Positions 1 to 64,000 of a stretch of DNA of 64,000 bases are shown here, piece after piece (positions within the stretch are counted from its first letter, which is position 1; each line of letters starts with the position of its first letter). The DNA is from Anaeramoeba ignava BMAN (Eukaryota; Protista; Anaeramoebae). Where the stretch lies: the NCBI GenBank assembly GCA_028826165.1, contig JAPDFW010000022.1, forward strand, positions 442,758 to 506,757, read 5' to 3'. Both the position numbers and the translations under genes were made by a program. The notes below the pieces were generated by a model. It was not told the DNA's origin. It saw only the letters and a list, made by a program, of their open reading frames with translations, and made no database searches.

Positions 1-1965
1 TTTGTTTTTTGTTTTTCTAATTCTTTTTGTCTTTCTAATTCTTTTTGTCTTTCTAATTCTTTTTGTCTTTCTAATTCTTTTTGTCTTTCTAATTCTTTTT
101 GTCTTTCTAATTCTTTTTGTCTTTCTAATTCTTTTTGTCTTTCTAATTCTTTTTGTCTTTCTAATTCTTTTTGTCTCTCTAATTCTTTCTGTCTTTCTAA
201 TTCTTTCTGTCTTTCTAATTCTTTCTGTCTTTCTAATTCTTTTTGTCTTTCTAATTCTTTCTGTCTTTCTAATTCTTTCTGTCTTTCTAATTCTTTTTGC
301 CTTTCTAATTCTTTTTGAAGTTCTAATCTTTTTTGTCTTTCTAATTCTTTTTGTCTTTCTAATTCTCTTTGTTTTTCTAATTCTTTTTGTTTTTCTAGTT
401 CCTTTTGTCTTTCTAATTCTTTTTGTCTTTCTAATTCTCTTTGTCTTTCTAATTCTTTTTGTCTCTCTAATTCTCTTTGTCTTTCTAATTCTTTTTGTTT
501 TTCTAGTTCCTTTTGTAATGGTTCTAAAATTTCTTCAAGAGGAATTAAAGAAGGATATTTAAACAAGAATATATTGCAAAAAAAGCGAATAATTTCAGAT
601 TCGTCACCCTTTTTATGTAAATATTGATTCCAAAAAAATAAATCAAATTAATGAAAAAGAAAAAATTATTTTTGATTTAATTTGATTTTTTGTCTGATAA
701 AAAATGCAAAAAAATAAAAGAGAATTGTTACATTTGCTATATTTTCAGGGTTTGGAAAATCTTTATTATATGAAGTGTTTTGAAGAAGTTTAATCAACAG
801 TTTTGCTCTTTCTAAATTATCAAATTCTAAATAAATATCTAAAAAGTCACTTTCAGGAAATAAAGCACTTAATAAATCAGCATAAACAGTACAAGTCTTT
901 AAAATTAAAATTCATTTATAAATTAAAATTTAAATTAAAAATAAAATTAAAATTAAAATTAAAATTAAAATTTAAAATTAAAATTCAAAATTTTATAAAA
1001 TTAAAATTAAAATTAAATTAAAATTAAAATTAAAATAAAATTAAAATTAAAATCAAAATTAAAATTAAAATTAAAATTCATTTATAAAATTAAAATTAAA
1101 ATTAAAATTAAAATTAAAATTAAAATTTAAAATTAAAATTAAAATCAAAATTAAAATTAAAAATTAAAATTAAATTTATAAAATAAAAAATTAAAATTAA
1201 AAATTAAAATTAAAAATTAAAATTAAAATTAAAATTAAAATTAAAATTAAAAAAAATTTATAAAATTAAAATTAAAATTAAAATTAAAAATTAAAATTAA
1301 AATTAAAATTTAAAATTAAAATTAATTTATAAAATTAAAATTAAAATTTAAAATTAAAATTAAAATTAAAATTAAAATTAAAATTAAAATTTAAAAAATT
1401 AAAATTAAAATTCATTTATAAATTAAAAAATTTAAAATTAAAATTAAAATTAAAATTAAAATTAAAATTAAAATTAAAAATTAAAATTAAAATTCATTTA
1501 TAAAATTAAAATTAAAATTAAAATTAAATTAAAATTAAAATTAAAATTAAAATTAAAATTAAAATTAAAATTAAAATTAAAATTAAAATTAAAATTAAAA
1601 TTAAAATTAAAATTAAAATTAAAATTAAAATTAAAATTAAAATTAAAATTAAAATTCATTTATAAAATTAAAATTTAAATTAAAATTAAAATTAAAATTC
1701 ATTTATAAAATTAAAATTTATTTATAAAATTAAATTTCGAAATTTTTGTTTGGATTAAAAATAAATAATTTACTGGACCATCTTGAACAAAATCATATAA
1801 ACGAACTGGCTTATCTGCCAACTCAAGTTCTTTATTAATCCATTTCTGAAGAAGATCAACTTGACTTTCAGTTGGTTTTAATTGAGATTTTAAAACAGAA
1901 ATTGATTCTTCAAGTGAAATTTGAATTAATAAAGCTTGTACATCAATTTCAAGTTTAGAACTCAT
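1..1965 (-). CDS. Calponin-homology (fimbrin/plastin-type CH) domain protein with (RQKELE)n coiled-coil; 3' end runs off the window. Exons 1965-1774, 896-732, 608-<1
   Basis: Spliced translation [27 protein letters not shown]|[15 protein letters not shown]...[13 protein letters not shown]...PENIAN|[19 protein letters not shown] resembles a plastin CH domain. GT-AG introns are phase 0. The 18-bp repeat at 1-520 reads RQKELE on the minus strand. Confidence 0.7.
900..1735. repeat. (AAAATT)n microsatellite filling intron 1 of the CH gene
   Basis: Hexamer tandem array visible directly. Confidence 0.95.
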
Positions 1966-2361
1966 TTTAAAATAAAGAAATAAAGGAAAATAAAGGAAAA
2001 AAGTTTTTTAAATCAATTTAAATTAATTTGAGAAAAAAATAAAAAGAGAAAGAAAAAAAAATGAAAAAAAAATATTTAAAAAAAAATAAAAAAATTTTTC
2101 TTTTTTCTTTTTTTCTTTGTTGTTTTTTGATTTTGTTTTTATTAATTTTTTGATTTTATTTGCCATAAAAACAAAATTTAATAAAGGAATTTTGCTTTTT
2201 TTTATTTTTTATCTTTATTAAAAAAAAAATAATAAAAAGGAGATTTTTAATTAAAAAATTTTTTTTTTCTCATTTTTTTTTTCATTTTTTTTCTTTCAAA
2301 ATTTTTTTTAAATCTTTAAAATAGTTTATAAATAAATAAATAAATAAATAATTTAAAAATA

Positions 2362-4425
2362 ATGAACCAAAAATCCAAAAAAACTTCACAAACAAAAATT
2401 AAACCAACAATCAAAATAGACATAATAAATTTATTAATAATAACAATAGCTTCATTTTTAACGAGATTTTGGAGACTTTCAGAACCACCAAGTGTAGTTT
2501 TTGATGAATATCATTTTGGCAAGTTTACAAATTGGTATCTTTTAGGGGAATATTTTTTCGATATTCATCCACCATCAACGAAACTAGTTTTAGCAGCAAT
2601 AACCCGATTAACGGATTATAAACCAACAAATTTTTATGATCATATTGGATTTCCTTATGAAAATCACAAGTACATGGTTCTTCGCTTTCAACAAGCCTTT
2701 ATCGGCAGTCTTATCCCGCCAGTTCTCTATCTTATCATAAGACAAACAACTTCCTCAACAACACCTGCATTAATTGCAGCTTTAATGGGCTTATTTGACA
2801 ACACCCTTTTGGTTGAATCAAGACTTATTCTAACCGACGGTTTTTTGTTTTTCTTCATTTCAATCACAATTTTGTTCACAATCACTTTTAGAAAATATCC
2901 GCTATTCAGCGGGAAATGGTTTTTCTTTTTAATTGTTGCTGGTTTCGCTTTATCTCTTTCAATCACAACAAAATTAACTTCACTTGGCGGTTTTGCTGCT
3001 GCCGGAGTTTTGCAAATATTATATTATATCTCTCGTTATTTCACATCAAGGCCGAAAAACGGGGAATTTTGGAACATATCCTTTCGAACCCCCAACACCC
3101 TCTCTGAGACCAACACCTTGCTATTGGATCTACTAACAACTGGACTCTCACTACTTGGAATTCCTATTGTTGTCTTTTTTGTTTCTTGGATTTTCCACTT
3201 TTTTGTTTTGCCATATCATGGAATGGGTGATCCTTATATGGAACCCAATTTTTTGCCCTGCGTTGCATCCCCAAATGATGTCTTCCAACCTCATCCGTTA
3301 TTGTGTACTCCTCTTTTATCCCGTATTTTGAATCTTAATAAAATTATGCATAATGCTAATATGGGTATACTAGCTCCTCATGCTTACGGTTCTGGTTGGA
3401 AGGACTGGCCCCTTCATACTGGTACAATTGCAAATTATTGGGCTGAATTTGTTGATGATACTTCTAAATATGTTTTTTGTCTTGGTAATCCAATTGTTTG
3501 GTGGCTTGCTTTTGCTGGTGTTTGTTTTGGTTTTTTGCTTATTTTGTTGGTTGTTTTGCATTATTTGTGGTTATTTTTTAGAGGAAAAATAACTGAAACA
3601 AATAATGAAAATGAAAATGAAAATCAAAATCAAAATCAAAATCAAAATCAAAATCAAAATGAAAATCAAAAAAATAATCAAAATCAAAATCAAAATCAAA
3701 ATCAAAAAAATAATGAAAATGAAAATGAAAATCAAAATCAAAATCAAAATCAAAATCAAAATCAAAATGAAAATCAAAAAAATAATCAAAATCAAAATCA
3801 AAATCAAAATCAAAAAAATAATGAAAATGAAAATGAAAATCAAAAAAATAATGAAAATCAAAATCAAAAAAATAATCAAAATCAAAATGAAAATCAAAAT
3901 CAAAATCAAAATCAAAATCAAAATCAAAATAAAAATAAAAAAAATAATGAAAATCAAAATCAAAATCAAAATCAAAAAAATAATGAAAATCAAAATAAAA
4001 ATAAAAATCAAAATCAAAATAAAAAAATCAAAAGATTAAAAAAATCAAATACAAAAATTACAAAAATGCAAAAAATAAAAAATTTCTTCCATTCATTCTT
4101 CAAAAAATCTTATAATGAATTCATTATTCTTTTATACTTCTTTGCTGGTTATACTGCAAGTTTACTTCCATTCATTTTAGTTCCAAGAGTCACATTTATT
4201 TATCATTATATTCCTTCACTTATTTTTGCAATACTTTTAACTTCTAAAATGTTTGATATTCTATTCAAATTAATTCCTAATAATTTTTTCAAAATGTTTA
4301 TCCTTTCTATTTTGATTGGATCAATCTTTTTTGGTTGGTGGTTTTTCATTCCTTTTGTTTATAATATTCCTTTCAAAAGTGATTATTTTCCCAAATTTAT
4401 GTGGTTAGACTCTTGGAATCCTTAA
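2362..4425 (+). CDS. PMT: Dolichyl-phosphate-mannose:protein O-mannosyltransferase (PMT/POMT family), no MIR domains, with an in-frame N/Q/E insert
   Basis: Motifs VVFDEYHFG, FFDIHPP, ESRLILTD, HAYGSGWKDWP, LGNPIVWW and RVTFIYHYIPS; many TM segments. Confidence 0.9.
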   Translation: MNQKSKKTSQTKIKPTIKIDIINLLIITIASFLTRFWRLSEPPSVVFDEYHFGKFTNWYLLGEYFFDIHPPSTKLVLAAITRLTDYKPTNFYDHIGFPYENHKYMVLRFQQAFIGSLIPPVLYLIIRQTTSSTTPALIAALMGLFDNTLLVESRLILTDGFLFFFISITILFTITFRKYPLFSGKWFFFLIVAGFALSLSITTKLTSLGGFAAAGVLQILYYISRYFTSRPKNGEFWNISFRTPNTLSETNTLLLDLLTTGLSLLGIPIVVFFVSWIFHFFVLPYHGMGDPYMEPNFLPCVASPNDVFQPHPLLCTPLLSRILNLNKIMHNANMGILAPHAYGSGWKDWPLHTGTIANYWAEFVDDTSKYVFCLGNPIVWWLAFAGVCFGFLLILLVVLHYLWLFFRGKITETNNENENENQNQNQNQNQNQNENQKNNQNQNQNQNQKNNENENENQNQNQNQNQNQNENQKNNQNQNQNQNQKNNENENENQKNNENQNQKNNQNQNENQNQNQNQNQNQNKNKKNNENQNQNQNQKNNENQNKNKNQNQNKKIKRLKKSNTKITKMQKIKNFFHSFFKKSYNEFIILLYFFAGYTASLLPFILVPRVTFIYHYIPSLIFAILLTSKMFDILFKLIPNNFFKMFILSILIGSIFFGWWFFIPFVYNIPFKSDYFPKFMWLDSWNP

Positions 4426-4740
4426 TCAAAAATTAATCAAAAATTAATCAAAAATTAATCTTTTTTTTAATCTTTTTTTAATCTTTTTTTTTAATCTTTT
4501 TTTAATCTTTTTTTTAATCTTTTTTTTAATCTTTTTTTTTAATCTTTTTTAATCTTTTTTTTAATCTTTTTTTAATCTTTTTTTTTAATCTTTTTTTAAT
4601 CTTTTATTTTTTGGATTTCTTTCTTTCCAAAAAATTAAAAAAATAATGAAAATTAAAAAAATTAAAGAAAAATAATCGTTTTTTTATTGGAATTGAAGAA
4701 GAAACAAATACAAAAATAAACATTTTGTTTTGTGGATCTT

Positions 4741-6692
4741 TCATACTTTTTCTTTATTTCCATTTTCTTTTTCAAATAATTGAATTCTTGAATAATTAAA
4801 ACTCAAAACATGTTTAAGAGGATTTTCCAAATAATGGAAAACTGAATGATTAGAAATTTCCAAAGAAGTTTTTTCAAAATAAGTAGTATCAAAATAACTA
4901 ATATCTTTTTGATTCAAAATTTTAGGAACAAAAGGAGGTTCAACATTTCTTAAATTTTTCCAATCAATTCCATCAAAAAAAGGATGTTCTTTAATTTCAG
5001 AAATACAAGACTTTCCAAGTCTCTTTGCTTTTGGAGCAAGCAATTTGGTTATCAAATCCCAAGCTTCTTTACTCATAGGTTCTTCTCCATCTGAATAAGT
5101 TGGAAAATGAAGTGTTTTCTTGAAATGAATAACATTTTCAAGTGTTTCTTCTTTTGTTCTTCCTACAAAAGGTGTTGTTCCAGAAAGCATTTCATACAAA
5201 AGACATCCCAAACTCCAGAAATCAACCTCTTTGGAATATTTTTTTCGTGTCAAAATTTCAGGTGCAACATATTCAGGTGATCCAGCTACTGAATTTAATC
5301 TTTTTGAGCATGGAATACTAAAAAATGATTCTTCCTTCAATAGTTCAGATAAACTGGGAATTGATGTTTTTTTGGATTTTTCTAGTTTTTCTGCCATTGG
5401 AAGTGGATCATTTTCTGAAACTTCATCAATTTTTTTACTTAATCCAAAATCTGTTAGTTTAATATGGCCTTTGCTATCAATAAGAAAATTTTCTGGTTTC
5501 AAATCTCTATTCAAAAAGAAAAGAAAAATAAATCAATTAAAAACAAATTTTAGAATTTTTTCTTTCTTATTAATTTATTTCTTTTAAGATTGATTAATTA
5601 ATTAATTAATTTATTGATTGATTAATTGATTTATTTTAAGATTTATTGATTTATTTTAAGATTGATTGATTTATTTATTTTAAGATTTATTAATTTATTT
5701 TAAGATTAATTGATTTATTTTAAGATTGATTTATTAATTTATTAATTAATTAATTGATTGATTAATTGATTGATTGATTTATTTTAAGATTTATTTTAAG
5801 ATTAATTGATTTACCTGTGAATAAATCCAAGTTTATGTAAATCTTCTACTGCTAAAACCATTTCTGAAAAATATAATTTGGCTACTTCTTCATCAAGAAA
5901 TTTTAGATGATTCAAAAGAGTTTTAAAATCTCCTCCTTGAAGAAATTCCATTCCAAGATATAAATAATCTGTGTCTTGAAAAGAATAAAAAAGTTTTGCA
6001 AGCCAATCAGAGTTATGCTTGATCATAACCTCTCTTTCATTATTAATATGTTCAATCTAAAGAAATAAAACAAAAAAATTTTTTTTATTTTTAGGGATAA
6101 ATTTTGTTCTCAATTTAAATTAAAATTAAATTTAAAATTAAAATTTTACTTCATCAATCGTTGAAAGTTTATCTTTTTTCAATCTTTTCATTGCAATAAA
6201 TTCTTGAAATTCAGGTCTTTCACAAAGAAAAACATCACTAAAACCTCCTTGTCCAATTTTCGCAATAACTTTAAAGTTTTCCATTGATAATTTACTTCTT
6301 CGGTTTCTGAGAAAATGCGTTTCTTTTGAAAAATGTTCTTTTGTTTTCTTTTTCTTTTGCCAAAAAGAGACTTTATTTTGTTTCATTCCCTCTCTCAAAT
6401 TTTGGATTCTTTTTTCTCTTTCTGAAAGATAGGAAAATACATTCAAATAATGTTCTCTCATAAATTTTTTACATAATTCAACCTAAAAAAAAAAAAAAAA
6501 GCAAAAAAAAAAAATTAGAACATTTTTTTTTAAATAAAGAATAAAAAAATTTTTTTTTTTTTGATCTTTCTTTTTTACTTTTTTATTTGTTTGTCTACTG
6601 GTTTGATTTACTGATTTTTTCTTCACTAATCCAGATAAAGCTCTTGATTTTGTATTAACTTTTGTAAATCTTTTTAATTGAGATGAACTCAT
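4741..6692 (-). CDS. NDR/Dbf2-Sid2-like AGC Ser/Thr kinase; exons 6692-6579, 6482-6150, 6056-5815, 5506-4741
   Basis: N-terminal KETHFLRNRR regulatory segment, IGQGGFS, HR|DLKPEN across an intron, DFG followed by an insert, SVAGSPEY, AGC C-tail. Confidence 0.9.
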
Positions 6693-7113
6693 TTGAATAA
6701 TAATAATAACAAAAATAATGAAAAATCAAAATTGAATAAAAAATATTAAAAACAAGAAATAATTAAAAATAGTAAAAATTTGTAAAAAAATATTGAAAGA
6801 AAATAATGATTTTTAAAAATAAAAAAAAGGAGAATACAAAAAAAAATAAAATAAAATAAAATAAAAAGGAAAAAATGATAAGAAAAATTTTTTGAAAGTT
6901 GACGAAGCGATCAAGTTTAAAAATAATTTTGCTTTTTTTAAATCAATAAGATTTCTTCGTCATTTCCACATTATCATTTAAATTAAAAAAATTTAAATTA
7001 AAAAAAAAAGAAGATCAAAAAAATTAAAAAAAATATTTTATTTTTATTTTTAACATTTTATTTATTTTCAAATTAAAATCCTCGTCATAAAAGAAACTAA
7101 TTAATTAATTAAT

Positions 7114-7598
7114 TCAATTTTTTTCAATTTGTTTTTCAGTTCTAAGATAACTAATAATTTTTAAATTTTGATCAGTAACTGCTGAATGAATAATAAAAGG
7201 AAAAGAATTTTCATTTGATTCAATTCTAACTTTCATAATAAAATTTAAAATTCTATAAGAATGCCATTTTTTATCACTATTTTCTTTTTGGATTTTATTT
7301 GGAATTTTTCTTAAAATTTGCCAGTTTTCTTTTCTTTGTTGGAATTGGTAAACAAATCTAAAATTTTCAGCTTGATTTTTAATAATAAAAAAAATTTGAT
7401 TAATTAATAAATTATTTATTTTTTTATTTATTAATTTATTTTGTTTGATCTACTTTGACAAACAAATGGTTTTTCAGGTATATTTTCAATTGGTTTTTGT
7501 ATTCCTCCTTTTTTAATTGTAAAATATTCTGAATTTTGAATAATTTCTTTTAAAGCAATTAATAATTCTTGAAACATTTTCTCAGAAAAATTATCCAT
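7114..7598 (-). CDS. Hypothetical protein of about 133 aa; exons 7598-7454 and 7370-7114
   Basis: Two open segments joined in frame by a phase-1 GT-AG intron; TCATTT tracts upstream; no recognised motif. Confidence 0.55.
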
Positions 7599-7840
7599 TT
7601 TCTCAATAATTAAAATTAAAGGAAGAATTATATTTTTATTAACTCTAATAAAATGTAAATTTTTTCTATTATTTTGCATTTTTAATTTGAATTGGAAAAA
7701 AAATGAAAAAAAAATGAAAAAAATGAAAAAACATTTTTCACTTTTTACTTCTTTTAGTTATAGTTTTTTAATTTGGAAATTAAAAATTTTTTTCAATCAT
7801 TTGAATTTTCTTTCTTTTTTCTTTTGGTTCAAATCTTAGA

Positions 7841-8932
7841 ATGTCAAAAAAAACTTTTCTCTTATTTTTCCCATCAATTCTTTTCATAATCATCTTAATT
7901 TGGCTCAAAACATTTGCGTTTTATGATAAATTCACACTTCAAGAATCACCTTTACTTAGAATAGTAATTATAGCCGATCCACAAATGAAAGGTGAAAATC
8001 CAAATGAAGAAGAATTTGGAACACTGAAAGACCAATTGAACGATTTTTACTATCAACACATCATTCACAAAATCAGCACACACATTTCCCCAACACATAT
8101 CATTGTTCTTGGAGATATTTTTGCGAATTTCCAAATGAATAACCAACTTTTTGCTTCAAAATACAAACGTTACAAAAGAATATTTGAATCTGCAATTACA
8201 AATAAGCAGATTCAAGTGATTAATTTAGCTGGAAATGAGGATATTGGATATGGAGCTGATTGTGATCCAAATGCTATTCAAAGATTCCAAGAAAAATTCA
8301 ATGATTTGAATATTTTGATTGAATATCCTCACTTGAGTCTTGCAATTGTTAATAATATCCCGCTTGATGGCTCATCAAATCTCAATGAATTCAATAAAAG
8401 TTGGCAGTTTCTTGCCAATTTGGCTTCTAAATCACAAGAAAACCAAATCATTTTATTCATGCATATTCCACTTTACAAACAAAATGAGAAATGCAAAATC
8501 AATCATGATATTCTATTTGAAAATCGAAATCAAAACAACGTTGTTATTTATCAAAATATGCTCAGTGAAAATACCTCAGATTTCATTATTAACAACATCA
8601 AACCCTTCATGATATTCACTGGACATAGTAATTCCGGTTGTCAATATACCCATCAAGACAAAATCACTGAATATACTTTAAGATCTGTTAATGGTGATTT
8701 TGGTGGTGGTTTTGTTGTTTTGGAAATAAAGCCCAATTCAAACGGTTCTGGCTATCGTTTCTGGATCAACAAATATACTTTTCCAACTTCAAATGTCATC
8801 ATCTTAATGATTATTTTGTTAATTTGCTATCTTGGATTTCTTGTCGGTTTTTTTCTGTTAAAAATAATCCCAACAATTTACAAAAAAATCATTATAAAAA
8901 AGAAAATTGAAAATTCTAAAAAGCAGAAATAA
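7841..8932 (+). CDS. Ted1/Cdc1/PGAP5(MPPE1)-like membrane metallophosphoesterase
   Basis: N- and C-terminal TM helices; motifs ADPQM, LGD, GNEDIGY, HIPLY, TGHSNSGC. Confidence 0.8.
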   Translation: MSKKTFLLFFPSILFIIILIWLKTFAFYDKFTLQESPLLRIVIIADPQMKGENPNEEEFGTLKDQLNDFYYQHIIHKISTHISPTHIIVLGDIFANFQMNNQLFASKYKRYKRIFESAITNKQIQVINLAGNEDIGYGADCDPNAIQRFQEKFNDLNILIEYPHLSLAIVNNIPLDGSSNLNEFNKSWQFLANLASKSQENQIILFMHIPLYKQNEKCKINHDILFENRNQNNVVIYQNMLSENTSDFIINNIKPFMIFTGHSNSGCQYTHQDKITEYTLRSVNGDFGGGFVVLEIKPNSNGSGYRFWINKYTFPTSNVIILMIILLICYLGFLVGFFLLKIIPTIYKKIIIKKKIENSKKQK

Positions 8933-9034
8933 AATACTTATTTATTTCTTAATTATTATTTAAAAACAAAAACAAACAATTTTTTTTTTATCCGATTTTT
9001 TTTTTCATTTTTTTTTTTCATTCAAAAATAAATA

Positions 9035-12000
9035 ATGAGTTCTCAAAAATCAAAATCAAATAAAAAAAAACGCAATAAAAAATTAAAAAAAGAAAATCAA
9101 ACCAATTTAATTTCAGTTCCTTCAATAGAAGAAAGTCAAAAAGAATGGAAAATAAAATTAATTACTTTCTTAAAACAAAAAAACAATCAAAAAATCAATT
9201 TAAATTTAGAAGAAGCGAGAAAATTTCATTATGTTTATATCAATCCAAAAGACATGATTTCCCATAGCGTTACAACAAACACGCCTCTAGTCCTTATGAA
9301 CACAGAAAATAACAGAATGGTTGTGATGAACTCCAAACCAAACGTTTCAATTTCATCGGGGAATATTTTCATTGCAAATGAAGATGACCTTTTGAATTTG
9401 GGGATATCGAGACAAAAATCACAAACTACAGGCGTTGAATCTCATGCTGTGATACTTGAGCATTTAAGTTCAAAGCACCAAGTCGTTCAGGCTTCTAAAA
9501 TAACACTTATTCCTGAATCAATTTCTGCCAAGATTTTGTTTTCGGGGAAAGACTCTAATCCCGAGACAATCAAATTATCAAATACTTACATTTCACAAAC
9601 CCTTCGGGATCGCTTTGTTATGAGTGGCTCTCGGTTGTCTATATTTCTTTTTGGTTCGAACCGTATATTTTTAATGGGATCCACAAAACCAAAGTCACAC
9701 ACGATTTATGAAATCACAAACAAAACAAAAATAGTTGTCAAAATTGACAGCTATAAATTTCTTAAGAACCAAAAGTGGAACACAAAATACTATCAAGTCA
9801 AATCTGATGAATTAGAGGGATTTGGAGGATTAGAAGCTGTAGGTGGACTTGAATCACAGACTAAAACAATAAAAGAAATAATAGAATATCCTGTTAAATT
9901 TCCAGAAATTTTTTCAATGTTTAAAATTCGCCCTGTTGTTGGTATTCTTCTTTTTGGCCCTCCTGGAACTGGCAAAACACTTCTGGCCAAAGCAATTGCA
10001 AAAGATTCAAAAAGAAACGTGTTTGTTATTAATGCGCCTGAAATTGCAGGTCAATACTATGGAGAATCAGAACAAATTTTACGTGATGTTTTTTCTTCTG
10101 CTCGTTCAAAATCTCCCTCGCTTATTCTTGTGGATGAAATGGATACTATTTTCCCCAAAAGAGAGGCTGCTATGAATGAAGCTGAGAAGAGAATTGTGTC
10201 TGAATTTCTGATTCAGATGGATCAGCTCTCTTCTAATTATGATCATCATCAATTTGATCCAAAAATTCACAATTCGGAAAATTTTCATTTGCAAAATGTT
10301 ATTGTAATTGGAACAACAAATAGGATTGAGGCTATTGATCCTGCTTTTAGAAGGCCTGGTAGATTTGATCGTGAGATTGAACTTGGTGTTCCAAGTGAAA
10401 AAGAAAGAGAGAAAATTTTGACAATTTTACTTAAATCTATTCCAAATAATTTGTCTGAAAAAGATATTAAATATTTTGCTGGATTAAGTCATGGATTTGT
10501 TGGAGCTGATTTAAATTTTCTTATTCAAGAAGGGTGTTTAAATTATATGAAGAGAATAAAAAGAAAGAAAGAAGAGAATAAAAATCAAAAAGAAATAAAA
10601 ATAGAAAATCAAAATCAAAATCAAAATCAAATTCAAAATCAAAATCAAAAAGAAATAAAAATAGAAAATCAAAACCAAAATCAAAATCAAAATCAAAATC
10701 AAAATCAAATCCAAAATCAAAATCAAAATCAAAATCAAAATCAAAATCAAAATCAAATTCAAAATCAAATTCAAAATCAAAATCAAATTCAAATTCAAAA
10801 TCAAAATCAAAATCAAAATCAAAATCAAAATCAAAATCAAATTCAAAATCAAAATCAAAATCAAAATCAAATTCAAAATCAAAATCAAAAAGAAATAAAA
10901 ATAGAAAATCAAAATCAAAATCAAAATCAAAATCAAAATCAAATTCAAAATCAAAATCAAATTCAAATTCAAATTCAAAAAGAAATAAAAATAGAAAATC
11001 AAATTCAAATTCAAAAAGAAATGAAAATAGAAAATCAAATTCAAAATCAAAATCAAAATCAAATTAAAAATCAAAAAGAAATAAAAATAGAAAATCAAAA
11101 TCAAAATCAAAATCAAAATCAAATTCAAAATCAAAATCAAAATCAAATTAAAAATCAAAAAGAAATAAAAATAGAAAATCAAATTCAAATTCAAAATCAA
11201 AATCAAATTCAAAATCAAATTCAAAATCAAAATCAAAATCAAAATCAAATTCAAATTCAAAAAGAAATTAAAATAGAAAATCAAAATCAAAATCAAAATC
11301 AAAATCAAAATCAAATTCAATATCAAAATCAAAATCAAAATCAAAATCAAATTAAAAATCAAAAAGAAATAAAAATAGAAAATCAAATTCAAATTCAAAA
11401 TCAAAATCAAATTCAAAATCAAATTCAAAATCAAATTCAAAATCAAAATCAAAATCAAAATCAAATTAAAAATCAAAAAGAAATAAAAATAGAAAATCAA
11501 ATTCAAATTCAAAATCAAAATCAAATTCAAAATCAAAATCAAAATCAAAATCAAATTCAAAAAGAAATAAAAATAGAAAATCAAATTCAAAAAGAAATGA
11601 AAATTGCTTTGGAATCAAAAGATCTTAAAAAAGCAATCCAAAAAATAAGACCAAGTGCAATGAGAGAAATATTAATTCAAGTTCCACATGTAAATTGGAA
11701 AGATATTGGAGGTCTTGAAGATGTCAAACAAAAACTCAAAGAATCAATTGAATGGCCAATTATTCATCCCCAAGCCTTTGAAAGATTAGGAATTAGAGCA
11801 CCAAAAGGTGTATTATTATATGGGCCTCCAGGTTGTAGTAAAACAATGATGGCTAAAGCCTTGGCAACAGAAGCTGGTCTTAATTTTCTTGCTGTAAAAG
11901 GCCCTGAAATATTCTGTTTATCTTCTCAAACAAAAATTCTTACTGATCATTTTGGATTAATTAATATCCAAGATTTATACCAAAAAATTAAACCTTTTTC

Positions 12001-13636
12001 TAAAAAACTCCCCTCAAATTTTTCATCTGGAAAAAAAGCAAGACAAATTATAGACTTGGAAATTAACACTTTATCTTTTGGATTTTGTTCTCAAAACCAA
12101 AAATTTGATTTTCATAAATTTGGAAAAATTGGAAATTCTTTGAATAATTTCAAATCAAAAATTTATAAAATTTATAAAATTTGGACAAACAAAGTATTTC
12201 AAATTACACTTGAAAATAACGCCAAAATACTCTGTTCAAAAAATCAACCATTAATTTGTAAATCCATTGATGGTTTCAAATGGGAAACTGTTGATAATAT
12301 TAAACAAGGAGATGAAATTTTGATTATAAACTCTTTTCCAAAATTTCAACCAAAAAAAATAAATTCTGAAAAAGTAGATTCATTTGGTTTTCCCTTTGTT
12401 TGTTTAGTTGGATGGTTTTTTTGTTGTGGAAAAATGAATTTGATTCAAAAAACAATTTCTTTAAGTTTTTCAGAAAATTGGGAATTAAAAGAATTGATTA
12501 AAATTATAAAAGAAAATAATATTGATAAAGAAAGGATGATAATAAGCAAAAGCTTTATTGAGTTTAGATCAGAAAAAATTGTGGAAAAAATTCTCAAAAT
12601 CTTTGGATTTACAAAAAGAAAAGATCAAAACCCAATTTTTATACCAAAAGAAACGCATATATCAAAATTTATTAATTTAAATTTGCTGAAGAATTTAGAT
12701 CAAGAGATGATCAAGATATTCATAAGAAGTTTTTTCAAAAATTTCTCGAACAACACAAAACAAACAATATTTTGGCAAACAAAAACAAGATTGCTTATGA
12801 TAAGCATGATATATCTTTTCCAGATTTCGCAAATTAGAATTTTAAGGATGGATTTTAATAAATTAGGAATTGAATTCCAAAATCCAAAATTTGGAGGTTG
12901 TGATGAAACAAAAGAAAAATTATATTTAAACGAACAATTAAGGACAATTGAAGTGATTGAAAAAAAGCAAATTCTCTCTCAATATCTTTATGATCTCGAA
13001 ACTGAAACAGGAGATTTTGTTGGAGGAGAAATAGGGATTCCATTGCACAACTCAAAATATGTAGGAGAGTCAGAAAAGGCGATCAAAAAAATATTTGACA
13101 AAGCAAGACAAGTTTCACCATCAATAATATTCTTTGATGAAATTGATTCTTTGGGAGCAAAACGAACAGGAGATGAAGGCGGATCTGGAGTAACAGACCG
13201 AGTTTTGAGTCAGTTACTCAATGAAATGGATGGAATCAATGATCTTCGAAATGTGACTGTTGTTGCAGCAACAAATAGACCTGATTTACTTGATCCAGCG
13301 CTTTTAAGACCAGGTCGTTTTGATAGGAAAATATACATTCCTCTTCCTGATTTTGATGCTCGTTGCAAGATTTTTGAAATCCAATTATCCAAAATTCCAC
13401 ATTCTTCTGATGTTGATGATCTTATTCCAAAATTTGCTCAAGATTCACAAAATTTTTCTGGTGCTGAAATTGTTTCTGTTTGTCGTGAAGCTTGTGTTTT
13501 TGCTATTGAGGAAAATCCTAATGCTTTGCAAGTTTTACCTTTTCATTTTACTAAAGCTTTGAAAATTTTTATTCCCAGAACTCCAAAAGAATTGATTGAT
13601 TATTATGAAAAATTTGAATCCAAAAGGGAGAAATGA
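9035..13636 (+). CDS. AFG2: AFG2/SPATA5 (Drg1)-like double AAA+ ATPase precursor containing a ~340-aa Q/N insert and an intein
   Basis: D1 [21 protein letters not shown]; linker IRPSAMRE; D2 GPPGCSKT (typical of AFG2/SPATA5), [14 protein letters not shown]. Confidence 0.85.
10580..11600 (+). repeat. In-frame coding repeat of (CAAAAT)n punctuated by QKEIKIEN units
   Basis: About 1 kb with no stop codon or frameshift. Confidence 0.95.
11915..13051 (+). mobile_element. Intein (379 aa, Cys961-Asn1339 of the precursor, Ser at +1) with degenerate LAGLIDADG homing endonuclease
   Basis: Interrupts the conserved KGPEIF|SKYVGESE. Starts [10 protein letters not shown], ends [24 protein letters not shown]. 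Central LVGWFFCCG and FIRSFFKNF are remnants of blocks C and E. Confidence 0.95.
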
Positions 13637-13883
13637 AAATTTGATTTAAAATATAAATTAAATAAATTCGATCAATAGAAATTTTTTTGAATATTGATAT
13701 TAATATTAATTTTAATTTTAATTTTAATTTTAATTTTAATATTAATTTTAATATTAATTTTAATATTAAATTTAATTTTAATTTTAATTTTAATTTTAAA
13801 ATTAATTTTAATTTTAATTTTCATTTTTTCATTTTTCATTTTTTCATTTTTCATTTTTCATTTTTCATTTTTTCATTTTAAAA

Positions 13884-14678
13884 ATGAGTACATCTTCAAA
13901 ACCAACATGGAAATCTGCAAGAGGTGGATTGAATCAAGGAGGAACACTAACATTTGTTGCAACACAAATACAATCAGCAAGAGACTTACCATCACACAGA
14001 AAACTTAAAACAAGAAAACCAGGTCAAGGAAATGAAAATGATATTAAAAAAAGAGATTTAAAACAAGAATTAATTCAAAAGGAAAAAAATGCAAATAAAA
14101 ACGCACTTGGTTTAATAAAAGACCAAAAACAAAAAGAACCAGAAAAACAATCCCAAAAAGAAACACAAACTCAAGATACTCAAAATATATTAAAAAAATT
14201 CGAGGAAATTGATTCAGATGAACATATTTCAGATTCTGAAAGTGAAAGTGATCAAGAAAAAAAAAGTTCTGAAAACAAACAAAATAATCAATCTGCGGAA
14301 AATGAAAACGTAGATGATTCAAGTGATTCAGATTTTAGTTCAGATGATTCGGATGATTCAGAATCTTCTGATGAAACAGAATTTTTACTTCAAGAAATTC
14401 AGAAAATAAAAGAAGAAAGAGCTGAAAAAGTCAAAGAAGAAGAAGAGAAAAAACGAATCCAAGAAGAGAAAACTCAAGAGAAGAATATTCTAACTTCAAA
14501 TCCTTTACTTTCTTTTGATGATGATAATGACGAAAATCCTTTTTCAATTAAAAGAAGATGGAATGATGATGTTGTTTTTAAAAATCAAGCAAAAGAACCT
14601 GAAAAAAGAAAGCGTTTTATTAATGATACAATTAGGAATGATTTTCATATTCAATTCTTGAGAAGATTTATCAAATAA
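13884..14678 (+). CDS. CWC15: Pre-mRNA splicing factor Cwf15/CWC15
   Basis: MST..KPTW, SARDLPSHRKLKTR, KRRWNDDVVFKNQ, FINDTIRNDFHIQFLRRFIK. Confidence 0.95.
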   Translation: MSTSSKPTWKSARGGLNQGGTLTFVATQIQSARDLPSHRKLKTRKPGQGNENDIKKRDLKQELIQKEKNANKNALGLIKDQKQKEPEKQSQKETQTQDTQNILKKFEEIDSDEHISDSESESDQEKKSSENKQNNQSAENENVDDSSDSDFSSDDSDDSESSDETEFLLQEIQKIKEERAEKVKEEEEKKRIQEEKTQEKNILTSNPLLSFDDDNDENPFSIKRRWNDDVVFKNQAKEPEKRKRFINDTIRNDFHIQFLRRFIK

Positions 14679-14782
14679 TTATTTAGAAGAAATTTGAAAA
14701 AATCAATTAAAAATCAAAAAATAAAAAAATTAAATAAATTAAAAAAATTTGGAATGAAAAGTTTATTTTGATTAAATTTAAA

Positions 14783-17703
14783 TTATTTTGGGATTTCTTT
14801 CCACACTTTTTTTTCAATAAAAGATCCAATAAAAACAATTAGAATTATTGTTAAAAGAAAAGAAATAATTTTTTGATTTTCCAAATTTTCTTGATTTTGT
14901 TTTTGAATTGAAATTGTTTCTTTTTCTTCTTCAAATAAAATGATTTTGTCTTCTTTTTTTTCTTTTAGAATATTTTCTAAAATAGGTTTGAATTCAAAAT
15001 GAGGTTTAGGATATAAAACTGATCGAGAAGATGAACCAAAAAAATCTGTAATTAGAACATTATTTAAATCTCTTTGAAATTGAAATGCTTCCCAATAAGG
15101 ATTTGAATTAATTGGAGCATGTTTATAACTTTGAAACTATTTAAATTAATATTTAAATTTATATTTAAAATAATATTTAAATTAATATTTAAATTAATAT
15201 TTATATTAATATTTAAATTTAAATTAATATTTAAAATAATATTTAAATTAATATTTAAATTAATATTTAAATTAATATTTAAATTAATATTTAAATTAAT
15301 ATTTAAATTAATATTTAAATTAATATTTAAATTAAATATTTAAATTAATATTTAAATTAATATTTAAATTAATATTTAAATTAATATTTAAATCAATATT
15401 TAAATTAATATTTAAAATGGATATTTAAAATAATATTTAAATTAATATTGAAATTAATATTTAAATTAATATTTAAATCAATATTTTTCTAAATCAATTT
15501 TAAATCAATATTTAAAATCAATATTTAAATTAATATTTAAATTAAATATTTAAAAATTAATATTTAAATCAATATTTAAATCCCCTCCAATATTTAAATT
15601 AATATTTAAATCAATATTTAAATTAATATTTAAATTAATATTTAAATTAATATTTAAATTAATATTTAAATTAATATTTAAATTAATATTTAAAATAATA
15701 TTTAAATCAATATTGAAATTAATATTTAAATTAATATTTAAATTAATATTTAAATTAATATTTAAATTAAATATTTAAATCAATATTTAAATCAATATTT
15801 ATATTAATATTTATATTAAATAATCTACAAGAGAAATAAGCTTTTCATTGCTTCCAGGAGTTATTTTATCCAAGAAATTAAGGGAAGCAAGAGTGAATTG
15901 ATCAACTTCAGAAATACCAATATCAGAATCAGAATTTGAAGAATAACTATTTTCATGATAACGACTACTTCCAACAACAATAACATTTGGTGAATAAATT
16001 CTTTGAAAAAGTGTTGCAGCTTGACAAGTATCAACCATTACAAAAATCTCATTATATCTTTTATTTTGATGCATTTCCTCAATTGCATTTGCTAATTCAT
16101 AACTTGTTATTTCTTCTGTATCTTGAAATTTTAAAAATTCATCTCCTCCATGTCCAGTCATATAAATTAATATGTTTGATCCTGAATCAGTAAATAATCT
16201 TTTGTTTCGTGGTTCTTCTTCTTTATGTCTTCCAGTTAAAACTCTCATGAAGTTTTCAACAGAAACATCAAGGCCTTTAAAATAAATATTTAAAATAATA
16301 TTTAAAATAATATTTAAATTAATATTTAAATTAATATTTAAATTAATATTTAAATTAATATTTAAATTAATATTTAAAATAATATTTAAATTAATATTTA
16401 AATTAATATTTAAATTAATATTGAAATTAATATTTAAATTAATATTTAAAATAATATTTAAATAAATACCAATTGGAAATAATATTTAAATTTTAAATTA
16501 ATATTTAAATCAATATTTAAATTAATATTTAAATCAATATTTTTAAATTAAATATTTAAATCAATATTTAAATCAATATTTAAAATTAATATTTAAATTA
16601 ATATTTAAAATTAATATTTAAAATTAATATTTAAATTAATATTTAAATTAAATATTGAAATTAATATTTAAAAATTGGAAATATTTAAATTAAATATTTA
16701 AATTAATATTTAAATTTAAAATATTTAAATCAATATTTAAATTAATATTTAAAATAATATTTAAAATTCTTAATATTTAAATTAATATTTAAATAAATAT
16801 TGAAAATAATATTTAAAATTAAATATTTAAAAATATTTAAAATTAATATTTAAATTAATATTTAAATTAATATTTAAATTAATATTTAAATTAATATTTA
16901 AATTAATATTTAAATTAATATTTAAAATTAATATTTAAATTAATATTTAAATTAATATTTAAATTAATATTGAAATTAATATTTAAATTAATATTTAAAT
17001 TAATATTTAAATTAATATTTAAATTAATATTTAAATTAATATTTAATTAATATTTAAAATAATATTTAAAATTAAAATATTTTAAATTAATATTGAAATT
17101 AATATTTAAAATAATATTTAAATTAATATTTAAATTAATATTTAAATTAATATTTAAATTAATATTTAAATTAATATTTAAATTAATATTTAAATTAATA
17201 TTTAAATTAATATTTAAAATAATATTTAAATTAATATTTAAATTAATATTTAAATTAATATTTAAATTAAATTAAATTTATTTAATTAATATTTAAATTA
17301 ATATTTAAATTAATATTTAAATTAATATTGAAATTAATATTTAAATAAATTTACCTCTATAATCAACCTCTATATTTTCGCCATAAAGATTTATTTTGTG
17401 ATCTAAATTATTAAAAATTGTTCCAGGATATTTATTTCTTGGATTACATGCGTAGTCATCTGCAAGCATTAAAATGATTTGAGAATCTGGAATCCCCAAA
17501 TTTTTTACAAGATAATATATTGAAAGTGCATTTGCTGTATGTCTATAATTGAACCAAAATCGAGATGTAGATACAATAACTGCCCAATTACTTGTTATTT
17601 TTGATTCTGTGTTTGTAATTTCTTTAGCTTTTAAAGTGTGAGAATTTAACAAAAATAAAATTAAAATTGAAATCAAGGAAATTTTAATTGATGAAGAAAT
17701 CAT
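14783..17703 (-). CDS. GPI8: GPI transamidase catalytic subunit (peptidase C13); exons 17703-17355, 16274-15829, 15136-14783
   Basis: [43 protein letters not shown], signal peptide and C-terminal TM. Confidence 0.95.
15140..15820. repeat. 12-bp (TAATATTTAAAT)n array in GPI8 intron 2
   Basis: Tandem array visible directly. Confidence 0.95.
16280..17345. repeat. 12-bp (TAATATTTAAAT)n array in GPI8 intron 1
   Basis: Same unit as intron 2. Confidence 0.95.
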
Positions 17704-17851
17704 AATTTTGAAAAGAAAAAAAATGAAATTAAAAAAATTTGGATTTTAATTTTTGAAAAAGAAAAAGAAAAAGAAAAAATTTTGGAAATTTGAATTGTTT
17801 TTGTTTGAATTCTTTCTGTTTTTAGAAAAATTAATTATTATTATTGTTGTT

Positions 17852-20800
17852 TTAATTATTTTCTTTTTTGTTTTTCTTAGATTTCCTAATCAAAATAATT
17901 AAAACAACAATAAGTGCAATCACAACAACTGGAACAACAACAGAAAGTGAAATAACTTTATCTTTTGAAGAATCACTGGCTGTTTCAACAGGTGCTGGTA
18001 AAGTTGTAACTGATGTATATATTGGTAATCCTGATAAATTAGATTCTTCACATCTCCAATCAGCTGATGCAAATATTGAAATTTGATAATATGTATCTCC
18101 AAGTAAATTAAAAACTGAATAACTTGTCATTGCTGCTGATAAACAAACATTTATTGAATTATAACTTAATGAATATCCTTTTAATCCTGTTGATAATTCT
18201 AATGCTTCCCAATTACATTCAAATCCACAAATTGTTGAATTGCAATTAATTGAACTCATGTTTCCTAATTTAGGTGTTATTGAAATTGGTGAACTGGCTA
18301 ATCCTAATGATTGTGTTTCACAACTTGAATCAGTACATCCTCGAATTGAAACAAGATATTCAACATTTCCTGCTATTGGTTTTATTGTTCCAATCATTTC
18401 ATTTCCATTTGATTGAATTGTTGTGAAATTTTGCCAATTAATTCTGTTATTAATTGAAACTAAATAAGTTTTTGCTTGTGTTAATTTTGTAAATATTATC
18501 TCAATTTCTTCAATTTTGGAAATTGATTGATTAATTGTTGGTGCTGATAATGGTAAAGTTGTAAGTGATAATGTTGAATTTAATCCTGAATATTCATTGT
18601 AATTGCAATTTGAATCAGCTGATGCAAATATTGAAATTTCATAATTTGCTTTTCCAATTAAACTATCAAATGGATAATTTGTTGTTGATGGTGATAAACA
18701 AATTGGTGTTGAATTGAAACTTAATGAATATCCTTTTAATCCTGTTGATAATTCTAATGATTCCCAATTACATTCAAATCCACAAGATATTGGATTGCAA
18801 TTAAATGAACTTATATTTCCTAATTTAGGTGTTATTGAAATTGGTGAACTGGCTAATCCTAAATATCCACTTTCACAATTTTTATCAGTACATCCTAGAA
18901 TTGAAACAAGATATTCAACATTTCCTGCTAATGGTTTTATTGTTCCAATCATTTCATTTCCATTTGATTGAATTGTTGTGAATTTTTGCCAATCAATTCC
19001 ATTATTAATTGAAACTAAATAAGTTTTAGCTAATGTTAATTTTGTAAATATTATCTCGATTTCTTCAATTTTAGAAATTGATTGATTAATTGTTGGTGGT
19101 GATAATGGTAAAGTTGTAAGTGATAATGTTGAAGTTAATCCTGAATATTCATTGTAATTACAATTTAAATCAGCTGATGCAAATATTGAAATTTCATAAT
19201 TAGCTCCTCCAAATAATTCAGTTTTTGAATAACTTGTTGTTGATGGTGATAAACAAATTGATGTTGAATTGAAACTTAATGAATATCCTTTTAATCCTGT
19301 TGATAATTCTAATGATTCCCAATTACATTCAAATCCACAAATTGTTGAATTACAATTAAATGAACTTATATTTCCTAGTTTAGGTGTTATTGAAATTGGT
19401 GAACTGGCTAATCCTAAATATTCACTTTCACAATTTGGATCAGTACATGTTTTAATTGAAACAATATATTCAACATTTCCTGCTATTGGTTTTATTGTTC
19501 CAATCATTTCATTTCCATTTGATTGAATTGTTGTGAATTTTTGCCAATCAATTTCATTATTAATTGAAACTAAATAATCTTTAATTTTTTCTTGATATTG
19601 TGGTGTAAATATTATCTCAATTTCTTCAATTTTAGAAATTGATTGATTAATTAAAGGTGGTGGAAGTCGAGAAGTTGTAATAGATAATGTTGTATTATTT
19701 CCTGAATATTCATTATAACTACAATTTGAATCAGCTGATGCAAATATTGAAATTTCGTAATTAGCTCCTCCAAATAATTCAGTTTTTGAATAACTTGTTT
19801 CAAAAATTGATAAGCATTTTGATGTTGAATTGAAACTTAATGAATATCCTCTTAATCCTATTGATAAGTCTAATGGTTCCCAATCACAATAAAATCCATA
19901 AAGCAATGGAACACAAGTAATCATAACATTTCCTAATTTAGGTGATATTGAAATAGGTGAAGTAGGTAATCCTAAATAATCAATTCCACAACTTGAATCA
20001 GTACATCCTCGAATTGAAATAAGATATTCATAATTTCCTGATAATGGACTTAATGTTCCAATCATATCTGTTTCATTTGAATAAAGTGTTGTGAAATTTT
20101 GCCAATTTGTTCCATTATTACTTGAAATTAAATAACCTCTTCCTTGTGTTAATTCTGTGAAAATTAATTTAATTTCTTCAATTTGAGAAATTGATTGTTT
20201 AATTATAGGTGGTTGTAATCTTTCAGTTGTAACATTAACAGTAGAAATTAATCCACAAAAATCATTTGAATTACAACCTGAAACATTGATTTTATATTCT
20301 TCAACTTGGAAATTTGCTCTAAAACTTTGATTTGTTGAATTTGGATAATAAGTATCTGAATCTTCTTTTGTTGTTGCTACATAAGTGAAAGTATAATAAG
20401 AAGGTGTTCCAGAAGTTGAAGGTTTTAACCAAGAACAATCAATAACTAATACATCTGAAACAACACAATCAAAAGAATTAACATTTGGAAATCCTGTTGA
20501 AATTGATGATGAAACAACTTCTCCTTTTTCTTCATCTTCACATTCTTCTGTTGAACAAGCCCACATTGAAACATAATAAGTATATCCAAACTCTAATTCA
20601 TCTACTTTAATATAAGTTGCTGATGAATCATTTATTGAAAAATTTGAAGGTAAATCTGTTTCTTTTTGAATAGAAACTTCATAATGATCAAGATTTGGAA
20701 TTCCTTCAATAATTTCCACATCTGGATAATCCCAAAAAATATCAATATAATCATAATATCCATCTAAATCATAATTTTTTACAGAATCAATTCTTGTTAT

Positions 20801-23140
20801 CAAATCATATATTGAAGAAGGTTTTCCACATTCATTTAAAGTTAAATTACAAGCTCTTATTTGAATTGAATAATATTCATTTCCAGTAATATTAGGATAA
20901 AAAGAAGAATTAAATTCTTGATATCTAACATCAAATCCATCTATCAAAACTGGATCTTCAATAATTGTCCAATTAAATCCATAATTAATTTGATATTGAA
21001 GTTGTTCATCATTTTCAATTTGAAACCAATAACATTCAAATTTCGAAAATAAAGAATTACAACCAAACAAATAAACATTCGGAACAAGAGGTTCTTCAAT
21101 GGAAAATTGAGCTAAAGGAACTGGATAATTTCCCCATGCTGTTAAATAATAAAAGTTTGTTGTTGGATCAAAAATTCCAAATGGATAATCAAAATATTCA
21201 TCTAATACATCTAATTCAATTGTATTTTGAATAAGATCAAGTTGAATTACTGCTGTTATTAGCTCTTCAAAATCATCTTCGAATTCTGTGAAAAAAAACC
21301 CAAAATTACCATCACCATCAATAAATGAATCTGTGAAATCATAAACTCCAGAAACTTCTTGGCAACTAATCATTTCCATATAATTCAAATCAATTGAACA
21401 AATTTCAGAAAACATACTATCTTCTAATTTCTCTTCTTGATTTTTTCTATATCTACCAGTTCGAGTTCCAAAATACATTCTTTGATTTGCTTGATCAAGA
21501 CTCATTGTTGAAATATCATAAGAAGTTATATTAATAAAATCGGTAATATTCAAATCTGGTGTACTTATTTTGATAATATAATCACCTTCTTCTTCTGTTT
21601 CCCAATATTCAAAATAACTGTAAATATATCCAGTAGAATAATCAAATCGAAAATAATAAAATTCAGCATCTCCTATATAAATTGAATCCAAAATTTCCAA
21701 ATCAGGACAACTTAATGTTAAGAATAAAAGAACTTCATCATCATCAAAATATGCAAGATAAAGAAGATTATTATTAGGATCATATACAGCATCATCTACA
21801 TATCCAGAAGAATCAATATCCACATATTCCATATTTGTTAAATTAAACATATCAACTTTAAGAACTAAAATTCCTGAATCATCAATAAAATAATAAAGAA
21901 ATCCATTTTGAATATCAATATCTCCAGCATAGATATCATCATAATAATCAAGAATCACATAATCAATCATTTGAAATGATTCAATATCAACTTTGGAAAT
22001 TATTATGTATTCATAATTTTCAAAAAGAAGATAAATTGTTTGATTTGGTTCATCAAGTAAAATATATTGAACTTGAATAAAAAGAGGTTCCAAAAATTCA
22101 ATTTCTTGTTGAAATTTAGTAAGATCAAATTTAATTATCTCTGCATATGCTAATGAAATGAATGAATAATTATATTGGAAATCAAAAGAAGCTGTTGAAG
22201 AATAAGAATAACCATCAAGATATTCACCATCTATAAATGAGAAAGAATCAAGATCAACTCTCACTATTGCTGGATCTTCTGTAACAAAATATCCAGTATT
22301 CTCATTTTCATCAATTGCTGCTGCTACACACCATTCATAATCCTCTAATTCTAATGCATCATCATAAGAAAAGGTTTCAACATCAATTTTCACAACTAAA
22401 AATGGATAATCATAATTTCCAAAATAGAGAAATTCTTTTGAAACTCCTAAAAATCCTTGAGAAGCTCTATAAACATCATATTCAGTTAAATCAAGATCCG
22501 CAATAATTGTGAAATCTGTCAAATTGATTTTGAAGATTAATGAATAATAATTATAATCATTTTCACCAGATACATAAAGAATATTGTTTTCAAGATCAAT
22601 AACAGATCCAAAGCCATATTCATAATTCAATTCTAAAGGATCTCCTTCTTGTTGGAAAGTATTCAAATCAATTTTGATAACTTGAGCTGGATAATATGAA
22701 ACAAAATATGCTTTTTGATTTTCAATATCAATCTGAGCAGATTCAAACCCATAATATGTTCCCAAAGTTAATACACCAACAACTTGAAAAGTATTCAAAT
22801 CAACTTTGGAAATTTGACTTGGAGAACTATCTGATCCAAAATAAGCTAAATTATTTTCAGTATCAAAAACTCCACTTCCAACTCCCCAAATTCCCAAATC
22901 AAGCGAATCAATTAAATCAAGTGTGCTCATATTGAATTTGTAAAGTTTTCCTTCTAATACATATTCATCCATACCCCAAGGATCATCAGCAAAATAAACT
23001 AATTGATTTGAAGCATCAATAAAAGAATAAGTAGGATATTCAATCCCTTCTGGAAAATATAATTCTTGATTAAGAGTAAGTTCAGATTTAATAAATGAAA
23101 TGAAGAAAAAGAAACCAAAGAAAAAAAGCAATTTTTTCAT
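17852..23140 (-). CDS. Large type-I membrane surface protein: signal peptide, acidic beta-propeller-like N-half, fibronectin-III-like tandem repeats, C-terminal TM and short basic tail
   Basis: MKKLLFFFGFFFFISFIKS signal (likely ATG at 23140). About four ~185-aa near-identical repeats (YEISIFASAD, PISITPKLGN). TM VISLSVVVPVVVIALIVVLIILI followed by RKSKK. Intronless. Confidence 0.8.
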   Translation of the reverse strand: MKKLLFFFGFFFFISFIKSELTLNQELYFPEGIEYPTYSFIDASNQLVYFADDPWGMDEYVLEGKLYKFNMSTLDLIDSLDLGIWGVGSGVFDTENNLAYFGSDSSPSQISKVDLNTFQVVGVLTLGTYYGFESAQIDIENQKAYFVSYYPAQVIKIDLNTFQQEGDPLELNYEYGFGSVIDLENNILYVSGENDYNYYSLIFKINLTDFTIIADLDLTEYDVYRASQGFLGVSKEFLYFGNYDYPFLVVKIDVETFSYDDALELEDYEWCVAAAIDENENTGYFVTEDPAIVRVDLDSFSFIDGEYLDGYSYSSTASFDFQYNYSFISLAYAEIIKFDLTKFQQEIEFLEPLFIQVQYILLDEPNQTIYLLFENYEYIIISKVDIESFQMIDYVILDYYDDIYAGDIDIQNGFLYYFIDDSGILVLKVDMFNLTNMEYVDIDSSGYVDDAVYDPNNNLLYLAYFDDDEVLLFLTLSCPDLEILDSIYIGDAEFYYFRFDYSTGYIYSYFEYWETEEEGDYIIKISTPDLNITDFINITSYDISTMSLDQANQRMYFGTRTGRYRKNQEEKLEDSMFSEICSIDLNYMEMISCQEVSGVYDFTDSFIDGDGNFGFFFTEFEDDFEELITAVIQLDLIQNTIELDVLDEYFDYPFGIFDPTTNFYYLTAWGNYPVPLAQFSIEEPLVPNVYLFGCNSLFSKFECYWFQIENDEQLQYQINYGFNWTIIEDPVLIDGFDVRYQEFNSSFYPNITGNEYYSIQIRACNLTLNECGKPSSIYDLITRIDSVKNYDLDGYYDYIDIFWDYPDVEIIEGIPNLDHYEVSIQKETDLPSNFSINDSSATYIKVDELEFGYTYYVSMWACSTEECEDEEKGEVVSSSISTGFPNVNSFDCVVSDVLVIDCSWLKPSTSGTPSYYTFTYVATTKEDSDTYYPNSTNQSFRANFQVEEYKINVSGCNSNDFCGLISTVNVTTERLQPPIIKQSISQIEEIKLIFTELTQGRGYLISSNNGTNWQNFTTLYSNETDMIGTLSPLSGNYEYLISIRGCTDSSCGIDYLGLPTSPISISPKLGNVMITCVPLLYGFYCDWEPLDLSIGLRGYSLSFNSTSKCLSIFETSYSKTELFGGANYEISIFASADSNCSYNEYSGNNTTLSITTSRLPPPLINQSISKIEEIEIIFTPQYQEKIKDYLVSINNEIDWQKFTTIQSNGNEMIGTIKPIAGNVEYIVSIKTCTDPNCESEYLGLASSPISITPKLGNISSFNCNSTICGFECNWESLELSTGLKGYSLSFNSTSICLSPSTTSYSKTELFGGANYEISIFASADLNCNYNEYSGLTSTLSLTTLPLSPPTINQSISKIEEIEIIFTKLTLAKTYLVSINNGIDWQKFTTIQSNGNEMIGTIKPLAGNVEYLVSILGCTDKNCESGYLGLASSPISITPKLGNISSFNCNPISCGFECNWESLELSTGLKGYSLSFNSTPICLSPSTTNYPFDSLIGKANYEISIFASADSNCNYNEYSGLNSTLSLTTLPLSAPTINQSISKIEEIEIIFTKLTQAKTYLVSINNRINWQNFTTIQSNGNEMIGTIKPIAGNVEYLVSIRGCTDSSCETQSLGLASSPISITPKLGNMSSINCNSTICGFECNWEALELSTGLKGYSLSYNSINVCLSAAMTSYSVFNLLGDTYYQISIFASADWRCEESNLSGLPIYTSVTTLPAPVETASDSSKDKVISLSVVVPVVVIALIVVLIILIRKSKKNKKENN

Positions 23141-23589
23141 CCTATTTTTATTTTTAAAAAAAGCAAATTTAATAAAACAAAACATTTATTTTAATTTAGT
23201 TTACTTTACTTTATTGAGAATTGAAAAGGAAATAAAACTCTTTTTTTTTAATTTTCTTTTAATAAGAAGATAAAAAAAGGAAATTGAAAAATGAATAAAA
23301 AAAAAAATTTTTTTTGTTGTTTTTTTTTTTTTTAAATTGATCTCTAAAATAAAAAATTAAATTAAAATTAAATTAAAAGAAGAATAAAAGAAAGTTAAAA
23401 GAAAAAAAAATTTTTTTTTATAATTTAAAATTAAAATAAATTAAGAATTAAAGTTATAATTAAACCCTCAAATAAAATTTAAATAAAAAAACAAATTAAA
23501 AATAAAATTAACTAAAAATTAATTTTTTTTGAATAGTTTTAACATTCTTATTTAATTTTTAACCCCTTTTTTGTTGTTCCTTTTTTAAT

Positions 23590-24520
23590 TTATTTATAAA
23601 TTATATTTTATTAACAAATTTATTATTAAATTAATACTTTTTAATTACAAATTATTTTAATTATTTTATTCCAAAATTTTAATTAAATTATTATTTAATT
23701 TTTGATTAGTTTTAATTTATTATTTAACAATATTTTATTTATAAATTATATTTTATTAATAAATTTATTATTAAGTTAATATTTTTAATTACAAATTATT
23801 TTAAATATTTTTATTCCAAAAATTTTAATTAAATTTTTCATTATTTAATTTTTGATTATTTTTTTAATTTATTATTTATCAATATTTTATTTATAAATTA
23901 TATTTTATTAATAAATTTATTATTAAATTAATACTTTTTAATTACAAATTATTTTAATTATTTAATTCCAAAATTTTAATTAAATTTTTATTTAATTTTT
24001 AATTAGTTTTAATTTATTATTTATCAATATTTTATTTATAAATTATATTTTATTAACAAATTTATTATTAAATTAATACTTTTTAATTACAAATTATTTT
24101 TAATTATTTTATTCCAAAATTTTAATTAAATTATTATTTAATTTTTAATTAGTTTTAATTTATAATTTATTAATATTTTATTTATAAATTATATTTTATT
24201 AATAAATTTATTATTAAATTAATACTTTTTAATTACAAATTATTTTAAATATTTTATTCCAAAATTTTAATTAAATTTTTATTTAATTTTTAATTAGTTT
24301 TAATTTATTATTTATTAATATTTTATTTATAAATTATATTTTATTAATAAATTTATTATTAAATTAATATTTTTTAATTACAAATTATTTTAATTATTTA
24401 ATTCCAAAATTTTAATTAAATTTTTATTTAATTTTTAATTAGTTTTAATTTATTATTTATCAATATTTTATTTATAAATTATATTTTATTAATAAATTTA
24501 TTATTAAATTAATATTTTTT
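23590..24520. repeat. ~145-bp tandem satellite, about 6.5 copies
   Basis: TTATAAATTATA recurs at about 23595, 23739, 23891, 24037, 24182, 24327 and 24472. Confidence 0.9.
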
Positions 24521-24574
24521 AATTTAATTTTTTTCATTTTTCATTTTTCATTTTTCATTTTTTTTGGATCCAAA

Positions 24575-25171
24575 ATGACTGAAATTATTGCAACAAAAGA
24601 AATGTGTTATTTTGCTTTTGAGACACTCCTTTCACAATTTGACAAAAAATTCAAAATGGAAAAATATAGTTTTTCAGAAAAAGTATCATGTCCCTTATTT
24701 GTTACATTAAAAAAAGCAGCCAAAGGCTCATTAAAATTACGAGGATGCATTGGGACATTTGAAGACAAGCCACTTGAATCAGGATTAAGAGAATTCACAA
24801 AAGAAGCGGCGTTTCGGGATCCACGTTTTTCCAAACTTGAGAATAAAGAGATACCATCATTAACAATAGGAATATCACTTTTGATAAATTTTGAAAAAGC
24901 TCAAAATTATCTTGATTGGGAAGTTGGAAAACACGGTATTCGTATCTCTCTTGATGGTTATGGCGCTACTTTTCTTCCTGAAGTCGCTCCTGAACAAGGA
25001 TGGGATAAAGAAACTACTATTTTTTATCTTGTTAGGAAATCTCATTATTATGGTGATTTGGATCATGATGCTAAAAACAGAATTCAATTGACTCGTTATC
25101 AATCTTCTAAGATTTCTGCTTCTTATGAAGAATATCTTGATTGGAAAAAAAAAATGGAATCAAATAATTGA
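24575..25171 (+). CDS. AMMECR1: AMMECR1 family protein
   Basis: PLFVT, LRGCIGTF, DPRF, GKHGI, ATFLPEVAPEQGW, TRYQS. Confidence 0.95.
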   Translation: MTEIIATKEMCYFAFETLLSQFDKKFKMEKYSFSEKVSCPLFVTLKKAAKGSLKLRGCIGTFEDKPLESGLREFTKEAAFRDPRFSKLENKEIPSLTIGISLLINFEKAQNYLDWEVGKHGIRISLDGYGATFLPEVAPEQGWDKETTIFYLVRKSHYYGDLDHDAKNRIQLTRYQSSKISASYEEYLDWKKKMESNN

Positions 25172-25704
25172 AATCAAATAATTGAAATCAAATCAAATCA
25201 AATAATTCAAATTAAATTAATTTAAATAATTTAAATCAAATAATTTAAATTAAATCAAATCATTTAAATCAAATAATTTAAATTAAATCAAATCAAATCA
25301 AATTAAATCAAATCAAATCAAATCAAATAATTTAAATCAATTAAATTAAATCAAATAATTTAAATCAAATAATTCAAATCAAATCAAATCAAATTATTGA
25401 AATCAAATAATTTAAATCAAATGAAATCAAATCAATTCAAATCAAATAATTCAAATCAAATTAAATCAAATTAAATCAAATTATTGGAATCAAATAAAAA
25501 ATTCTTCCAATTTCTCTCTTAAAAATACTTTTATTTTTATTGAAAAATTTTTTGTTTTTTGTTTTCAAAAGTTAATATCAATTCAATTTTTTTTGATTCT
25601 ATATTTTTCTACCTTCATTTTACAAAAAAAAAATATACAAACATTTCCATTTTATTAAAAAAAAAGACACATTTGCTTGTTATTGATTTTCCTTTGTTTT
25701 TGAA

Positions 25705-28700
25705 TTAATTTTTTTTCCATTTAACAATTTCTAGTTCAATTTCTTTTGAAAGTTTCATGATTTCTTGGATATTGAAACAACTTTCATTTATATTTTGTAA
25801 AATTGAGTGAATTTTCTCTTCAAATAAATCTAATTTTTCTCCTATTTTTAATTTTTAATTTTTAATTGTTTATTGTTTATTGTTAGTTTAAATCAGCTTT
25901 AGAAATTTTCTCATATTTAAATTTCATTATTTTACCTTGTGTTTTTCTTAAAAAATTTAAAATCACTTCTAATCCAATCCAAATTAAAATATGGTTGTTT
26001 GGGAATTTTTGGATTGCTTGTGAAATTAGTTGAATCATTTCTTCATCTAAAAATTAAATGAAAATTGCATCATTATTTTTTTTTGTTATATTTTCTTTTT
26101 TGGTAATAAAATGTCTAATTTTCATACTGATATAAGGAATAAAAATCTGGAATAAAACACAACATTTAAGCTGTAACTCTTCATTTTCTGAGAATTGAGA
26201 CATTCCTTTAAGAATCATATTGTGAATTTGGAGATTGGAACATAAATAACCTTTTGAATCAAATCAAATCAAATCAAATCATTATTTTTTTTATTATTTA
26301 GAATTTTCGCATTAACAAAAGATTTAAATGGATGTAATATCAAATACTTTGAAATGGCGAGGCAACAACACATATAAATGATGTGAATTTCAACCAAATA
26401 TTTATATTAGAGATAAATTTTTCTTGATGAATTGCAACTATCGTATCAACTAATCCAAATTCAAAAATTTTCTTCATCATTTCTAAAAACAAAACAAAGA
26501 AAACGAAAATAATCAGCAAAAATATTTATAATTCTTATTCTTATTCTTATTCTTATTCTTATTTTTTTTGTTGTTACCAGGAGAAAGAGAAAGATTGGAA
26601 AAAAGTAAAAGATATTTGCCAAAAAAATTCTCTGAATCTGAAAATGAAATCATCAAATTCTTTAGTAGCTCAAAATCAACAATATTAATAATTTCTGGTT
26701 TCCAATCTATTAATTAATAAATTAATAAATGTTTTGTTTCAAATGGAAAAAAAAAATTTCTCACTTTCTTGTTCGGAAATATTAATAAAACAAAGAAGAC
26801 AATTTTCTTGAATTTCTTGAATTTCTTGAAAATTTTTCATTCTTGCAATAATCAATTCTATTCCTCCATTCTTCAATATCTCCAATTGGTTTTCTAATAT
26901 TTTTTTTTGTGATTTAGAGTTATTTTATCAGGTTTTAACAAAAAGAATAAAGAAAAAATCCAAAATAAATATTAAAACTACCTGGCATATCACAAGCAAG
27001 ATTAGATAAGGCTAAAAAGCAATTCTGTTGGATTTCTAAATTAGCTCTGAAACGAGTTCCAATAGAAATGATTTTTTTGATTTTTGATTTTCCAATTGCT
27101 GCTCGCATTTCTTTAAGAAATAAAAAAAAGAAGAAGATCAAAATAAGATGAAAAAAAAGGTATTTCTATTGCTTTGCTTTTTACGCTCATTTTTTGCAAT
27201 TTGAGCTACAACTAAACACAATTTAGAAGCGACTGTGTTAATTTTTTCTGCATCTTTCCAAATCAAATTAATTAGTGGGATCAAATCATTTTCGATAACA
27301 GAATTATAATCTGAAATGAATAATAAATACAAAACAATTTTAAATTGATTTTGGAGAAAGAAAAAAATGTATAAATTTAATAGAAATACCTTGATTTTGA
27401 TAAAGTAAATTTGAGATTGTTTGAAAAGAGAAACGGACCAAATTTTGATTTTTATTGAAAGTTTTAATCAAATGAATGAAATGTTGCATTCCATTCATTA
27501 ATAAAATTTTTTGTTTGCTTTCTATTTTTTGGGAATGATTTCAATTCCAAAATTTAAACAGAAAAAAAAGATGTATATAATATAATTAAAGTTTTGGGAT
27601 TTGGATGAATTTACCTTTGTTTTCAGATAAATTCGAAAGGCATAATGCTGAACCTATTTGAAGTTGATTATTTTGTTCAAATTTTTTCATTGCTTTCCAA
27701 ATTTTTTCAATTCCTGAAAACTGATAAATTTTTGATTGTATTTCTATTGAAATTAATTAGAAAAAGATTTCAGTTTAAAATGGTAATCTAACTGTGAATT
27801 TTTTTACCTGAATTTTTGAAAGTTATATTTGATAAACAACAAATGGAGATCGATAAAATGTTTTCATTATCTTGAAAATTTTCAAGGGAATTCAAGATAT
27901 AGTTAATTATTTTGTCATTAATCAACATATCGACATAATCTATAATTTAAATTTAAATATTAATTTAAATATTAATTTAAATATCAATTTAAATATTAAT
28001 TTAAATATCAATTTAAATATCAATTAAAATATTAATTTAAATATTAATTTAAATATTAATTTAAATATTAATTTAATTATCAATTTAATTATCAATTTAA
28101 TTATCAATTTAATTATTAATTTAAATATCAATTTAAATATCAATTTAATTATTAATTTAAATATTAATTTAAATATCAATTTAAATATTAATTTAAATAT
28201 TAATTTAAATATTAATTTAAATATTAATTTAAATATTAATTTGTTTATAAATGTGTTGATAAATTTGTTGATAAATGTGTTTATAATTGTGTTTATAAAT
28301 TTGTTTATAAATTTGTTTATAAATTTGTTTATAAATTTGTTTATAAATTTGTTTATAAATGTGTTTATAAATTTGTTTATAAATTTGTTTATAAATTTGT
28401 TTATAAATTTGTTTATAAATTTGTTTTAAATAAATTTAATTATAAATTTTAAATATGTTTATAAATTTGTTTATAAATTTGTTTATAAATTTGTTTATAA
28501 ATTTTGTTTATTTAAAATAATAAATTTGTTTATTTAAATTTGTTTTATAAATTTGTTTATAAATTTAAATATTAATTTAAATTTGTTTATAAATAAAAAT
28601 TCAATTTTATAAATTTGTTTTATAAATTTTTTATAAATTAATTTAAATATTCTTTATAAATTTCTTTATAAATTTCTTTTAAATTTAAATATAAATTTAT

Positions 28701-30202
28701 AAATTTGTTTATAAATTTCTTTATAAATATTAATTTCTATTAATTTAAATATTGTTTTAAATTGTGTTTATAAATTTGTTTTTAAATTTGTTTTTTAAAT
28801 TTGTTTATAAATTATAAATTTGTTTATAAATATGTTTATAAATTTATTAATTTAAATATAAATTTAAATATTTTATAAATTTGTTGATAAATGTGTTTAT
28901 AATTGTGTTTATAAATTTGTTTATAAATTTGTTTATAAATTTGTTTATAAATTTGTTTATAAATTTGTTTATAAATTTGTTTATAAATTTGTTTATAAAT
29001 TTGTTTATAAATTTGTTTATAAATTTGTTTATAAATATGTTTATAAATTTGTTTATAAATTTGTTTATAAATTTGTTTATAAATTTGTTTATAAATTTGT
29101 TTATAAATGTGTTTATAATTGTGTTTATAAATTTGTTTATAAATTTGTTTATAAATTTGTTTATAAATTTGTTTATAAATTTGTTTATAAATTTGTTTAT
29201 AAATTTGTTTATAAATTTGTTTATAAATTTGTTTATAAATTTGTTTATAAATTTGTTTATAAATTTGTTTATAAATTTGTTTATAAATTTGTTTATAAAT
29301 TTGTTTATAAATTTGTTGATAAATTTGTTGATAAATTTGTTTATAAATGTGTTTATAAATTTGTTTATAAATATGTTTATAAATTGTGTTTATAAATTTG
29401 TTTATAAATTTGTTGATAAATTTGTTTATAAATTTGTTTATAAATTTCTTTATAAATTTGTTTATAATTGTGTTTATAATTGTGCTTATAAAAAGTTTCC
29501 TACCCCTAAAAAAAGAGATATGATAAATAAAAAATAAACCCCAGAGCTGTATTTTTGAATCAGTGAGATTATTTTGAGTAAATTCCCAAACAGAAGAAAA
29601 GCCTTCTAAATTAATTATATATTGAATATTCTCTAAAAAATTTTTATGAGAAACGAAATTGGAGTTTTTTGATCAGTCCCTAATTTGATAACAAAATTTG
29701 ATTGAAAATTACCATAATTATCCATAATAATGTACACTAAAGCTTTAAGGGATTTTGTTTGCAACTTCAAGTTTTTAATATAACCTCTTATTCTTTCAAG
29801 AATCAATTCAATTCCTTTATTAAATCTGATTTGTTCTTGAAATTCTTTTGTTTTCAAAAAAAATAAGAAAACTTAATAATAAGTATCGATTCAAAAACGG
29901 AAAACGAAAGAAAAAAATTTTCTTTTTACCTTTTCCTTTTTTAGCCAACAAAGTTATTGATGAAATACAGTTGAATTGAATGGGAAGAATTAAGTCACAT
30001 CGAATCAATGTTTCAATAATTTGCTCAACATTTAAAAAAGGGTTTTCTATTAAGAAAAGAGCAAAGAAACATCAAGCAAATGATTATTCAATTAAAGTTA
30101 TAGATTTATTTTGGACAGTTTTCTTACTTTCTTTCTTTTTTCTTGGAATCATAACGAAAATTTTTTTTTTGTACAAAAGAAAATGGTTAGGTATTGGATC
30201 AT
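25705..30202 (-). CDS. Armadillo/ARM-repeat protein, about 15 exons; 5' end uncertain
   Basis: Repeats such as GIELILERIRGYIKNLKLQTKSLKALVYII and NLEIQQNCFLALSNLA; 13 internal GT-AG exons of 102-135 bp keep the frame. Confidence 0.75.
27945..29495. repeat. Composite intronic array: (AAATATTAATTT)n grading into (ATAAATTTGTTT)n
   Basis: Two 12-bp units with a degenerate transition zone. Confidence 0.95.
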
Positions 30203-30884
30203 AAAAGTTTTGAATTAAAAATCGAAAAAAAAAAATTTTTTTTTTATTTTTAATTAAATTTTTTTCTTCTTTTTCTTTTTCTTTTTTAATTTGTTTTTCC
30301 TTCTTATTTTTTAAATTTTTGACTTTTTTAATTGATTTTATAACTTTATCTTTACTTATTTTCCTTCAAATAATTTTCTCTTAATCTTTTTAAATTTTTA
30401 ATTAATTTTTAATTTAATTTTTTAATTTAAAAAAAAATTTTTTTTTTCAATTATTTTCTTTATTAGTTTCTTATTTTAATTCATTCTCGTTACTCTTCCA
30501 AATTATTTTATTAAAGGATAAGTTAGGGGGCAAATTAATTTCTTTAATAAAAAAGCAAAAAAAAAATTTATAACAATACGTGTTATAAAATGTTTTACTT
30601 TCTAAAATTATTTTTTAATAATACTTTATATACTCCTCCCTCAGCTATATCTTATATACACAGAGATCAAAGATCGATTCAAAATATAGTTTTTGTTTTT
30701 AAGGATCCCTTAATGATCAATTTGTTGTAAGAAGTGCATTTAGTTTTTAATTATTATTTTTTTTTCGACTTTTAAAAGACGAATTTTGACTACTCTTGTT
30801 ATATAAATTTTATTTTAGATCTTTTTGGTAGAATCATACATTTCAATTTTTATTATTTATTACTTAATATTTCAATATTTAAAA

Positions 30885-31650
30885 TTGATATTTTGAATAT
30901 ATTGAATATTTTGAATATTTTGAATATATTGAATATATTGAATATATTGAATATTTTGAATATTTTGAATATATTGAATATTTTGAATATTTTGAATATA
31001 TTGAATATATTGAATATATTGAATATTTTGAATATTTTGAATATATTGAATATATTGAATATATTGAATATTTAGAATATTTTGAATATTTTTGAATATT
31101 TTTGAATATATATTGAATATTTTGAATATATTGAATATTTTGAATATATTGAATATTTTGAATATATTGAATATTTTGAATATATTGAATATATTGAATA
31201 TATTGAATATATTGAATATTTTGAATATATTGAATATTTTGAATATTTTGAATATTTTGAATATATTGAATATTTTGAATATATTGAATATTTTGAATAT
31301 TTTGAATATTTTGAATATATTGAATATTTAGAATATTTTGAATATATTGAATATTTTGAATATTTTGAATATATTGAATATTTTGAATATATTGAATATA
31401 TTGAATATTTTGAATATATTGAATATATTGAATATTTTGAATATTTTGAATATTTTGAATATTTTGGATATATTGAATATATTGAATATATTGAATATAT
31501 TGAATATATTGAATATATTGAATATATTGAATATATTGAATATATTGAATATTTTGAATATTTTGAATATATTGAATATATTGAATATTTTGAATATATT
31601 GAATATTTTGAATATTTAGAATATATTAAATATACTGAATATATTGGATA
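30885..31650. repeat. 9-bp (GAATATATT/GAATATTTT)n array upstream of the prohibitin gene
   Basis: Tandem array visible directly. Confidence 0.95.
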
Positions 31651-31756
31651 TTTTCCATTTTTTGAATTTTTCATTTTTCATTTTTCATTTTTCATTTTTC
31701 ATTTTTCATTTTTCATTTTTCATTTTTCATTTTTCTGGAAATATTAAAAAATTTAA

Positions 31757-33804
31757 ATGTCAGAAACATCACAAACTATTTCCAATCTTAAAAAATTAAT
31801 ACTCACAGGATTAGGAGCATATATAACATCTCAATCAATTTTTCGGATAGAACCAAATCAAAATGGGATTGTTTATCAAGAATTTGAATTTTCAAAATTA
31901 ACAAAATTATATGAAAATATAAAATCAACAATAAAGAAGAAACCACAAAGAGAGATAGAAAAAGCACATCAAATAAATCGAGTAGTAGGAAGTGGAATTC
32001 ATTTGAAAATACCATTTTTTGAAAAAGTTGAAAAAATTGATATCACTTCAATTCCAAGATATGTTCCAACAACTGCTTTAACAAAATCTCATCAACAAGT
32101 TAATATTACTCTTCATGTTTGTTCAAGGCCTATTCCTTCTAAATTAATCCCTTTGTTTCAAACTTATGGAAATAATTTTCATGATCGTATTTTGCCAAGT
32201 ATTGCTAGAAATTTAATGATTTCTATTGTTTCTAAAATGAAAACAGATGATATTGTTCAAAAATTTGACCAATTTAAAGATGAAATTGAAGAAAAATTAA
32301 AAAGAGAAGCCTTTAAATATAATCTTCAAATTGATGAAGTTTCTGTTGTAATTTGAAAATTTTAAAATTCAAATCAAAATCAAAATCAAATTAAAATTGA
32401 AAATCAAATCAAAATCAAAATCAAAATTCAAATTTAAAATGAAAATTGAAAATCAAAATCAAAATCAAAATCAAAATCGAAATCAAAATCAAATTAAAAT
32501 TGAAAATCAAAATTAAAATAAAAATAAAAATCAAAATCAAAATCAAAATCGAAATCAAAATCGAAATCAAAATCAAAAATCAAAATCAAAATCAAAATCA
32601 AAATCAAATTCAAAATCAAAATCAAAATCAAAATCAAAATCAAAATCAAAATTAAAATTAAAATTAAAATCAAAATGAAAATCAAAATCAAAATCAAAAT
32701 CAAAATGAAAATGAAAATCAAAATGAAAATCAAATCAAAATCAAAATCAAAATCAAAATCAAAATCAAAATCAAAATCAAAATCAAAATCAAATTAAAAT
32801 TGAAAATCAAAATAAAAATCAAAATTAAAATCAAAATCAAAATTAAAATTTAAATGAAAATTGAAAATTAAAATTAAAATTAAAATTGAAAATCAAAATC
32901 AAAATGAAAATCAAAATTAAAATCAAAATTAAAATTAAAATCAAAATTAAAATTAAAATTAAAATTGAAAATCAAAATCAAAATGAAAATCAAAATCAAA
33001 ATCAAAATCAAAATCAAAATCAAAATCAAAATCAAAATCAAAATCAAAATCAAAATCAAAATAAAAATTAAAATAAAAATTAAAATATAAATCAAAATAA
33101 AAATCAAAATAAAAATCAAAATCGAAATTAAAATAAAAATTTCCTTTATAGACTCATATTAGTTTTAGTCAAGAATATACTCAAGCAATCGAAAAACTTC
33201 ATACTTCAAAAATTAATTTACAAATTTCTGAATCAAATAAAACAATTGTAAAAATTAAAATCAAAAATAAAAAATCAAAAATAAAAAATCAAAATAAAAG
33301 TAATTTCTTTCTAATTTATCAAAAATTAGGCTAAAAATCAATTAGAAATGGATCAATGGAAGATTAGATCTCAATCTGATTTCATTTCAAAAGTAAAAAA
33401 TTTGTTTGAAATTAAATAGTTAATTTTTGGAAAATAAATTAAATTAAATTAAATTAAATTAGGTTGGAAATGCTTTAAAAAAAAATCCAGATTTTTTAAT
33501 TTGGAAAAGAATGGATTTAGCTGGAAAATTTTCTGAAATACTTTTAAAAGGAAAAGAAACAATTACAGCTAATGATTTAATGAAATCTTTTGAATCAACT
33601 AAAAAGGGAATTGAAGGTAATTTAATTCAATATTCAATTTAATTCAATTTAATATTCAATATTCAATTTAATTTAATATTCAATATTCAATATTTAATAT
33701 TTAATATTCAATATTCAATTTTCTTTTCTTTTCTTTTAGAATTTGATAAGTTATTTGAAATTGATCGAAAAGAAGAAAATTCTGATTCCAAAAAAAAGAA
33801 ATGA
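31757..33804 (+). CDS. Divergent prohibitin (PHB2-like, SPFH domain); exons 31757-32347, 33152-33247, 33330-33392, 33463-33616, 33740-33804
   Basis: GIHLKIPF, QQVNITLHVCSRP, DRILPSI, IDEVSV|THISFSQEYTQAIE, VGNALKKNPDFL. Confidence 0.85.
32365..33140. repeat. (AAAATC)n intronic array
   Basis: Hexamer array within prohibitin intron 1. Confidence 0.95.
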
Positions 33805-33927
33805 AACAGATCATTTTTTTTTTGATTAATTAATTCATTCATTAAAATTGAAAAAGTTTCCGAAAAAAAATTAAAAATTAAAAATTAAAATCGCACAATA
33901 AAAAATCAATCAATTAACCAAAAAATT

Positions 33928-36854
33928 TCAAACCCAATCAGTATCATTCAAAAAACTATCAATATCTTCATCATTTTGAATAAGATTATCATCAAATTCA
34001 TCTGAATCAGATTTTGCATTTACTTAAATAAAAAATAAATAAAAAATAAATAATAAATAAATAATAAATAAAATGAATGGAATTTTTTGATTTTTTTAAA
34101 TAAATTAAAAGAATTTACTATCTTCATAAGATTCAGGTTCACTTTCAAAATCCTTTATACTAATTTGATTTGAAATTTGATTTGAAATTTGATTTGAACT
34201 TTGATTTAAGTTTTGGTTTGAATTTTGGTTTGAATTTAAATTTTTTGGATTTGAAAAGTTGTTTTCTTTTTGAGATTCAATTATTGGAGGAGCTAAATTA
34301 GTCAAATCAATATCATTAGGTAATTCAGTTGGAAATTCGATTCCATCAGGAATTTCAATTTGGTCAGGTAGATTCATTGGGAGTTCAATATTATCTGTAT
34401 TTTGATTGGATGTTTCACTTTGATCTGATTCTTGTAATTGCTTTTCAAGTTCGCGTCTTGTTTGGGAAAAATTTTCGAATTGAATTTCTTTCATGAGATT
34501 TTTTTCGATTGTTGTTTTATGAATTGGATTTGGACTTTGATGATGAATTTTTGTTTGGGTTTGAAGATTTGAGCTGAATTTTGCCTGTTTTGTATTGGAT
34601 CTTTTTTGGATGAGAGGAGGATCTGTTTGTATTCTTGGTAATTTATTTGTGACAAGTGGTGAATGCAATTGATTTTGCGATGTTTCTGGTTCTGTTTCTG
34701 ATTCTGAATAAGAATATTTGAAAATTTGTTGCTGATTTAGTGCTGTTGTAGGTGAATTCCTTCTTTTGAGTATTAACGGCTGATATTTGTCTTTGGATCT
34801 TTTCAGAAGACTTGCGAATAAGATGTTTTCTTCAGGTGGTGAAAGTGTTTTTTTCACTGTGTAATCTAAGTTGATTGTATCGCCTGCTGTTTCTGATGGT
34901 CTTTTTTTGATTTTTTTGATTTTTTGTAAATATTTCGAAATGTTGAATTCAAGTGTCATTTTGTTTGTTGCTGAGAATTTGTGGAAAAAATCTACTTTGT
35001 CAATTGTTTTTGATTGGATTACGTTTATTACGTCTCTTCTTGTGTTAAATAACGCTATTAAATCTGTTTGGTTCATGTTTTTTTTTTCAAATTCCTTTCT
35101 AATTTTCTTATCTATTTTTTTGATGAAATAATATAATGCTTCTGTTGCTTCTATTTTTTTTGAAATTAAAATATTTTTTTGAAATTAAATATTTTTTTAA
35201 ATTGAAATATTTTTTTAAATTAAAATATTTCTTTGAAATTAAAATATTTTTTTGAAATTAAAATATTTCTTTAAAATTAAGATATTTTTTTGAATTAAAA
35301 TATTTCTTTAAATCGAAATATTTCTTTAAATCAAAATATTTCTTTGAAATCAAAATATTTTTTAAATCAAAATATTTCTTTGAATTGAAATATTTCTTTA
35401 AATTAAAATATTTCTTTGAATTGAAATATTCTTTGAAATCAAGATATTTTTTTAAATCAAAATATTTCTTTGAAATTGAAATATTTCTTTGAATTGAAAT
35501 ATTTCTTTAAATCAAAATATTTCTTTAAAATTAAGATATTTTTTTGAAATCAAAATATTTTTTGAATCAAAATATTTCTTTGAATTGAAATATTTCTTTA
35601 AATCAAAATATTTTTTTAAATTAAGATATTTCTTTGAAATCAAAATATTTTTTAAATCAAAATATTTCTTTGAATTGAAATATTTCTTTAAATCAAAATA
35701 TTTCTTTTAAATTAAAATATTTCTTTGAAATCAAAATATTTTTTTGAAATCAAAATATTTTTTTGAAATCAAAATATTTTTTTGAAATCAAAATATTTTT
35801 TTAAATTGAAATATTTCTTTGAAATTAAAATATTTCTTTAAATTAAAATATTTCTTTAAATCAAAATATTTCTTTGAAATCAAAATATTTCTTTGAAATT
35901 AAAATATTTCTTTAAATCAAAATATTTCTTTAAATCAAAATATTTCTTTGAAATTGAAATATTTTTTTAAATTAAGATATTTCTTTAAATCAAAATATTT
36001 CTTTGAAATTAAAATATTTATTTTTAATTGAAATATTTCTTTAAATCAAAATATTTCTTTGAAATTAAAATATTTCTTTGAAATTAAAATATTTTTTTAA
36101 ATTGAAATATTTTTTTGAAATTAAAATATTTTTTTGAAATTAAAATATTTTTTTGAATTGAAATATTTTTTTAAATTAAGATATTTTTTTGGTTTTTTTC
36201 TAACCTTCAAGAGGTGTAAATTCTAATGATTTTTTTTCGAGAATTTTAACGTAGTTCATTGGGAAACTTTGAAAAGAAATTTATTATTAATTTTCATTTT
36301 GAATTTGGATTTTGAATTTAATTTTAATTTATTATTAATTTATTATTAATTTTCATTTTGTATTTAAATTTTTGATTTTAATTTTAATTTTCATTTTAAT
36401 TTTAAATTTAATTTTGATTTTGATTTTGATTTTAATTTGAATTTAATTTTAATTTTAATTTTGAATTTTATTTTGAATTTGAATTTTAATTTGAATTTGA
36501 ATTTTGTATTTTAATTTTGTATTTGAATTTGAATTTGAATTTTAATTTGATTTTAATTTTGGTTTTAATTTTGAATTTTAATTTTAATTTTAATTTTGTA
36601 TTTAAATTTTAATTTGATTTTAATTTTGTATTTTAATTTTGTATTTAAATTTTTTTTTTGGGATGTTAACGGAATTAATTATTTTTAATTGGCAAATAAA
36701 TAATTTACACTCCTGTTATCCCATGAGCTCTTCCTTTCCACCAACCATGCTCATTTGTATCAGTTACAGAAATTAAATCACCTTCATAAAACTTTAAACA
36801 ATGTTTTTGATCCGTTTCAAAATCAAAAAGAGCTAAAGCAGGAAGTTCTTGCAT
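33928..36854 (-). CDS. N-terminal SH3 domain protein with disordered acidic tail; exons 36854-36709, 36266-36205, 35150-34119, 34022-33928
   Basis: ALALFDF...LKFYEGDLISV...GWWKG...GV|FPMNYV is an SH3 signature; the splices keep the frame. Confidence 0.85.
35155..36190. repeat. ~19-20-bp (GAAATCAAAATATTTCTTT)-type array in SH3 gene intron 2
   Basis: Tandem array visible directly. Confidence 0.9.
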
Positions 36855-36972
36855 TTATTTAAAAAAAGAAAAATAAAAAAAAATGAAATGAAAAAATTTT
36901 TTTTTAATTTTTTTTGATTTATTGAATTTTTTTGATTTAATTCAATTTGGATTGATTTTATCTTTATTGATT

Positions 36973-39424
36973 TTATTTAATTCTTCTTTTTTCTGTAAGT
37001 ATTGGATTTTCTTTCCAAAATTTTTCTGAAATTATATCAATATGATCCATTATAATTTTTTTCTTTTTTGAAATAGATTTTTGATTTGTATCATTTCGGA
37101 TTGTTTCAATTTCTTCAATTTTACGATATAAAACTGTACCTTTTCGATTAATTTGAGGAAGATCATTATAATTAATTCCAAATTTTGAGAAAAGTAATTC
37201 ATTTTTATCATTTGAGAAAGTTCCCTTTTGATTTTTAATTTTGATTTTAATTTTGATTTAATTTTGATTTTGGATTTTGATTTTGATTTAAATTGATTTT
37301 GATTTTAATTTAAATTGATTTTGATTTTGAATTGATTTGAATTTGTTTTAATTTTGATTTTTATTTAATTTAATTTGATTTTGATTTGATTTTTATTTAA
37401 TTTAATTTTGATTTTGATTTTAATTTGAATTTGATTTTGATTTAATTTTAATTTTTATTTGAATTTAATTTAATTTAAATTGATTTTGGTTTAATTTTGA
37501 TTTTAATTTTAATTTTGATTTTAATTTAAATTGATTTTGATTTTTATTTGAATTGATTTTATTTTGATTTTGATTTTTATTTTAATTTTGATTTTGATTT
37601 TGATTTAATTTTGATTAATTTTAATTTTGATTTTGATTTATTTTGATTTATTTTGATTTAATTTTGATTTAAAAAAAATGAAAGATTACTCTTAATTGTT
37701 CAGTTGCTTCTTTTTCAGAAATTCCTGATTTAACTAAACACCAAAAACATGTATTATATAATGAATTTATATGACAATCTGCTTGTCTCCATGATAAATA
37801 ATCTCTGATATTCTTTTTAGATGGATAACAAATAATTCTTGAATCAAAAGAAGGAATTTCTTTGAGTTCTTGATCCGGAAAGAAGTTTTTCCAATTATAA
37901 ATATAATATCCAGTAAATAATGAAACAAAAGTACTTAAAATTTTACTTGCTCTTCGTGAATATAAAGTTGTTGATTTATGAAGAACAAAACTATTTTTGA
38001 TTTTGATTTTGAATTTGATTTTAATTTTGATTTTAATTTTGATTTTGATTTTAATTTTGAATTTGATTTTGAATTTTAATTTAAATTTGAATTTAAATTT
38101 GAATTTAAATTTGATTTTGATTTTGATTTTGATTTTGATTTTGATTTTGATTTTGATTTTGATTTTGATTTTGAATTTGAATTTGAATTTGAATTTGATT
38201 TTAAATTTGAATTTGAATTTGAATTAGAATTTAAATTTTGAATTTGATTTTAAATTTGAATTTGAATTTGAATTTGATTTTAAATTTGAATTTGAATTTG
38301 AATTTGATTTTAAATTTGAATTTGAATTTGATTTTAAATTTGATTTTGAATTTAAATTTGATTTAAATTTTGATTTTGATTTTAATTTTGAATTTGAATT
38401 TGATTTTGATTTTAAATTTGAATTTAAATTTGATTTTGAATTTAAATTTGAATTTAAATTTGATTTTGATTTTGATTTTGAATTTAAATTAGAATTAGAA
38501 TTTAAATTTAAATTTGATTTTGATTTTGATTTTGAATTTAATTTTGAATTTGAATTTTAATTTGATTTTAAATTTGAATTTGAATTTGAATTTAATTTTA
38601 AATTTGAATTTGAATTTGAATTTGAATTTGAATTTGAATTTGAATTTGATTTTAAATTTGAATTTGAATTTGAATTTAAATTTGAATTTGAATTTGAATT
38701 TGAATTTGAATTTGAATTTGAATTTAATTTTGAATTTGATTTTGAATTTGATTTTGAATTTGATTTTGAATTTGAATTTTGATTTAAATTTGATTTTGAA
38801 TTTAAATTTGAATTTAAATTTGAATTTGAATTTGAATTTGATTTTAATTTTAATTTTGATTTTGATTTTGATTTTAAATTTGAATTTGATTTTGATTTTG
38901 ATTTTAAATTTGAATTTGATTTTGATTTTGAATTTGATTTAAATTTTGATTTTGATTTTGATTTTTGATTTTGATTTTGATTTTGATTTTGATTTTAAAT
39001 TTGAATTTGAATTTGAATTTGAATTTGAATTTGATTTTCATTTTAATTTTCATTTTAATTTTAAATTTGAATTTGAATTTAATTTTAATTTTAATTTGAT
39101 TTTGATTTTAAATTTGATTTTGAATTTAAATTTGAATTAGAATTAGAATTAGAATTAGAATTTGAATTTGATTTAATTTCAAATCAACCTATATTCATCA
39201 CTTTGTCCATAAGCAATAATAACATCACCAAATTCTTCCATAATTTGTTTTGCTGCTTGATTCATTAAACCAATTGCTCTTTTATCATTAGGTTTTTCAA
39301 AAGAATGTATTTGAGAAAATTTATGAAAAGATCTTCCATCAATTCTAACTACAAGCCAAGTATTTAAAAGAAGAGAATCATCTTGTTCAAATTTTTTAAC
39401 ATATTGAAATTGAGTATTTGCCAT
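36973..39424 (-). CDS. THG1: tRNA(His) guanylyltransferase; exons 39424-39189, 37990-37690, 37224-36973
   Basis: YVKKFE, VVRIDGRSFHKFS, YGQSDEYS|F, PSFDSR, YLSWRQADCHIN, DKNELLFSKFGINYN. Confidence 0.95.
37995..39180. repeat. (TTTGAA/TTTTGA)n hexamer array in THG1 intron 1; a related array lies at 37230-37670
   Basis: Tandem array visible directly. Confidence 0.9.
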
Positions 39425-39869
39425 TTTAATTTTGAATTTAAATTTAAATTTGATTTTTTATTTTGAATTTTGAATTATTTGATTTTAAATTAATTTTGAA
39501 TTTATTTGATTTTGAATTTTTAAAAAAAATGAAAAATGAAAAAATGAAATCGGATAAAATTTTTGTTTTTATTTTTTTATTGATTTTTATTGAAATTCAT
39601 CAAATTTACTTTTTCGTTAATTTCAATTAAAAATTTCATTCAAAAAAAAATATTTCAAATCATCTTTTGAAATTTGTTTCAAATCAAATTCAAATCAAAT
39701 TGAATAAACTAAAAAAAAATACTCTTATTCTTATTCTTAAATCATATTCATTCTTAATGTTGATTTTTTGTTTTAAAAATTTTTTTCTTTTTGAAATTCA
39801 CAATTTTTTTTTTGATTTGAAAAAAATTTGACGAATTGAAAAAAGAAGAAAAAAAGAAAAGGAAAAGAT

Positions 39870-40486
39870 TCAAGCTTTTGTGAAGTTTGCCTGATTACCA
39901 ACAATGATACCAACAATAATACCAAAGATACCCAAAGCAGATCCAAAAATTTCGATGATCAAAATCTTAACGAATAAAGAAGGATTTTTAGCATCAGCAA
40001 TTGCACAAGAGCTTCCCACAACGCCTACACACACACCACAGGCAAGATTGCAGAGGCCCGTGATTAGGCCACCCCAGAATATCGCATAACCAGAATAGTA
40101 GTCTCCGCCCCGAGGTGGAAGCGGAAACTCGCTCAATCTTTGATTCATCATAATTGAAATAATAATTCCATAAATTGCAACTGCTTCACAAAATAATATA
40201 CTACATTTCAACAACAAAAATAAGATGGGTTTTGATAAGCACTTTGAATTTATTCACCCGTTTTTTTCTTTTTCTCGTGTGATTGCGTTTGTTGTTTTTC
40301 TTGTTTATTCAATTACCTAACTAGATTTTTTGACCGAATTCGTGGCACTTTAACTGCTCCTCCAACTATACTTGCTCCCGTTATGTAAATTCCCCATGCA
40401 GACCCTACAACTGATATTCCAATCGATGTTGCTATTCCAAGTCCTGCCCAGAACATTGGATCTATTTCCCAGATGTTACTTGCCAT
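39870..40486 (-). CDS. VMA16: V-ATPase V0 proteolipid subunit c''; exons 40486-40317 and 40200-39870
   Basis: [33 protein letters not shown]|[11 protein letters not shown]...[13 protein letters not shown]. Confidence 0.95.
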
Positions 40487-40789
40487 GATTATTTTAAGAA
40501 AAAAAAAATGGAAATGAAAAAAATGAAAATTAATTTTTAATTTTTTTTTTAATTTTTTTTTTCGATTTTTCAGTTTTAATTATTAATAAAAAAAAAATCT
40601 GATTATGCATAATTATTTAAAAGAAATCTAAAAAGAAAAATTGTTTTCAAATAATCTAAAAAGAAAAATTGTTTTCAAATAAATTAAAAAGAAAAATTGT
40701 TTTCAAATAAAATAAATTAAATAAAAATTTGTTTTGTGGTTAAATTGTTTTTTTTTTTTCGAAATAGCAAATCCAAATCCAAATTTAAT

Positions 40790-41180
40790 ATTCAAATCCA
40801 AATTCAATTCAATTCAATATTTAATTCAATTCAATTCAATTCAATTCAATTTAATATTCAATTCAATTCAATTCAATTCAATATTTAATTCAATTCAATT
40901 CAATATTCAATTCAATATTCAATTCAAATCAATATTCAATTCAATATTCAAATCAATATTCAATTCAATTCAATTCAATTCAATATTCAATTTTCAATAT
41001 TCAAATCAATATTCAATTCAATTCAATATTCAATTCAATTCAATATTCAAATCAATATTCAATATTCAATTCAATATTCAATTCAAATCAATATTCAATT
41101 CAATATTTAATTCAATTCAATTCAATATTCAATTTTTAATTCAATATTCAATATTCAATATTCAATTTAATATTCAATTA
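40790..41180. repeat. (TTCAA/ATATTCA)n low-complexity array
   Basis: Visible directly. Confidence 0.85.
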
Positions 41181-41184
41181 AAAA

Positions 41185-42550
41185 TAAATTAAATATAATC
41201 AAAATTAAAACTAAATTTAAAAAAAATAAAATAAGAAATCGGATAATTTATTTTGAAAAATTAATTTGAGAACTAAAATAAAAAAATTGGAATTGATTTA
41301 ATTTTAATTAAAATATAAAATAAAAAATAAATCTAAAATAAAATTAATTCTAAATTAAAAATAAATAAAATGTAATCAAAATTAAAACTAAATTTAAAAA
41401 TAAATAAAATAAGAAATCAGATAATTTATTTTGAAAAATTAATTTAATAACTAAAATAAAAAAATTGGAATTGATTTAATTTTAATTAAAATATAAAATA
41501 AAATCTAAATCTAAATTAAAATTAATTCTAAATTAAAAATAAATTAAATGTAATCAAAATTAAAACTAAATTTAAAAAAAATAAAATAAGAAATCGGATA
41601 ATTTATTTTGAAAAATTAATTTGAGAACTAAAATAAAAATTGAATTGATTTAATTTTAATTAATATATAAAATAAAAAATAAATCTAAATTAAAATCAAT
41701 TCTAAATTAAAAATAAAGTAAATGTAATCAAAATTAAAACTAAATTTAAAAATAATAAAATAAGAAATCGGATAATTTATTTTGAAAAATTAATTTAATA
41801 ACTAAAATAAAAAAATTGGAATTGATTTAATTTTAATTAAAATATAAAATAAAATCTAAATCTAAAAATAAAATCAATTCTAAATTAAAAATAAATTAAA
41901 TATAATTCAAAAATTCAAACTAAATTTAAAAATAAAATATTCAAAATCGGATAATTTATTTTTGAAAAATTAATTTAAGAACTAAAATAAAAATTCAAAT
42001 TCAATTTCAATTTTAATTAAAATATAAAATAAAATCTACATCTAAAATTGAAATTAATTCTAAATTAAAAATAAATTAAATATAATCAAAATTAAAAATA
42101 AATTTAAAAAAAATAAAATAAGAAATCAGATAATTTATTTTGAAAAATTAATTTAATAATTAAAATAAAAAAATTGGAATTGATTTAATTTTAATTAAAA
42201 TATAAAATAAAATCTAAATCTAAATTGAAATTAATTCTAAATTAAAAATAAATTAAATATAATCAAAATTAAAACTAAATTTAAAATAAATAAAATAAGA
42301 AATCGGATAATTTATTTTGAAAAATTAATTTGAGAACTAAAATAAAAAAATTGGAATTGATTTAATTTTAATTAAAATATAAAATAAAATCTACATCTAA
42401 AATAAAATCAATTCTAAATTAAAAATAAATTAAATATAATCAAAATTAAAATTAAATTTAAAAAAAATAAAATAAGAAATCGGACAATTTATTTTGAAAA
42501 ATTAATTTAATAACTAAAATAAAAAAATTGGAATTGATTTAATTTTAATA
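41185..42550. repeat. ~178-bp tandem satellite, about 7.7 copies
   Basis: AAATC(G/A)GA(T/C)AATTTATTTT recurs at about 41241, 41420, 41597, 41770, 41949, 42127, 42305 and 42482. Confidence 0.92.
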
Positions 42551-43036
42551 AAAATAAAAAATAAAAAATAAAAAATAAAAATTTTTAAAAAATTGAAATC
42601 AATACATAATCTTTTCATTTTTTATTTTTTATTTTTTAAATAAATAAAAAGTTGACAACTTTGGAATTTCTTTTTGATTTTTTTTTCTTTTAAAAAATTT
42701 CAATTAAATTGATCAATAAAACATTTTTAATTATAAATTTAAAGATCAATTTATTTATTATTAAATTTTAATGAAAAATTTAATTTCAGACAAACTTTTC
42801 TCATTTTAAATTAAATTAAAAAAAATTAAATTAAAAAATTAAATTAAAAAAGAAAGATTTTCTTTTTTGAGAATGAAATGACGTGTTAAGATTTTTTTTT
42901 TTAGGAGTTTAAAAGAAAAAAAAATCAAAAACCATTTTCACTTTTCTTTTTAATTTTTTTTTATTTTTCAATCTTTTTCTATTAAAATTTTTTTTATTTT
43001 TTCAACTAGTAAAACAACAAAACAAAAATAAAACAA

Positions 43037-44086
43037 ATGGATACAAAAAAACCATTCAATTTTACAATAGAAGAACAAAATAAGCACACAACTTCTTTTC
43101 TTTTTGATCCTCCAATAATTTTTAAAGATTTTGGAAAAAATCAAGTTGATTATAATGTTTTGGATGATGAAGATCCTTTTAATATTTTTGATTCTGTAAA
43201 TCCTTTTGATTTTGATCAATATCCATTTGATTCTGAAAATCCTTTTAATTTTGATCAATATCCATTTGATTCACCAAATGAAATTGGAATTGATGGTTTG
43301 GATTTTAATTCTCATGAACAACCATTTTTGCCAAATAAAAAAGAATCAATTCAAGATATATTATTTGCAAAAGATGAACAAAAAGAAGAAGAAAATCAAG
43401 AAAAAGAAGAAATCCCAAAATTTAATCAAATTAATTCATTTGAAAAAATTAGTTATTCACAAGCACTTAAAGAAATAACACAAGATCAAGATGAACAAGA
43501 TGAACAAAATAAAATTGAACAAATTGAAGAAAATCAAATTGAACAAAATGAACAAAATAAAGAAAATCAAATTGAAGAAAATAAAATTGAACAAATTGAA
43601 CAAATTGAAGAAAATAAAATTGAACAAATTGAAAAACCCAAAAGAAAAAGAAGAGCAAAAAGAAAAAAACAACAATATGAAGATCTTAATCCAAAAAGAG
43701 CAAAAAAATTCCAATTAGCAATGAAACAAGCTTCAAAAAAAACAAATATTGAAGGAGAAACAGTTGTTCTTAGAAGATTAAAAGAAATTGCGAAAATATT
43801 TGGAACAAAATTTTCTTATATTGAAAGAGCTAATAAAGAAATATCAATTAACGGAAAATTAACAACTTGGAACAATTTGGGACTTGAAAAAGGGGATAAA
43901 ATTGTAATTACAGATTCTCTTATTTACAATGAAGGAAAAATTCGATTTGAAAAAGCAAAAAATCCAAAACCTATTGAAAAATATATTGAAAATGTCCGAC
44001 ATTCCTACTTAAAAGCTTTTAAAAACCACGGATTCCAAAAAGATAATAAATATGAACAAGGCAAAATGATTTTTATGCTTTTATAA
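43037..44086 (+). CDS. Unknown family, paralogue 1 (acidic N-terminus, basic NLS-like patch, conserved ~135-aa C-domain)
   Basis: Intronless ORF; C-domain YEDL.P...ASKKTNIEGETVVLRRLKE shared with two downstream ORFs. Confidence 0.8.
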   Translation: MDTKKPFNFTIEEQNKHTTSFLFDPPIIFKDFGKNQVDYNVLDDEDPFNIFDSVNPFDFDQYPFDSENPFNFDQYPFDSPNEIGIDGLDFNSHEQPFLPNKKESIQDILFAKDEQKEEENQEKEEIPKFNQINSFEKISYSQALKEITQDQDEQDEQNKIEQIEENQIEQNEQNKENQIEENKIEQIEQIEENKIEQIEKPKRKRRAKRKKQQYEDLNPKRAKKFQLAMKQASKKTNIEGETVVLRRLKEIAKIFGTKFSYIERANKEISINGKLTTWNNLGLEKGDKIVITDSLIYNEGKIRFEKAKNPKPIEKYIENVRHSYLKAFKNHGFQKDNKYEQGKMIFMLL

Positions 44087-44602
44087 ACTTTTAAAAAAAG
44101 TGGACAATAAGAACAAAAAGAAAAAATTGTTTATTCTTGTTGTTTTTGTTTATTTTTGTTTTTATTTTTTTTTCCTTTTTTCTTTTTGTTAATAAATTTA
44201 TCAATAAAAGTTATTTATTTTTATCAAAATTTAAATTAAAAATTTTTTATTTCTTTTTTTTCTTTTTTTTTTTTTATTAAAAAAATTAATTAAAAATTAA
44301 AATCGGAAAAAAAAATTTAATTAAAATCTTTATTTAAAATCTTTATTTCAGTTCTTACTTTAAAAAAACAATTTATTTGGATTCAAGTTTTAAGTAAAAA
44401 CAAAATTCGACAACTTTTTTAATTAAATTAAAAAAATTTAATTAAAAATTGATCATAAAACGTGTAAAAAATTTTAATTAAAATTCCAAAAGGAAAAAAA
44501 AAAAGAAGAAGAAGTATTTTTTCTTCGTTTTTTTTTAATTATAATTTTTAAATTCATTTTTAATTTCATTTTTTTTTTTAAAACAAATTTAAAACTCAAA
44601 AA

Positions 44603-45613
44603 ATGAATTCTGGTATTCCATTTCATTCATTATCCGGTGAGCAAACTCAATCCACAACTCAAAATATTTTTGCTCCTCCTTCAGTATTTCCAGATATTGA
44701 ACAGAATAAATTTGATTTTGAAGAAGATTATGATCCATTTAATTTATTTGGAATGAGAAATGATTTTACTTTTTCAGAAGATCCAGTTAAATTTGGGAAT
44801 GAAAAAGATTTTTTTCAATTGGAAGAAATTGAACTCATTCAACTTTCTGAAAATGAAGATCAAGAAGAAATTCAAGAAGAAATTCAAGAAGAAATTCAAG
44901 AAGAAATTCAAGAAGAAATTCAAGAAGAAAAACAAGAAATTCAAGAAGAAATTCAAGAAGAAAAACAAGAAATTCAAGAAAAAGAAGAAATTCAAGAAGA
45001 AATTCAAGAAGAAATTCAAGAAGAAAAACAAGAAATTCAAGAAAAAGAAGAAATTCAAGAAGAAATTCAAAAGCCTCAAAGAAGAAGAACAAGAAATAAA
45101 AGAAAAAAAATTGAAGAAGAAATTGAAGAAGAAATTGAAGAAGAAATTGAAGAAAAAACTCAAGAAAAAAGAACAAGAATCAGAAAAAAACAACAATATG
45201 AAGATCTTAATCCAGAAAAAGCAAAAAAATTCCAATTAGCAATGAAACAAGCTTCAAAAAAAACAAATATTGAAGGAGAAACAGTTGTTCTTAGAAGATT
45301 AAAAGAAGTTGGGAAAATATTTGGAACAGAATTTGTTTACATTAAAAAAGATAATGAAGAAATATCAGTGAATGGAAAATTAACAACTTGGAACAATTTG
45401 GGACTTAAAAAAGGGGATAAAATTGTAATTACAGATTCTCTTATTTACAATGAAGGAAAAATTCGATTTGAAAAAGCAAAAAATCCAAAACCTATTAAAA
45501 AATATATTGAAAATGTCCGACATTCCTACTCAAAAGCTCTTAAAAATTATGGATTCCAAAAAGATAATAAATATAAACAAGGTGATATGATTTTCAAATT
45601 TATCGGAAATTGA
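44603..45613 (+). CDS. Unknown family, paralogue 2
   Basis: Same C-domain; (EEIQ)n linker. Confidence 0.8.
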   Translation: MNSGIPFHSLSGEQTQSTTQNIFAPPSVFPDIEQNKFDFEEDYDPFNLFGMRNDFTFSEDPVKFGNEKDFFQLEEIELIQLSENEDQEEIQEEIQEEIQEEIQEEIQEEKQEIQEEIQEEKQEIQEKEEIQEEIQEEIQEEKQEIQEKEEIQEEIQKPQRRRTRNKRKKIEEEIEEEIEEEIEEKTQEKRTRIRKKQQYEDLNPEKAKKFQLAMKQASKKTNIEGETVVLRRLKEVGKIFGTEFVYIKKDNEEISVNGKLTTWNNLGLKKGDKIVITDSLIYNEGKIRFEKAKNPKPIKKYIENVRHSYSKALKNYGFQKDNKYKQGDMIFKFIGN

Positions 45614-45739
45614 TTCAAAATTTATTCAAAATTTCTTTTTCTTTTTGTTTAACAAATATCCAAAATTAAATTCATTTTTTGTTCCAAAAAATAAAAAAAT
45701 TTAAATATGTAAAAAAAAGAGATCATTTTAATTATCTAA

Positions 45740-48700
45740 TTAAATTTAATTAAATTAAAGTAAAATTATTAATCAGATCGAATAATAATTTTTAAATAAA
45801 TTAAATAAAAAATTTAATTAAAAATATTAGTTTAATTAAATTAAATTTTAAAAGAAATTTAATATAAAAATTGTTAATTAATTAAATTTAAAATTAATTA
45901 AAGTAAAATTATTAATAAAATTAATTAATAATTTTTAAATAAATTAAATAAAAATTTAATTAAAATTATTAGTTTAATTATATTAAATTTTTAAAGAAAT
46001 TTAACATAAAAATTGTTAATTAATTAAATTTAAAATTAATTAAAGTAAAATTATTAATAAAATTAATTAATAATTTTTAAATAAATTAAATAAAAATTTA
46101 ATTAAAAATATTAGTTTAATTATATTAAATTTTTAAAGAAATTCAACATAAAAGATGTTATTCAATTAAATTTAAATTGAATTAAAGCAAAATTATTAAT
46201 TAAAAGTAATTAAAAATTTTAAATAAATTAAATAAAAATTTAATTAAAATTATTAGTTTAATTATATTAAATTTTAAAAGAAATTTAATATAAAAATTGT
46301 TAATTAATTAAATTTAAAATTAATTAAAGTAAAATTATTAATAAAATTAATTAAAAATTTTTAAATAAATTAAATAAAAATTTAATTAAAATTATTAGTT
46401 TAATTAAATTAAATTTTAAAAGAAATTTAATATAAAAATTGTTAGTTACTTAAATTTAAAATGAATTAAAGCAAAATTATTAATAAAATTAATTAAAAAT
46501 TTTTAAATAAATTAAATAAAAATTTAATTAAAAATTATTAGTTTAATTATATTAAATTTTTAAAGAAATTTAATATAAAAATTGTTAATTAATTAAATTT
46601 AAAATGAATTAAAAGCAAAAAATTATTAATAAAATTAATTAAAAATTTTTAAATAAATTAAATAAAAATTTAATTAAAAATATTAGTTTAATTAAATTAA
46701 ATTTTTAAAGAAATTCAACATAAAAGATGTTATTTAATTAAATTAAAATTAATTAAAGTAAAATTATTAATAAAATTAAATAAAAATTTTTAAATAAATT
46801 AAATAAAAATTTAATTAAAAAGATTAGTTTAATTATATTAATTTTTAAAGAAATTCAATGTAAAAATTGTTAATTAATTAAATTTAAAATTAATTAAAGT
46901 AAAATTATTAATAAAATTAATTAAAAATTTTTAAATAAATTAAATAAAAATTTAATTAAAATTATTAGTTTAATTAAATTAAATTTTAAAAAGAAATTTA
47001 ATATAAAAATTGTTAATTAATTAAATTTAAAATTAATTAAAGCAAAATTATTAATAAAAATTAATTAAAAATTTTTAAATAAATTAAATAAAAATTTAAT
47101 TAAAAATATTAGTTTAATTATATTAAATTTTTAAAAAGAAATTTAATATAAAAATTGTTAATTAATTAAATTTAAAATGAATTAAAGCAAAAATTATTAA
47201 TAAAATTAAATAAAAATTTTTAAATAAATTAAATAAAAATTTAATTAAAAATATTAGTTTAATTATATTAAATTTTAAAAGAAATTTAATATAAAAATTG
47301 TTAATTAATTAAATTTAAAATTAATTAAAGTAAAATTATTAATCAAATTAAATAATAATTTTTAAATAAATTAAATAAAAATTTAATTAAAATTATTAGT
47401 TTAATTATATTAAATTTTTAAAGAAATTCAACATAAAAATTGTTAATTAATTAAATTTAAAATTAATTAAAGTAAAATTATTAATAAAATTAATTAAAAA
47501 TTTTTAAATAAATTAAATAAAAAATTTAATTAAAAATATTAGTTTAATTAAATTAAATTTTAAAAGAAATTTAATATAAAAAGATGTTAATTAATTAAAT
47601 TTAAATTGAATTAAAGTAAAATTATTAATAAAATTAATTAAAAACTTTTAAATAAATTAAATAAAAATTTAATTAAAAATATTAATTTAATTAAATTAAA
47701 TTTTAAAAGAAATTTAATATAAAAGATGTTAATTAATTAAATTTAAAATTAATTAAAGTAAAATTATTAATAAAATTAATTAATAATTTTTAAATAAATT
47801 AAATAAAAATTTAATTAAAATTATTAGTTTAATTAAATTAAGTTTTTAAAGAAATTTAATATAAAAATTGTTAATTAATTAAATTTAAAATTAATTAAAG
47901 TAAAATTATTAATAAAAGTAATTAAAAATTTTTAAATAAATTAAATAAAAATTTAATTAAAATTATTAGTTTAATTAAATTAAATTTTTAAAGAAATTTA
48001 ATATAAAAATTGTTAATTAATTAAATTTAAAATTAATTAAAGCAAAATTATTAATAAAATTAATTAAAAATTTTTAAATAAATTAAATAAAAATTTAATT
48101 AAAATTATTAGTTTAATTATATTAAGTTTTTAAAAGAAATTTAATATAAAAATTGTTAATTAATTAAATTTAAAATGAATTAAAAGTAAAATTATTAATA
48201 AAATTAATTAAAAATTTTTAAATAAATTAAATAAAAATTTAATTAAAAATATTAGTTTAATTATATTAAGTTTTTAAAGAAATTTAATATAAAAATTGTT
48301 AATCAATTAAATTTAAAATTAATTAAAGTAAAATTATTAATAAAATTAATTAAAAATTTTAAATAAATTAAATAAAAATTTAATTAAAATTATTAGTTTA
48401 ATTAAATTAAATTTTAAAAGAAATTCAACATAAAAGATGTTAATCAATTAAATTTAAAATTAATTAAAAGTAAAATTATTAATTAAATTAATTAAAAATT
48501 TTTAAATAAATTAAATAAAAATTTAATTAAAAATATTAGTTTAATTAAATTAAATTTTAAAAGAAATTTAATATAAAAATTGTTAATCAATTAAATTTAA
48601 AATTATTTAAAGTAAAATTATTAATTAAAGTAATTAAAAATTTTTAAATAAATTAAATAAAAAATTTAATTAAAAATATTAGTTTAATTATATTAAGTTT

Positions 48701-50450
48701 TTAAAGAAATTTAATATAAAAATTGTTAATTAATTAAATTTAAAATTAATTAAAGTAAAATTATTAATAAAAATTAATTAAAAATTTTTAAATAAATTAA
48801 ATAAAAATTTAATTAAAATTATTAGTTTAATTAAATTAAATTTTAAAAGAAATTTAATATAAAAATTGTTAGTTAATTAAATTTAAAATTAATTAAAGCA
48901 AAATTATTAATAAAATTAATTAAAAATTTTTAAATAAATTAAATAAAAATTTAATTAAAATTATTAGTTTAATTATATTAAGTTTTTAAAAGAAATTTAA
49001 TATAAAAATTGTTAACTAATTAAATTTAAAATTAATTAAAGTAAAATTATTAATAAAATTAATTAAAAATTTTTAAATAAATTAAATAAAAATTTAATTA
49101 AAAATATTAGTTTAATTATATTAAGTTTTTAAAGAAATTTAATATAAAATTGTTAATTAATTAAATTTAAAATTAATTAAAGTAAAATTATTAATAAAAT
49201 TAATTAATAATTTTTAAATAAATTAAATAAAAATTTAATTAAAAATATTAGTTTAATTATATTAAGTTTTTAAAGAAATTTAATATAAAATTGTTAATTA
49301 ATTAAATTTAAAATTAATTAAAGTAAAATTATTAATAAAATTAATTAATAATTTTTAAATAAATTAAATAAAAATTTAATTAAAATTATTAGTTTAATTA
49401 AATTAAATTTTTAAAGAAATTTAACATAAAAATTGTTAATCAATTAAATTTAAAATTAATTAAAGTAAAATTATTAATTAAATTAATTAAAAATTTTTAA
49501 ATAAATTAAATAAAAATTTAATTAAAAATATTAGTTTAATTAAATTAAGTTTTTAAAGAAATTTAATATAAAAATTGTTAATCAATTAAATTTAAAAATG
49601 AATTAAAGTAAAATTATTAATAAAATTAAATAAAAATTTTTAAATAAATTAAATAAAAATTTAATTAAAAAGATCAGTTTAATTAAATTAAATTTTTAAA
49701 GAAATTCAACATAAAAATTGTTAATTAATTAAATTTAAAATTAATTAAAGTAAAATTATTAATTAAAGTAATTAATAATTTTTAAATAAATTAAATAAAA
49801 ATTTAATTAAAAAGATCAGTTTAATTAAATTAAATTTTTAAAAGAAATTCAACATAAAAGTTGTTAATTAATTAAATTTAAAATTAATTAAAGTAAAATT
49901 ATTAATAAAAGTAATTAAAATTTTTAAATAAATTAAATAAAAATTTAATTAAAAGATATTTAATTATATTAAATTTTTAAAGAAATTTAATATAAAAATT
50001 GTTAATTACTTAAATTTAAAATGAATTAAAGCAAAATTATTAATTAAATTAATTAAAAATTTTTAAATAAATTAAATAAAAATTTAATTAAAAAGATCAG
50101 TTTAATTATATTAAGTTTTTAAAGAAATTTAATATAAAAGATGTTAATCAATTAAATTTAAAATTATTTAAAGTAAAATTATTAATTAAATTAAATAAAA
50201 ATTTTTAAATAAATTAAATAAAAAATTTAATTAAAAAGATCAGTTTAATTAAATTAAGTTTTTAAAGAAATTTAATATAAAAATTGTTAATTAATTAAAT
50301 TTAAAATTAATTAAAGTAAAATTATTAATTAGATCAAATAAATTTTTAAATAAAATTAAAAAAGGAAAAAAAAATTTAATTAAAAAATTAAATAAACTTT
50401 TAATTAAAAACGATCATCTCCATTGAATTTAAGTTTTAAAGAAATTTAAC
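45740..50450. repeat. ~143-bp tandem satellite, about 33 copies (4.7 kb)
   Basis: AAAG(T/C)AAAATTATTAAT recurs every ~143 bp; first and last units are degenerate. Confidence 0.95.
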
Positions 50451-50622
50451 ATAAAGCAATTTTTTCTAGTCCAGTAAAAAAAATATATCATCGACTAATA
50501 AAAAATGACGTATTTTTTAATTTTTTTTTAATTTAAATAAAAAAAAAAATATACACTTGATTTTTTTTTCATTTTTTTTTTGTTTTAATTAATTTTTGTT
50601 TTAAAAAAAAAACTAAAATAAA

Positions 50623-51795
50623 ATGAATTCAAAGAACAGAAATATTACTTCCAACAAATCAAATGAACAACCACATTTTTTAAATTTACATTTTCAAACA
50701 GATATTGGCGATTTTAATGAAAATCTCAACTATATTATTGGTGACTCCAATCATGTAGATAAATTTGAAGATATCGATGCTTTTATTCCTTTTGACAATT
50801 TCAGTCAAACAAATATTTTTGGTTATCAAAATACTTTGAGTCCTCTCCACAATCCAAATCATTTTGACGATTCAAATATATTCAATTATTTTGACGATTC
50901 AAATATATTCAATTCTTTTCAAATTTGGGATTCTTCTCACAGTTTTAATAAATTGGCTCCTTTTGATGGTTTAGATTCTTTGGATTCTTTTAGTAATTTG
51001 AGTTTTCTTCAACAAAAAGAAAAAGAAAAAGAAATTGAAGAAAAAGAAAAAGAAATTGAAAAAGAATTTGAAAAAGAAATTGAAAAAGAAAAAGAAAAAG
51101 AAAAAGAAAAAGAAATTGAAAAAGAAATTGAAAAAGAAATTGAAAAAGAAATTGAAAAAGAAATTGAAAAAGAAATTGAAAAAGAAATTGAAAAAGAAAT
51201 TGAAAAAGAAATTGAAGAAGTTGAAATTCAAAAACCTCAAAGAATAAGAACAAGAAGAAGAACAAGAAATAAAAGAAAAAAAATTGAAGAAGAAATTGAA
51301 GAAGAAATTGAAGAAGAAATTGAAGAAGAAATTGAAGAAAAAACTAAAGAAAAAAGAACAAGAACAAAAAGAAATCAATACGAAGATCTTAGTCCAGAAA
51401 AAACAAAACAATTTGAATCAGCAATAAAACAAGCTTCAAAAAAAACAAATATTGAAGGAGAAACAGTTGTTCTTAGAAGATTAAAAGAAGTTGGGAAAAT
51501 ATTGGGAACAGAATTTGTTTACATTGAAAAAGATAATGAAGAAATATCAGTGAATGGAAAATTAACAACTTGGAACAATTTGGGACTTGAAAAAGGGGAT
51601 AAAGTTGTAATTACAGATTCTTACATTTACAATGAAGCAAAATATCGATCCAAAAAAGCAAAACACAAAAAGATTCTTGAAACAAGTATTGAAAATGTCA
51701 GGCGAGGATTTTTAAGTGGATTTGGAAAGCATGGATTTGAAAAATATAACACGCACAAACGTGGAGATATGATTTTCAAATTTATAAAAAATTGA
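50623..51795 (+). CDS. Unknown family, paralogue 3
   Basis: Same C-domain; (EKEI)n linker. Confidence 0.8.
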   Translation: MNSKNRNITSNKSNEQPHFLNLHFQTDIGDFNENLNYIIGDSNHVDKFEDIDAFIPFDNFSQTNIFGYQNTLSPLHNPNHFDDSNIFNYFDDSNIFNSFQIWDSSHSFNKLAPFDGLDSLDSFSNLSFLQQKEKEKEIEEKEKEIEKEFEKEIEKEKEKEKEKEIEKEIEKEIEKEIEKEIEKEIEKEIEKEIEKEIEEVEIQKPQRIRTRRRTRNKRKKIEEEIEEEIEEEIEEEIEEKTKEKRTRTKRNQYEDLSPEKTKQFESAIKQASKKTNIEGETVVLRRLKEVGKILGTEFVYIEKDNEEISVNGKLTTWNNLGLEKGDKVVITDSYIYNEAKYRSKKAKHKKILETSIENVRRGFLSGFGKHGFEKYNTHKRGDMIFKFIKN

Positions 51796-51995
51796 TTCAA
51801 AAACAAAAAAAGCAAAAAAATTTGGATCAACAAAATAATATAAGAATTGAAAAATATTATTAATTTTGTTGAAATTACTGATTTGTTGGAAAAGAAGAAA
51901 TTCCCAAAAAGAAAAAAATTTTTTTTGGATTTTTTTTTTCTGTTGAAATAAAATTTATTAATGAAAAAATTTTCTTTTAATCTTTAAAAACAAAA

Positions 51996-53186
51996 TCATT
52001 TGCGACAATAATAAATTCGTTGATCTAACGTTTTGCATTTACGAGAATTCTTGAGTAATAAGGATTCAAGTGTTTGATTTGGACCAATTATTTGATCTAA
52101 AAAAGGTTGGATTTCTTCACCTCCCCATTCTTTTTTAATTGTAAAAAGCTGTTCGAATCTTTCTTCGACAATGTGAGACAGCTGATCGAGATCTATATAA
52201 CGAATGGAATTTAAATTTGTGTTGTCAATACTTTCTGTGTCTTCCATATTTTCATATATTATGAATTTTTTAAGCATGGATAAATTTGGTGAAATCCCAA
52301 AAGGAACAATTTCTTCCCATTCATCCATAAATTTATCAACAACCCATTTTTTCTGTTTTTGGAAAAGTTGTTTTGCGCGGAATTGACAAATTTTTTCTGA
52401 ATCCAAACTATAGATATCCTGGTTTTTTGAGACTAAACTCCTTGGGGTTTTTGACAGACTTTCGAGACCATGCTGAATGATCCTTTCTTCGTATTTAATA
52501 TTCTCCATCAAATTAAGTGCTTGAACACAATCCGAGTAAAGAACATTTTCTAGCGACCAATTGTTCTCCTCGATTGTTGAGAGGATCATATCCAAAAGTT
52601 CGTTTTGGAAAGATGTATCGAGGACTTGCCATTTTCCATGAAATTCAAACGCATTTAAATCTAATAAATATTTTTCAATTTCTTTTTTACTTGCTTGAAT
52701 ATTATCTAGCAAGTCATCAAACGAGTACATATTTGCATCTGTATTTTCTATTCTCTCTCCATTTTTGTTGATTCCTTTATATTTATTTTGATTTAATAAT
52801 TCTCGGAGTTTGTGCAATTTTGGAGATGTTTGATTCAATTCAATATTCGAATTGTGTTTTGAAATGATTTGGATAGAGTCGATATCTAAAATGTGTATAT
52901 CATTTTGGGATAAGTTTGATTCCTCAACAAGTAATTTGTTGTTTTCGTTTTTGATTTTATGAGGGATAAGAAAAAGTGAATTTGTTGATTCTGCATTTTT
53001 AACTTCAAAAGTTTTATCATTTGAACATAAAACAATATTTTCATCTTCATTTCCTTTGAAATAAAGTTTTCCTTGAGTTTTCTGTAAGTTTTCTAAAACA
53101 TCTTCTGATATTTCAAGAAGTAAATAATCATTTTTTTCATCAAAATTATCAGAGAAAAAAATATTTAATTTTTCTTTTGAATTCAT
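51996..53186 (-). CDS. DCC1: Sister chromatid cohesion protein DCC1 (Ctf18-RFC subunit)
   Basis: YLLLE, FKG...VLCSNDKTFEVKNAESTNSL, LLDNIQAS..EI, ERFEQLFTIKKEW...EIQPFL, LLKNSR. Confidence 0.9.
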   Translation of the reverse strand: MNSKEKLNIFFSDNFDEKNDYLLLEISEDVLENLQKTQGKLYFKGNEDENIVLCSNDKTFEVKNAESTNSLFLIPHKIKNENNKLLVEESNLSQNDIHILDIDSIQIISKHNSNIELNQTSPKLHKLRELLNQNKYKGINKNGERIENTDANMYSFDDLLDNIQASKKEIEKYLLDLNAFEFHGKWQVLDTSFQNELLDMILSTIEENNWSLENVLYSDCVQALNLMENIKYEERIIQHGLESLSKTPRSLVSKNQDIYSLDSEKICQFRAKQLFQKQKKWVVDKFMDEWEEIVPFGISPNLSMLKKFIIYENMEDTESIDNTNLNSIRYIDLDQLSHIVEERFEQLFTIKKEWGGEEIQPFLDQIIGPNQTLESLLLKNSRKCKTLDQRIYYCRK

Positions 53187-53250
53187 TTTAAAAAAAAAAA
53201 TGAAATAAATTTTTTCATTTTTTTCTTTTTTATTTCCTTTTTCTTTTTTA
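53187..53250. promoter_or_regulatory. Putative 64-bp bidirectional promoter between DCC1 and TCUP with back-to-back TCATTT elements
   Basis: AAAAAAAATGAAA...TTTCATTTTTTT inverted pair between divergent ATGs. Confidence 0.55.
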
Positions 53251-56200
53251 ATGGCGCTTGCAATTATTCTTCAACATATTGATGGAATAAATATTTTTAC
53301 TCAAACAGTTGATTTTTTTCCAATTATTAAAGCAGCACATATTTCACAAATTTTTACAGAAAGAATAGAAGAAATAAAAACAAAAATTAAAGAAGAAAAA
53401 TCTGAAGTTTATTCTTCTTTGATTCAGGGTTATATGGTTGTTTATGAAGATAGTTTTTGTTTATTTTATTGTTTAATTGGTGATTTTTATATAATAGCAA
53501 TATCTCATACAAAAGAAAATCCATTTGCAACATGGACTATGATTAAGAAAACCAGAAAGTATAATATTTTATTTATAATTTAATTTATTTAGAAATTTAT
53601 AATTTAATTTATTTAGAAATTTATAATTTAATTTATTTAGAAATTTATAATTTAATTTATTTAGAAATTTATAATTTTATTTATAATTTTATTTATAATT
53701 TAATTTATAATTTTATTTATAATTTAATTTATAATTTAATTTATAATTTAATTTATAATTTTATTTATAATTTTATTTATAATTTAATTTATAATTTTAT
53801 TTATAATTTTATTTATAATTTTATTTATAATTTAATTTATAATTTTATTTATAATTTTATTTATAATTTAATTTATAATTTTATTTATAATTTTATTTAT
53901 AATTTTATTTATTTAAAATTTATAATTTTATTTATATTTTTTTATTTATAATTTAATTTTATAATTTATTTTTATAATTTTAATTTATAATTTTATTTAT
54001 AATTTTATTTTATAATTTTATTTATAATTTTGTTTATAATTTAATTTATAATTTTATTTATAATTTTATTTATATTTTTATTTATAATTTTTATTTATAA
54101 TTTAATTTATTTAGAAATTTATAATTTTATTTATAATTTAATTTATAATTTTTATTTATAATTTAATTAATAATTTATTTTTATAACTTTATTTATAATT
54201 TAATTTATATTTTTATTTATAATTTAATTTATAATTTTATTTATAATTTAATTTATATTTTTATTTATAATTTTATTTTTAATTTTATTTATAATTTAAT
54301 TTATAATTTTATTTATAATTTAATTTATAATTTTATTTATATTTTTATTTATAATTTTATTTATAATTTAATTTATAATTTTATTTATAATTTTATTTAT
54401 AATTTAATTTATTTAGAAATTTATAATTTTTATTTATAATTTTATTTATAATTTTATTTATATTTTTATTTAATTTTTATTTATAATTTAATTTATAATT
54501 TTATTTATAATTTAATTTATAATTTTAATTTATAATTTTAATTTATAATTTTATTTATAATTTTATTTATTATTTTATTTATAATTTTATTTATAATTTT
54601 ATTTATAACTTTATTTATAATTTAATTTATTTAGAAATTTATAATTTTATTTATAATTTTATTTATAATTTAATTTATAATTTTATTTATAATTTTATTT
54701 ATAATTTAATTTATAATTTAATTTATAATTTTATTTATAATTATTTTATTTTAATTTGAATTCAGGTTTTTAATTAAATTATGTGATGGAACTGAAGTCA
54801 AAAAAAATAAATTACTCAGAAAATATGTTACTGTTTATTTAGCTTTAGAAAAAATTCTTTATCGAGAACCAACTAATAATTTATTAAATCATAAAATTAC
54901 TAATTTAGAACCTCCAAAATTAACTGTAATTTTAAATTTTAAATTTTAAATTTTAAATTTTGGAAAAATTATTTTGTTTTTAATTTCTCTTTTTTCTTTT
55001 TATATATAGAATTATATTTTTAAGGAAAAACCACAAATTTTAGATAATTTTTGGTATTTTAGTAAAAAAAGATCCAATTTTGATGAAGAAACTCAAAAAT
55101 ATTTTTCAAGTTTATCAATTCCAATTGATCTTCAATTTGAAGATGTAAACGTTTCATTTGGAAATAATTTCAAGTATTAATAAAACAAAAATAATGAAAT
55201 TTATAAAAAGAATAAAAAGAGAATTTTTTTTATATTAAAATATTTTAAATTCAAATTCAAATTCAAATTTAAATCGAAATTTAAAAGTTTTTCTCAAGTT
55301 GAAAATAAAGCAATCAAAATGTTAAATATTTCAACTAATCGAAAAATTGGAGGACAACCAAAAGATATTACTGATACTCTTCAACAAAATTCAAAAGATG
55401 ATTTCGATCCAAAAATCCAAAAAGATTCACAAGATAAAGATGATTTTGGTTTTGATTCCTCAAAACAAATTCAGAGTCAAAATGAGGATAATGAAGATTT
55501 TGATCCTTTTAATAACAATTTAGATCAAAATAATAATAAAAATAATTCCCCAATTACAGAGAAAAAACCACAAATTAAATTACCAAAACTTCGTAAAAAT
55601 TTAAATAAAAAAGAAATACAACAAGAACCAAAGCAAGAAGATAACAAAGATAATGAAGAATTTGATCCCTTTAATACAAATAAATCACAAACTTCAACTT
55701 CAACACCAACATTAACATTAAAATCAAAATCTAAATCAAAATCTAAAGAGAAATCAAAAGAAAAATTCAATTCATTTACTTTTAATCTAAATAAATCAAA
55801 ACTAAAATCAAAATCAAAATCAAAATCTAAAGATAATAATTTAGATTCATTTAATTTTAATCCAAATCAACAAAATAACGAAGAATTTGATCCATTCAAT
55901 ACAAATCAATCTAAATCTAAAGATAATAATTTGGATTCATTCAATTTTAATCCAAATCAATCTAAATCAAAAGATAATAATTTAGATTCATTTAATTTCA
56001 ATACAAATAAACAAAATAACGAAGAATTTGATCCATTTAATACAAATCAATCAAAATCACAAGATAATAATTTAGATTCATTCAATTTCAATACAAATCA
56101 ATCTAAATCTAAAGATAATAATTTAGATTCATTCAATTTCAATACAAATCAATCTAAATCTAAAGATAATAATTTGGATTCATTTAATTTTAATCCAAAT

Positions 56201-57934
56201 AAACAAAATAACGAAGAATTTGATCCATTTAATACAAATCAATCTAAATCTAAAGATAATAATTTAGATTCATTTAATTTTAATCCAAATCAATCTAAAT
56301 CACAAGATAATAATTTAGATTCATTCAATTTTAATCCAAATCAATCTAAATCTAAAGATAATAATTTAGATTCATTCAATTTCAATCCAAATCAATCTAA
56401 ATCTAAAGATAATAATTTGGATTCATTTAATTTCAATACAAATAAACAAAATAATGAAGAATTTGATCCATTTAATACAAATCAATCAAAATCACAAGAT
56501 AATAATTTAGATTCATTTAATTTCAATACAAATCAATCTAAATCTAAAGATAATAATTTAGATTCATTTAATTTCAATCCAAATCAATCTAAATCTAAAG
56601 ATAATAATTTAGATTCATTTAATTTTAATACAAATCAATCAAAATCAAAAATATCTACAAATCAAGATTTTAATTTATTAGAAACTCAAGAAAAACAAAA
56701 AGAAACAAAACAAAAATTTCCAAAATTAAACATCAGTTTAAAAAAACCAATTCAAAAAGAAAATGAAAAACAAAAAGAAAATGAAAAACAAAATAATGAT
56801 TTGGATATTTTTTCAACACCAATATCAACACCAAACCAAAACGAAGAATTTGATCCATTCAATAATCAAAAAACAAATGATAACCGAAAAAAACACAAAT
56901 CAAAACGAAAATCAAGATTCGATATGGTAAATCGACAACAAAAAAATACAGAAATTGAGAAAAAAGAAGAGATAATAGAACCAATTAAACCCAAATCAAA
57001 CAATCAAATGCAATCTCTACAAATTGCAAAGGAAATTCAACAAAAATTTTCAACGCAAAAAAACAGAAGCAAAACTTACACAAAGGAAAAAATCTCACAA
57101 ATTGGAAAGAAGGAAAAGAAAATTGGAACAGATATAATCTCAATGATAAGAGCACCTAAACATTCACCTTTTCCATCAAGATCATCATCCCCAAAATTAA
57201 AGGAAGAATATTCAAAAAATTCGCAAACAAACATCAAAATAGAAACAACTATAGTTGAAAAATTACACTATTTTTATCGCAACTCCAAAATTATTGAAGC
57301 TTATATTCTTGGCAAAATTCATTTCAAATTGGAAAATAACAATAAATCAAAATTACCGGAAATTTTGTTCCGAGTTTTAAATCGATTCAAATTAACACAA
57401 ACTATCCCAAATCCCTTTTATATCAAAACGGAAAATAATGAAGATAATGTTTTTCGATTTAGTGATGTTTCTCATTGCACAAATCCGTTATGTTTACTGA
57501 AATACTCTTTGGACGGAAAGCAATTCCCTGAAATTGTTCAAGTTACTCATAAATGGGACTTCAAATCAAATGTTTCGTTGATTGGAATCCAAATCACTCT
57601 CAATCCATCTTTTCCGTTTGAAATTAATCTTTCAATAAAAACTCAAATTGAAGGCAATTTAATCCGTAAAGTTATTCAACCTGAAATTGGATTTAGTCAA
57701 AAAGAACAATTTGTTTATTGGAAAAATTTAATTATTAAACCAAAATCTGAACCATTGAAAATTTTAGGCAAATTTGAAACAGATCAAGAAGGAAAAGAAT
57801 TTCCTGTTGAAATTGATTTTGAATGTTTGCAAACAAATTTATCAAGAACTTCAGTTCAAATTTCACCTAAAAATACACCTCCTTATTTACAAACAGAAAA
57901 AAAAATAATTCAAGCTCATTTTCTAATTTTCTAA
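53251..57934 (+). CDS. TCUP: TSET/TPLATE complex medium subunit TCUP/TML (longin domain, DPF-rich linker, mu-homology domain); exons 53251-53558, 54766-54925, 55010-55173, 55288-57934
   Basis: ILQHIDGINIFTQTVDFFP and LCDGTEVKKNKLLRKYVTVYLALEKIL resemble the plant TML N-terminus as recalled; C-terminal MHD-like IVEKLHYFY...ILGKI...LLKY...VYWK; repeated EEFDPF. Confidence 0.75.
53565..54755. repeat. 12-bp (ATAATTTTATTT)n array in TCUP intron 1
   Basis: Visible directly. Confidence 0.95.
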
Positions 57935-58028
57935 TTTTCTTAATTTTTTTAATTAAACTTAAACAAAAGGAATTAAATTTTAATTTCCGTTTTATTTATG
58001 AAAAAACAACAAAAACAACAAAAACAAA

Positions 58029-58064
<36 letters not shown>

Positions 58065-58147
58065 AAAAATGAATGAAAGAAAAAATGAATGAAAAAAAAT
58101 TCCAAATTCCAAATTCCAAATTCCGTTTTTTTTTTTAAATTTTAAAT

Positions 58148-59838
58148 TTAATTTTCGTTTAATTTATTCCAAATTGAGATTGTTAGTTGTTCTTGTTGTT
58201 TCAATAAATCAGCCAAATCACTAAATTTCTTTTTCAAAATTGCATTTTCATCAAGAATAGATTTTTCCTTATTAGTTTCTTGGAAAGAATCGATATCTGA
58301 CATTCTTCTTTGAAGATGAGATTCAAGTTCTTGATAACGTTTTTTTTGTTTTTCTTTTTCTGATCTTAATTTTTCAACTAAAGCTTGAATTTGAAGTTCT
58401 TTATTTTTAGAAAAATTAACAAAAATTCCCCACATATGATTTAAATCATCAACAATTTTCTTTTCCATTTTTGGAGTTTTCAAAAGATCGAACAAAATCT
58501 TTTATTCCCTCAATTGAATGTTCAAAATTTGCTGTTAATTCTTCATCTTCTTCGTTTGTCATAACTGCATTGTATGAAGTTGTTGATTGTCGATCAGAAG
58601 TAACTTGTGAATCTTGTGAAAGGTCAATATTTACAAGTCGATTTGACATTTCCAACGGTTCCACTTTGGAATCTTCTAATGGATTTGGAATTTTTTGATA
58701 GATGCATTGTAAACATAATTGATCACAAAAAATCATTGGTGTTCCCTATTTTAATTTTGAATTCAATTTTAATTTCAATTTTAATTTTTGATTTTAATTT
58801 TAATTTTAATTTTAATTTTAATTTCAAAATGAATTTTAATTTTTGATTTTAATTTTAATTTTTGATTTTAATTTAAATTTTAATTTTAATTTTAATTTTA
58901 ATTTTTGAATTTTAATTTTAATTTTAATTTTAATTTTAATTTCAAAATGAATTTTAATTTTAATTTTAATTTTAATTTTAAATTTTATACCCAAATATGA
59001 ACCCAAAACTCTTCTCTTTTTGTTGTTAAATGTAACCAATCAAAATCATACTTTTTCTCTTTAGATCTAAAATAAAAAAGATTAAATAAATAAAAAAGAT
59101 TAAATAAAAGATTTTCCACAAAAATTTTAAATTAAAATTTATCTTAATTTGTAATAATATTTTATAAATAAAATTTAAATAAAATTGGTGGTTTAAAAAA
59201 AAATAAAGTTATTGTGAAAAAAAACTTTGGAGAGTTGAATGTATAAACAAATAAGAATAAAAGTAAGAATAAAAACAAATCAATTAAAAAATAATAATAA
59301 TAAAATAAAGGGATCAAAAGATCAAATAAAAAAAATAATTTAAAAATCCAAAAAAATCAATTTAAAAATTCAAATATAAAATTAAATATAAAATAAATAA
59401 TTAAATAGAGAATAAATAAAAATAAATAATTAAATATAAAATAAATAATTAAATATAAAATAAATAATTAAATATAAAATAAATAATTAAATAAATAATT
59501 AAATAGAACAATCCAAAAAAATCAATTTAAAAAATCAATTAGAAAAAAAATATAAAATAAATAACAAACGCAAAAATCTTTCTTAAAGTAGTTTCAACAG
59601 CTAATCCTGATTCTAAATTTAATTGCGGTTGTGAAGGAGGACTTAACTCACTTGGATTTATTCCACAAAGTCCAGAAATTGTTGTTTCAAATAAATCAGC
59701 TGCTGCTTGATTACATTCAATAAATATTCCTGATTCATGAACTATTGTAATTGGCTCTTTTCTTGAATGAACCATTTTTAAATAAGCTTTCTTCTTTTTG
59801 TGCGTTACTTTTCTATTTACTGTCCCATAATTCCCCAT
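58148..59838 (-). CDS. PAS-domain protein with MG N-terminus and C-terminal coiled coil; exons 59838-59570, 59066-58991, 58745-58148; apparent 1-nt frameshift at about 58470
   Basis: EPITIVHESGIFIECNQAAADLF...SELSPPSQP and YDFDWLHLTTKREEFWVHIW|GTPM form a PAS/PAC pattern. Confidence 0.75.
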
Positions 59839-60419
59839 TTTAACCTAATTATTTAATTTAAAAAATAAAATTTAAAAGAAAAAAAATGAAATAATAAAAA
59901 TAAAATAAAAAAATTTTTTTTATTTAAATGCCAAATGGAAATTTTTATTTAATTTTTTTTTATTTAATTTTGATCAATTTATTTTAATTAAAAACTGATC
60001 AAAAATAAATTAAAATTTAATTAAACAAGAAATTAATTAATTAATTAATTAATAATTTTCAATTCTTCTTTTTATTATTTTAAAATAAAAATAAAAAAAT
60101 AAATTAATTAAAAAGATCAAAAAGGAAAGATTATTTTGTTTATTTTTTTTAATTAAAAAAAAAACACTTCATCTTAAAATACTCTCATAATCTATTTATA
60201 ATTTCGAATTCAAGATTATTTATTAATTCAATTTAGAAATTCTTATTAAATTAAAAAAGGTGAAAAAAATATTTTAAATTGGACTATTGAATCTAAAAGA
60301 TTAAATATTAAAAAAATTTAAATTAAATTAAAGATCAATCTCAAAATTAGCTAAATAAAAATATTTTAAATAGATTAAATGAAAAAAAAAACAATTTAAC
60401 CATCAGTATCCCAAATTCA

Positions 60420-62520
60420 ATTATAAAATTGATTATAAAATTTATATTAAAATTGATTATAAAATCTATTATAAAATTGATTATAAAATTGATTATAAAA
60501 TTGATTATAAAATTGATTATAAAATTAATTATAAAATTAATTATAAAATTAATTATAAAATTGATTATAAAATTAATTATAAAATTGATTATTAAATTGA
60601 TTATAAAATTAATTATTAAATTGATTATAAAATTGATTATAAAATTGATTATAAAATTGATTATAAAAATTGATTATAAAATTGATTATAAAATTGATTA
60701 TAAAATTGATTATAAAATTGATTATAAAAATTAATTATAAAATTAATTATAAAATTAATTATAAAATTAATTATAAAATTAATTATTAAATTGATTATAA
60801 AATTGATTATTAATTTATTAATTATTATAAAATTGATTATTAAATTAATTATTAAATTGATTATAAAATCAATTATAAAATTGATTATAAAATTTATTAT
60901 AAAATTGATTATAAAATTGATTATTAAATCTATTATTAAATTAATTATAAAATTGATTATAAAATTGATTATAAAATTGATTATAAAATTAATTATAAAA
61001 TTGATTATAAAATTAATTATAAATTATTAAATTGATTATAAAATTAATTATAAAATTGATTATAAAATTGATTATAAAATTGATTATAAAATTGATTATA
61101 AAATTGATTATAAAAATTAATTATTAAATTGATTATAAAATTAATTATAAAATCTATTTTAAATTGATTATTAAATTGATTATAAAATCTATTATAAAAT
61201 TGATTATAAAATTGATTATAAAATTAATTATAAAATTGATTATTAAATTGATTATTAAATTGATTATAAAATTAATTATAAAATTGATTATAAAATTAAT
61301 TATAAAATTAATTATAAAATTGATTATAAAATTAATTATTAAAATTGATTATAAAATTGATTATAAAATTAATTATAAAATTGATTATTAAATTGATTAT
61401 AAAATTAATTATTAAATTGATTATAAAATCTATTATAAAATCTATTTTAAAATTGATTATAAAAATTAATTATAAAATTAATTATTAAATTGATTATAAA
61501 ATTGATTATTAAAATTGATTATAAAATTGATTATAAAATTGATTATAAAATTAATTATAAAATTAATTATAAAATTGATTATAAAATTGATTATAAAATT
61601 AATTATAAAATTGATTATAAAATTGATTATAAAATTGATTATAAAATTAATTATAAAATTGATTATTAAATTGATTATAAAATTGATTATAAAATTGATT
61701 ATTAAATTGATTATAAAATTGATTATAAAATTGATTATAAAATTGATTATTAAATTGATTATAAAATTAATTATTAAATTGATTATAAAATTGATTATAA
61801 AATCTATTTTTAAAATTGATTATAAAATTAATTATAAAATTGATTATAAAATTGATTATAAAATTGATTATAAAATTGATTATAAAATTGATTATTAAAT
61901 TAATTATAAAATTAATTATTAAATTAATTATTAAACTGATTATAAAATTGATTATAAACTAATTATAAAATTAATTATTAAATTAATTATAAAATTAATT
62001 ATAAAAATTAATTATAAAATTAATTATAAAATTGATTATAAAATTAATTATTAAATTAATTATTAAATTGATTATAAAATTAATTATAAAATTAATTATA
62101 AAATTAATTATAAAATTAATTATTAAATTGATTATAAAATCTATTATAAAATTGATTATAAAATTGATTATAAAATTGTTTATAAAATTGATTATAAAAT
62201 TGATTATTAAATTAATTATAAAATTAATTATAAAATTGATTATAAAATTGATTATAAAATTAATTATAAAATTGATTATAAAATTAATTATTAAATTGAT
62301 TATTAAATTAATTATTAAATTGATTATTAAATTAATTATAAAATTTATTATAAAATTAATTATAAAATTAATTATAAAATTAATTATAAAATTAATTATA
62401 AAATTGATTGTAAAATTAATTATTAAATTGATTATAAAATTGATTATAAAATTTATATTAAAATTTATATTAAAATTTATATTAAAATTTATATTAAAAT
62501 TTATATTAAATTTATATTAA
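60420..62520. repeat. 12-bp (TTATAAAATTGA)n intergenic array, about 2.1 kb
   Basis: Visible directly. Confidence 0.95.
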
Positions 62521-62566
62521 AATTCCTTTCAATTTTAATCATAAAATCTGTTGAAAAAAAAAACTT

Positions 62567-64000
62567 TCAAACAATATTGAAAAAATTTAAAGATTTCACT
62601 AAATATTTCGCTTTTTCTTGATTCTCTTTTAAATCATCCAAAGTCAAAAACCCATGTTGTTTGACATCAATCTTGGAAAATAAATCCTCTAAAAAAGAAT
62701 AAATATTTTTGGATCCAAAATCATTCCAGTCATTCAAAGTGCAAAGAACAGACCAAACATTTTGGAAAGTAATTTTGTTTTGATTTTCCTGATCAAAAAC
62801 ACGAAAACAAAATTCAAGACGTTTTTCAAAACTTGGATTAACAAACAAGAATATAACTTGGATAAATTGTTGGAAAGAAAGATAACCATTTGAAAGATTA
62901 TCACAAGCAGAAAAAATGGTGTTTGAACGTTTTTCTTGAGAGACACCCAGACTTTTCATCAAAGAAATAAATTGGGTTTTTGTGACAAAACGTTTTGGAT
63001 ACTCAACACAAAACCGTTTATACATAACAGAAATTTCCAAAGAAGATAAATTGGTGATCACACTTAGATCCTCAAGTTCCTTTTCAGGAAGAGTTTTGCT
63101 CGAGTCTTCATTGAAAGACTTGTCTGTTTTGCATATTGCAAGATTCATTGCTTTGATCCATTCCAAATGATTAACTTCATTTTCAGCAAAGAAATAGTAC
63201 TTTTTCTTATTTGCTGCCACAATCGAAAATGTGAAGTGTTTTTTCAAATAGGGAACAATTGGGAAAAAATCCGCGTCTTTTAAACAAATTACTCCCGATG
63301 GTGATCGTGTTGTTAGATCGGGCGGATTGCTTGTATTCTTTTTGTCGAGTGAAAAATAATATAAGTTTTCTGATTCAATCAAAAAATATTTTCGGTTCCA
63401 TGATCTTTTCACTCCAAATGCTTTTTGGAAGGATAAGAATCCCTTGTTTTGAACATTTTGGAAAGATTTTAAAAGACAATAAAAACGATCGATTGAGGAA
63501 ATCAAACTTGTTGTCCAAATGATAAGTTCGTTTTTTGATTCACATTCAAAAAGAAATTTCTTTGTTGGCAATTGAACAGTTAAAAAGAAAGGCGGATTGT
63601 CATTTTCGAGATCAGAAACAATCTGCGCTTTTTGCAATGGAATGGAATGCGAAGACTCTGAGCCAATTTCCTTTTGAGAATTAGCGTAAATGAGATAGGC
63701 TCCTTCCAAATAAAACCAATATTTTTTTTTTCGTGCAAATTGTTTGAATTTCCGATTTTTTGGATCGTTAATGTTTGAGTTCTTGTACATACACAGAAAC
63801 CCGCTGTTGGCAAGAAGTAGTGAATCGGATTTCTTGCATAATCGATACACAGCTTTTTTGTGGACTTGACCCTTTTTTTCTATGGGCTTGTTTTGCAACT
63901 CGCTGTCTGAAATGTTCGGATCTGATAATGTTATATTCGATTGTGTTTCTGATTGCGATTGTGCATCCTCACTTATTCCGCTAATATCAGAACTGGTTGT
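62567..64000 (-). CDS. Two PH domains plus a calcineurin-B/recoverin-like EF-hand region; 5' end lies beyond the window
   Basis: SGFL...KKYWFYL...ELIIWTTSL; KGFL...WNRKYFLI...EWIKAM; KRLEFCFRVFDQENQNKIT. Frame is open to 64000. Confidence 0.8.
   Translation of the reverse strand, partial: TTSSDISGISEDAQSQSETQSNITLSDPNISDSELQNKPIEKKGQVHKKAVYRLCKKSDSLLLANSGFLCMYKNSNINDPKNRKFKQFARKKKYWFYLEGAYLIYANSQKEIGSESSHSIPLQKAQIVSDLENDNPPFFLTVQLPTKKFLFECESKNELIIWTTSLISSIDRFYCLLKSFQNVQNKGFLSFQKAFGVKRSWNRKYFLIESENLYYFSLDKKNTSNPPDLTTRSPSGVICLKDADFFPIVPYLKKHFTFSIVAANKKKYYFFAENEVNHLEWIKAMNLAICKTDKSFNEDSSKTLPEKELEDLSVITNLSSLEISVMYKRFCVEYPKRFVTKTQFISLMKSLGVSQEKRSNTIFSACDNLSNGYLSFQQFIQVIFLFVNPSFEKRLEFCFRVFDQENQNKITFQNVWSVLCTLNDWNDFGSKNIYSFLEDLFSKIDVKQHGFLTLDDLKENQEKAKYLVKSLNFFNIV

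Follow-up and report, generated by a model that had tools for sequence, protein, structure and literature searches.

An archaeal-type class 1 intein with a histidine-less block B in an AFG2/SPATA5-type ATPase of Anaeramoeba ignava

The interrupted ATPase gene and its insert

The window, meaning the whole 64,000-nt stretch of DNA that was analysed, derives from contig JAPDFW010000022.1 of Anaeramoeba ignava BMAN (window coordinate = contig coordinate minus 442757), and all of the features described below lie on its forward (+) strand. At positions 9035..13636, an ORF of 1533 aa encodes the whole intein-bearing precursor of a double AAA ATPase of the AFG2/SPATA5 type, and the Pfam AAA profile was matched in three stretches of it (E 4.5e-78). 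The N-extein (9035..11914) consists of an N-terminal region, the D1 AAA domain, a low-complexity linker, and D2 as far as the residues KGPEIF. Within it lie the D1 Walker A (9956-9979) and Walker B (10121-10144) motifs, an in-frame low-complexity repeat of ~340 aa, rich in Asn, Gln, Ile, and Lys, in the D1-D2 linker (10559..11600), and the D2 Walker A motif (GPPGCSKT; 11822..11845). The C-extein (13052..13633) runs from the +1 serine (aa 1340; 13052-13054) to the lid and C-terminus, and carries the D2 pore loop 1 (K-Y-V-G; 13055-13066), Walker B (13124-13147), sensor 1 (13268-13285), and Arg-finger region (13307-13333). D1 and D2 are both intact, with Walker A, Walker B, sensor 1, and Arg fingers all present.

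Between the exteins lies an insert of 379 aa (1137 nt; 11915..13051), which splits the D2 motif GPEIF|SKYVGESE between Phe960 and Ser1340, at a point between Walker A and Walker B and two residues before the tyrosine of pore loop 1. The last nucleotide of KGPEIF is 11914, the insert opens with Cys961 (Cys1; nt 11915-11917), and its terminal His-Asn occupies aa 1338-1339, with the Asn at nt 13049-13051. A preliminary description of this DNA had placed a 379-aa insert here, beginning with Cys and ending in LHN before a Ser, and its borders proved to be exact to the base. Its further claim, that removal of the insert restores an intact AAA domain, is borne out by the CDC48 family profile TIGR01243, the match to which reaches profile position 525 at window position 11917 and is taken up again from profile position 524 at window position 13049; since these profile positions abut across the insert, exact removal restores a continuous domain. 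Without the insert, GPEIF|SKYVGESE matches the motif of intein-free AFG2 and CDC48.

The insert's own frame is free of stop codons, whereas the alternative frames contain 32 and 36, and shuffling the insert (n=2000) gave a mean of 36 stops and not one stop-free shuffle, so the open frame is not a product of chance. The segment is single-copy in the genome and has a GC content of 24.5%, versus 33-37% for the exteins. Being AT-richer than its flanks, in a host genome that has AT-rich introns (PMC11550330), it might be supposed to leave the RNA as a spliceosomal intron and never to be translated, and one in-frame GT...AG pair (11916...13034) is available, the use of which would lengthen the pore loop by six residues. 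Such removal is extremely improbable: 379 codons run without a stop where ~36 stops would be expected, the translation is homologous to inteins over its full length with the catalytic positions all kept, and the introns of this organism have a GC content of only ~8% (PMC11550330). Sequencing data point the same way. One run search gave four runs with the locus, none of them on record as RNA; in run X4, for which RNA or DNA is not on record, contigs bridge both junctions with no joint that removes the insert, nor was a removing joint seen in any run examined over the 2,141 nt that were covered. Two joints with 21-nt sides in the run data, the same sides of which also occur in DNA runs, are treated as low-complexity artefacts.

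Intein features and archaeal relatives

The insert is a genuine intein, as the preliminary description had proposed, on the evidence of profile matches, a predicted Hint fold, and homology to allelic archaeal inteins. Its make-up is that of class 1, with a Cys nucleophile at residue 1, a His-Asn terminus followed by Ser+1, a predicted Hint fold, and an in-frame position within a conserved host motif, the sequence of which is restored by removal. Of the splicing motifs, block A begins at Cys1 (11915..11956) and blocks F and G (YDLET...FVGG...LHN) lie at 12983..13051, all three having been recognized beforehand. As a single copy, the sequence matches the Pfam Intein_splicing profile with an E of 5.8e-7 and TIGR01445 with an E of 1.2e-4, both just below the curated cut-offs. 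A Pfam intein scan of the organism's own genome, which gives a lower bound, did not list the locus. Single-sequence phmmer searching of 1.84 billion representatives produced two true matches and one PDZ false positive, and the wider intein family surfaced only on re-searching with one match (P0001); phmmer also matched both terminal blocks to those of Thermococcales VMA inteins. The resulting family profile matches the intein structure 7qss with an E of 3e-41, as well as PI-PkoII, PI-PfuI, and the TFIIB, RadA, and PolII inteins. A check for the Hint fold, suggested at the outset, was likewise positive: the splicing blocks are modelled by AlphaFold at a pLDDT of 82-96, and the top Foldseek matches in the PDB are all inteins, including 7qss (E 8e-19) and the TvoVMA mini-intein (TM 0.61, rmsd 2.5 A), with Hedgehog Hint matched too.

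By profile and by fold, the best solved relatives are the Thermococcales VMA inteins (TliVMA 7qss/7qsu and PhoVMA 7qst). Like the AFG2 intein, these combine Hint and LAGLIDADG domains, and their blocks A, F, and G closely resemble its own, but they differ in their host, the V-ATPase A subunit, and in possessing a canonical T-x-x-H block B. The Saccharomyces VMA1 intein (PI-SceI; 1ef0, 1vde), the classic nuclear example, is likewise of class 1, interrupts a P-loop ATPase, and has a LAGLIDADG domain nested within it; it is a Foldseek match to the AFG2 intein, although no sequence similarity can be detected. PI-SceI differs in its active homing endonuclease and its canonical block B.

In the AFG2 intein, by contrast, block B (12233..12250) reads C-S-K-N-Q-P, with Ser and Gln replacing the Thr and His of T-x-x-H, and its S-K-N-Q aligns to T-P-I-H of 7qss. 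The block F histidine of the VMA inteins is also absent. The block B histidine is usually the best-conserved residue of an intein; T-x-x-H is frequent rather than obligatory, and His-less inteins are known.

The comparison with known AAA intein alleles that the preliminary description had recommended points to a family of inteins at the very same site of archaeal CDC48 D2, found in 29 archaeal species genomes and ~20 metagenomic proteins. Carriers belong to DPANN, Hadarchaeota, ANME-1, Methanosarcinales, and Asgard, the last with two genomes (among them Woesearchaeota, Aenigmatarchaeota, Hadarchaeota, ANME-1, and Hodarchaeaceae), and their insertion site is identical (GPExx|SKxVGESE; typically KGPELL|C...LHN|SKWVGESE). 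The archaeal inteins are 452-532 aa long, mostly 459-469 aa, and the AFG2 intein aligns with them end to end at 20-30% full-length identity. Cys1, the terminal HN, Ser+1, the S-x-N-Q-P block B, and the order of domains are common to both; C1, S108, N110, Q111, P112, D360, H378, and N379 are invariant across the alignment. A split with 100% support in the intein tree places the AFG2 copy together with the D2-site inteins.

All archaeal allelic copies have an open frame and an S-x-N-Q-P block B, and the replacement of T-x-x-H by S-x-N-Q, seen in the AFG2 copy plus 29/29 archaeal genome copies, is therefore a trait of a working family and not of decay, since the archaeal copies reside in intact CDC48 genes. 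The literature yielded no usable earlier description of archaeal CDC48 inteins or of a His-less block B. The S-x-N-Q family offers a natural system for the study of N-terminal scissile-bond activation with Gln instead of His. Furthermore, use of one homing site extends over several paralogues (CDC48 D1 and D2, and AFG2) and over more than one domain of life.

Orthology of the host gene

Trees and the best eukaryotic PDB match (8rhn_K, AFG2A) support the identification of the host as an AFG2/SPATA5 (AFG2A) orthologue, the name it had been given in the preliminary description. Each extein was searched and placed in trees on its own, and eukaryotic CDC48 and NVL paralogues in the reference sets came from the organism's own genome alone. 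The C-extein falls inside the eukaryotic SPATA5/AFG2 clade with 99/98 support, separated from 23 archaeal CDC48 sequences, and D1 falls on the eukaryotic SPATA5/AFG2 side with a support of 99, separated from 17 archaeal CDC48 sequences. The genome contains no close paralogue of this gene, the next-best being 49% identical, and no intein was found in the other CDC48-family genes, including the true CDC48.

Given that only archaeal relatives of the intein were found, the host could itself be suspected of being an archaeal CDC48/VAT gene that was acquired laterally with its resident intein. In the PDB, the N-extein matches archaeal VAT best, at 359 bits, with SPATA5 at 330 bits, and its 120 best database matches consist entirely of archaeal CDC48. 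However, the N-extein search is uninformative for orthology because two-domain targets sum their scores; per HSP, eukaryotic SPATA5 reaches 202-217 bits versus at most 197 bits, and VAT tops the PDB list for another paralogue too, which makes its rank a generic one. The gene also has a long N-terminal region in the eukaryotic style and shares the extreme composition of the host genome; together with the placement of the C-extein and D1 within or beside the eukaryotic clade, these features render acquisition of the entire gene highly improbable. Yeast Drg1/Afg2 and human SPATA5 function in the release of a 60S assembly factor. By analogy, the Anaeramoeba protein may have an essential role in 60S maturation that depends upon protein splicing, as the preliminary description supposed.

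That Anaeramoeba is rich in inteins, another point made there, agrees with the 45-103 inteins published by Gallot-Lavallee et al. (PNAS 2023, PMC10710043), on the same kind of organism and genome (42.8 Mb, 81.5% AT, dozens of inteins); a cloned splicing reporter was used there for Aig g14419. Among those inteins is a BMAN singleton in a 'CDC48 ATPase', weakly similar to archaeal inteins at the orthologous site, which agrees with what is found here. This entry is very probably the AFG2 intein, an identity we infer from that agreement and from the finding that no other CDC48-family gene of the genome shows an intein. The published label differs from the AFG2/SPATA5 placement by trees reported here, and is assumed to be a KOG-level name. 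The finding is real and well explained, and its novelty is modest. It very probably constitutes an independent, base-by-base confirmation of one entry in the published set (PMC10710043), and adds details beyond that paper's main text, namely the AFG2/SPATA5 host, the pore-loop site, the His-less archaeal family, and the dead endonuclease; that main text discusses neither the missing block B histidine nor the location at the pore loop.

Splicing route, loss of mobility, and origin

Nested within the intein is a degenerate LAGLIDADG homing-endonuclease domain (12335..12931; intein residues ~141-339) with two motif remnants (12407-12430 and 12719-12751). An active enzyme of this type has two motifs, both of which terminate in a catalytic Asp or Glu, and the archaeal D2-site inteins, hosted by CDC48/VAT, retain both motifs intact with acidic residues present. 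The 379-aa AFG2 copy, in its paralogous eukaryotic host, is a remnant: the Glu of its relatives is Cys in motif 1, G-D-G is N-F-S in motif 2, both catalytic acids being replaced, and ~80 aa of the endonuclease have been deleted, while its N-terminal splicing part has gained 15 aa relative to the archaeal inteins. With both acids and ~80 aa lost, the intein is predicted to be able to splice but not to home. Among family columns conserved at >=80%, the AFG2 copy keeps 60% in the N-terminal and 71% in the C-terminal splicing part versus 38% in the endonuclease part. Two non-synonymous variants between sequencing runs, S156T and G318E, both lie in the endonuclease remnant and, with the AT-richness of the intein, show that constraint upon it is relaxed.

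It could be argued from this relaxed constraint, the degenerate endonuclease, the absent histidines of blocks B and F, and the sub-threshold single-sequence profile scores that the insert is a decayed, splicing-incompetent remnant, leaving a protein that is either non-functional, its gene being on the way to a pseudogene, or works with a 379-aa domain in D2. This is unlikely. The His-less block B is invariant in the intact CDC48 genes of the 29 archaeal genomes, Cys1, Asp360, His378, Asn379, and Ser+1 are all retained in the AFG2 intein, and its splicing blocks are about twice as conserved as its endonuclease part. Moreover, the host is the only AFG2A-type gene, all of its ATPase motifs are intact, and function would not be expected to survive an insert placed two residues from pore loop 1.

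Altogether, it is very likely that the locus is an AFG2A gene with a self-splicing class 1 intein at the D2 site, that this intein belongs to the archaeal family, and that it has lost its endonuclease and become immobile. With the splicing residues read from the sequence, we infer the chemistry from the established mechanism. The whole 1533-aa precursor would be translated, after which the intein would remove itself in the four canonical steps: an N-S acyl shift at Cys961, trans-esterification onto the hydroxyl of Ser1340, cyclisation of Asn1339 aided by His1338, and an O-N shift that would rebuild the extein peptide to give a mature ATPase of 1154 aa and roughly 130 kDa from a precursor of roughly 175 kDa. 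The preliminary description had ascribed special significance to the Ser at +1, contending that the yeast and human orthologues have Asn there and that Ser is what allows splicing. In human SPATA5 the residue is indeed Asn, but Ser is the commonest residue there among eukaryotic AFG2 D2 domains (7/10 of those sampled) and is present in every archaeal CDC48 examined. Ser+1, though needed for splicing, is thus an ordinary, and probably the ancestral, residue rather than an adaptation.

Most likely, the intein entered the paralogous AFG2 site of the eukaryote through homing or lateral transfer, with an archaeon as its source, a direction that rests on a very long branch (5.06) of the intein tree. 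No viral relative was found in IMG/VR, a weak negative given that confirmation used the divergent window copy. Having since lost its endonuclease, the intein would now be a fixed, immobile passenger, and we propose that it is kept only because its imprecise loss would destroy the pore loop. Alternatively, eukaryotes may have received the element by vertical descent from their archaeal ancestor, in which case it would predate the split between CDC48 and AFG2. This is very unlikely, and would entail survival only in the Anaeramoeba lineage with loss from every other sampled eukaryote; if true, few selfish elements that can be traced in the nuclear genes of eukaryotes would be older than this intein. 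The same allelic intein is present in CDC48 D2 of two Asgard archaea, Hodarchaeaceae L013 and Hermodarchaeota L027.

The interrupted reading frame and its AFG2 host

The host gene occupies window positions 9035-13636 (+) as one uninterrupted frame of 1533 aa, and within its D2 domain lies an insert of 379 aa that runs from the Cys at 11915 to the His-Asn at 13046-13051 (+). The last extein motif upstream, KGPEIF, ends at nt 11914 and the Ser at +1 begins at nt 13052, which are exactly the borders given in the preliminary description. There are no in-frame stops within the insert, whereas the two alternative frames contain 32 and 36; composition-matched shuffles contained a mean of 36, and none of 2000 was stop-free. 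The CDC48 family profile TIGR01243 matches as far as position 525 at window 11917 and picks up again from position 524 at 13049, and because these profile positions abut across the insert, its removal restores a continuous AAA domain, as had been claimed. The in-frame insert in D2 is confirmed, and its interpretation as an intein within AFG2 is supported.

To identify the host, the exteins were analysed separately rather than as a joined sequence. Walker A, Walker B, sensor 1 and the arginine fingers are intact in both AAA domains. For either extein, 8rhn_K (human AFG2A/SPATA5) is the top eukaryotic PDB match, and the C-extein match reaches the extreme C-terminus. Archaeal VAT scores near this protein, but its rank is generic, since VAT also comes first for another paralogue. 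Sequence identity of the C-extein is 54-57% with SPATA5/AFG2 from Acanthamoeba, Balamuthia and chytrids, against 48-52% with archaeal CDC48. Maximum-likelihood analysis of this extein places the window's copy inside 11 eukaryotic SPATA5/AFG2 sequences (99/98 support), separate from 23 archaeal CDC48 proteins and from the host genome's own CDC48, and a D1 tree places it, on a long branch, on the eukaryotic SPATA5/AFG2 side (99% SH-aLRT). These results bear out the assignment to AFG2/SPATA5. Elsewhere in the genome, contig C60 holds the true CDC48, whose 826 bits exceed the family cut-off, C102 carries an NVL-like gene, and C104 encodes a CDC48-family paralogue of 765 aa (L004:544-2838), in which matches to solved structures are confined to the second AAA domain. 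With a degenerate D1 and a 400-bit match comparable to AFG2B/SPATA5L1 that covers D2 fully, the C104 gene is possibly AFG2B-like, and its product might be a partner subunit of the window's AFG2A. All three genes were inspected and have no intein at the AFG2 site; the nearest C-extein paralogue is 49% identical, and the window intein is single-copy in the genome.

Within the D1-D2 linker, window 10559-11600 holds in-frame, Asn/Gln/Ile/Lys-rich low-complexity repeats that could encode ~340 aa, with a GC content of about 15%, built from KEIKIEN-like units and NQ runs. As simple repeats would lead one to expect, the opposite strand is open there as well (350 aa), and the Logan contigs break within this repeat.

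Predicted intein fold and splicing site

Searched alone, the insert matches Pfam Intein_splicing with an E-value of 5.8e-7 (29.9 bits, below the 35.8 cut-off) and TIGR01445, the intein N-terminal region, at 1.2e-4, and weak phmmer matches link both terminal blocks to Thermococcales VMA inteins (7qss, 7qst and 7qsu). A profile built from the family alignment matches 7qss at 3e-41, and also PI-PkoII, PI-PfuI and the TFIIB, RadA, PolII, CDC21 and DnaB inteins. In the alignment-based AlphaFold model of the intein, pLDDT averages 69.6 overall and reaches 82-96 in the splicing segments. Since the PDB matches of this model in Foldseek are inteins throughout (7qss, E 8e-19; the TvoVMA mini-intein, TM 0.61 and rmsd 2.5 Å), with the Hedgehog Hint also among them, a Hint fold is predicted for the insert, and the lack of such a fold, which the preliminary description named as a ground for refutation, does not apply.

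The intein lies between the D2 Walker A (11822-11845) and Walker B (13124-13147), and S-K-Y-V-G follows directly 3' of it. The aromatic-hydrophobic-Gly triplet in this motif would, by analogy with other AAA+ ATPases, be the D2 pore loop 1. Because the intein directly precedes that loop, the unspliced precursor should be inactive, and function would require splicing. Reading the residues from the sequence and assuming canonical class-1 chemistry, a thioester would form at Cys961, Ser1340 would attack it, Asn1339 would cyclise with the help of His1338, and an O-N shift would complete a protein of 1154 aa. Contigs of sequencing run X4 span both intein junctions, and no joint removing the insert was found in the runs covering the locus, none of which is on record as RNA. 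The preliminary description put Asn at +1 in the yeast and human orthologues and credited Ser with making splicing possible. Human SPATA5 does have Asn, but Ser is present in 7 of 10 eukaryotic AFG2 D2 domains that were sampled and in all archaeal CDC48 proteins examined; splicing would require the +1 Ser, but this residue is no special adaptation.

An archaeal family and a decayed endonuclease

When the insert was used as query in an exhaustive phmmer search covering 1.84 billion representatives, two true relatives emerged, the archaeal-type CDC48 proteins P0001 and P0003, each with an intein at the identical place, and a second search with the P0001 intein added about 20 more. When prokaryotes were surveyed with a single genome for each species, the D2-site CDC48 intein (KGPELL/C...LHN/SKWVGESE) turned up in 29 archaeal genomes, with lengths of 452-532 aa (mostly 459-469) and all frames open. 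The hosts include DPANN lineages (Woese-, Aenigmat-, Nano-, Pace-, Micr-, Parv- and Nanohaloarchaea) as well as Hadarchaeota, ANME-1, Methanosarcinales and two Asgard genomes, a member of Hodarchaeaceae (L013:1501-2889) and one of Hermodarchaeota (L027:1501-2877), whose copies have intact frames and an S-A-N-Q-P block B. In some archaeal CDC48 proteins a further, related intein occupies the corresponding site in D1 (GPExM/C...LHN/SKFYGESE), as in P0005:288-754, P0021:278-744 and P0023:284-751. As these share the S-x-N-Q-P block B with their D2-site relatives, homing between the paralogous sites of one CDC48 gene is suggested.

The window intein aligns end to end with the archaeal D2-site inteins at 20-30% identity, with C1, S108, N110, Q111, P112, D360, H378 and N379 invariant. 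Block A begins with Cys1, and blocks F and G (12983-13051, +) are well conserved. Block B (12233-12250, +) is the non-canonical C-S-K-N-Q-P, in which, relative to the T-P-I-H of 7qss, Thr is replaced by Ser and His by Gln. Because every archaeal allelic copy examined has S-x-N-Q-P, the His-less block appears to be a trait of a working intein family, not decay. VMA inteins also have a His in block F, whereas that position is not conserved within this family.

The two splicing halves are separated by a LAGLIDADG domain. The archaeal copies retain an acidic residue in both motifs; the window intein has Cys at the acidic position of motif 1 and N-F-S in motif 2 versus the G-D-G of its relatives, and the C-terminal part of the domain is about 80 aa shorter. 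Among columns at least 80% conserved in the archaeal copies, it retains 60% and 71% in the splicing parts versus 38% in the endonuclease part, a pattern that would be expected were selection acting on splicing only. The homing endonuclease is predicted to be dead. Between runs of the same organism, two non-synonymous variants fall in the endonuclease remnant, T>A at 12380 (S156T) and G>A at 12867 (G318E), and none in the flanking extein sequence compared.

Origin and the published intein census

In a tree of three D1-site archaeal CDC48 inteins, the D2-site inteins and the window copy, the two sites split at 100%, and the window copy belongs with the D2-site inteins, where it nests among those of DPANN, on a branch of 5.06 with deviant composition. 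Its best single match is the Woesearchaeota copy L007 (66 bits). The intein domain is absent from all eukaryotic SPATA5 matches of the C-extein search, and a search of viral sequences in IMG/VR found no relative. Vertical inheritance from an Asgard-like ancestor, in keeping with the two Asgard copies, would need many losses and is very improbable. The most economical reading is that the intein passed from an anaerobic archaeon to the paralogous site in AFG2, where its endonuclease then decayed.

The census of 103 inteins already published for Anaeramoeba ignava BMAN (five in Prp8, three each in dynein and MCM6) names a singleton "CDC48 ATPase" intein with a weak resemblance to archaeal inteins at the orthologous site (PMC10710043), so novelty is low. 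As just one CDC48-family gene in the genome has an intein, that entry is almost certainly the window intein. What is added is that the host is AFG2, not CDC48, that the insertion sits at the D2 pore loop, that the intein has a His-less block B in common with a wide archaeal family, and that its endonuclease is predicted to be dead. The host assembly (42.8 Mb) has at least 48 Pfam intein matches. In PRP8 (G000:C98:193512-196488), about 1.7 kb interrupts the PROCN domain between positions 331 and 336 of the profile, which fits one of the reported PRP8 inteins.

The window is 81.5% A+T; 80.65% has been reported for the organism, along with a genome ~six times smaller than that of A. flamelloides (PMC11550330). 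Intergenic GC falls as low as 1-6%, for example at 15200-15800 and 16250-17000. Judged from their translations, the neighbouring ORFs look like ordinary nuclear genes, one at 13884-14678 (+) for an acidic protein whose N-terminus is CWC15-like, the other at 15811-16248 (-) for a GPI8/legumain-like fragment.
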